Source of the DNA: Promethearchaeota archaeon
GTDB lineage: Archaea > Asgardarchaeota > Hermodarchaeia > Hermodarchaeales > Hermodarchaeaceae
Direction of reading: 5' to 3'
NCBI GenBank assembly: GCA_048938295.1
Contig: JBHLMI010000028.1
Span: 1 to 31,851 of the forward strand
Length of the DNA stretch: 31,851 nt
Shown: piece after piece, positions 1-31,851 of the stretch
Position numbering within the stretch: position 1 is the stretch's first letter
Layout: each line of letters opens with the position of its first letter
Program-made: the position numbers and the translations under genes
The notes under the pieces: model-generated
The model's input: only the letters and a program-made list of their open reading frames with translations
The model's database searches: none
Told to the model about the DNA's origin: nothing

Positions 1-1121
1 TCGAGGAACACAATTGTGGGAGGGATTGTTCCGTCGCGTCTTAGGTCAAACAAATATCGGAGAACAGCATCGACGATAATTTGTTTCTTTTGAAGGCTCA
101 CTGTTTCACTCATATCCAGAATGACTCCATGACCTGGGTTCATTAGCTTCTGCCATTCTGGTGTTGCTGTCTTACCAAACATGTTGAGGCTTTGGAGGTT
201 ATCGAGCCACCCCAGGAGCGCTTCACGTGTTCGTGTGTTAATTGATGGATCCTTTTCCAAGGCGGTAATCAGATCACCCAAATCATAAGGTTGGCCCTTT
301 CGCACACTTCGCAAAGTCCGAATAATTCGTGAAAGTTCGCGAACTTGGATGGTTCCCATATCGGGAGAATAGGCTGCAAAGGATTTTGCGTTCATATACG
401 GTGTCGCTATTTCGACAAGAGGACTTCGAATGACCGAAAGGCGGTCTTCAACAGTTAATCCTTTGATTTCCAGAGCATCAGCCAATCCCACGTATTCACC
501 GTGAACGTCAATGATGAGAATGGCTGGACGGCCAAGCGAGGGCTTTCGTGTCAAGAGCTCCTCTATCATAACCGATGCCGCGTAGCTCTTGCCTGCACCA
601 CTCATCGCCAATAACGCCACATGCTTCTGAAACATCTTAGTCAAATCGAAAGTTGCTGGGATGCGATGGAACAATAGGTCTCCAAGATGAATTCCGTCTT
701 TCGAGAACCCTAGGAATCGGGAGAGGATGTTAGGGTCAGGTGAGGAAACAATAGCGCCCGGTGAGGGTGGATAGGTAATTCGTTGAATTCGATCCTGCTC
801 GAAAATTCCTAGTGGCTTTGCGTTGGCTAGGATGTATTCCCACCGATCAATGGGGAAAATTGCCCCAAATGGTTTGCCTGAGCGTGTAAACTCATGGACA
901 GCGTCAATTTGTGAGAAGTAGCGGTTGGTCTTATAGACTTGTTCGACATGGGCCATCACCAACCCCTCTTCGGTTTCTACAGACACATACTGCCCCACGT
1001 GAACAGGAATTTGTCCAACTGCTGTGGTTGAGGTATTGCGATTGCCCACTACAAATGAGATTTGTTCAGTTGATGGGCCGTCCTCTGTACACACAATTGT
1101 TCCAAGCGGTTCAGCGTTCAT
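1..1121 (-). CDS. herA: HerA DNA translocase/helicase (5' part; runs off the window edge)
   Basis: Not in the ORF track; translated by hand from ATG at 1121 (MNAEPLGTIVCTEDGPST...) and open to base 1. It has an N-terminal HAS-barrel-like region, KHVALLAMSGAGKS Walker A (about 585-620), the ILIIDVHGEY motif, and Walker B starting (IVFLE) at the edge. It lies directly downstream of nurA. Confidence 0.9.
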   Translation of the reverse strand, partial: MNAEPLGTIVCTEDGPSTEQISFVVGNRNTSTTAVGQIPVHVGQYVSVETEEGLVMAHVEQVYKTNRYFSQIDAVHEFTRSGKPFGAIFPIDRWEYILANAKPLGIFEQDRIQRITYPPSPGAIVSSPDPNILSRFLGFSKDGIHLGDLLFHRIPATFDLTKMFQKHVALLAMSGAGKSYAASVMIEELLTRKPSLGRPAILIIDVHGEYVGLADALEIKGLTVEDRLSVIRSPLVEIATPYMNAKSFAAYSPDMGTIQVRELSRIIRTLRSVRKGQPYDLGDLITALEKDPSINTRTREALLGWLDNLQSLNMFGKTATPEWQKLMNPGHGVILDMSETVSLQKKQIIVDAVLRYLFDLRRDGTIPPTIVFL

Positions 1122-1141
1122 TCATTTCAACTCCATCTATT

Positions 1142-2320
1142 CTAATGAAAGGGCATCCTCTCACGTCTGAGTTTCAATATACTCTCCGGGTATCCAATCC
1201 GATTGGCAAGCTGTGAGAACAGAAAATCAAGATCCCGTTCGATTAATCGAGCTTGCGAATCTGCATCAATGAGGACAGTAGGGAGAGCAAACCCTTCATT
1301 ATCGGAAGACATTGGTAACAACATTGCACTTACCTTTTCAACGACTCGGACTGGGTCATAGGATCCCGCAAAGACTTCAATTCGTAAAGGGTAATCAAAT
1401 TTCGCGGTTCGAAGATAGATACAGACGAGGTTCTTGTTATTACTGGAATTATCAGTTGATGATTCTGGCGTTTGGTCTTTATTGAGCTCGTTTAGTCGCA
1501 GAATCGGTGAGCGCTCTCCCACATCAAGAATCCTGAAGAATAAGTCTGTATCATAACTGGTTTGTAGAATGGATCGATAATCCATCTGTAGTAATGGTTT
1601 CAGCACTGGGTATCGGGAGATCAAGTGTGGCAGGATTTCACCGAGGATTTTAATAAATCGCTGACTGCGACTATCTTTAACGACACCGGCAAGAAGGGTT
1701 CCGGTTTCTAGAGTTTTCTCAAAGAGGGTCTCGTATAACTGCTTGATTTGTTTGTATTTTGGTGAAAACAATGAGTTGTTGGAAGGCCGGTCACTAATAT
1801 GAGGTCGTAAGGAGCCATCTAGAAGAAGTAACTCCATAGGATGATGGTCTTGGACTCGGATTGCCAACTCAAGTTCTGCTTTAGCTCGCTCAAGGGAAGC
1901 ACTGACATCGGCTTCTCGCAATGAGCTGGGATTCAATTCAACTTTGATTTTTGGAACTATTGTTTTTTCTGGAAAATAAGTCACTGATACTCGATTCGAT
2001 GGGGTATATTCGAAGATTGTGGCACATGCTCGGGTGATTATTAACTCGATTCCTCGTAAGGTTTTCTTGAGTAACCCTCCGTCAATTCCGCAAACACGAA
2101 GCCCTCTTAATTCCGTGAGTCCCACTTTTCGAGCTAACTGGTCATCCACCAGATGCTTCTCTGCCAGCGGTAGGTTATCATGGAGATTGAAACTGCTGCG
2201 GTTAGCTCGAAGAATAGAAGCAAACGCGTTCCGTTTTTCTTCGAGAGATTTAATCTGCTCCGCAATCTTCTGAATCTCTTCGTCTAATACCCAAAGCTCT
2301 TGAATCGCTTTCATGATCAT
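1142..2320 (-). CDS. nurA: NurA 5'-3' nuclease of double-strand break end resection
   Basis: VCGIDGG and LLLLDGSL catalytic Asp motifs, GVVKDS motif, C-terminal GFxLPxxLIDAD. Co-oriented with herA, 20 bp apart. Confidence 0.88.
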   Translation of the reverse strand: MIMKAIQELWVLDEEIQKIAEQIKSLEEKRNAFASILRANRSSFNLHDNLPLAEKHLVDDQLARKVGLTELRGLRVCGIDGGLLKKTLRGIELIITRACATIFEYTPSNRVSVTYFPEKTIVPKIKVELNPSSLREADVSASLERAKAELELAIRVQDHHPMELLLLDGSLRPHISDRPSNNSLFSPKYKQIKQLYETLFEKTLETGTLLAGVVKDSRSQRFIKILGEILPHLISRYPVLKPLLQMDYRSILQTSYDTDLFFRILDVGERSPILRLNELNKDQTPESSTDNSSNNKNLVCIYLRTAKFDYPLRIEVFAGSYDPVRVVEKVSAMLLPMSSDNEGFALPTVLIDADSQARLIERDLDFLFSQLANRIGYPESILKLRRERMPFH

Positions 2321-2397
2321 AGTCCTCGCGCAATTCTGTTAAGAAGAATAGTTAAAGTCTAAAATTAAAGTCTGGTAAAACACTAAAAACGCAACAA

Positions 2398-2964
2398 ATG
2401 TCACTCAATCTTCCTCATCTGCAGGATGCGCAGAATCTCCTGAAGAGAGCTGTTACCGATTCGCAGGTATTGAAACACTGTCAGGCTACTCGACAGAAGG
2501 CTCTGAAGATTGCTAGGCAAGTCGCGTCGAAAATCTCCGTCAATTTTCACTTACTCGAACTTGGGGCGCTCCTTCATGATATTGGCCGTGCCAGGACTCA
2601 CGATGTGACCCACGGTTTTGTTGGAGGACAGATTTTGTTTGAGCATGGGTACCCAATGAGTCTTGTGTTGATTGTAGAAAGACATGTTCTGGGAGGATTT
2701 ACAGCACTTGAAGCCATAGCGTTAGGGCTCCCAAGACGAGATTTCCTCCCTCAGTCTTGGGAAGAGAAAATCGTGTGTGTCGCCGATAAACTGGGTGTAT
2801 TTGAGTACGACGAAATTGAGTATCCAAAGAGATGGTTGCCTAGCTTGGACAGTCGGTTTGCGGAGCTTACTAGACGATATGGAGTGGCTAATCCTTTTCT
2901 AGCCTCCATGCAGCGAGCTAGAAATTATACCGCAGAATTGATTGCACTGGCCATCGAAGAATGA
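2398..2964 (+). CDS. HDIG-type HD-domain metal-dependent phosphohydrolase (archaeal TIGR00295-like)
   Basis: HC...ALLHDIGRARTH...HG...IVERH...LGLP...EEKIVxxAD pattern. Confidence 0.8.
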   Translation: MSLNLPHLQDAQNLLKRAVTDSQVLKHCQATRQKALKIARQVASKISVNFHLLELGALLHDIGRARTHDVTHGFVGGQILFEHGYPMSLVLIVERHVLGGFTALEAIALGLPRRDFLPQSWEEKIVCVADKLGVFEYDEIEYPKRWLPSLDSRFAELTRRYGVANPFLASMQRARNYTAELIALAIEE

Positions 2965-2968
2965 CATG

Positions 2969-3757
2969 TTAGGGACTCAAAATAATAGCCAGCATCGGGG
3001 GATAGATGATCAACGCAGTAATGAACAGTATCAGAGCAGTTAGAAGGGGAACAGTGAGATTATCCGCACCCTTTGGACTTACCCCTTCGATTACCGTTGC
3101 CGAGAACGCACAGACCAAACTAAGTATTGTTACCTGGATAATACTAAAAATCGGTAAACCACCCGAGGCGAAGATGTCTAGGAAAGCCCAGCAGATCCAT
3201 GCACCGATAAAGGATGCAGAAAAGACAGCAATTGACCCTGCATAGCTTCTTGTGGCATTACAAACCGTATACTTGCGCTTTCCGTATTTTGCGCCGATAA
3301 GTGGCGCAACACCGTCCCCAAGATACATGGCAGTAAGAGCCATCGCCGCGAGTACGTAGAAAGGTGTTAGAGAAGAAAGTAATGTGCAAAACGATACAAG
3401 GATTGTAATCGATATGGCATACAGAAACGGACCCCAAATATGACCCGAAAGATAATCTTCATCACGTGCCATAACTTCAAACATACCCCTCAGACTTTTC
3501 ACTGGGCTTTTTGGAGATGCAAGAAAAATGAGGATTAAGAAGGACACAGCTACGATTATTGCCGCCCAAGAATTGGTATAAAACGGAACTGTAAACACAG
3601 AGAAGCCAGCGAATAAGTGTATGAATTTCCGCGTCATCGCTGGTGGATAATTACCCAATCGCCGCAAAGCTTCTCCGATGGCTAAAACCGAAATGACCCA
3701 GATATAGGCGATTGCTAAGACTATGAGATCAATAGAGGTAGGGAATGATTGCAGCAT
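2969..3757 (-). CDS. Polytopic membrane CTP-dependent kinase of the phytol/farnesol/dolichol kinase (cytidylyltransferase-like) family
   Basis: Multiple hydrophobic helices with RKFIHL, GDGxAxLIGxxYG, RSYAGS and DNLTVPL motifs. Confidence 0.7.
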   Translation of the reverse strand: MLQSFPTSIDLIVLAIAYIWVISVLAIGEALRRLGNYPPAMTRKFIHLFAGFSVFTVPFYTNSWAAIIVAVSFLILIFLASPKSPVKSLRGMFEVMARDEDYLSGHIWGPFLYAISITILVSFCTLLSSLTPFYVLAAMALTAMYLGDGVAPLIGAKYGKRKYTVCNATRSYAGSIAVFSASFIGAWICWAFLDIFASGGLPIFSIIQVTILSLVCAFSATVIEGVSPKGADNLTVPLLTALILFITALIIYPPMLAIILSP

Positions 3758-3853
3758 ATCTGACCACCTGAATCAATCGCCTCGCGTCTTGTCCTTCAAT
3801 CTATTTAAAATCGTAGGAGCCATCAAAGATGCTTTAAGGCGAGAAGTATTTCT

Positions 3854-4600
3854 ATGGATATAATGAATCAAAGTGCAAATGAGAACCTGCTTCGTAGTAT
3901 CGCTGGCGAAATCACCTTAGCTGAGAACCCCGGTCGAGTAATGAAAAAATGGCGTGAACAATTTAATATCGCTCAACATGAGCTAGCTTTGCATCTCAGT
4001 ATTTCTCCATCTGTAATTAGCGATTATGAGAGCGGGAGACGAAAATCTCCACGAGTTGAAACAATTAGAAAATTCGCTCAAGGCCTCATCGAGATTGACG
4101 AAAGCCGGGGTGGTCAAATCGTCAGTGCTTTCATTCGGCTCCTCGGACAAGAGATACCCTCTGAGATTCTTCTCGACATTCGTGAATTTCCCGCAGCAAT
4201 TCCTGCACAACTACTCATAGATCATCTTGAATGTAAGACGATTGTTCCGGATACGGTTCCGGATCGTGAAATCTTCGGATATACCACGGTTGATAGTCTC
4301 CGGGCGATTCTTCAGCTTACACCAGACCAAATGGTCAAACTCTATGGAGCGACACCAAATCGTGCAGCCATTTTTACTCATGTAAGTACAGGGCGGTCCC
4401 CCATGGTCGCTATTCGTACATCACAAATGGGGCTAGGTTCAGCGGTTCGCCCATCGATTGTGATTCTACAGGGACCGAGAAAGGTAGATCCAGTAGCCAG
4501 CAAGATTGCCAAGGTTGAAAACATACCCTTGTATCTGTCTCTCTTCAAGAAAACTGAGGATCTTATCCGCAGGCTTCGCAGTTTCAAACTAGAGGTGTAA
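3854..4600 (+). CDS. XRE-family HTH transcriptional regulator (archaeal COG1709-like)
   Basis: IAGEITL...MKKWRE.F.I.Q.ELA..L.ISPSVISDYESGRRKSP HTH; C-terminal DSLRAIL...LYG...IFTHVSTGRSPMVAIR. Confidence 0.8.
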   Translation: MDIMNQSANENLLRSIAGEITLAENPGRVMKKWREQFNIAQHELALHLSISPSVISDYESGRRKSPRVETIRKFAQGLIEIDESRGGQIVSAFIRLLGQEIPSEILLDIREFPAAIPAQLLIDHLECKTIVPDTVPDREIFGYTTVDSLRAILQLTPDQMVKLYGATPNRAAIFTHVSTGRSPMVAIRTSQMGLGSAVRPSIVILQGPRKVDPVASKIAKVENIPLYLSLFKKTEDLIRRLRSFKLEV

Positions 4601-4608
4601 TCGAGGAC

Positions 4609-5376
4609 TTGCACGCGCTTTACTTTGTTGGAACCGCGGGCTCTGGAAAATCAACGCTTACGAATAGCCTTGCACGCTGGTTACGTGATGCGAAATTAAG
4701 TGTTGGTACTGTCAATCTGGATCCTGGGGTGTTACACCTTCCGTATGGCCCTGACATCGATGTCCGTGACTTTATCTCACTCCAAGGAGTTATGGAAAAA
4801 TACAATCTAGGACCTAATGGAGGATTAATTGCAGCAATTGATCTCATAAGTTCTCATCTAGAGGCACTGGAAGAGGAAATCAGGGACCTAGGCGTTGATT
4901 TTCTACTCTTTGATACACCAGGACAAATCGAGCTGTTTGCATTCCGTGAAACCGGACCAATAATTGTCCAAAGTCTAGCTGAAGAAAGTCGAATGCTTAT
5001 CTACCTAGTTGATGCCGCGTTAGCAAAAACGCCCGCAGGGCTCATTTCCTCTCTTCTACTCGCGGCATCAGTGCTGGTTCGCTTTCATCTTCCTCAACTC
5101 AATGTCCTATCTCGAACAGATCTATTGGATAAAAGCGAAAGTGAACGATTGAATGAATGGCTCAATGATAGTAATCAACTAATCTATGATCTCCAACAAA
5201 CACGCAACGAGTTACAAATCGAACTCTCTAGAGAACTGGTTGAAATGATTCAAACAGTTTTTTCAGGCCTCGACATGGTTCCGCTGTCCGCTTTGAATAT
5301 GGAAAATCTTGACCTATTATTCTCCCACATCTCGAACACCTTGATCGGTGGAGACGGCTTTGAACTATTTCGGTAA
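4609..5376 (+). CDS. GPN-loop GTPase (XAB1/GPN family)
   Basis: GTAGSGKST P-loop, NLDPG, DVRD, GPNGG signature, DTPGQIELF. TTG start preceded by GAGGA. Confidence 0.9.
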   Translation: MHALYFVGTAGSGKSTLTNSLARWLRDAKLSVGTVNLDPGVLHLPYGPDIDVRDFISLQGVMEKYNLGPNGGLIAAIDLISSHLEALEEEIRDLGVDFLLFDTPGQIELFAFRETGPIIVQSLAEESRMLIYLVDAALAKTPAGLISSLLLAASVLVRFHLPQLNVLSRTDLLDKSESERLNEWLNDSNQLIYDLQQTRNELQIELSRELVEMIQTVFSGLDMVPLSALNMENLDLLFSHISNTLIGGDGFELFR

Positions 5377-5439
5377 ACTTGTTTTACTAAAAAGTTTTAA
5401 TTTGACCTACGGTGATGTATCAAAAACCTGGTGAACTAG

Positions 5440-6153
5440 ATGCCAAAAGTTGATGACATCATTGCACTTGCTCAAACAGAAAATCGAACGTACTTACTGG
5501 AAAACGAATCAAAAACCATTATTCAAATCTACAAACTTCCTGTAGCCAAATTTAAAATAGCAGAAACCGAAGACGAGGCTGTGAAAGCGGCAGACACAAT
5601 TGGATATCCTGTTGTTCTAAAGATATTGAGTCGCGATGTTATTCACAAAAGTGATGTCGGCGGCGTAATCATTAATGTCAAGGATGCAGATGCTGTTCGT
5701 GAAGGGTACCAATCTATCATATCAAACGTTCAGAAGCATGTGGAACATGCACGAATTAAGGGAATATTTGTGGAAGAGTTCGTCCCCGCAGGTGTTGAGG
5801 TTATCATAGGAGCAATAAAGGATCCTCAATTTGGCCCTGCGTTAATGTTTGGTTTAGGCGGCATCTTTGTCGAAGTACTCAAGGACGTAAGCTTCCGAGT
5901 TGCTCCAATTACGAAATATGATGCACAGGAGATGCTTCACGAAATCAAAGGGTATCCTATCTTAACCGGTGTACGAGGACAAGAACCACGGGATACTGAA
6001 GCATTAGTGGATATTCTACTTAAGATTTCGAAGTTAGTAACAGATTATCCTGTTATTAACCAACTCGATTTGAATCCGGTTTTTTCCTATTCTAAAGGCG
6101 CTAAATGCGTAGATGCTCGGATAATTTTGGAAGAATCCAATGAATCTAAATAA
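5440..6153 (+). CDS. acdB: ADP-forming acetate/acyl-CoA ligase beta subunit (ATP-grasp)
   Basis: IGYPVVLKI.S.DVIHKSDVGGV (the His is phosphorylated in this family), DPQFGP.LMFGLGGIFVE, LDLNP, DARII. Confidence 0.85.
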   Translation: MPKVDDIIALAQTENRTYLLENESKTIIQIYKLPVAKFKIAETEDEAVKAADTIGYPVVLKILSRDVIHKSDVGGVIINVKDADAVREGYQSIISNVQKHVEHARIKGIFVEEFVPAGVEVIIGAIKDPQFGPALMFGLGGIFVEVLKDVSFRVAPITKYDAQEMLHEIKGYPILTGVRGQEPRDTEALVDILLKISKLVTDYPVINQLDLNPVFSYSKGAKCVDARIILEESNESK

Positions 6154-6280
6154 TCTTGACAGTTTGTATTGCAACCGCTCTTCGGTCAGTGTAAAGCTCC
6201 GTTAGTTTTAAAAATCCCTCTTCCCTACACCCTCACACTCAGGAAATCACGTTAGACGTTTTCTTGTACAAGGTGGTATT

Positions 6281-7150
6281 GTGGCCGAGGACACGGTCTT
6301 GCAACTCGCTGAAATCAATCGGCTTACAGCTTCTCTGCGTGAGAAGCGTGATGAGCTAAACACTGCCGCTCAGCAGTTAGTTAAGGAAAGGGACAAACTT
6401 AACGGACAAGTCGCCGAGTGGCTGAAGAGGGCTCGTGACCACCGTGAAAAACGTGACGAGTATAATCAAAAGGTTGCCGAGTTCAAGGTAAAACGGGACG
6501 AAATCTACGCGAAACTTAAAGATAAAATCGATGAGCGACAAGACAACGAAAATGAACCTGAAGAGGAAAAAAGGAAACCAACACCTCCAATTCATGTGCT
6601 TCGACGTAAAATCCGTGAGCTTGATTGGTCTCTTCAAACCCAAGTTTTAGATTTGAAACATGAGCGTGAAATCATTGAGCAAATAGCAGAGCTAGAATCC
6701 GAACTCAAGGTTTCTGAAGAAGCTGCGGAGAAGCGCAAAGAGAGTGCAAAGGCGCGAACTGAAATCGATGATCTGCGGCTTCTAATGAATGCACACCACA
6801 ATTCGGTTCTCGAGTTTGCTCGATTATCCCAAGAAGAAAATCAGCTCATGATTGAAGCATATGCTGAAGTAGATGCGCTTCGAAAAAAGGCTGATGAATC
6901 ACATCGGCAGTATCTCGAAACACGGCGCGAAGCTGATGAGACTCATCGTCGATATATTGAGTCCAAACAAAAGAACAATCGACTGAGAAAAGAGCTGGGC
7001 GAAATACGTATACGACGGCGAGTTGAAAAAATCCAAGAACTGGAAGAGCGACTAGAGGAAAAAGCGGCTGCAGCTCTCGAAAAACACAAGCGTGGGGAAC
7101 GCCTTACACTGGAAGAATTCACGCTTCTTATGAAACGTGGCTTACTTTAA
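6281..7150 (+). CDS. Archaeal long coiled-coil protein (COG1340-like)
   Basis: E/K/R-rich heptads throughout, LExxxQT-like central WSLQTQVL, and C-terminal GERLTLEEF. GTG start with GGTGG upstream. Confidence 0.72.
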   Translation: MAEDTVLQLAEINRLTASLREKRDELNTAAQQLVKERDKLNGQVAEWLKRARDHREKRDEYNQKVAEFKVKRDEIYAKLKDKIDERQDNENEPEEEKRKPTPPIHVLRRKIRELDWSLQTQVLDLKHEREIIEQIAELESELKVSEEAAEKRKESAKARTEIDDLRLLMNAHHNSVLEFARLSQEENQLMIEAYAEVDALRKKADESHRQYLETRREADETHRRYIESKQKNNRLRKELGEIRIRRRVEKIQELEERLEEKAAAALEKHKRGERLTLEEFTLLMKRGLL

Positions 7151-7156
7151 CGCGTA

Positions 7157-7573
7157 TTAATGAGTGACTGGAAGCACAAGATCTGCAGCGTGCTGTAGAC
7201 CTCTATTTACCTTATCTGACGTGTAAAGCAAAATCACTTCTTTTCCTAGTTCTCTTGCACGGCTTAGCAGTAACAGGAGATTCTCATTTTCAGTAGCAAT
7301 AGCTAGCGTTTCGATTTTTTCATTATAAATGAGTTCCATGGCTTCAAGGGCCAACTGGATGTCAAGGTCGTCATGGACAATAACAGGAATGAAACCTTCT
7401 TGAGCAATCACTTTAGAAAATTCTACAGCTTCCTGTTGACGAACTACCACCTTACCTATCTTTATATCACCAATCTCTTCTAAGATTGGTCGAAGTTTAG
7501 ATAGTATCTCTGAAAGACCGGATGAAACACTACTATCAACCAATAGCGCCATTGCGGCCTTCTTATCCTTCAT
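7157..7573 (-). CDS. NYN/LabA-fold protein (TIGR00288-like) with degenerate active-site motifs
   Basis: ALLVD, G.IKIGKV, EGF.P, DLDIQLALEAMELIYN, A.ELGK.V, LQHAAD.V match the family pattern. GGAG RBS upstream; 12 bp downstream of uppS. Confidence 0.7.
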   Translation of the reverse strand: MKDKKAAMALLVDSSVSSGLSEILSKLRPILEEIGDIKIGKVVVRQQEAVEFSKVIAQEGFIPVIVHDDLDIQLALEAMELIYNEKIETLAIATENENLLLLLSRARELGKEVILLYTSDKVNRGLQHAADLVLPVTH

Positions 7574-7585
7574 ATCAAAAATCTC

Positions 7586-8359
7586 CTAGTTACCAAATCG
7601 TCGATCTCTTCGTTGGTACGTACGTATCGCTCGCCAAAAATCAATCTTCCGAATTTCTGGCCAGTAAACGTCAGCAAAATAAAGCTCTGAATATGCTGAT
7701 TGCCATAATAGAAATCCTGACAATCGTTCCTCTCCCGATGTTCGAATAATCAACTCCGGATCTGCAATCCCCGCTGTGTAGAGGTGTTTTTCTATGGTTT
7801 CATCTGAAATCTCTGAGGGATCTAGTGTGCCACTACTTACTTTTTCTGCAATGCTTCTCACAGCATCAACTATCTCTGTTCGACCACCATAGCCTATCGC
7901 CACATTCAATTGGAAATTATTATATCCTTTCGTGGCTTCCTCTGCTTCTCTAATCGCCGTGATAACTGATGGGGGAAGTAGGGTCAGCTGCCCAATCGCG
8001 CGAACCCGCACTTTATGGCGGTGGACTACTTCTGATTGAGCTACGGTTTCAAATCTTTGACGGGCTAGTTCCATAATGTGTTCGACTTCTTCTTCCTTGC
8101 GTGAGAAATTTTCTGTAGAAAAGACGTAAATAGTAACGACCTTAACTCCTGCTTCGAAACACCAATCTAGCACTTCATCGATTCGGTGTGCTCCTATTGT
8201 GTGCCCAAAGCTACTATCTTGGCTTTGTTCTTTTGCGTACCGGCGGTTCCCGTCTAAAATTATCCCTACATGCGTTGGCATTGGCTTGTCCTTAACTTGG
8301 CGCCAAAGATACCAAGAATACAAGTGATAGATAGGTCCGATTAGATTGGTCACCAACAA
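7586..8359 (-). CDS. uppS: cis-prenyltransferase (polyprenyl diphosphate synthase)
   Basis: HVGIILDGNRR, GHxxG, YVFSTENFSR, GYGGRTEI, IRTSGEERLSGFLLWQSAYSELYF, C-terminal RRFG. Start is TTG or GTG at 8353-8359. Confidence 0.93.
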   Translation of the reverse strand: MLVTNLIGPIYHLYSWYLWRQVKDKPMPTHVGIILDGNRRYAKEQSQDSSFGHTIGAHRIDEVLDWCFEAGVKVVTIYVFSTENFSRKEEEVEHIMELARQRFETVAQSEVVHRHKVRVRAIGQLTLLPPSVITAIREAEEATKGYNNFQLNVAIGYGGRTEIVDAVRSIAEKVSSGTLDPSEISDETIEKHLYTAGIADPELIIRTSGEERLSGFLLWQSAYSELYFADVYWPEIRKIDFWRAIRTYQRRDRRFGN

Positions 8360-8374
8360 GTCTCCGAATAGAGC

Positions 8375-8400
8375 GAAAAGTTCGAGGTATATAACTTTTC
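8375..8400. promoter_or_regulatory. 8-bp inverted repeat bracketing the uppS TATA box
   Basis: GAAAAGTT (8375-8382), 10-nt spacer, AACTTTTC (8393-8400). The minus strand reads GAAAAGTTATATACC, a BRE/TATA-like element about 30 nt above the uppS start. Confidence 0.45.
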
Positions 8401-8422
8401 TTTTTAAGAAACTTCTAAGTTA

Positions 8423-8806
8423 TTATCGGTTCAACTTCTTGGCAATTTTTTTTGCTGCGCGTTCCATATTGATAAAAACTAGTCCAAGCCCAGCAAGGCT
8501 TTCCGTGTTGGTACTCACCATTAGTACCGAATCCGGTCCTGCTGCAACCATGATTACTGCCCCGGTACTTCCCTGAGCGAAAACTTGGCTTAATGCACCT
8601 TTCCCTAAATCAGACGCAGCGCGTTCTCCTACAGTAAGCAAGGCGGCGCTCATTGCTGCGAGTAATGTTTCATCATACTCTTCCGGAAGCTTTGCAGCAA
8701 TGGGTAGCCCATCAACACCCACAACAACCGCTGCTTCAATCTCTTCAACTGACTCAGTAAGACTCTCCAATATCTTTTCAATTTCAGGAGAACTGGGTAT
8801 CATCAA
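8423..8806 (-). CDS. Roadblock/LC7 (MglB-like) protein RB1
   Basis: IEAAVVVGVDGLPIAA...DETLLAAMSAALL.VGERA..DLG.G.L.QV....G...LGLV roadblock pattern. 7 bp downstream of the GTPase. Confidence 0.9.
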   Translation of the reverse strand: MMIPSSPEIEKILESLTESVEEIEAAVVVGVDGLPIAAKLPEEYDETLLAAMSAALLTVGERAASDLGKGALSQVFAQGSTGAVIMVAAGPDSVLMVSTNTESLAGLGLVFINMERAAKKIAKKLNR

Positions 8807-8813
8807 TTTAACT

Positions 8814-9401
8814 CTAGCTCGCTGAAGCTTTTGCAGGAGTCTTAGGGTACAAATGGTACATCAAGATATCGCGGGTTATTTGTCTGAACGTGCGTTTCAC
8901 ATTTTCACCCGTTAATGCACAGGTTGTGAAATTTGGCGCATTACCTAGTCCCAGCTTTGCAAGTATGACATTTTTTTCCATAGCGTTTGGCAGGTCCTGT
9001 TTATTTAACATTACAACAAGGCTAATGGAATGGCCGAGTTCTTCACCAACAAAAGAACGCAGCTCAGACATACTTTCAATATTGGCTTCCATTTGATCAG
9101 GTGACGAGTCTGCAACATAAATAATACCATCAACACCACTCAAGATGACCTTTCGTTGACCTCGATGTCGACGCTGGCCAGCAACAGTGTAAACATCGAA
9201 TACTACCTGTGCGGTAGCTTGCATTGGAGTATAATCAAAAAAGAGTGTTCGGCCGGTATGATCGGCGACTGATGTGAATCCGCCTTTGTTTAATCCCTCA
9301 ATATTATCATAAATCCAACGGAGTGCTGTTGTTTTTCCTGATAATGAGGGCCCCCAGAATACGATTTTAAAATGTATTCTTCCCTGTGTGTCTTTCTTCA
9401 A
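8814..9401 (-). CDS. MglA-type small Ras-superfamily GTPase
   Basis: KIVFWGPSLSGKTT (G1), GRTLFFD (switch I with Arg), YTVAGQ (G3), L.GVDGIIYVADS, NKQD (G4), TCA (G5). TTG start with GGAG upstream. Confidence 0.88.
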   Translation of the reverse strand: MKKDTQGRIHFKIVFWGPSLSGKTTALRWIYDNIEGLNKGGFTSVADHTGRTLFFDYTPMQATAQVVFDVYTVAGQRRHRGQRKVILSGVDGIIYVADSSPDQMEANIESMSELRSFVGEELGHSISLVVMLNKQDLPNAMEKNVILAKLGLGNAPNFTTCALTGENVKRTFRQITRDILMYHLYPKTPAKASAS

Positions 9402-9447
9402 AGTAGGACGGCTCCTTCCTTATTCGCGTTGCGATATCCCGTCCCCA

Positions 9448-9918
9448 CTAACCCTTCTCAAGTTCTCCCAATGCGGCCTTAAGCTCTTCCCGCTCCGCAT
9501 CAGTTTTTCCAGCAGCAACGGCAGGCTTTTCGGCCATGAACTCATCTAGTACTTTCGCGAGCTCAGCAGCCGCCTTCATCATTGTTAAGCGTATCATGCC
9601 AATGTTCACTTCTTTATCTGTAATCACGCATAATACACCTTTGCCAGCACCTGCAGCAAAGATCTTGCCATCGCCAAATTCCGACGTCACAATGGTCAAA
9701 TCGCCCACATCAAGGCTCTTACCTTGTTCCTCGCTTGCGCAAAACACGGCACTAGCAATGGCGCCAATACCATCAACGTCCACTGGATAGTATGAGAATT
9801 TCGAGACGTGAGCAATGGTTAGTCCTGTTCGGTCTACTAGAATAGTCTTCTTGATTCCTGGTTCGGATTTGATGACATCGGAGAGGATCTCATCAAATTG
9901 CCGTACGGTTATGGACAC
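9448..9918 (-). CDS. Roadblock/LC7 protein RB2 with C-terminal linker plus amphipathic helix
   Basis: ILVDRTGLTIA...IGAIASAVF.ASEEQGK.L..G.L...SEF..GKIF core, then the tail KPAVAAGKTDAEREELKAALGELEKG. Confidence 0.85.
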   Translation of the reverse strand: MSITVRQFDEILSDVIKSEPGIKKTILVDRTGLTIAHVSKFSYYPVDVDGIGAIASAVFCASEEQGKSLDVGDLTIVTSEFGDGKIFAAGAGKGVLCVITDKEVNIGMIRLTMMKAAAELAKVLDEFMAEKPAVAAGKTDAEREELKAALGELEKG

Positions 9919-9998
9919 GGTTCATCCCTTTCCATGAGGCTAGCCGAGCTTATCTTCGAGAGATGACTTTTAATTCTTGTGTGGAGAATGTTGGATTC

Positions 9999-10286
9999 TC
10001 AACCTCGCATGACGATGAGAATATAGTCCTCTTCGGGGGCGACCATGACCTCACCTGCTGGTGTTGAGATGGTAAGAAAGTTCATGCCGCCTTCTCCTAG
10101 TTCATCGACAACACGTTTAGCCTTTCCTACCAGTGAAGTGACAAGCGCTGCGATGACCTCAGTTTTTTCTGCGTTTAGATTGGAGCTGATTGGAAGGCCT
10201 TCCATGTTAGTAATTATGACGCCACGAACACCTTCGTGGGCTCCGAGGCGCTTTAGTGAGTCTTTTAACGCTTTTCCGCCAATCAT
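9999..10286 (-). CDS. Roadblock protein RB3, dynein light chain roadblock (DYNLRB/LC7)-like
   Basis: LKRL...GV.GVII.N.EG.PI.S...KA...V...FL.I....E.MVAP..DY.LIV. ATG at 10286 with GGAG upstream is preferred over GTG at 10298, giving 95 aa. Confidence 0.88.
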
Positions 10287-10329
10287 TGTACTCCACACTC
10301 TCTAGCCACTGACTAGTGGTCTCTCATTG

Positions 10330-10340
10330 AAGTTATAAAA
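10330..10340. promoter_or_regulatory. TATA-like element in the divergent RB3/RB4 intergenic region
   Basis: AAGTTATAAAA; on the minus strand TTTTATAAC lies about 45 nt above the RB3 ATG. Confidence 0.45.
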
Positions 10341-10471
10341 GTTCCCTCTTGTTCGGAGTTAATATCGAAGTTTTGAAAAAATCTGTCGCCTCTACCTTTC
10401 TGTCGGACAGTTTTTAAACAAGGACACCAAATGCTTTTTATTGCAACCACAATTGCCAAGTTTCACTGGCG

Positions 10472-10855
10472 ATGGGTGTGGCTTTCATGCTCGGAAAGAA
10501 AGAAGTAGAACAGATTCTTGCAGAAATCATGGATACTATCCCTGAACTCGAGGGACTAATCGCCGCCGCTCCGACAGGGAAGGTCGTTGCAGGACAGACT
10601 CTGCGCGAAATGGACCATAATGCCATTACTACAAGCGTTGCTGCCCTGTTGAAGGAAACAAAAATTGTAAGCAAAGCTGTCGATCAAGGTCCCGTGCAAT
10701 CGATGTATTTGGAAACAGATAAGGGTTATACCGTGGCCGTAACTGCCTCAAAGACAATGGTTGTTGCCATCGCCGGTAAAGATGCGGCTCCAAGTCTGGG
10801 ACTCATTATTCGGAGTCTCCGTTCTGCGGTCGATAAAATCGGGAAAACTCCATAA
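10472..10855 (+). CDS. Roadblock/LC7 protein RB4 (divergent)
   Basis: IPELEGLIAA..TGKVVAG...G......ET.KG...LGLI...L..A..KI. Fold pattern and C-terminal LGL motif are shared with RB1. True start may be ATG 10487. Confidence 0.72.
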   Translation: MGVAFMLGKKEVEQILAEIMDTIPELEGLIAAAPTGKVVAGQTLREMDHNAITTSVAALLKETKIVSKAVDQGPVQSMYLETDKGYTVAVTASKTMVVAIAGKDAAPSLGLIIRSLRSAVDKIGKTP

Positions 10856-10986
10856 CCCCCTTTTCAATAATATACCACCTTTTTTGTAATCGCCAAAAGG
10901 CTAAGTTCGAGACCTTTTTGTACCGGTAATTTCATTCTCTGGCGTGTCTGACCAAACTATAAAAGGAAGAGTGTAGGCGTTTTCCC

Positions 10987-13900
10987 GTGGCTTACTTACA
11001 ACATATCACAATTCAGGGGTTCAAAAGCTTCAGTTCGCGTAAAACCACAATTGATCTCAATAAGGGATTCACCGCAATAGTCGGTGAAAATGGGTGTGGT
11101 AAAAGCAACATTTTGGATGCTGTTTGCTTTGTACTTGGACGGTTAAGCAGCAAATCACTTCGCGCAGAGAATTTTGCCTCATTGCTATTTAATGGAGGTG
11201 CCGATAACACGCCTTCAAAGATAAGTCGAGTGAGTTTGGTTTTTAATAACACTGACCGGCAGTTTCCAATTGACAGTGACGAAATCACAATTAGCCGTGA
11301 GGTGGATGAAACCGGTATTAGCGCTTATCGTATAGGCGGTAAACGTGTTACGCGTACAGAAATGTTAGATACGATAGCTGTCGCTGGGCTCCATCCGGAA
11401 GGCCATAATATCGTGATGCAAAACGAGTTGGCTAATGTCATTACCATGACACCGACGGAGATACGTCAGGTTGTTGAGGGAGTAGCCGGGATTTCAGTTT
11501 TTGATGAGAAGAAACAGCAGATTGAAAGTGAATTAACGAAAGTTGATCAAAACCTTCACATGGTACAGATGCGTACCGAAGAAATTCGTCAAGAATACAC
11601 TCGTTTGGAAAAGGACAGGATAGATGCTCTTCGTTGGCGAGATATAACTGAGCAGCTAGCAAAGCTTGAAAGAGATCTCGTATTTGCTGAACTGGCACGC
11701 GTTGAAGAACGGTTGAACAAAATGAACGAGGAGTTCGAATTGTACTCTTCGAATGTCAAGGAGCTTGAAACTCGCCGTCAACAAGCGAAGGACCGGAAAC
11801 TCGAATTAGAAGAAAGGGCACAAACTGACCAAGAGAGAATAAAGCAATTTGACCAGCAATTGCACCAAAAGGAAATTGAACAGACCCGCATTCAAGAAAT
11901 TCTGAAAGGATCACAACTTGTCTCAGCACAGGTCTCTCAAGATGTTGAACTACTATCTGCAAGCCTGGAACATCTCGAGTCCCAGAAAACCGACAATCAA
12001 AATCGTTACTCCCAAATGGAGGAGGAAATTTCTATCCTCAAATCGCAAGAAGCCTCCTTCCAAGAACGCATTTCTCCTATTCACGAACGTCTTTCAGAAC
12101 TTTCTAGGCAAACCACTTCTCCTGACGCTGAGTACATGTCACTCAGAGAAGAAATACTCAGGCTAACAGAGCGTATTGAAGCCAAGAAGAGTGAACTTGG
12201 CGAAACTTCTGCATTAAGCCGAGTCACAGAAAGAACAATTATGGATACTAAAAAACAAATCGAAGATGGTTACGCTCTTCTTCCTGAACAAGAAATAGCA
12301 CTAGATGAAGCAAATTCAGAGATACAAAACCTCGAAAAACAGCTTCAATCCCTCAAATTAGAGCTAACGAACCTACAGCAACAAAAAGACGAGTATTATA
12401 ATTCATTGCAAGAAAAACAGAACAAGCATGAAGAACTGAACCAATTAATTCAGGATTCTAAAGAAGAACTCCTCGAAGCACAAACTCGATTAAAAACTAT
12501 ACGCGAATTCAAGAAGTATGGTCTTACTCGCAAGAGCGCAATAGATGCAGTTCTGAAACATGCAAAGGAAAACAAAATTCATGGGGTCTATGGAACCCTA
12601 GGCAGTCTTGGAAAAACTTCATCAAAACATGCGACTGCTCTTGAAGTTGCAGGTGGTGGGCGGCTCGATTTCATTGTCGTCGATAGTGAAGAGACGGCTA
12701 CAAAATGTATAGAACACTTGAAGAAGAGTCGTCTCGGTCAGGCAACTTTCATTCCTCTTGATACGATTAAATCCAACCCCTACACTCATAAAAGCGGAGA
12801 AAAGGGAGTCGTGGGGAACGCAATTGATTTGCTGACCTTCGAAGAGCAGTATCGCCCCGCATTTGAATTTGTCTTTGGTCGAACCCTTATTGTGAAAGAC
12901 TTGAAACTTGCTCGCAACATCAGGGCTGAAGGCGTGCGAAAAATCACGGTTGATGGTGATGTTGTTGAACCTAACCGCACATTGACGGGCGGCTTTTACA
13001 AAGGCATCTCCTCATTAACTCTCGAAGAGGAGGCAAGAATTCCAGAGCTGCAGAAAAAACTCAAAGAACTTCGCACGCTCCAAGCCAAAGTCGAAGGCGA
13101 ATATCAACAATGGACAGACAAAATCAGCAATTTGGATAGCCAGCTCAGAGAAAAGCAAAAGCAGTTTGATGAGTTACAACTCAAGTACGATAGAGCCAGT
13201 GAAATTAGAGACTCCCAAGAAGAAGTATTCGCTGATTTCAAAGGAAGTCTTGCGAAACTGCGCGAAAGTTTGAAAGATGAAGAAGACACGAAGAGCTCCT
13301 TAGAAGAGAAATTCCGAGTAGATCAATTGGAAATCGATGAGATGATTAAAAAACGAGAAGAGGTCCAACAAAGCCTTTCGATCCTTGAAAGAAGTAGCTT
13401 GGATCCGAATCTTACAGCTCTTCGAACCCAGCTAGATGAGCTGGAATCAGAACTTCAAGACACACAGCTTCAACTAATCGAGAGAACTAGCGAAGCTAAG
13501 CATGTTAAAGGGGAGGTCAAACGACTTTCAGAAGACCATAATAACGCGAAGGCAGAGTTGACACAGAAAAAAGCGCAACTAGCGGCAAATATAGCTCAAA
13601 TTGAAAAAAATCAAGCGCAACTTACCCAATTAGAAACTGATGTAGCAACCCTCAATGAACAAATACGCGGGCTCGAAACACAAGTTGCAGCTCATGAAAA
13701 TGAAAATCGACAGCTAACAAATACAATCGATGAATTGCTTGATAAGATCAATGAAGAAAAAATGGAGCGTTCTAAGGTCGAAGGGCGGATTGAACACTGG
13801 CAAGAGCGCTATGATACTCAAAAGGAGAAGACTGTGGGGTTAGAGCCGCCTTTGCTCCCCTTAAATCCCGAACAAGTTCTCAGCTTCCGTCGACAGATCG

Positions 13901-14550
13901 CAAACCTCCAACAGGAACGAGAGCAAATGGGTCTCATCAACCAAAAAGCCGTGGAACGCTTTGAAGAAATTCGCCACGCCTATGATGAAATATTAGAAAA
14001 AGAGAGTAAAATTCGAGAGGAACGTGAAGCCATTCTTGATGCAATGCGAAAAGCCGAGGAGGAGAAATTCCGCGTATTTATGGCAGCCTTTTCGAGTATC
14101 TCTAATAATTATTCGGATGTCTATCATCAACTTACACAAGGAGTTGGTCAGCTGGAGTTAGAGAATCCAGAAAACCCCTTTTTAGGAGGGATTCGAATGA
14201 AGGTCAGACCTGCAGGAAAACGCGTCCAATACCTCGATGCCCTTTCTGGTGGCGAAAAGGCACTCACAGCTTTAACGTTCATGTTCGCACTGCAACTCCA
14301 TCAGCCTGCTCCCTTCTACTTCCTCGATGAAATCGATGAGGCCTTAGATCCCAATAACACCGATAGGGTAGCCCAGCTAGTATCAAATCTTTCGGAAAAC
14401 TCACAGTTTCTCATTATTTCTCACAACGAAATTACAGTCCGCAGAGCGCAGGCTCTATTGGGAGTTGCATTGGTTGACGGTGTATCACAAGTCTTTTCAG
14501 TTCAATTTGAAGAAGGCCTGCTGATGATTGAAGGGGCAAGTAAAACCTAG
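10987..14550 (+). CDS. smc: Chromosome segregation protein SMC (condensin)
   Basis: GFKSF, GENGCGKSNILDA Walker A, two long coiled coils, hinge (GVYG...LEVAGGGRL.FIVV...GQATFIPLD), LSGGEK signature, FLDEIDEALD Walker B/D-loop, IISHN. Confidence 0.97.
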   Translation: MAYLQHITIQGFKSFSSRKTTIDLNKGFTAIVGENGCGKSNILDAVCFVLGRLSSKSLRAENFASLLFNGGADNTPSKISRVSLVFNNTDRQFPIDSDEITISREVDETGISAYRIGGKRVTRTEMLDTIAVAGLHPEGHNIVMQNELANVITMTPTEIRQVVEGVAGISVFDEKKQQIESELTKVDQNLHMVQMRTEEIRQEYTRLEKDRIDALRWRDITEQLAKLERDLVFAELARVEERLNKMNEEFELYSSNVKELETRRQQAKDRKLELEERAQTDQERIKQFDQQLHQKEIEQTRIQEILKGSQLVSAQVSQDVELLSASLEHLESQKTDNQNRYSQMEEEISILKSQEASFQERISPIHERLSELSRQTTSPDAEYMSLREEILRLTERIEAKKSELGETSALSRVTERTIMDTKKQIEDGYALLPEQEIALDEANSEIQNLEKQLQSLKLELTNLQQQKDEYYNSLQEKQNKHEELNQLIQDSKEELLEAQTRLKTIREFKKYGLTRKSAIDAVLKHAKENKIHGVYGTLGSLGKTSSKHATALEVAGGGRLDFIVVDSEETATKCIEHLKKSRLGQATFIPLDTIKSNPYTHKSGEKGVVGNAIDLLTFEEQYRPAFEFVFGRTLIVKDLKLARNIRAEGVRKITVDGDVVEPNRTLTGGFYKGISSLTLEEEARIPELQKKLKELRTLQAKVEGEYQQWTDKISNLDSQLREKQKQFDELQLKYDRASEIRDSQEEVFADFKGSLAKLRESLKDEEDTKSSLEEKFRVDQLEIDEMIKKREEVQQSLSILERSSLDPNLTALRTQLDELESELQDTQLQLIERTSEAKHVKGEVKRLSEDHNNAKAELTQKKAQLAANIAQIEKNQAQLTQLETDVATLNEQIRGLETQVAAHENENRQLTNTIDELLDKINEEKMERSKVEGRIEHWQERYDTQKEKTVGLEPPLLPLNPEQVLSFRRQIANLQQEREQMGLINQKAVERFEEIRHAYDEILEKESKIREEREAILDAMRKAEEEKFRVFMAAFSSISNNYSDVYHQLTQGVGQLELENPENPFLGGIRMKVRPAGKRVQYLDALSGGEKALTALTFMFALQLHQPAPFYFLDEIDEALDPNNTDRVAQLVSNLSENSQFLIISHNEITVRRAQALLGVALVDGVSQVFSVQFEEGLLMIEGASKT

Positions 14551-14638
14551 TGAAAACCTCTGATAATACATCAGGTTATATAGGATGCATTTATCAAGTA
14601 TAACAAAATCGTGAAGCCAAAAGGAGAACGATAACCTA

Positions 14639-15328
14639 GTGACAGAAACTAGCCCTGAACCATTCTGGTTCCATCAACCATGGCGAGTCCTTACTGACAT
14701 TCTCGAATTACAAAAGATTAGCCCATGGGAACTTGACCTGGCGGAACTAGTGAATGGGTTTATTGGGCGTTTACTCACCGAAGAATACATCGATCTTCGA
14801 ATTTGTGGTCGTGCCCTCCTTTCAGCAGCTATATTACTACGATTGAAAACAGAGTATCTACTTGAATTCGGGAGAGAGGAAGAGGAAATCCTTCGAGTAA
14901 TCGAGGAAGATATATTTCTCCCTCCAATCCGCCCCCCATTTCGGAAAAATATTCGACCAACATCTTCAGCTGAATTTGTTGAGGCATTACGAGAACTCGT
15001 TTTTCCTCCTAAGAAATATACACGAAAGCACATCAAAGGTAGTGGATCATTACCGGTGATACCCCAGTTTGATGGTTCATCAATCGAATTGACCAAATCA
15101 ATGATGCAAGTCCATGCACGATTAATTGAAGCAAGCCTTAAGAACCATCCAGTCTCGTTCGTCAACTTCGTTACTGGAATGTCACATATCGAAATTATCC
15201 GGGTGTTTCTCTGTCTACTGATCTTTATAAACAAAAGAAGTATCCGGATCGCCCAGGACCGACAATTTGGCGACATAATGATTTGGGTCCAAGATCCTTT
15301 GAGTGAGGAGGCTAGAGCCGGTGGATGA
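14639..15328 (+). CDS. scpA: Kleisin subunit ScpA
   Basis: ISPWELDL...F...DLRICGRALLSAAILLRLKTE N-terminal domain; C-terminal winged helix FL.LL......I.I.Q..QFGDI.I. Follows smc. Confidence 0.88.
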   Translation: MTETSPEPFWFHQPWRVLTDILELQKISPWELDLAELVNGFIGRLLTEEYIDLRICGRALLSAAILLRLKTEYLLEFGREEEEILRVIEEDIFLPPIRPPFRKNIRPTSSAEFVEALRELVFPPKKYTRKHIKGSGSLPVIPQFDGSSIELTKSMMQVHARLIEASLKNHPVSFVNFVTGMSHIEIIRVFLCLLIFINKRSIRIAQDRQFGDIMIWVQDPLSEEARAGG

Positions 15329-15869
15329 GGCAACACGGTTAGTTGAAGCTGCGCTCTATATTTCAGGACGGCCTCTCACAATCCACGAAATCCAACAGGC
15401 TACTCAAATACCCACATTAAGGCAAGTTCGCGATTGTATTCAACAGATAGCTAAGGAGTATGAAGAACGAGAAGGAGCGTTGGAAATCGTCAGGCTTCCT
15501 CGTCAACGCTTTGTCCTCCAAATGAAACCAGAACTCACTGAAGCTGTTAGCCGTCTGGCTCCGCAAGGGCTGCTTGCGTTAGGGGAATTAAAAACGCTCA
15601 TCTATATTGCCCTCTCACAACCAATCCTCCAATCAGATGTTGTCGTCTACCGAGGATCCCATAGTTACAAGCACATCAAGAACTTAGAAGCACATGGTTT
15701 CATTGAAGCCATACCAGCTGGCCGAACAAAAGAACTTGCTACAACTGAAATGTTTGCTGATTACTTCGGATTTGATTATGAAATTGACAAACTCAAAGGC
15801 CAACTCAAGAAAATGATTAGACAAATTCGGATAGAACAGTCCGAACTAACGACTGCGGCTGAGAAATAG
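15321..15869 (+). CDS. scpB: Kite subunit ScpB
   Basis: VEAALYISGRPL, LKTL.YIA..QPI.QSD...RG..SY.HIK.L...GFI, TTEMFADYFG. Start placed at GTG 15321, 9 nt after GAGGAGG (15305-15311), overlapping the scpA end by 8 nt. Confidence 0.9.
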   Translation: MDEATRLVEAALYISGRPLTIHEIQQATQIPTLRQVRDCIQQIAKEYEEREGALEIVRLPRQRFVLQMKPELTEAVSRLAPQGLLALGELKTLIYIALSQPILQSDVVVYRGSHSYKHIKNLEAHGFIEAIPAGRTKELATTEMFADYFGFDYEIDKLKGQLKKMIRQIRIEQSELTTAAEK

Positions 15870-15964
15870 CATCTTACAAACTTCCCCGAGTGCTTCGCGA
15901 ACTTTGTTAGTTTATATCTGCTTCTATATACTCAACAGAAGCTAAGTTACCCGAGGCTCCAAGT

Positions 15965-16438
15965 GTGGCACGAATCTCTCAGCCTTCTTTACCACAAATG
16001 GTCCCCCGCAATGAAGCTCATAAAACAAGTCCACCTGATGGGCTCTACTCCCTGTTCATCCTCAAGGAATCAGGATGTCCCTTTTATTATCGAATATTTA
16101 CGACCAATAAAGATCAACCTGACCCTGCTATTCTTGGAGGCTTTTTCATAGCGCTATCACTCTTTGCCAAAGAGGTAACTGATGGGCAAATCGAAACGAT
16201 TACAACTGAGCCCTGCAAATACACCTTCTATCCGCTTCGAAATGGGCTTTTAGTCATTAGTAGCGCAAAGTCGTTCAGCCCCATCATCCTTGAAACAATT
16301 GCTAAGCGTATCGCTAAATTATTTCTCACTAAATACAGTGATCGTCTCATCAAACCACAACCAGCAGCACTCTGTGCCCCTGACATCAACCAGCAAATCG
16401 AACGCATATTTGGTGAAACCTGCGCTCAAATCTCATAA
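15965..16438 (+). CDS. Standalone longin-like domain protein
   Basis: SLFILKESGCPFYYRIF...DPAILGGFFIALSLFAKEV..GQIETI...I..LF..KY follows the longin pattern (beta1-G-x-P-beta2, D-x-x-L-x-x-G-F-x-x-A helix). Start may be ATG 15998. Confidence 0.7.
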   Translation: MARISQPSLPQMVPRNEAHKTSPPDGLYSLFILKESGCPFYYRIFTTNKDQPDPAILGGFFIALSLFAKEVTDGQIETITTEPCKYTFYPLRNGLLVISSAKSFSPIILETIAKRIAKLFLTKYSDRLIKPQPAALCAPDINQQIERIFGETCAQIS

Positions 16439-16459
16439 TAGCGCTATCGTTAACAGCCG

Positions 16460-17491
16460 CTAGCAGACACGTGGAATCGCCTCTGCCCATGGATGTTGAA
16501 TAACTCGAGAACCACCGACTTCTGTCTTCATCACCACACGGCCAGGGCGGTCATTTTTTGCCTCACCGATGATTTTTGCGAATTTTCCGTATTTATTTTT
16601 CCGGATGACCTGCAAAACTTCATCCGCCTTTTCGCCTTCAACAGCGATTAATGCCTTTCCTTCACAGGTCACTTGTAATGGATCAAGTCCCAACATTTGG
16701 CTTGCGGCAAGGACCTCTCGTTGGAATGGGAGTTTTTCCTCTTCGATTAGCAGACCAACCCCAGACTTCTTTGCTATCTCGTTTAACGTTGCAGCTAGTC
16801 CTCCACGTGTAGGATCTTTCATAGCATGAATCCCACCAACCTTCAACGCTTCCCGAATCAAGGACCACAATGGAGCAACGTCTGATATTAAATCGGTCTC
16901 AAAGGAAAGGCCCTCCCGGCTGGCTAGCAACGCTATCCCATGGTCTCCAATGGATCCGGTCATTATCAGCTTATCACCAACTTTTACACCGCTATCAGTA
17001 ATAGCCGGGCCTTTCTCGATCATACCAAATCCTGTAGTGCAGATGACGATCTGGTCAATGTGTCCTTTTGGCATCACCTTTGTATCTCCGGCAATAACCG
17101 CTACTTGATCTTTAGCTGCTGTTGAAGCCATTGATTCTAAGATTCTGTGAAGCTTTTTCACTGGGAATCCTTCTTCAATCACAATGGCGCTTGTCATAGC
17201 TAAGGGTCGGGCTCCCATCATAGCAACATCATTAATTGTCCCTGCGGCTGCTAGACTCCCGATATCGCCACCCGGGAAGAATAGTGGTGAGACCGTGTGG
17301 CTATCTGTTGACACTACGATTATTTTACCATCAACAGGAATTGTAGCCCCATCATCTGCTTCGGGGAGTCCTATACCGGCTTGGAATCGATTAAGTTTGA
17401 AATGGGGGAAGATAATCTCTGCTAGAAATTGTGTCATGGCACGACCGCCTGCTCCATCGGCTAGCTCAACGAGGGTCTTTTCTCTTTGCAT
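16460..17491 (-). CDS. hypE: Hydrogenase maturation carbamoyl dehydratase HypE
   Basis: GAGG, DDGA, TDSHTVSPLFFPGGDIG.LA..GT.ND, GDTKV, MKDPTRGG, EG, and the conserved C-terminal PRVC. Confidence 0.95.
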   Translation of the reverse strand: MQREKTLVELADGAGGRAMTQFLAEIIFPHFKLNRFQAGIGLPEADDGATIPVDGKIIVVSTDSHTVSPLFFPGGDIGSLAAAGTINDVAMMGARPLAMTSAIVIEEGFPVKKLHRILESMASTAAKDQVAVIAGDTKVMPKGHIDQIVICTTGFGMIEKGPAITDSGVKVGDKLIMTGSIGDHGIALLASREGLSFETDLISDVAPLWSLIREALKVGGIHAMKDPTRGGLAATLNEIAKKSGVGLLIEEEKLPFQREVLAASQMLGLDPLQVTCEGKALIAVEGEKADEVLQVIRKNKYGKFAKIIGEAKNDRPGRVVMKTEVGGSRVIQHPWAEAIPRVC

Positions 17492-17617
17492 GATTATCGC
17501 TCCAAAATTACTGTATGGGAGTCAAAGCCTAGATGACTAAAGTCTTTGCCATTATCGGGGTGGCGAAATGTTTATAGCTCTTGGTCAGTTTTGCGTTTCA
17601 AATCCGAGGTTACTGAA

Positions 17618-17998
17618 ATGCCCCTTTGGCAAGGTAAATCAAAACGATATCACACAGGTGCTAGACGAAGAATTTCACGGAAGCATCGAAAATTCGAAAG
17701 AGGTAGCCAAGCCACCGAAACCATATTGGGCGAAAAGAAGCTGAGAGTTAAACGGGCTCTCGGTGGGAATTCTAAACATCGTTTACTTGCTGCCTCCTAT
17801 GCCAATGTCACCGATAAGGTCTCAGGCACTTCAGAAAAAGCGAAAATCATTCAGGTCTTACAAAACCCAGCGAATGTTGATTTTGATCGTCGTGGGGTAA
17901 TAACGAAAGGAACCATTATTGAGACTGAAAAAGGGAGAGCCGTTGTGACGAGTCGTCCAGGTCAAAATGGCGTAGTTGATGCCATTAAAATTGAATAA
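17618..17998 (+). CDS. rps8e: 30S ribosomal protein S8e
   Basis: WQGKS.R..TG.R....RK.RKFE.G, R..GGN.K.RL, NPAN..F.RR.VITKG.IIET..G.A.VTSRPGQ.G. Real start is ATG 17618 after GAGGT; the ORF track over-extends it. Confidence 0.95.
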   Translation: MPLWQGKSKRYHTGARRRISRKHRKFERGSQATETILGEKKLRVKRALGGNSKHRLLAASYANVTDKVSGTSEKAKIIQVLQNPANVDFDRRGVITKGTIIETEKGRAVVTSRPGQNGVVDAIKIE

Positions 17999-18002
17999 GA
18001 CG

Positions 18003-18380
18003 CTACTCCTTTTCAACTTCGGCTTGGATATCTTTGATAACACATTCCCTCCCTTGAATGATCTCTACATCCTTTGATTGACACTTTGGGCATGCCAGAG
18101 AAATCAAAATTTCGTATAGCGCGCCTTCTTCAGGCACTTCAGATTCTTTATCGCATTCTCTGCAACGAATCTTCGTAGCGAGTGGTTCAAAGGTTACCTT
18201 AGCGTCTTCCGCAACCGATCCCTTTGCTGCTATCTCGATACCAAAGAGTAATTGGTCATGGTTTAGCATCGATAATTTTCCTATCTGTAATGTAATCCCA
18301 AGTACCTTCGTCGCACCATAACTTGTTGCGGCTCGTTTCACGGCTTCTATAATGTTCACTGCCGTCGAAAATTCGTGCAT
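18003..18380 (-). CDS. hypA: Hydrogenase maturation nickel metallochaperone HypA
   Basis: N-terminal MHE, two CxxC motifs (CREC, CPKC), GRE near the C-terminus. Confidence 0.93.
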   Translation of the reverse strand: MHEFSTAVNIIEAVKRAATSYGATKVLGITLQIGKLSMLNHDQLLFGIEIAAKGSVAEDAKVTFEPLATKIRCRECDKESEVPEEGALYEILISLACPKCQSKDVEIIQGRECVIKDIQAEVEKE

Positions 18381-18475
18381 AGTATCTCAACCCGTCTACT
18401 CAGAACTTTTCAACCTTGTCCCCTTACAAAAGCAAAACTTTTGTTTACCAATGGTTGCTATGAAGACGGTCTAGA

Positions 18476-18778
18476 ATGCGAAAATCAGGAAACTACTACA
18501 TATATCCCGCGTATTTCGAGGCAAACCGAAGTCGCCATTCCGGACGACGTGTTCCCAAGAAACTTGCTCTAACGGCTGTAACGACATCGATGATTGCACA
18601 AGCTGCACAACGACTTGGGTTAGACTACACTATTGAATCGAAGACTCGCTATCCGGCAAGTTGGTGGGTTTCTTCGGGGGTCGTCTTGATAAAGAAGCCC
18701 GAAAATCAGACCAAAACCAAACTCCTCAAAGAACTTGCTAAAATCATGATCACCTTGAAAGAGGTTGGTAAAAAATAG
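18476..18778 (+). CDS. srp19: Signal recognition particle protein SRP19
   Basis: IYPAYF....SR..GRRVPK.LA, LG......K..YP..WW...G.V.I.K...KT.LLK.LA. Confidence 0.92.
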   Translation: MRKSGNYYIYPAYFEANRSRHSGRRVPKKLALTAVTTSMIAQAAQRLGLDYTIESKTRYPASWWVSSGVVLIKKPENQTKTKLLKELAKIMITLKEVGKK

Positions 18779-18964
18779 GGTCTACAGGTAGAGAAACCCA
18801 ATCTTTCGAATGAGATTATCAAAGAATGGTTTTTAGACCAATTTGGGGCACCACTGATCAAGAATCACCACTAATTAATGACCACTGCCGATCTGTGCTT
18901 TACTTTTCCGGCAGCCTAGGTTACCCTTTATACCACCTCGCATCCCGGAATATCCAGGGGATTC

Positions 18965-18976
18965 AAGTTATAACTT
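18965..18976. promoter_or_regulatory. Perfect 12-bp palindrome AAGTTATAACTT containing a TATA box on both strands
   Basis: Read directly. The same AAGTTATA core occurs at the uppS (minus strand) and RB3/RB4 promoters. Confidence 0.5.
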
Positions 18977-18983
18977 AGCATGG

Positions 18984-19110
18984 GTCGCCGCCAGTTGGGT
19001 GGAGACAGTAAACGCCTGTCATGAGGCAGGAGGTTGCAGGTCCTTTGGTCCAGTGTCCGTCGATGATATAGGAACCGAACACCAGTCCGAAGTACTGGCT
19101 GGGCAAGTTT
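18984..19110 (+). ncRNA. Candidate structured non-coding RNA or leader, family not recognised
   Basis: About 57% GC (73 of 128 nt counted) versus low-40s in sampled lines. Several hairpins, TATA upstream, no credible ORF. Confidence 0.3.
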
Positions 19111-19235
19111 CAGACAACGGTTACAAACGTCAACTTATTTGCTCAGAAAAGCAGGCAAATGTTTTTAAGTGATGGTCTGTTTCTCACCTCTTAACCCCCC
19201 AAGACCTAATTCTAGCCTTCCCAGGAGTCGATCTG

Positions 19236-19502
19236 CTGCAAGGAATTGGTCAAGTTCTACACATTTCCGCGCAAGGAAATGTCATCGCGCGTCTAAATCA
19301 TGCTGTACGACTAGGGACACGCGTTTTTGCAAGTCAATCTCACCCCATTGGTAAAGTAATTGATATCTTTGGCTCAACTATTCAACCGTTTGCTGCGCTA
19401 AAACCCGAATCAAAGATTACAGACGCTGTGGTGCCTCCTGGGACAACTCTCTATATAAAGAAGGCTCCAAGAGGAGGCGTAGGGAAACGACGAAAGAAGT
19501 AA
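19236..19502 (+). CDS. gar1: H/ACA RNP subunit Gar1/Naf1
   Basis: Not in the ORF track. Hand translation gives [19 protein letters not shown]...[20 protein letters not shown]...LYIKK, the Gar1 pattern LGxVLH...GxVxDxFGPxxxPYxxxKP. The frame has no ATG/GTG/TTG start; CTG 19236, 8 nt after AGGAG, is proposed. Confidence 0.85.
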
Positions 19503-20416
19503 GTGCAGCTGCACTCGCTCATTGTCCTGACTGTGGTACTACCCGTCTCGTGAAAGACTATTCAAGAGCGGAAATTATATGCATGAACTGTGGACTCGTA
19601 CTCACGGATCGGATCATCGATGAAGGTCCTGAATGGAGGGCCTTTGACCAAGAACAACGTGATAAACGTGCGCGTGTTGGAGCACCCCTGACCTTCACTA
19701 TACATGATAAGGGTCTTTCAACGATGATTGATTGGCGCAATCGTGATAGTTATGGGAAGGACTTAGCTCCAAAACGCCGAGCGCAAATCTATCGACTTCG
19801 CAAATGGCAACGCCGAATCCGTGTTTCTGATGCGACTGAACGCAATCTGGCATATGCTCTTTCAGAACTTGACCGTATGGCATCAAGCCTTGGTCTTCCA
19901 CGCAACGTTCGTGAAATCGCGGCAATGCTTTATCGCAAGGCTGTTGAACAACGTTTAATTCGAGGACGATCGATTGAAGGCGTGGCTGCTGCAGCTCTAT
20001 ATGCAGCGTGCCGTCAGTCACGTATCCCCCGAACACTCGACGAAGTTGCAGAGGTTTCAAGAGTCGGCAAAAAGGAGATTGGACGAAGTTACCGTTTCAT
20101 CGCGCGTGAACTCCGTCTCTCAATCCCTCCCACCTCTCCAATAGATTATGTTCCCCGGTTTATCAGCGAACTGAAATTAATTGGCGAGGTCCAAGCGCAG
20201 TCCATTCAAATTTTAAAAATGGCTGCTAACAAAGGATTAACAAGTGGTCGAGGACCAACAGGCGTCGCGGCAGCAGCTATCTACGTTGCAAGCGTGTTAG
20301 CAAACTCACGGCGAACGCAACGCGAGGTGGCTGCAGTGGCGCGCGTCACTGAAGTTACAGTCCGAAATCGGTACAAAGAACTTGTGGAAAAATTAGATCT
20401 CGAAGTTCCTCTTTAG
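19487..20416 (+). CDS. tfb: Transcription initiation factor IIB (TFB)
   Basis: Zn ribbon CPDCG (19523-19537)...[16 protein letters not shown]-reader, ERNL..AL.EL, two cyclin repeats, [26 protein letters not shown]. The first CxxC lies upstream of the ORF-track start; the start is placed provisionally at ACG 19487. Confidence 0.93.
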
Positions 20417-20427
20417 CGGGTATTCAT

Positions 20428-20461
20428 AGGGCGAACCTATTCGCCCTTTTTCCTTTCTTTT
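20428..20461 (+). terminator. Hairpin plus T-tract terminator after tfb
   Basis: AGGGCGAA-CCTA-TTCGCCCT 8-bp stem followed by TTTTCCTTTCTTTT, 11 nt after the tfb stop. Confidence 0.7.
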
Positions 20462-20514
20462 CGTTGGCGTTTGAAAGGTTTTTTATTCAGCGGACTTGTT
20501 TCCTAGATGATGTT

Positions 20515-20844
20515 ATGGAATCGGGTGCTCTCCAAGTCATTAGGGACGCGGGAAAGCAGGGCATACTTCTTGCAGAGTTAGTTAAAAAAATGGACAAACC
20601 CGAATCAACTATCCTTAAGGATATTGATTCTCTGAGCAAAAATGGTCAAATCAAGAAGGTTACAGAAAACCACGATGGGAAATCTACCTTTAGACTGATC
20701 TGGCAAGATTCTGAGCCGGAATGGGACACACATGAAGGCTGTCCGTGTTTTATCTGTCCCGATATAGACCAATGCGGCGCAGCGCAACCGACAAACCCTT
20801 GGGTCTGTGAGAAACTGAATAAATGGATCAAAGATTGTCTATAA
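20515..20844 (+). CDS. tfeB: TFE-beta / RPC34(C39)-like winged-helix protein with C-terminal Fe-S Cys cluster
   Basis: wHTH (GILLAELVKKM.....I...I..L.KNG.IKK) followed by PCFICPDIDQC....NPWVC.KL.KW, matching PCxxCx5C...PxxC. Next to tfb; start ATG 20515. Confidence 0.8.
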   Translation: MESGALQVIRDAGKQGILLAELVKKMDKPESTILKDIDSLSKNGQIKKVTENHDGKSTFRLIWQDSEPEWDTHEGCPCFICPDIDQCGAAQPTNPWVCEKLNKWIKDCL

Positions 20845-21451
20845 TGACGGGTTCTGAAACGCCGCTGAATCCCTTGGCTACTAAATAGATCTCTGGGCTC
20901 CGTTTAAACGAAGCTTGTGGTTTATACGTTTTCACCAAACGAAACGACTTTCGCGTCATTAGAACGAAGTCACGAAATTCATCAGATTGAAAGACTTTCG
21001 TCACAAAACGCCCTTCTCGTTCAAGTAATTTTGTAGCAAACTGAAATGATAGTTTTGCTAGCCACAATTGCCGTTCTCTATCAAGGGATTTATTCCCAGA
21101 CAATTTTGGTGCGCAATCACTGAGAACAACTTGGGCAGGCTTTTCGAGAACTCCTAAGACTTGGTTTGCTAGCTCAGGAGCTTCGAGACAACTTTGAATA
21201 ATATTTACACCCGGGATTGGTTTGACATATACTATATCAATTCCTATAATGCTTGTTTTAGAAACATCACAGCGTTCCTTTATTACTTGCAACCAAGACC
21301 CTGGAGCACAACAAAGATCAACGATTCGCGTGGTGTCTTTGAATATCTCAAAACGGTCGTCGATTTCTAATAATTTGAAAGCTGCACGTGACCGATATCC
21401 AGCCTTTCGGGCTTGTCTCCGGTAGACTTCATCTTTCTTCCATCGTGTCAT
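20828..21451 (-). CDS. rlmE: RlmE/FtsJ 2'-O RNA methyltransferase
   Basis: GYRSRAAFKL, DL.CAPGSWLQV, VLSD.AP, FVTKVF, KP.AS...S.EIY (K-D-K-E tetrad present). Confidence 0.93.
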   Translation of the reverse strand: MTRWKKDEVYRRQARKAGYRSRAAFKLLEIDDRFEIFKDTTRIVDLCCAPGSWLQVIKERCDVSKTSIIGIDIVYVKPIPGVNIIQSCLEAPELANQVLGVLEKPAQVVLSDCAPKLSGNKSLDRERQLWLAKLSFQFATKLLEREGRFVTKVFQSDEFRDFVLMTRKSFRLVKTYKPQASFKRSPEIYLVAKGFSGVSEPVIIDNL

Positions 21452-21455
21452 CGCG

Positions 21456-22628
21456 TCATTCCTTCACAGCAAGCGATAAAAGAAGCTGGCTCAAGGTCCA
21501 TTCACTGGCAGATGTGCGAATTGCATGAGGTGTAAAATGGGTTCGCGCACAGAATTCACCGTTATCACGCAGTCTTTTGATCACATCTTGAAAAGGAGGG
21601 ACTGACATATTCAGTTTATCTGCTAAATGATGCAGGTCATAGTAGGTTGGAGGGCCATTCACTTCTTCTTTGAGTATGCTCAAAAGTGTTGAGATTCTTC
21701 GTTTCTTACCTAGCGAAAAGTTATCTAGGTTTTGAAGCATTTTACTGATAAATGCTTCATGCCCTAATTTGCCTATCCAGAGCGGTCCAATCAATCGGGT
21801 ATTTTCAGCTTTGCATTGATCACAAGACACGGTCTGCGGTATCAAACCTTCCGTAATTGAACGATGTCCACACTGTTCGCAATGGACGAAGAATCCCAAT
21901 TGTGAAACAGCCTTCCATGTATCCTTGTCTCCATCCTCTGCCAAGCAACAGAGTCGAACATAATGATCTATCGAAAACGATAGCAATGGACTGAGTCCGA
22001 TGTTTAATGGGGCCGCTTGTCGTACAGCACACCCCATCAATATTCGCACCGCCAGCTCATGCGCGTATTCAGTTTTCAAAGGAACGGCGGCATATCGTTT
22101 GATACATGCTTGGTGTCGAATTCCGACCAAGACAGGCAAGTCCGTTGCAGTGAGACAGAGTAAAGCTGGAGGTTTTAACGCCCTAATGGCAGAATCGAAA
22201 AATTCTCGTGGACTACCGAACGGATCAATGTCAATAACATCAAATTTCTCGTGGAATGTGGTATATTGGCTTAGTAACTGATTAGCATCCTTGTGATAAA
22301 TTTCGAGCAGGTTTCCGACATTGTTCATATCTCGATTCGTTCTTATCAAGTCAACGGCATGAGGGTTTGCATCACCCACAATCACCTTTTTAATTCCTGT
22401 AACTTCTTTCGCAAAACGAATAGGTCGCACACCCGTTCCTGCTAATGGAGTGCACACTCGGACACACTGTTTTTCATATTCAGTGATGAATGTTTGTAAT
22501 GCAACAACCGCTATGTCTCGGTTTAGTTCAGATAGTGGGTTGAAAAACACCGTCATATTAGTAGTCGGAACGTCCTGCAAAGGCGGACGAAGAAAGGTAA
22601 TGACGCCTTCTTGGTGTTCCTCGTACAA
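21456..22628 (-). CDS. trm1: tRNA (guanine26-N2)-dimethyltransferase Trm1
   Basis: VFFNP....NRD, GTGVR.IRF, DIDPFGSP, L.LTATD, HE.AVRIL, DHYVR, CxxC pair, GPLWIG, RTHF....IRT. TTG start after GAGGAG. Confidence 0.95.
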   Translation of the reverse strand: MYEEHQEGVITFLRPPLQDVPTTNMTVFFNPLSELNRDIAVVALQTFITEYEKQCVRVCTPLAGTGVRPIRFAKEVTGIKKVIVGDANPHAVDLIRTNRDMNNVGNLLEIYHKDANQLLSQYTTFHEKFDVIDIDPFGSPREFFDSAIRALKPPALLCLTATDLPVLVGIRHQACIKRYAAVPLKTEYAHELAVRILMGCAVRQAAPLNIGLSPLLSFSIDHYVRLCCLAEDGDKDTWKAVSQLGFFVHCEQCGHRSITEGLIPQTVSCDQCKAENTRLIGPLWIGKLGHEAFISKMLQNLDNFSLGKKRRISTLLSILKEEVNGPPTYYDLHHLADKLNMSVPPFQDVIKRLRDNGEFCARTHFTPHAIRTSASEWTLSQLLLSLAVKE

Positions 22629-22629
22629 T

Positions 22630-23589
22630 TCAAGCTCCTCGACGGCTGTGTATTAACTCGATGAACTCATTTGGGTCCTCTAAAGACAGGAGCTCCTTGA
22701 TATACACAACTGGTATACCATTAATTACTTCGACAGTACGAGAATCAGATGCGATAATTGCTGGCTCTTCTTTTAGTACATCAGCCAACCTTGCTAAAAA
22801 CTCAAGTCGAGTCTCATCAAGCCGTTCAAGACGCTGTTTTAAGTAACTCAGAAAGACATGTTGATGCAAGGATGCAAGCAGATTAAAGGGTGCATCATGA
22901 GCCACGGTTGAATCAAAACCCAACCGCGAGAAAATCCCGATTGTTGTTTGTATAAGGCGTGTTTGTCTACCAGACGATTTCTCTCCGATCTTAGATTTGC
23001 CTGACACGGCGATGGACTCCAAAAGGTTAAGGGGCTCTATTAAGCTCGTTTCAAGGAGTTCCTCTAACCCAAGCGCTATATCAATTGTAGGACTTATAGT
23101 CCCTCTCTCGTACTCGTATATCGCCCGTCGAGAAAGTCCCAACTCCTCGGCAATATCTCCACGTGATAAATTCAGTGTTTCACGAGCTTTCTTTAGTTTA
23201 TTACCATCCAGAATGACGTAAATACCCCCTTTTTTGGCAAGGAGAAAAGGAAGTGCATTTTCTTCCAACATTCGACGAAGTGTTTCAAGACTAATTGCAG
23301 GAATCGAACCCCTCGTATGGACAACACCATCTTGTAGGGGGCGTTTCCGAGTACGCTCTCCGATGATTAAGGGAGTACATCGAAGAATTGAACAGATTTT
23401 ACTAAGTTCTTCTCGAACATGAGACTCAACGTTATCAATTGTAAGGCTAACTTTAATGGCGATACGTCCTGATCCCTCATCGATAATGCTGTCAAAGCAG
23501 TATTCCGGATTGAAGGTGGTGGCATGTTCTCTGGCAGCCGTATCTAAGACATCTCGAACGTCATCAAGATACCGTTGCTTTGACTGCAT
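22630..23589 (-). CDS. Conserved archaeal HTH-type transcriptional regulator (COG1395-like)
   Basis: CFD......IKV...ID, PLIIGER, L.DGVV..R..IP, GG.YV..DG..L...RE..LSRG..A..LG.SRR.IY.YE.G XRE HTH. ATG 23589 follows the DUF61 stop. Confidence 0.82.
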   Translation of the reverse strand: MQSKQRYLDDVRDVLDTAAREHATTFNPEYCFDSIIDEGSGRIAIKVSLTIDNVESHVREELSKICSILRCTPLIIGERTRKRPLQDGVVHTRGSIPAISLETLRRMLEENALPFLLAKKGGIYVILDGNKLKKARETLNLSRGDIAEELGLSRRAIYEYERGTISPTIDIALGLEELLETSLIEPLNLLESIAVSGKSKIGEKSSGRQTRLIQTTIGIFSRLGFDSTVAHDAPFNLLASLHQHVFLSYLKQRLERLDETRLEFLARLADVLKEEPAIIASDSRTVEVINGIPVVYIKELLSLEDPNEFIELIHSRRGA

Positions 23590-23590
23590 T

Positions 23591-24025
23591 TTATTTTCCA
23601 AATCCTATCGTCACTATGGTCGGTAATTTCTGTCTTAAGAGACCCACTTCAGGGGAATAAATAATTCGGGGTAACTCTATGGAACGCCACAACTCAAATG
23701 GTCCTTCAACTCTTCCCAAAATCCATAAAACCGTGAATTGTTCAAGCTTTGAACCGCCAATCGTATGAGCTCCTGGGCCCAGCGAAGTCCTTCGTAGGAC
23801 CGTGAATGGAAGCATAAGTTTGCTATGATACTCCTGTGGAACCGCCTTTGCCAATTCTCTTAGTTCCTCCACGCGGACTGCACTTTTCTGCCCTTCTCGC
23901 GTTATGAAGCCCGGTGTCTTTTCATCTAATAATTCGGAAAGAGACTTCTTAGTTTTAGGCATATGATCATTAATTTGCGCGATCTCTCTTTCAAGACCAG
24001 AGAGGAAGCCAGAATATTTCTTCAT
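23591..24025 (-). CDS. DUF61 family protein
   Basis: INDHMP..KKSL.ELL.E..P....R.G.......EL..L....P......L.LP pattern. Overlaps the fibrillarin stop (TAATG). Confidence 0.72.
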   Translation of the reverse strand: MKKYSGFLSGLEREIAQINDHMPKTKKSLSELLDEKTPGFITREGQKSAVRVEELRELAKAVPQEYHSKLMLPFTVLRRTSLGPGAHTIGGSKLEQFTVLWILGRVEGPFELWRSIELPRIIYSPEVGLLRQKLPTIVTIGFGK

Positions 24026-24711
24026 TACTCGCTTTCACCATAAATAGCGCTTAAAAAAACATGGTCAGCAGAAAAGGGGTCCAACGAGAATCGATCTACT
24101 ACGGTAAATTCAGATTGTGCTAATGTTTTTTCTTCACGGCTAAATATTCGCGTTGGCTTAGCTGCAACATCGATACTTCTAGCCTTAATGGCAACGTATG
24201 CGGTTCCTCCAGATCGAAGAAATCGTTTCGCATTTTGGACAAGAATTTTTGCTTGGTTGGGTTGAGCCACATCCTGGTACAACACATCAACCATTTCAGG
24301 TATTTGGATATAAGATTCAGGATATCGTGCATCTGCCATAATCGGAATCATATTCTTCCGTATAGCACAGACCGGGACAAGCTCACGCATCATTCTGGGG
24401 GCGAATTCAACACAATATACCCGTCCTTCCGAACCGATTAAATCTGATACATGACTCGCTGTTGTACCTGACGATGCTCCCAAATAAAGGACAGATGCCC
24501 CGGGAACAAAGGCGAACGCTTCAAGACCCTTAAGCAGAGCTGCAGCTAGCTTACTACGATAAGGATCCCAAATTCGGAATTCCGAGCTTCCTTTGATGAT
24601 TATCTGCTCATTATAAACTGTACTTCCTGGAACGAAATTCAGAGTAGCAGGCCGTTTCGCTCCTGCATCCATATGAGCCCAAAATACTCCTGGTCGCTTC
24701 TTATCTTCCAT
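24025..24711 (-). CDS. flpA: Fibrillarin, C/D box RNP 2'-O-methyltransferase
   Basis: G..VY.E, R.WDPYRSKLAAA, LYLGASSGTT.SHVSD, VEF.PR, DARYP..Y, DVAQP.Q, KARSID. ATG 24711 preferred over TTG 24723. Confidence 0.96.
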   Translation of the reverse strand: MEDKKRPGVFWAHMDAGAKRPATLNFVPGSTVYNEQIIIKGSSEFRIWDPYRSKLAAALLKGLEAFAFVPGASVLYLGASSGTTASHVSDLIGSEGRVYCVEFAPRMMRELVPVCAIRKNMIPIMADARYPESYIQIPEMVDVLYQDVAQPNQAKILVQNAKRFLRSGGTAYVAIKARSIDVAAKPTRIFSREEKTLAQSEFTVVDRFSLDPFSADHVFLSAIYGESE

Positions 24712-24719
24712 GACATCAA

Positions 24720-25964
24720 TCAACCCTTTTCCCTCCGAGAATCGATTCGACGTTTTTTCTGCGCATGCGCTTTAATCCGCTTACCATACCGTTTCCCTTT
24801 TAGTGGTCGCTTTTGTGATTTTGAGGGTGAAGTCTTAGGTGCCGCAGGATATTTTCGTTTGACTTCAGCAACCCGTGATTGAACGTTCTGCTTCAACTCC
24901 TCAGCGACATATTGACCCGAATACAAATCAATCCGTGCGGCAATTGCGATTTTTCCTGCTAAGATTCGAGCTATTTTTCCTCGTTGCCACCACGGGGCAG
25001 AATGAACAAGAGTGTGCTGGAAAATAACTCCGTGCTTTGGCGGTCTGGCACCGGTTTTCAACGCGCGAAAGAGCGCTTGTTCGGCACCAAGCACTTGAAT
25101 AGTGCTAGCCGGAAAACGTGCAAGTTTTTGCATTCCTCCCGCTAAGCCAATTAGACGGGCTCCTATTACGGGGCCAATTAATCCCCTTAGATTCGGTGCT
25201 ACGATTCGCATTGATTCATCAAGGTATTTTTCCAACTGTTCTCTGAACTTGTAAAGTTCAAGAATTTGCTGAGCCAATGATTGAATCACGACCATATCTT
25301 GTTCGGGAATATCAGCTCCCATAGACTGACTAAGTGATTCTGTTTTTACAGATGAATCAGCAATCAGATTCATTAATTCGGGCTCGTTTTCAATGCGCGC
25401 TCTTGAACCGCCTTCTACTACAATACGGGCAAGAGTTTGACCATTCTCAATAGCATGCGCCGCTTCGGGAAAATGTAGTCCATACCATTCTCGAAGTCGT
25501 GAAACCATTAGATTTTGTACCTTTTCTACGTCATCCAAGGAATTCATCGCTTGAATAACTAATTGATCGCCTTGCTCAGAGGCTTCCCGAATGGCTAGCC
25601 GTGAAATTCCGACGGCTACTTCATTGAGTACCTTTTCCTTTTTGGACGCAAAGATTCGACTCAAGAATTCCTGACGAACCTTTCGCCATAGCCGAACATC
25701 TTCGTATTGTTGTGCGCTCACTTCATATACTCTTGAAAGTTCATCTGCCAACGCCTTTGATTCCACAAAGAATCGCTTAATATCCTTCTCTGCTAAGGCA
25801 TCAAGAAATTCCGCAATTTGTGGGGTGACTACTCCTCGTCGAAGCCGATCATGGGTTTGTATGATATCGTCTATTGTCTCACCTAAACTAGTCTCAGAAA
25901 TAACCGAAAACTGCTCATTAATACAGTATATTTTACCAATGCCAATGACAAGAAAGGCATCCAT
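24720..25964 (-). CDS. nop5: C/D box RNP subunit Nop5 (Nop56/58)
   Basis: RLREWYGLHFPE, SMGAD, APNL..L.GP.IGARLI..AGG...LA..PASTIQVLGAE.ALF, PKHGVIFQH, RGKIAR.LA.K, basic tail. ATG 25964 after GGTGA. Confidence 0.96.
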   Translation of the reverse strand: MDAFLVIGIGKIYCINEQFSVISETSLGETIDDIIQTHDRLRRGVVTPQIAEFLDALAEKDIKRFFVESKALADELSRVYEVSAQQYEDVRLWRKVRQEFLSRIFASKKEKVLNEVAVGISRLAIREASEQGDQLVIQAMNSLDDVEKVQNLMVSRLREWYGLHFPEAAHAIENGQTLARIVVEGGSRARIENEPELMNLIADSSVKTESLSQSMGADIPEQDMVVIQSLAQQILELYKFREQLEKYLDESMRIVAPNLRGLIGPVIGARLIGLAGGMQKLARFPASTIQVLGAEQALFRALKTGARPPKHGVIFQHTLVHSAPWWQRGKIARILAGKIAIAARIDLYSGQYVAEELKQNVQSRVAEVKRKYPAAPKTSPSKSQKRPLKGKRYGKRIKAHAQKKRRIDSRREKG

Positions 25965-26111
25965 TTTATTCACCAAATCACGTAATGCCTACCAGTTCAA
26001 GCCACTGTAAAAAGATTGCTGATACTAAATACCACGTGATTTTACTGTTTTCTCTACAACAAATGGAAATCCTTAAAGCCTAAGATACAAACACCGGGTC
26101 AGTGAAAAACA

Positions 26112-26285
26112 ATGCCAGGATCACACGGAAGCCTAACAAAAGCAGGTAAAGTTCGGAGCCAAACGCCAAAAATTGAAGGCAAAGTAAGGGTTACTCCGAT
26201 TCCTCGGCTGCGCAATCGTAGAATCTATACCAAGCGCATCTTAAACCAGACACCTGCCGGTCAGCCCAAAGCTGTTCGACGCTAG
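26112..26285 (+). CDS. rps30e: 30S ribosomal protein S30e
   Basis: Not in the ORF track. Hand translation MPGSHGSLTKAGKVRSQTPKIEGK...PRLRNRRIY.KR (57 aa) carries the HGSLxxAGKVRxQTPK signature. Confidence 0.95.
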   Translation: MPGSHGSLTKAGKVRSQTPKIEGKVRVTPIPRLRNRRIYTKRILNQTPAGQPKAVRR

Positions 26286-26344
26286 ACTTGAGAACAGTCA
26301 GTCTAGCCTCTACCATTTTCGTTTACCCTGTGATTACTCGATAG

Positions 26345-27940
26345 GTGGAAACTAGGTTGCAGCGTGTTGCTGAAGAAATCCTTCAGGCGGTAATAGTAGG
26401 TAAGATTCAAAGTAAAAGCGAACTTCAGAAACTAAAACGCAAGCTCAGCCATAAGTATAAACTCTCTCGGTTTCCCTCCGATGTCGAGATATTAAGTTAT
26501 GCTACCGACGAGGAGAAAGAACAAGTAAGCCATATTCTCCGTAAGAAACCCACCCGCACCTTATCCGGCGTCGTCGTAGTAGCGGTTATGACCGAACCGA
26601 TGGAATGCCCAGGACAATGCACCTATTGCCCCACCAATATCCCTACTGCACCAAAGGCATACGTAGGTGATGAACCCGCCACCCTGCGCGCTCGTCAGAA
26701 TCAGTATGATCCTTTTCGACAGGTGGTAAGTCGGTTGGAACAGCTCCAAGCTATGGGACACAGCACCGATAAAGTTGAATTAATCATCATGGGGGGAACC
26801 TTCCTTTCCGCTTCTGACGTATATCAACAAGAGTTCGTAAAGCGATGTCTTGATGCAATGAATGATTTTGAAGCTAAGGACATCACTGAAGCAATAAAGC
26901 TGGCTGAAAATGCCCAAATTCGGCCCGTCGGAATCACCATTGAAACCCGTCCTGACTACTGCAAACAAGAACATGTCGATAGAATGCTAGACTTGGGAAC
27001 CACCCGCGTGGAATTAGGAGTTCAAACCATTTATGATGACATCTACAAGACCATTTGCCGTGGACACACTGTATCTGATGTCATTAGTGCCACTCAGCTG
27101 GCAAAAGATGCGGGGCTCAAAGTCTGCTACCATATCATGCCCGGTTTGCCAGGGTCTACTAGAGAACGGGATCAAGAAGTCTTCGAGAACTTGTTCTCAC
27201 GTGAAGAATTCCAACCTGATCTCCTCAAGATATACCCTTGTTTAGTTTTACGAGGTAGTAGCCTCTTTGAAACGTGGCGTAAAGGTGAGTACACTCCATA
27301 CACCACAGATGAAGTGATAGACCTCATTTCTGACGTTATGCCATCAATTCCTCGGTGGGTACGAATTCAACGTATGCAACGTGATATTCCCAAACGACTT
27401 ATCGTGGCGGGACCTGATGCAGGAAATTTAACCCAACTTGTCTTTAAGCGTGCAGAACAAAAAGGCTACCAAGTACAGACTATACGCTATCGCGAAGTAG
27501 GGTATAAGCAACGGTCTCAAATGAATAAAAACACAGGAAACCCAGACATCGCGGATTTAACGCTCCGAGTAGATGAATACCCAGCGTCTAAAGGACGAGA
27601 ACTTTTCTTCGCTTACGAAGACCCAAAGCAGAACACACTGGTAGGTTATCTCCGGCTTCGAATACCCAGTAATTGTGCCCATCGCCCAGAAATAAAATCA
27701 CGAGATACAGCTCTTCTTCGTGAACTACATGTTTACGGTCAATCAGTTAACATTGGCGTGACAAAAGAAGACGCTTGGCAACATCGTGGAGTTGGTGCTC
27801 AACTGCTATGTGCCGCTGAAGAGTATGCGCAAAACTACGATAGCAAATTGATTGTGTGCACTAGTGGAATCGGAGCAAGAGAATATTATCGCCGCCATGG
27901 CTACAAACTTAATGGACCTTATATGACAAAAAGCCTATAG
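26345..27940 (+). CDS. elp3: Elp3 tRNA U34 acetyltransferase (radical SAM plus GNAT)
   Basis: RTLSGV.VVAVMT, CxxxCxxC, KVELIIMGGTF, ETRPD, RVELGVQ, H.MPGLPG, KIYP.LV, R.QRDIP, RELHVYG, QH.G.G, SGIGAREYY. Confidence 0.95.
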   Translation: METRLQRVAEEILQAVIVGKIQSKSELQKLKRKLSHKYKLSRFPSDVEILSYATDEEKEQVSHILRKKPTRTLSGVVVVAVMTEPMECPGQCTYCPTNIPTAPKAYVGDEPATLRARQNQYDPFRQVVSRLEQLQAMGHSTDKVELIIMGGTFLSASDVYQQEFVKRCLDAMNDFEAKDITEAIKLAENAQIRPVGITIETRPDYCKQEHVDRMLDLGTTRVELGVQTIYDDIYKTICRGHTVSDVISATQLAKDAGLKVCYHIMPGLPGSTRERDQEVFENLFSREEFQPDLLKIYPCLVLRGSSLFETWRKGEYTPYTTDEVIDLISDVMPSIPRWVRIQRMQRDIPKRLIVAGPDAGNLTQLVFKRAEQKGYQVQTIRYREVGYKQRSQMNKNTGNPDIADLTLRVDEYPASKGRELFFAYEDPKQNTLVGYLRLRIPSNCAHRPEIKSRDTALLRELHVYGQSVNIGVTKEDAWQHRGVGAQLLCAAEEYAQNYDSKLIVCTSGIGAREYYRRHGYKLNGPYMTKSL

Positions 27941-28000
27941 TTTTCCTAAATGGGAAAGTTTATGCAACGTGTTTGAAGTGGTTCCTAGGGGCGAACTGTC

Positions 28001-29833
28001 ATGTGTGGAATCATTGGCGTGGTTCATATGAAAGGTAATGTCGCCTCCCTTCTACGCCAGTCTTTGAAGCGTCTAGAGTACCGAGGATATGATTCAAGCG
28101 GAATTGCTACGGTTTCTGAAGGCACCTTATTCATCAAGAAGGACAAAGGTAAGATAGATGACATACACCAACGCTTAAACTTTGACACCCTTCCTGGAAG
28201 CATCGGCATTGGTCACACACGCTGGGCTACCCATGGAGTTCCTTCGAAAGACAATGCACATCCTCACACCGATTGCCAAAATCGTATCGCCGTTGTTCAC
28301 AATGGAATTATCGAAAATTACCAAGAACTTCGTGATCAGCTTCTAGCAAATGGTCACCGATTTTCGTCTCAAACCGATACTGAAGTAATTCCCCACATGA
28401 TAGAAGAGGCTCGTAATCACACTTCCACTCTCAAAGAAGCAGTAGCACAGACTATAGTAAAATTAGAAGGGAGCTATGCAATCGTTGTCTTGGGAACGAA
28501 TGGCAAAGAGCTAGTGTGCACCCGAAAAGAAAGCCCCCTTGTGATTGGATTGGGCACTCAAGGAGTTTATTGTGCCTCAGATGTTCCAGCATTTCTTCCA
28601 ATGACTAGAAAAACAATCGTTCTTGAAGACAATGAAGTCGTTCATCTAACCTCTAACAGCGCATTGATGAGTCGAATTGATGACAAAGGATCACTAGCCC
28701 CACTCCCTGTTAGGGAACCAACCGTGGTCAACTGGACAATTGACATGGCCCAAAAGGGCGGTTATCCGCATTTCATGTTGAAAGAGATTCACGAGCAGCC
28801 CCGTGCGCTCAGCGATACTCTGCGTATTCGAAAAAAAGATCTTGAAGCGTTTGCCGAGATCCTATATAACCACAAGAATATTCTTACAATCGCCGCAGGC
28901 ACATCATTTCATGCAACGATGGCTGCAAAATACATGTTTTCTCATATCGCCGACCGACTCATACATGGGGTAATTGCCTCCGAAGGATCAGATACTGTAG
29001 CAGAAAGTTTGGGTAAAGATACAGCCGTTTTAGCAGTGACACAATCAGGTGAAACCATTGATACCTTGCATGCTGTCAAACATCTCAAAAACCAAGGCGC
29101 AACCATTTTAACCATTACCAATACCGTGGGCAGTTCAATTACTCGAATGGCTGATTCTGTCCTTTACACTCAGGCGGGTCCAGAAATTGGTGTTGCTGCA
29201 ACAAAGACCTACGCAACCCAACTTGCAACCTTAGCCTTACTTTCAATTTCGATGGGAACAATGACTGGTGCGCAAACGAAACAAGAAAGTCAGGAATTAA
29301 CCGAAGCATTGAATCAATTTCCCAATCTTATCCAAGCAGTCATTCGCAATCAAGAAAGCCTGATTAAAGAAACTGCCCAAGAATACATCACCAAATCCAA
29401 CTTCTTCTTCCTCGGACGAGGCATTAGCACTTCGACGGCAATGGAAGGGGCACTGAAAATCAAGGAAATTGCCTACGTCCATGCAGAAGGCTATCCTGCT
29501 GGCGAATCCAAACATGGTCCCATCGCCCTTGTTGAACCCGGATTCCCTATTATCTTCGTGGCTCCTAGCGATAATACCCGTCGACACTTAGAAGGCAATG
29601 TGATGGAAATGAAAGCAAGAGGGGCACAAATCATCTCCATCTGCTCAGAAAGTGATCAGAAACTTATTGATCTCAGCCACCACGCGATACCCTTACCTGA
29701 ACTTCCATCAGAATATTTCTCACCAATAAGCTACGTGATCCCTCTCCAGCTTCTAGCATATTATGCCGCCATTTTGCGTGGGCATGATCCAGACCAGCCT
29801 AGGAATCTTGCAAAATCGGTCACAGTCCTTTGA
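28001..29833 (+). CDS. glmS: Glutamine-fructose-6-phosphate transaminase (isomerizing)
   Basis: MCGIIG Ntn nucleophile, EYRGYDS, GHTRWATHG, HNGIIEN, TDTEV, QSGET.DT, AGPEIGVAATK, KHGPIAL, PRNLAKSVTV. Confidence 0.97.
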   Translation: MCGIIGVVHMKGNVASLLRQSLKRLEYRGYDSSGIATVSEGTLFIKKDKGKIDDIHQRLNFDTLPGSIGIGHTRWATHGVPSKDNAHPHTDCQNRIAVVHNGIIENYQELRDQLLANGHRFSSQTDTEVIPHMIEEARNHTSTLKEAVAQTIVKLEGSYAIVVLGTNGKELVCTRKESPLVIGLGTQGVYCASDVPAFLPMTRKTIVLEDNEVVHLTSNSALMSRIDDKGSLAPLPVREPTVVNWTIDMAQKGGYPHFMLKEIHEQPRALSDTLRIRKKDLEAFAEILYNHKNILTIAAGTSFHATMAAKYMFSHIADRLIHGVIASEGSDTVAESLGKDTAVLAVTQSGETIDTLHAVKHLKNQGATILTITNTVGSSITRMADSVLYTQAGPEIGVAATKTYATQLATLALLSISMGTMTGAQTKQESQELTEALNQFPNLIQAVIRNQESLIKETAQEYITKSNFFFLGRGISTSTAMEGALKIKEIAYVHAEGYPAGESKHGPIALVEPGFPIIFVAPSDNTRRHLEGNVMEMKARGAQIISICSESDQKLIDLSHHAIPLPELPSEYFSPISYVIPLQLLAYYAAILRGHDPDQPRNLAKSVTVL

Positions 29834-29884
29834 TACAAAGAGTTAAAGCACTACATTGGTTAGTTCTCAACACCCAATGGTTAG

Positions 29885-30124
29885 GTGAACAATTTGGCTC
29901 GCTGCCCTGAGTGCGCTGGCACTATGCGATTTGATCCAAAGAGCGGTCGTCAAGTGTGTCAACGATGTGGACTTGCCGTGTCTCGTGGTGAGCTGGACCG
30001 GCTTTGGGATGAGCAACGTTCCTCATATCGACACGAGGATGCGGAACGAGAAAAATCCCAACACCGTCGCGACTATCTTGAATGGTGGCTCGGTAAGAAA
30101 GGAAAAGAAAAACGCAAGAAGTAG
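29885..30124 (+). CDS. Small Zn-ribbon protein of unknown function
   Basis: CPEC...CQRCG TFIIB-type ribbon, then a charged helix and DYLEWWL plus a Lys-rich tail. Confidence 0.7.
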   Translation: MNNLARCPECAGTMRFDPKSGRQVCQRCGLAVSRGELDRLWDEQRSSYRHEDAEREKSQHRRDYLEWWLGKKGKEKRKK

Positions 30125-30253
30125 TCAAGCTTCTACGTAAGCTTCTCCTAGTCAGTTTTAGGTTAGTGTGGAAAATCCTTTTATGGACGGCAACTTCAGT
30201 TCGTGCAGTGAAGCGGCTAGTCTTCTCTGATTGACTGATTCGAGAGTGCGCAC

Positions 30254-31459
30254 GTGGGCGAGAATATCATTGAAAAAGCACTATTAGGTGCATCAGTTTT
30301 TAAAAACGAAGAGACCCTCCACCCGGCATTTGTTCCACCAGACCTACCCAACCGCGAAAACCAACTAATAAGGCTGAGTCACACATTCAAGGCTCTCCTT
30401 AACAAGGATGGTGCCTATGCAGTAAATGTCGCTGTTGTGGGAAAACCCGGAACGGGAAAAACCGTTTCTATCCGGTACTTTGGACGAGAGCTAGAGAAGG
30501 CGGCAGCGAAACGGGACATCAAAGTCCGGTTTGAATACTATGACTGTTTCATGTTTCGAACAAAAAGCGCTATTCTCCGCGATCTGCTCACCGAACGATT
30601 CAAAGTCACCAGTCGTGGGTTTTCAGATGAAGAGATTACAACTATGATTAACCGACGACTATCTCGGGAAAATATAAGACTAGTCCTATGCCTTGATGAA
30701 GCTTATTTACTTGGCCAGGATCTTCTTAGCCTCATTCACGCTAGTGAAGTGGCAAAGCATGGCCAAGCATTTATTTCGACACTAATAGCCTGCCGTATAG
30801 TCGATTGGCAAAACACTCTGAGTTTTCCACTCTCTGGACGGCTCCATGACCGCATCGAGATGCCAGCCTATAACCAAGATGAACTTTTTAAAATCTTTAA
30901 ATTCCGATCCGAACTCGCGTTTCATAAAGGCGTGGTAACGGATGAGATCATAGACATGGTAGCCAATATCGCCGCATCCACTCAGAATGCTCGACATGGA
31001 ATTGAAATTTTATATATAGCCGGTAAAGCTGCAGATCGTCTCAATGTCAGACCCATAACACCGGACTTGATTCGCCGAGCCAAACAAGAAGTCTACTCAG
31101 AATTACGTTCTGATGTGCTTTCTGGACTCCGTGAGCAAGAAATCCTCGTACTGGCCGCGCTCACTCGAGAATTAAAAGCGGAGAAATCCAGTTCAACTAC
31201 CATTGCAAATGTCTATGAGCGTTACCAACTCATCTGCGAGGAATTTGGAGTAAAGAAACAGGCCCTCCCAACCTTCAGAAAAACCATCGATACCCTCGTT
31301 TCACTCGGAATCATTGGAAAAGTCGTCGAAGGGATTGGAACGGGCCAGCGGGGACGGCGTGCACGGTTAACACTCATGGACATACCCGTTGAAGTCTTTG
31401 ATGAACGTGTCAGTGAAATCCTGCAGCGTCGCGAATCAATGGAAGGAAATTTTGACTAA
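30254..31459 (+). CDS. cdc6: Orc1/Cdc6 replication initiator
   Basis: L.P.FVP..LP.RE, GKPGTGKT Walker A, LCLDEA Walker B, Y...EL..I...R, NAR sensor-2 region, C-terminal winged helix. Confidence 0.93.
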   Translation: MGENIIEKALLGASVFKNEETLHPAFVPPDLPNRENQLIRLSHTFKALLNKDGAYAVNVAVVGKPGTGKTVSIRYFGRELEKAAAKRDIKVRFEYYDCFMFRTKSAILRDLLTERFKVTSRGFSDEEITTMINRRLSRENIRLVLCLDEAYLLGQDLLSLIHASEVAKHGQAFISTLIACRIVDWQNTLSFPLSGRLHDRIEMPAYNQDELFKIFKFRSELAFHKGVVTDEIIDMVANIAASTQNARHGIEILYIAGKAADRLNVRPITPDLIRRAKQEVYSELRSDVLSGLREQEILVLAALTRELKAEKSSSTTIANVYERYQLICEEFGVKKQALPTFRKTIDTLVSLGIIGKVVEGIGTGQRGRRARLTLMDIPVEVFDERVSEILQRRESMEGNFD

Positions 31460-31479
31460 AAACAGATGAGGAATCAAGC

Positions 31480-31851
31480 ATGGTAGCTCAAAACATGAAG
31501 GATGCACTTTGGTTTCAATACGAAAACGCTACAGTGCCTGTAATCGCCTTAAGGACAATGGATGGGTTCACCATCCAAGACTCAACCTATGGTCCTGTTG
31601 AAAAGGGACGAGAATTTGATCTTCCTCGATGGGTCGCAGTCGTCTTAGCCTCGAATAATATGGTTCAACTAAAGGCTCCAGAACTAAGCGTCCCTGATTT
31701 ACATAAGGCATTACTACGGGAAGCAGGAGAACCTGTTCTCCAGCCATTATCGCCCAATTACTACTTCCAAGTCAGGACTGCCATCGAACATCTTATTCAA
31801 CAAAATAAAAAAGCCCCCAATGATGTTCGAGTAGCAGCCCAAACTAAAATG
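31480..31851 (+). CDS. gins23: GINS23-type (Psf2/Psf3-like) subunit, runs off the window edge
   Basis: Not in the ORF track. Hand translation from ATG 31480: V.VIALR....YGP..KG.E..LPRWVA..LA...V (beta B-domain first), then L......E.....LQPL..NYY helical A-domain. Open to the end; directly after cdc6. Confidence 0.8.
   Translation, partial: MVAQNMKDALWFQYENATVPVIALRTMDGFTIQDSTYGPVEKGREFDLPRWVAVVLASNNMVQLKAPELSVPDLHKALLREAGEPVLQPLSPNYYFQVRTAIEHLIQQNKKAPNDVRVAAQTKM

Follow-up and report, generated by a model that had tools for sequence, protein, structure and literature searches.

Gene layout of the locus

The window analysed here is a 31,851-nt stretch of contig JBHLMI010000028.1 from a Promethearchaeota archaeon of the class Hermodarchaeia. 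Its ORF list includes a minus-strand series of genes in the order RB3, RB2, MglA-type GTPase and RB1, with intergenic gaps of 80, 46 and 7 bp, and a fourth roadblock gene, RB4, that lies on the plus strand and is divergent from RB3. The ORF coordinates confirm the arrangement described in the initial annotation, namely four roadblock genes around one MglA-type GTPase gene, together with its strands and gaps.

8423-8806, minus strand: RB1, 127 aa, full-length roadblock protein
8814-9401, minus strand: MglA-type small GTPase, 195 aa, single-domain
9448-9918, minus strand: RB2, 156 aa, MglB-like roadblock
9457-9501, minus strand: predicted C-terminal amphipathic helix of RB2 (aa 140-154), EREELKAALGELEKG
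9999-10298, minus strand: RB3 as the listed ORF, 99 aa
9999-10286, minus strand: RB3 from the ATG at 10286, 95 aa, truncated roadblock of the 'RBLC7' type
10287-10471: intergenic stretch from which RB3 and RB4 diverge; AT-rich TATA-like boxes read by eye on both strands
10472-10855, plus strand: RB4, 127 aa, full-length, fast-evolving roadblock

The true start of RB3 is likely the ATG at 10286 (95 aa), because GGAG precedes it and the N-termini of orthologs agree. In the divergent region, candidate TATA-like boxes were read by eye on the minus strand at 10333-10340 (TTTTATAA, ~50 nt upstream of the RB3 ATG) and on the plus strand at ~10435-10442 (TTTTTATT, ~30 nt upstream of the RB4 ATG). The GTPase and RB1 genes, at a gap of 7 bp, are translationally close-coupled. 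RB4 is followed by smc, and the interval between UPPS and smc holds the five cluster genes and no other gene. One hallmark of Group 1 MglA is an MglB-family gene no more than four genes away, and here all four Robl_LC7 genes lie at most 1.5 kb from the GTPase gene. With 14 Robl_LC7 matches across the 2.5-Mb genome, four of them within five consecutive genes would be expected by chance at ~1e-5 as a rough estimate; chance clustering is ruled out by the conservation of the same arrangement in other Asgard classes, as described below.

The GTPase and its roadblock neighbours

The GTPase is characterized by a P-loop GPSLSGKT, an intrinsic Arg within GRTLFFD, a G3 motif TVAGQ and a G4 motif NKQD. 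Its best solved relative is the MglA of T. thermophilus (3t12, 1.7e-35, 125 bits), with M. xanthus MglA at 118 bits, and after the MglAs the next solved relative is Arf at 48 bits. The protein scores over the cut-offs of Pfam Arf (54 bits), Ras and Gtr1_RagA, and displays Ras-superfamily motifs that include a Thr in G2 and GQ in G3. Among 64 GTPase relatives, the Arg beside the G2 Thr is kept in at least 58, with Leu or Phe instead only in the Borr-like family f15, and G3 reads TVAGQ in 43, TTAGQ in 9 and TVPGQ in 2. The N-terminal motif (R/K)KDxxGRxHFKIVF is also conserved, and an ortholog at E<=1e-45 is present in 116 of 151 Asgard genomes. Group 1 MglA has been described as bacterial (Wuichet and Sogaard-Andersen 2014, PMC4316618), and the window GTPase shares with it the Arg by the G2 Thr as well as a G3 with Thr in place of Asp, followed by GQ. 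The G3 of the Asgard family is TVAGQ or TTAGQ, whereas that of Group 1 is TVPGQ; in the window protein Thr, Val, Gly and Gln are thus kept and Pro is exchanged for Ala. A further difference, from Thermus MglA, is a β2-β3 hairpin that is 4 residues shorter in the alignment. By sequence, it is best classed as a Group-1-type MglA.

Any two of the roadblocks are only 18-31% identical. On the Pfam Robl_LC7 model RB1, RB2 and RB3 score above the cut-off (57, 41 and 70 bits), and RB4, at 21.6 bits, falls just below the cut-off of 23. The roadblock fold of RB4 is nevertheless confirmed, because its family profile matches PDB 9jq8 at 4e-24 and its AF2 model (helix, two strands, helix, three strands, helix) also has as its best match 9jq8, the MK-D1 'Roadblock2 homodimer', at 38% identity and a TM of 0.86. 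The best matches of the RB1 family profile are PDB 7f8m (Thor-RB, 1e-30) and 9jue (MK-D1 'Roadblock3 homodimer'). RB3 is ~95 aa long and has no C-terminal helix, as in DYNLRB-type roadblocks; its profile best matches 7f8f (Odin-RBLC7, 1e-39) and then human DYNLRB1/2 (~1e-23, 83 bits, over 88 residues for DYNLRB1), and its 24.6 bits on Pfam LAMTOR5 lie under the cut-off of that model.

RB2 is the most conserved of the four, with a mean column identity of 71% across classes. Its AF2 model is a full roadblock fold with T. thermophilus MglB as the best PDB match (3e-10, TM 0.78), and RB2 attains 29.6 bits on Pfam MAPKK1_Int (LAMTOR3; cut-off 25). The NCBIfam MglB-Thermus equivalog model NF052242 gives RB2 29 bits, far under the cut-off of 200, and has no match at all to RB1, RB3 or RB4. 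In the AF2 model a variable linker (aa 130-139) is disordered (pLDDT <50) and leads into a predicted helix at aa 140-154 (pLDDT 54-60). This conserved, tethered C-terminal helix is predicted for RB2 alone among the four roadblocks, and its motif (D/E)(D/E)L(K/E)AALxELE(K/R)(F/V) is kept in every lineage that has a close GTPase ortholog. Helix and GTPase vary together: in the Loki-like families f9 and f23 an acidic tail takes the place of the helix, and their MglA-type gene is unlinked and has diverged further (38-51% identity).

In the tree, RB2, RB3 and RB4 each fall into a single clade and RB1 almost does, a result that is partly circular with the HMM orthogroups in that positional orthologs served to build the HMMs and each sequence was then labelled by its best HMM. 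The low identities and separate clades support the view that the four roadblocks are ancient paralogs rather than recent duplicates. The initial annotation had held the roadblocks to be too divergent for a recent tandem duplication and the GTPase to be MglA-type, with a Thr-type G3 and the Arg of GRTLFFD; both claims stand, the latter on the motifs and on MglA being the best solved relative.

Conservation across Asgard archaea

The order of divergent RB4 followed by RB3-RB2-GTPase-RB1 is found in 12 Hermod loci, and the same five-gene order is seen in those loci of Jord- and Freyarchaeia that are complete, as well as in one Borrarchaeota locus, with ortholog scores in these loci of 90-320 bits as against 16-50 bits between paralogs. 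It is also present in Baldrarchaeia and in families f3, f6, f14, f15 and f26, such that the synteny proposed earlier as a check on the arrangement does recur in several classes. Spacing can be tight, with GTPase-RB1 gaps of 6-10 bp in f6 and f26, and RB3-RB2 gaps of 13-25 bp on the same strand in f6 and Baldrarchaeia. All five families co-occur in most of the 151 Asgard genomes, where RB1 is present in 135 (and in 72/72 high-quality genomes), RB2 in 131, RB3 in 126 and RB4 in 108; in this survey RB4 had no match in families f4 and f13. The five-gene set is a real, ancient module.

Departures from the full order are equally patterned. RB2-GTPase-RB1 stand alone in Heimdall/Hod genomes, with no canonical RB3 or RB4 nearby, and RB3 and RB4 are adjacent without the GTPase in families f9, f23, f2, f10 and f20. 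From such gene orders, the cluster is read as two units, RB2-GTPase-RB1 and RB3-RB4. In f4, f13, f24 and f25 RB3 is still beside the GTPase and RB2 has moved away; all four roadblocks are together, and the GTPase elsewhere, in f2 (L068) and f20 (L070); and Loki-like genomes retain all four roadblocks in dispersed form. An apparent absence of the GTPase from Loki-like f9 (0/25 at E<=1e-45) was rejected as a threshold effect, because f9 does carry an unlinked MglA-type gene, 38-51% identical, in which RTLFFD and TVAGQ are present. In many classes smc is next to RB4, and the block DUF7121-NYN-UPPS-...-SMC-ScpA is syntenic as a whole, including genes of unrelated function; part of the five-gene linkage may therefore be frozen synteny and not an operon.

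Coevolution of the five families was examined by mirror-tree analysis with partial Mantel correlations and a UPPS control. The partial correlations were 0.61 for RB2-RB3, 0.55 for RB2-RB4, 0.48 for GTPase-RB1 and 0.39 for RB3-RB4, and RB1-RB2 (0.21) and GTPase-RB2 (-0.14) were not favoured as pairings; these values serve as a lead only, because the 13 taxa are few and related and the orthogroups were picked by score thresholds.

Proposed working of the module and its relation to known systems

On balance, we take the locus to be the Hermodarchaeial representative of a small-GTPase switch system of five genes that is pan-Asgard and operates by the mechanism proposed here, and we consider it likely that at least RB2 and/or RB1 regulate the window GTPase. 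As the GTPase has its own catalytic Arg and Gln, its regulator would need only to position these residues and would supply none itself. RB2 may take the role of the MglB1 protomer of bacterial MglB, because its roadblock fold continues through a flexible linker into a conserved C-terminal helix and its gene lies directly upstream of the GTPase; in bacterial mglBA, mglB likewise lies directly upstream of mglA. The tethered helix would tune nucleotide affinity and exchange, and the face of the roadblock dimer would order the switch regions, leading to stimulation of hydrolysis. In MglB, the Ct-helix of one protomer suffices for nucleotide exchange, and GAP activity is attributed chiefly to the other protomer via Asn37 and Arg98 (PMC11016934). 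A mapping of these two residues onto the roadblocks was dropped as uninformative, with Asn37 aligning to the Thr of VDRTGL in RB2. RB1, co-translated with the GTPase, could add a second subunit to the platform or form a dimer of its own. Were RB1 and RB2 locked into a heterodimer, the asymmetry seen when one MglB homodimer binds one MglA (2:1) would be built into the complex. RB3 and RB4 would constitute a second, separable roadblock unit that may attach to the first and serve there in localisation or as an adaptor, in the way that Myxococcus MglC docks on MglB (PMC10329633) and LAMTOR4/5 stands beside LAMTOR2/3. We infer in this manner all protein contacts and the GAP and GEF roles of the module as well as its cellular output, which at a guess is spatial or membrane-site control.

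The initial annotation suggested a heteromeric roadblock scaffold whose GAP, GEF and adaptor roles would fall to separate subunits. The action of all four roadblocks and the GTPase in one assembly is a tentative proposal, somewhat short of an even prospect, and the specific pairing into RB1/RB2 and RB3/RB4 heterodimers is doubtful. Heterodimers are not required, as orthologs of RB1 (7f8m, 9jue), RB3 (7f8f) and RB4 (9jq8) crystallise as homodimers (PMC10933270). Improbable in our estimation is a single stoichiometric hetero-oligomer, combining the GTPase with two unlike roadblock dimers, that already existed in the last Asgard common ancestor; it would be the prokaryotic equivalent of the stacked platforms that roadblocks build in eukaryotes, and in it the tethered helix of RB2, or another helix, would fill the open groove of the truncated RB3. 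The same crystals would suit a module with no fixed heteromeric scaffold, in which separate homodimers of all four roadblocks alternate on the GTPase or on each other like Myxococcus MglB2/MglC2. However, subunits expressed alone may homodimerise despite having a heteromeric partner, so that the crystals are probably compatible with heterodimers too, and the RB3-RB4 and RB1-GTPase linkage together with near one-to-one co-occurrence fits fixed partners equally well; we regard such alternation as possible and rather unlikely.

Two further explanations loosen the tie between the roadblocks and the GTPase. The cluster could comprise two independent systems, RB2 (perhaps with RB1) being an MglB-type GTPase regulator and RB3/RB4 a GTPase-independent adaptor pair resembling dynein light chains, brought side by side by inherited synteny in a housekeeping block. 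The families with RB3-RB4 adjacent and no GTPase nearby, the Heimdall/Hod loci, the conservation of the DUF7121-to-ScpA block with its unrelated genes, and the dynein light chains as the nearest non-Asgard relatives of RB3 all agree with this, and dynein light chains bind helical peptides and not GTPases. Yet RB3 immediately precedes RB2 and shares its strand, at the short gaps noted for f6 and Baldrarchaeia, it is RB3 that neighbours the GTPase where RB2 has gone elsewhere (f4, f13, f24, f25), and the highest distance-matrix correlations among the 13 related taxa are RB2-RB3 and RB2-RB4; we judge this explanation unlikely. A more distant prospect, which we consider very unlikely, is that the quartet is mainly a GTPase-independent scaffold, e.g. 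for machinery at the chromosome or the membrane, such as the nearby-encoded SMC-ScpAB or cis-prenyltransferase, with the MglA-type gene as an optional add-on. Retention of the roadblocks where the GTPase has moved away (L068, L070 and Loki-like genomes, in the last of which it has also diverged) implies that their function may not depend on it, and the many smc genes adjoining RB4 point the same way. In such genomes, however, a protein of the MglA type that has RTLFFD and TVAGQ is still encoded at another site; the 13 genomes of f16, f19 and f22 have no RB1, RB2 or RB3, one weak match to RB4 and only a distant GTPase paralog; and it is established that roadblock dimers serve as platforms for GTPases (PMC10933270 and its references).

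Comparison with bacterial MglA/MglB (Thermus thermophilus 3T12/3T1Q; Myxococcus xanthus 6IZW/6H5B) reveals the same placement of an MglB-architecture gene, RB2, directly upstream of the GTPase, whereas the Asgard locus has four distinct roadblock genes and that switch has one, and RB2 remains far below the NCBIfam MglB cut-off. We know of no gliding or type IV pilus polarity system in the host. In Myxococcus, mglC is not known to be part of the mglBA operon. The Myxococcus RomR/MglC/MglB complex has two roadblocks, MglB and MglC (PMC10329633), the latter an MglB paralog (PMC4719450), so MglA systems with several roadblocks also exist outside the Asgard lineage. Both have more than one roadblock paralog around a single MglA, one dimer docking as an adaptor in Myxococcus, but MglC and MglB are each homodimers whereas the Asgard locus gathers four paralogs in one cluster. 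Our verdict is that the module is a novel form of an MglA/MglB-kind system.

With Ragulator (LAMTOR1-5) the locus shares several different roadblocks, full-length and truncated, alongside a small GTPase; RB2 passes the MAPKK1_Int (LAMTOR3) threshold and the RB2 profile has a weak match to LAMTOR2, and RB3 weakly matches LAMTOR5. In contrast, Ragulator has two full-length and two truncated roadblocks, each pair a heterodimer, where the Asgard locus has three (RB1, RB2, RB4) and one (RB3), its partner is a Rag heterodimer with C-terminal roadblock domains rather than a 195-aa single-domain MglA type, and it has LAMTOR1 as wrapper and membrane anchor where the Asgard cluster has no further gene between UPPS and smc. 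The suggestion in the initial annotation of an intermediate towards eukaryotic multi-roadblock complexes such as Ragulator is short of its defining parts: the GTPase does not resemble Rag, and the cluster shows no wrapper like LAMTOR1. RB3 is like the dynein light chain DYNLRB/LC7 in its ~95 aa, its lack of a C-terminal helix and its match to human DYNLRB1, and differs in being encoded next to RB4 and as part of an operon-like series that includes an MglA-type GTPase gene. To our knowledge, archaea have no dynein.

Dozens of proteins of the small-GTPase and the roadblock or longin kinds are encoded in Asgard genomes. Genome layout rarely reveals which regulator pairs with which GTPase (PMC10933270), and the cluster is an exception in which one GTPase comes with four named candidate partners. 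These partners are short, soluble and conserved across the phylum, so the complex could be rebuilt in vitro from many orthologous sets, and the cluster is a testable candidate for a multi-roadblock GTPase platform. If the heteromeric assembly holds, such platforms would be older than eukaryotes and the dynein-light-chain-like RB3 would have a pre-dynein function; if it does not, the locus would still be an archaeal version of the MglA/MglB switch and a natural test of the asymmetric MglB mechanism. In the searchable literature we found no description of the five-gene cluster or its two sub-modules. Among earlier studies, the Asgard-specific core genes counted by Liu et al. (bioRxiv 10.1101/2020.10.19.343400) include three families of roadblock/longin proteins and two of small GTPases. 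A Thorarchaeota GTPase was modelled by Dinet et al. 2026 (PMC13408092) together with its MglB homolog as a dimer, and the structures of Thor-RB (RB1-like) and Odin-RBLC7 (RB3-like, PDB 7f8f) come from Tran et al. 2024 (PMC10933270). The statement of Tran et al. that GTPase genes of MK-D1 are generally not in operons with roadblock genes (PMC10933270) fits the dispersed Loki-like state but fails for most other Asgard families.

Layout and conservation of the roadblock–GTPase cluster

Four roadblock (Robl_LC7) genes, RB1–RB4, and one MglA-type GTPase gene form a real, ancient and phylum-wide module. Contig C39, which makes up the window, belongs to an assembly of 2.5 Mb and 91.6% completeness; the closest homologs and loci carry the label Candidatus Hermodarchaeota. 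The five-gene arrangement proposed in the initial annotation, with RB4 divergent, is confirmed by the ORF listing:

8423-8806, minus strand: RB1, 127 aa (Robl_LC7, 57 bits)
8814-9401, minus strand: MglA-type GTPase, 195 aa
9448-9918, minus strand: RB2, 156 aa (Robl_LC7, 41 bits)
9999-10298, minus strand: RB3 (Robl_LC7, 70 bits; likely ATG at 10286)
10472-10855, plus strand: RB4, 127 aa (Robl_LC7, 21.6 bits, just below the cut-off of 23)

Gaps of 7, 46 and 80 bp separate RB1/GTPase, GTPase/RB2 and RB2/RB3, respectively, and a single intergenic region lies between the divergently transcribed RB3 and RB4. From its sequence, RB3 most likely starts at the ATG and would comprise 95 aa, because GGAG lies 5 bases upstream and ortholog N-termini read MI(G/S/T)xK. 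Pairwise identity among the roadblocks is 18–31%, in agreement with the high divergence first claimed for them. As a Pfam profile search of the window's own genome gives 14 Robl_LC7 matches in 2.5 Mb, four inside five genes are not a chance occurrence.

Gene order, whose conservation across Asgard genomes had been put forward as a check, is retained in Hermod, Jord, Frey, Borr, Baldr and further families. In 19 loci from named lineages (12 Hermod, 4 Jordarchaeia, 2 Freyarchaeia and 1 Borrarchaeota; L014, L016 and L018 are incomplete or broken), RB4 is divergent from RB3-RB2-GTPase-RB1 wherever the contig reaches far enough, and roadblocks score 90–320 bits against their own counterpart versus 16–50 bits for the other three. 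Baldrarchaeia carry the same five genes, then UPPS (cis-prenyltransferase) and NYN, whereas Heimdall B3 and Hodarchaeales have only RB2-GTPase-(yhbY)-RB1. A Thor-labelled MAG has RB2-GTPase-RB1 in the Heimdall/Hod gene context.

Gene arrangement by family (f codes) in representative regions taken from 151 Asgard genomes
All five genes: f1, f3, f6, f8, f14, f15, f18, f26
RB3-RB2-GTPase-RB1: f7, f12, f17
RB2-GTPase-RB1: f21
RB3-GTPase, mostly with RB1 further downstream: f4, f13, f24, f25

Genome-wide profile searches recover RB1 in 135 of the 151 genomes (72 of 72 of high quality), RB2 in 131 (71 of 72 of high quality), RB3 in 126, RB4 in 108 and the GTPase, at E<=1e-45, in 116. In f16, f19 and f22 the profile search did not find RB1, RB2 or RB3; RB4 gives one weak match in 13 genomes, and only a more distant GTPase paralog is present.

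The cluster also breaks into parts. RB3-RB4 adjacency persists without a nearby GTPase, co-directionally in f9 and f23, which are Loki-like, and divergently in f2, f10 and f20. In f2 (L068, a complete 1.4-Mb genome) and f20 (L070), RB4 is divergent from RB3-RB2-RB1 and no GTPase lies between RB2 and RB1; apart from the GTPase, L070 retains the block from SMC-ScpA to UPPS-NYN-DUF7121. In f9 and f23, RB1 and RB2 each stand alone and the C-terminal helix of RB2 is gone; RTLFFD and TVAGQ occur there in an MglA-type gene that is unlinked and only 38–51% identical.

In many surveyed loci RB4 is adjoined by smc and RB1 is followed by UPPS. The extended block DUF7121-NYN-UPPS-RB1-GTPase-RB2-RB3, divergent from RB4-SMC-ScpA-ScpB, recurs in several Asgard classes (flanks at 6281-8359 and 10987-15869 of the window; loci L001-L018, L030, L032, L049, L063 and L070), an unusually long-range conservation given functionally unrelated genes. 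Since UPPS, NYN, DUF7121 and SMC-ScpAB are syntenic as well, part of the roadblock/GTPase linkage may reflect a frozen core region.

No description of the five-gene cluster was found in openly available full-text literature. Among Asgard-specific core genes, Liu et al. count three families of roadblock/longin proteins and two of small GTPases; the operon that they describe, in which the gene for a LAMTOR1-like roadblock accompanies those for a Rab-like GTPase and a DENN protein (10.1101/2020.10.19.343400), is distinct from the present cluster. Tran et al. determined structures of individual roadblocks, as homodimers, and noted that GTPase genes of MK-D1 generally lie outside roadblock operons (PMC10933270). 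Dinet et al. built a model of a Thorarchaeota GTPase together with its MglB homolog as a dimer (PMC13408092).

In the Loki-like genus g25 (L066:6236-6649, minus; L078:6194-6691, minus; L080:6117-6614, plus), the frames of the RB2 ortholog and of the MglA-type gene are open over the full protein match, yet none of ATG, GTG and TTG occurs where the start is expected; the L066 frame begins right behind stops (TAA and TGA) and has no start-like codon near it other than ATT. An assembly error could account for this, as could a start codon outside the canonical set. In f21 (Heimdall/Hod type), a lineage without canonical RB3 and RB4, a tandem pair of genes for weakly RB3-like truncated roadblocks (L072:6078-6742, minus) lies away from the GTPase cluster and may, in diverged form, stand in for RB3 and RB4.

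Identity of the GTPase and the roadblocks

The GTPase has T. thermophilus MglA (1.7e-35, 125 bits) as its best solved relative, which bears out its assignment as MglA-type, with M. xanthus MglA at 118 bits and Arf proteins next at <=48 bits. Its motifs are GPSLSGKT, GRTLFFD, TVAGQ and NKQD, preceded upstream of the P-loop by a conserved N-terminal (R/K)KDxxGRxHFKIVF. Wuichet and Sogaard-Andersen defined Group 1 MglA, then described as bacterial, by an Arg beside the G2 Thr and TVPGQ (PMC4316618), whereas G3 here is TVAGQ; relative to Thermus MglA, the beta2-beta3 hairpin is shortened by four residues. Among 64 Asgard relatives, at least 58 retain the G2-adjacent Arg, and G3 reads TVAGQ in 43, TTAGQ in 9 and TVPGQ in 2.

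RB1 profiles match Thor-RB (7f8m; Tran et al. 2024) and the MK-D1 'Roadblock3 homodimer' (9jue) ahead of actinobacterial CvnB and MglB. RB2, the most conserved of the four (mean column identity 71%), passes the Pfam LAMTOR3 model (29.6 bits; cut-off 25), scores 29 bits on the NCBIfam Thermus-MglB model (cut-off 200), and only weakly matches MglB and LAMTOR2 in profile comparison. Its AF2 model has a full roadblock fold, closest to T. thermophilus MglB, with residues 130-139 disordered before a terminal helix (140-154) whose motif (D/E)(D/E)L(K/E)AALxELE(K/R)(F/V) is kept everywhere but in f9/f23. RB3 is of the truncated type without a C-terminal helix, with Odin-RBLC7 (7f8f) best at 1e-39 and human DYNLRB1/2 next at ~1e-23. 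A profile of RB4 orthologs has the MK-D1 'Roadblock2 homodimer' (9jq8) as its best match, at 4e-24; the AF2 model has a full roadblock fold (TM 0.86 to 9jq8), and RB4 evolves fastest (mean distance 1.48 versus 0.47 for RB2). In a quick ML tree RB2, RB3 and RB4 each occupy one side of a well-supported branch (SH-aLRT 98–99), and RB1 groups with other generic roadblocks of the genome.

The Borrarchaeota-like f15 GTPases (L019:4144-4731, L021:5001-5591, L041:6350-6937) have lost the intrinsic Arg finger (GLTLYFD or GFTLYFD) and have an altered P-loop (GASPSGKT or GPSPSGKT), yet all four roadblock genes are retained; such a GTPase may be locked, or else activated in trans. The window's own genome has two more MglA-like paralogs (C23:17936-19463, plus; C7:9765-12184, minus) scoring 152 and 134 bits with the GTPase HMM, the former right behind the gene for a 321-aa roadblock-containing protein and the latter at a distance of ~0.9 kb from the gene for another, of 308 aa; each makes up a roadblock-plus-GTPase module of its own. 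Every f6 genome carries a second MglA-like paralog of ~280 aa (L031:6187-7026, L033:5757-6596) with neither roadblock neighbours nor RTLFFD.

A candidate mechanism and the scaffold reading

The module is a variation on MglA/MglB in which the four roadblock paralogs fall into two units that can be separated. In bacteria, an MglB homodimer engages a single MglA in an asymmetric way. One protomer's C-terminal helix, bound away from the nucleotide pocket, suffices for nucleotide exchange, and GAP activity is mainly ascribed to the other protomer, whose Asn37 and Arg98 fix Switch I in place and leave catalysis to the Arg and Gln of MglA itself (PMC11016934). MglB behaves as both a GAP and a GEF (PMC13408092), and a second roadblock protein, MglC, docks on it with RomR (PMC10329633). 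By analogy, RB2, with its helix, would correspond to MglB1, RB1 would contribute another subunit or dimer to the platform and be produced along with the GTPase, and RB3 and RB4 would be an accessory roadblock unit.

The genomic data support RB1–RB4 and the GTPase as a functional set, within which any contacts, stoichiometry and activities are putative. That the four roadblocks form a heteromeric scaffold is a plausible hypothesis, but a fixed assembly of this kind sits poorly with the homodimers formed in crystals by RB1, RB3 and RB4 orthologs, with the persistence of the quartet without an adjacent GTPase, and with distance-matrix correlations that do not single out RB1-RB2.

At the Heimdall/Hod RB2-GTPase-RB1 loci, a convergent gene for a TPR protein always lies right after RB1 (L020:6628-7398, L022:6524-7774, L025:6628-7875). 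As SgmX, an effector of Myxococcus MglA, is likewise a TPR protein, this neighbour is a candidate effector.

What the first reader, a model, noticed from the sequence alone, without database searches (positions are those of the whole stretch)
9999..10286. 95-aa roadblock with striking residue-level similarity to eukaryotic dynein light chain DYNLRB, in an operon with a GTPase
Seen: LKRL-x4-GVxGxIxxNxEGxPIxS...KA...FLxI...ExMVAPxxDYxLIV. By-eye alignment against human DYNLRB1 as recalled from memory gives about 34 identities over about 90 positions and nearly the same length; this estimate was not computed. No dynein is known in archaea. Inference: the operon context suggests the ancestral partner of the dynein light chain was a small GTPase or a roadblock complex rather than a motor.
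Basis: partly seen in the sequence, partly recalled or inferred. Interest (0 to 1): 0.65.

Follow-up and report, generated by a model that had tools for sequence, protein, structure and literature searches.

The report
Asgard ortholog of dynein Roadblock chain
This gene is a real archaeal counterpart of the eukaryotic dynein light chain Roadblock, from a family already reported and crystallised in Asgard archaea; its conserved neighbours and surface suggest, but do not show, that it served a small GTPase switch before dynein existed.

Summary
Observation confirmed. Window 9999-10286 (-) encodes a 95-aa Roadblock of a Hermodarchaeia-type Asgard archaeon. It has 34 identities to human-type DYNLRB1 (36%); a eukaryotic DYNLRB profile scores it 88 bits, against 18 or less for every other ORF in the genome. 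Its model lacks the C-terminal helix, as DYNLRB does. In a tree, Asgard orthologs and eukaryotic DYNLRB form one side of a 99/98 branch, apart from MglB-like roadblocks (AU tests of alternatives borderline). The family is known: an Asgard 'RLC7 dynein homolog' was reported in 2016, and the Odin ortholog (about 64% identical) is PDB 7F8F. Orthologs occur in most Asgard families. In 72 of 93 loci the MglB-like RB2 or an MglA GTPase gene lies within 4 kb. No dynein parts were found in this genome. Four exposed helix-2 residues, on the face MglB uses to bind MglA, are near-fixed in Asgard but variable in eukaryotes. This favours a role as adaptor in an MglA-roadblock switch; binding is untested. 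The scan met this gene and cluster before in other Asgard genomes. Verdict: new member of a known kind; interest 0.3.

The parts
9999..10286 (-). RB3: 95-aa DYNLRB-type (RBLC7) roadblock, no C-terminal helix; the finding
   Evidence: Pfam Robl_LC7 69.8 bits; PDB 7F8F E 2e-29, DYNLRB E 1e-16 to 1e-15; model H4-15, E20-27, E32-35, H39-63, E71-75, E78-84, E88-94, pLDDT 92.6; Foldseek top 18 are 7F8F and dynein roadblocks; tree
10333..10339 (-). TATA-like box about 47 nt upstream of the RB3 start
   Evidence: TTTATAA, same position in 8 Hermod loci; function inferred
9964..9976 (-). Second BRE/TATA-like element in the RB3-RB2 gap; RB2 may have its own promoter
   Evidence: A/T-rich box about 45-55 nt before RB2 in Hermod loci; function inferred
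9448..9918 (-). RB2: 156-aa MglB-like roadblock with a variable linker and a conserved terminal amphipathic helix (LxxALxELE); most frequent neighbour of RB3
   Evidence: Best PDB hits MglB; 43 invariant columns incl. A149, L153, E154; groups with Deinococcus MglB 97/89, a long branch; within 4 kb of RB3 in 65 of 93 loci
8814..9401 (-). MglA-type small GTPase with intrinsic Arg (RTLFFD) and catalytic Gln (TVAGQ)
   Evidence: PDB MglA E 2e-35; Gln, P-loop and NKxD motifs in 73/73 orthologs, Arg motif in 66/73; within 4 kb of RB3 in 52 of 93 loci
8423..8806 (-). RB1: 127-aa full roadblock of the widespread prokaryotic type
   Evidence: Robl_LC7 57 bits; hits 9JUE, 7F8M, CvnB5; actinobacterial relatives at 45-59%
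10472..10855 (+). RB4: 127-aa roadblock, divergent from RB3; ortholog of MK-D1 Roadblock2 (PDB 9JQ8)
   Evidence: 9JQ8 E 3e-17; within 4 kb of RB3 in 58 of 93 loci, incl. Loki loci lacking RB2 and MglA

Best explanation
RB3 is the Hermodarchaeial member of the usually single-copy Asgard RBLC7 family, the archaeal source or sister of eukaryotic DYNLRB (shown, about 0.95). It most likely forms a homodimer like Odin-RBLC7 (from the published ortholog). It most likely acts as a non-catalytic adaptor subunit of an MglA-type GTPase switch built from four roadblocks (inferred). In this model the outer face of helix 2 (E43, A47, S51, G54) binds a conserved partner, MglA or the MglB-like RB2/RB4, and the groove left by the missing third helix takes a helix from a partner. 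Eukaryotes kept the helix-acceptor groove, which the dynein intermediate chain fills, and relaxed the helix-2 face.
For: Orthology: 36% to human-type DYNLRB1, 88 bits against <=18 for other ORFs; the Asgard profile scores DYNLRB up to 91 bits, LAMTOR2 19, LAMTOR5 13 and lists no MglB; Asgard plus eukaryote branch 99/98. Range: matches in 89 of 90 good genomes at E<=1e-8, mostly one strong copy. Context: 88 of 93 loci have RB1, RB2, RB4 or MglA within 4 kb, 72 have RB2 or MglA. The cluster breaks differently by lineage: RB3 sits next to MglA without RB2 in Heimdallarchaeum, next to RB2 without MglA in Odin, and next to RB4 in Loki. Gaps to the next gene are 1-30 bp in Thor, Baldr and Heimdallarchaeaceae loci. 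In two families (f16, f19) neither an RB3 nor an RB2 ortholog was found. Surface: the four most Asgard-specific conserved positions are 43, 47, 54 and 51, on a stripe about 150 degrees from the hydrophobic moment of helix 2, permutation p 0.01, post hoc. G54 aligns through RB2 C60 to T. thermophilus MglB A68, whose A68/72R change weakens MglA binding tenfold (PMC3199381). No dynein AAA, IC or LC8 domain found in the genome.
Against: No direct binding evidence. Neighbourhood may be inherited gene order: uppS and smc-scpAB often travel with the cluster too. In Lokiarchaeia, Helarchaeales and Hodarchaeales RB3 is not near RB2 or MglA, yet keeps E43 and A47, so its partner there is not given by context. 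Small residues at 47/51/54 could reflect tight helix packing in the dimer. AU tests do not reject alternative placements (p 0.053 and 0.073). Loci are not independent. The dynein searches had no positive control.
Confidence: 0.6

Rival explanations
1. RB3 is itself an MglB-like GAP/GEF platform: its homodimer, or an RB3-RB2 or RB3-RB4 heterodimer, binds MglA directly by the two-helix side. This is a narrower version of the best explanation and overlaps with it.
For: RB3 stands directly before MglA, in the mglB position, in Heimdallarchaeum and two other families; helix-2 outer face constrained; MglA supplies its own Arg and Gln, so a platform suffices.
Against: RB2 is the closer MglB relative and lies next to MglA in most lineages, including Hodarchaeales where RB3 has moved away. 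Position 58 (MglB A72) is not kept small.
Confidence: 0.25
2. RB3 already works as in dynein: it clamps a helical segment of an unknown Asgard scaffold (a WD40, coiled-coil or dynactin-like protein), and its place beside the GTPase is inherited gene order.
For: Tran et al. propose a helix-binding site for Odin-RBLC7. In Odin a DCTN5-like gene follows the roadblocks. RB3 is retained in Loki and Hod away from RB2 and MglA.
Against: No dynein heavy, intermediate or LC8 chain, nor p62, found here. Eukaryote-specific conserved residues (E8, E9, R13, D64, K76 positions) are not kept in Asgard. The DCTN5-like neighbour was seen only in Odin among the loci annotated.
Confidence: 0.25
3. The four roadblocks form a proto-Ragulator in which RB3 is the LAMTOR4/5 equivalent.
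For: Same truncated architecture as LAMTOR4/5; weak LAMTOR5 profile hit, 24.8 bits; RB2 passes the LAMTOR3 profile cut-off, 29.6 bits.
Against: Human-type DYNLRB1 scores the same on the LAMTOR5 profile (23.8 bits); the Asgard profile scores LAMTOR5 at 12.8 bits against about 90 for DYNLRB; the GTPase is MglA, not Rag; no LAMTOR1-like gene seen.
Confidence: 0.12
4. The gene is a eukaryotic contaminant, a transfer from a eukaryote, or a convergent look-alike.
For: None beyond the high identity.
Against: It sits among archaeal genes with archaeal signals; orthologs in conserved synteny across Asgard classes; eukaryotic sequences form their own 100/99 clade with no Asgard row inside; gap-poor similarity over the whole length.
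Confidence: 0.02

Closest known systems
Odin-RBLC7, PDB 7F8F (OLS18093.1, Odinarchaeota LCB_4; Tran et al. 2024, PMC10933270)
   Same: Ortholog: about 64% identity over 94 aa (60 identities counted; entry identity confirmed), same length, no C-terminal helix, same RB4/RB3/RB2/RB1 neighbourhood.
   Different: In Odin the MglA gene is not in the cluster; here it is. The paper notes similarity to DLRB1 and proposes a helix-binding site, but names no partner and says that MK-D1 GTPase genes are generally not in operons with roadblocks.
Eukaryotic dynein light chain Roadblock, DYNLRB1/2 (LC7; PDB 1Z09, 3L7H, 3L9K)
   Same: 32-40% identity, same fold and truncation (TM 0.8-0.9), one clade with the Asgard family.
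   Different: No dynein chains found in this genome; helix-1 EE..R and RIRSKK-type motifs are absent; the helix-2 outer face is fixed in Asgard and variable in eukaryotes.
Bacterial MglA/MglB/MglC polarity module (Thermus 3T12/3T1Q; Myxococcus 6IZW, 7CT3)
   Same: MglA-type GTPase with intrinsic Arg and Gln next to several roadblocks; MglC is a second roadblock that binds MglB rather than MglA (PMC7949163), a working analogy for RB3.
   Different: RB3 is not an MglB or MglC ortholog (no hit), and MglC keeps helix 3. Four distinct roadblocks here; no RomR-like gene was seen in the window.
Ragulator (LAMTOR2/3 and LAMTOR4/5) with Rag GTPases
   Same: Full and truncated roadblocks associated with a small GTPase.
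   Different: GTPase is MglA-type; RB3 is far closer to DYNLRB than to LAMTOR5.

Membership tests
Asgard RBLC7 / RLC7 family (7F8F) | Roadblock fold of about 95 aa lacking the C-terminal helix | tested here: met
   Model ends at strand 88-94, pLDDT 92.6; Foldseek top hit 7F8F, rmsd 1.0
Asgard RBLC7 / RLC7 family (7F8F) | Orthology to Odin-RBLC7 by sequence, tree and synteny | tested here: met
   E 2e-29; same clade; same gene cluster
Asgard RBLC7 / RLC7 family (7F8F) | Homodimer | not tested
   Known for the Odin ortholog; not modelled or measured for this protein
DYNLRB/LC7 lineage | Closer to DYNLRB than to any other roadblock class outside its own family | tested here: met
   branch 99/98, AU tests of alternatives p 0.053-0.073
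DYNLRB/LC7 lineage | Subunit of a dynein complex (heavy and intermediate chains encoded) | tested here: not met
   No PF12774 match over cut-off, no PF11540 or PF01221 match in a 91.6% complete genome; no positive control rang
DYNLRB/LC7 lineage | Binds the intermediate-chain amphipathic helices | not testable with these tools
   Needs a peptide binding assay
MglB (GAP/GEF of MglA) | Full roadblock with helix 3 and sequence affinity to MglB | tested here: not met
   RB3 lacks helix 3 and has no MglB hit; RB2 meets this
MglB (GAP/GEF of MglA) | Small residues on the two-helix side that admit MglA | tested here: inconclusive
   A47, S51, G54 near-fixed; G54 matches MglB A68, but the A72 position is variable
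MglB (GAP/GEF of MglA) | Stimulates MglA GTP hydrolysis or exchange | not testable with these tools
   Needs biochemistry
Ragulator LAMTOR4/5 | Specific sequence affinity to LAMTOR4/5 and a Rag partner | tested here: not met
   LAMTOR5 profile 24.8 bits, under cut-off 27 and equal to DYNLRB1's 23.8; 12.8 bits; GTPase is MglA. LAMTOR4/5 were not in the tree.

The most novel reading that the evidence does not exclude
The last Asgard common ancestor had one MglA switch built with four roadblocks, in which the DYNLRB ancestor was a physical subunit that bound the GTPase or RB2 through its helix-2 face and a partner helix through its open groove. Eukaryotes took this subunit out of the switch, kept the groove for the dynein intermediate chain and lost the GTPase-side interface. 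The dynein light chain's pre-motor job could then be rebuilt in vitro from five small genes in this window.
Probability: 0.45. Interest if true: 0.6.

Novelty: new member of a known kind. Interest (0 to 1): 0.3.

Why it matters
The homology itself is published and a close ortholog is crystallised, so the gene is not a discovery. What stays open is what the protein did before dynein existed; Tran et al. note that matching Asgard GTPases to regulators from genome layout is hard. Here the layout is informative: a cluster conserved across most Asgard classes names four candidate partners, and a surface stripe names residues to mutate. That makes Koonin and Aravind's idea that Roadblock/LC7 proteins are ancient NTPase regulators directly testable for the DYNLRB lineage. 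The scan has already noted the cluster in other genomes; the helix-2 comparison was not seen in the papers or notes I read.

Tried and rejected
1) Complex prediction, RB3 dimer plus RB2 tail (residues 127-156): score 0.01, verdict 'no answer'; neither for nor against binding. 2) look-up of sequencing runs, RNA: no RNA holder listed; says nothing on expression or operon structure. 3) The sigma-70 promoter scan does not suit archaea; I used a TATA search instead. 4) A paper search by PDB codes returned only unrelated papers; Liu et al. 2021 was not held. No paper on the MK-D1 structures 9JUE and 9JQ8 was found. 5) The 136-row careful tree did not finish (quick tree only); a 66-row careful tree was used, leaving out long-branch paralogs of this genome and a 127-aa Baldr paralog. 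LAMTOR4/5 and MglC sequences could not be obtained by reference and are missing from both trees. 6) Which Asgard lineage is closest to DYNLRB: unresolved. The free tree puts it near Loki plus Hodarchaeales (96/77, not starred); Asgard monophyly (p 0.27) and eukaryotes plus Hodarchaeales (p 0.14) are not rejected. 7) Dynactin p62 was not found in this genome (no positive control). 8) I first recalled MglC as a truncated roadblock; the paper shows it keeps helix 3, so that analogy is functional only. 9) Genome G004 lacks RB3 and has an RB2 without the tail motif, but it lacks the clustered MglA too, so it cannot tell which partner the tail serves.

Full report
Setting. The window carries archaeal information genes (tfb, fibrillarin, Nop5, Elp3, cdc6, smc-scpAB; names beyond one search are from reading the translations). 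The protein's closest named relatives are Hermodarchaeia at 94-100%, so the host is a Hermodarchaeia-type Asgard archaeon (genome 2.52 Mb, 91.6% complete).

Observation. The ORF at 9999-10286 (-) is 95 aa with an ATG start, a GTGGAG ribosome site and a TATA box at 10339 that is conserved in relatives. Pfam gives Robl_LC7 at 69.8 bits. Against the PDB the best hit is 7F8F (E 2e-29), followed by 22 dynein roadblock chains before any other prokaryotic roadblock. A global alignment gives 34/95 and z 28.5; RB1, RB2 and RB4 average 22-24% to 34 eukaryotic sequences against 35.6% for RB3. A eukaryotic DYNLRB profile scores RB3 at 88 bits and no other ORF of the genome above 18.3. The genome has 14 roadblock matches; only this one is DYNLRB-like.

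Structure. The AlphaFold2 model (pLDDT 92.6) has helix 1, two strands, helix 2 and three strands, and ends with no third helix. Foldseek ranks 7F8F first and dynein roadblocks at ranks 2-18.

Phylogeny. A profile of Asgard orthologs run over 1.8 billion representatives returns Asgard proteins and then DYNLRB-like proteins; those I could name are animal and fungal dynein roadblocks. In a 66-row, 97-column tree (LG+C20+F+G4), 24 Asgard RBLC7 and 14 eukaryotic rows lie on one side of a branch with 99/98 support, apart from RB1, RB2, RB4, actinobacterial and Deinococcus-Thermus roadblocks; eukaryotes are their own 100/99 group. AU tests that force eukaryotes next to RB2/MglB or RB1/bacteria cost 18.5 and 26.0 log units but give p 0.073 and 0.053, so the alternatives are disfavoured, not formally rejected. 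The position of eukaryotes within or beside the Asgard rows is unresolved. LAMTOR4/5 were not in the tree; by profile score they are far more distant (12.8 bits against about 90).

What is known. A 2016 review reports 'a RLC7 dynein homolog' in Lokiarchaeum (PMC4917890). A 2021 preprint covering Hermodarchaeota lists RLC7 roadblock genes in all its MAGs (10.1101/2021.04.02.438162). Tran et al. 2024 solved Odin-RBLC7 as a homodimer by molecular replacement with Drosophila Roadblock, noted its likeness to DLRB1 and proposed that the missing helix leaves a site for a partner's helix (PMC10933270); 7F8F is that structure. JGI already labels some orthologs 'dynein light chain roadblock-type'. The gene is therefore a new member of a known family.

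Range and neighbourhood. The family profile matches 274 of 301 Asgard genomes and 89 of 90 good ones at E<=1e-8, a threshold that admits a few weak paralog hits; most genomes have one strong copy. The full order, RB4 divergent from RB3-RB2-MglA-RB1-uppS, or the RB3-RB2-MglA core, is seen in Hermod, Freyr/Jord, Atabey, Baldr, Borr, Wukong and Thor loci. Odin keeps the four roadblocks without MglA. Heimdallarchaeum and two related families keep RB3 directly before MglA without RB2. One Heimdallarchaeota family keeps RB3 facing RB2. Loki and Hel loci keep RB3 with RB4. Hodarchaeales carry a diverged tandem pair away from RB2-MglA-RB1. Over 93 loci, 88 have at least one of the four partners within 4 kb: RB2 65, RB4 58, RB1 57, MglA 52; these loci are related, so the counts are not independent. 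Two families gave neither an RB3 nor an RB2 ortholog while keeping an MglA-like gene (genomes 66-91% complete). Different lineages keeping different pairs is what one expects when an ancestral module is broken up. But uppS and smc-scpAB often stay nearby too, so some of the linkage may be inherited order. In this genome a second TATA-like element before RB2 means co-transcription is not shown; gaps of 1-30 bp in Thor, Baldr and Heimdallarchaeaceae loci argue for it there.

Surface constraint. Comparing 41 Asgard and 34 eukaryotic rows of similar diversity (mean identity 0.49 and 0.45), the four positions most conserved in Asgard relative to eukaryotes are E43, A47, G54 and S51 (100, 100, 93 and 88% in Asgard; commonest residue 24-38% in eukaryotes). 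They form one stripe of helix 2, about 150 degrees from its hydrophobic face (permutation p 0.01, chosen after seeing the data). In MglB this two-helix side binds MglA, and A68/72R cuts affinity tenfold (PMC3199381). Chaining alignments puts G54 at MglB A68; the A72 position is not kept small. Eukaryote-specific conservation lies elsewhere, on helix 1 and the strand 3-4 hairpin. I read this as a conserved Asgard ligand on the GTPase-binding side that eukaryotes lost. Tight dimer packing is the other reading; I had no coordinates to compute exposure.

Partners. The GTPase is MglA-type with the intrinsic Arg and Gln. RB2 is the best MglB candidate and ends in a conserved amphipathic helix on a variable linker. 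That helix could bind MglA, as the Myxococcus MglB C-terminal helix does, or fill the RB3 groove; I could not decide this. No dynein motor, intermediate chain, LC8 or p62 domain was found in the genome, without a positive control.

Mechanism and status. Shown: orthology to Odin-RBLC7, membership of the DYNLRB lineage, truncated fold, conserved linkage to MglA and three roadblocks, Asgard-specific helix-2 constraint. Taken from the ortholog: homodimer with a free helix-binding groove. Inferred: RB3 is an adaptor subunit of an MglA switch (about 0.6), possibly binding MglA directly (about 0.25). Rivals are an unrelated helical scaffold (0.25) and a proto-Ragulator role (0.12).

Verdict. The family is published and the scan has met this gene and cluster in other Asgard genomes. 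New member of a known kind; interest 0.3; the most novel reading has probability 0.45 and would merit 0.6.

Noticed in passing
L115:6048-6731, L124:6013-6694, L125:2395-3169: Hodarchaeales and a related family carry a tandem pair of diverged RBLC7 genes, each copy forming its own clade, away from RB2-MglA-RB1. A possible heterodimer, recalling LC7a/LC7b; the tree does not tie it to eukaryotes (p-AU 0.14 for that grouping).
   Followed up: partly
L093:4287-5921 and other Thor loci (L091, L094, L105-L107, L110): In Thorarchaeia a gene of about 545 aa is inserted between RB4 and RB3, divergent from RB3; in L093 it is Sec23/Sec24-like.
   Followed up: partly
L108:3396-5063: In Odin a DCTN5 (dynactin p25)-like gene, over the Pfam cut-off, and a 376-aa gene follow the roadblocks; earlier scan reports call the second p62-like.
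   Followed up: partly
window 9448-9480 (RB2 C-terminus): Terminal motif LxxALxELE on a variable linker is conserved across most Asgard classes and in the distant RB2 paralogs of Heimdallarchaeum; it is changed in Lokiarchaeia and lost in G004, which lacks RB3 and the clustered MglA.
   Followed up: partly
L092, L095, L113 (Loki loci): RB3-RB4 lie between an ScpA-like gene and a roughly 1350-aa gene with no Pfam hit at E 0.01; possibly a diverged smc-scpA context.
   Followed up: no
window 10987-16438: smc-scpA-scpB follow RB4 directly and stay near the roadblock cluster in Hermod, Freyr, Thor and Odin loci; a 157-aa longin-like gene without a Pfam hit follows scpB.
   Followed up: partly
window 8423-8806: RB1 has actinobacterial relatives at 45-59% identity, much closer than the other three roadblocks have to bacteria; suggests inter-domain exchange or slow evolution.
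   Followed up: no
L102:6031-6336: Borr/Sif-type genomes carry a second RBLC7 copy outside the cluster (G041 and G058).
   Followed up: no
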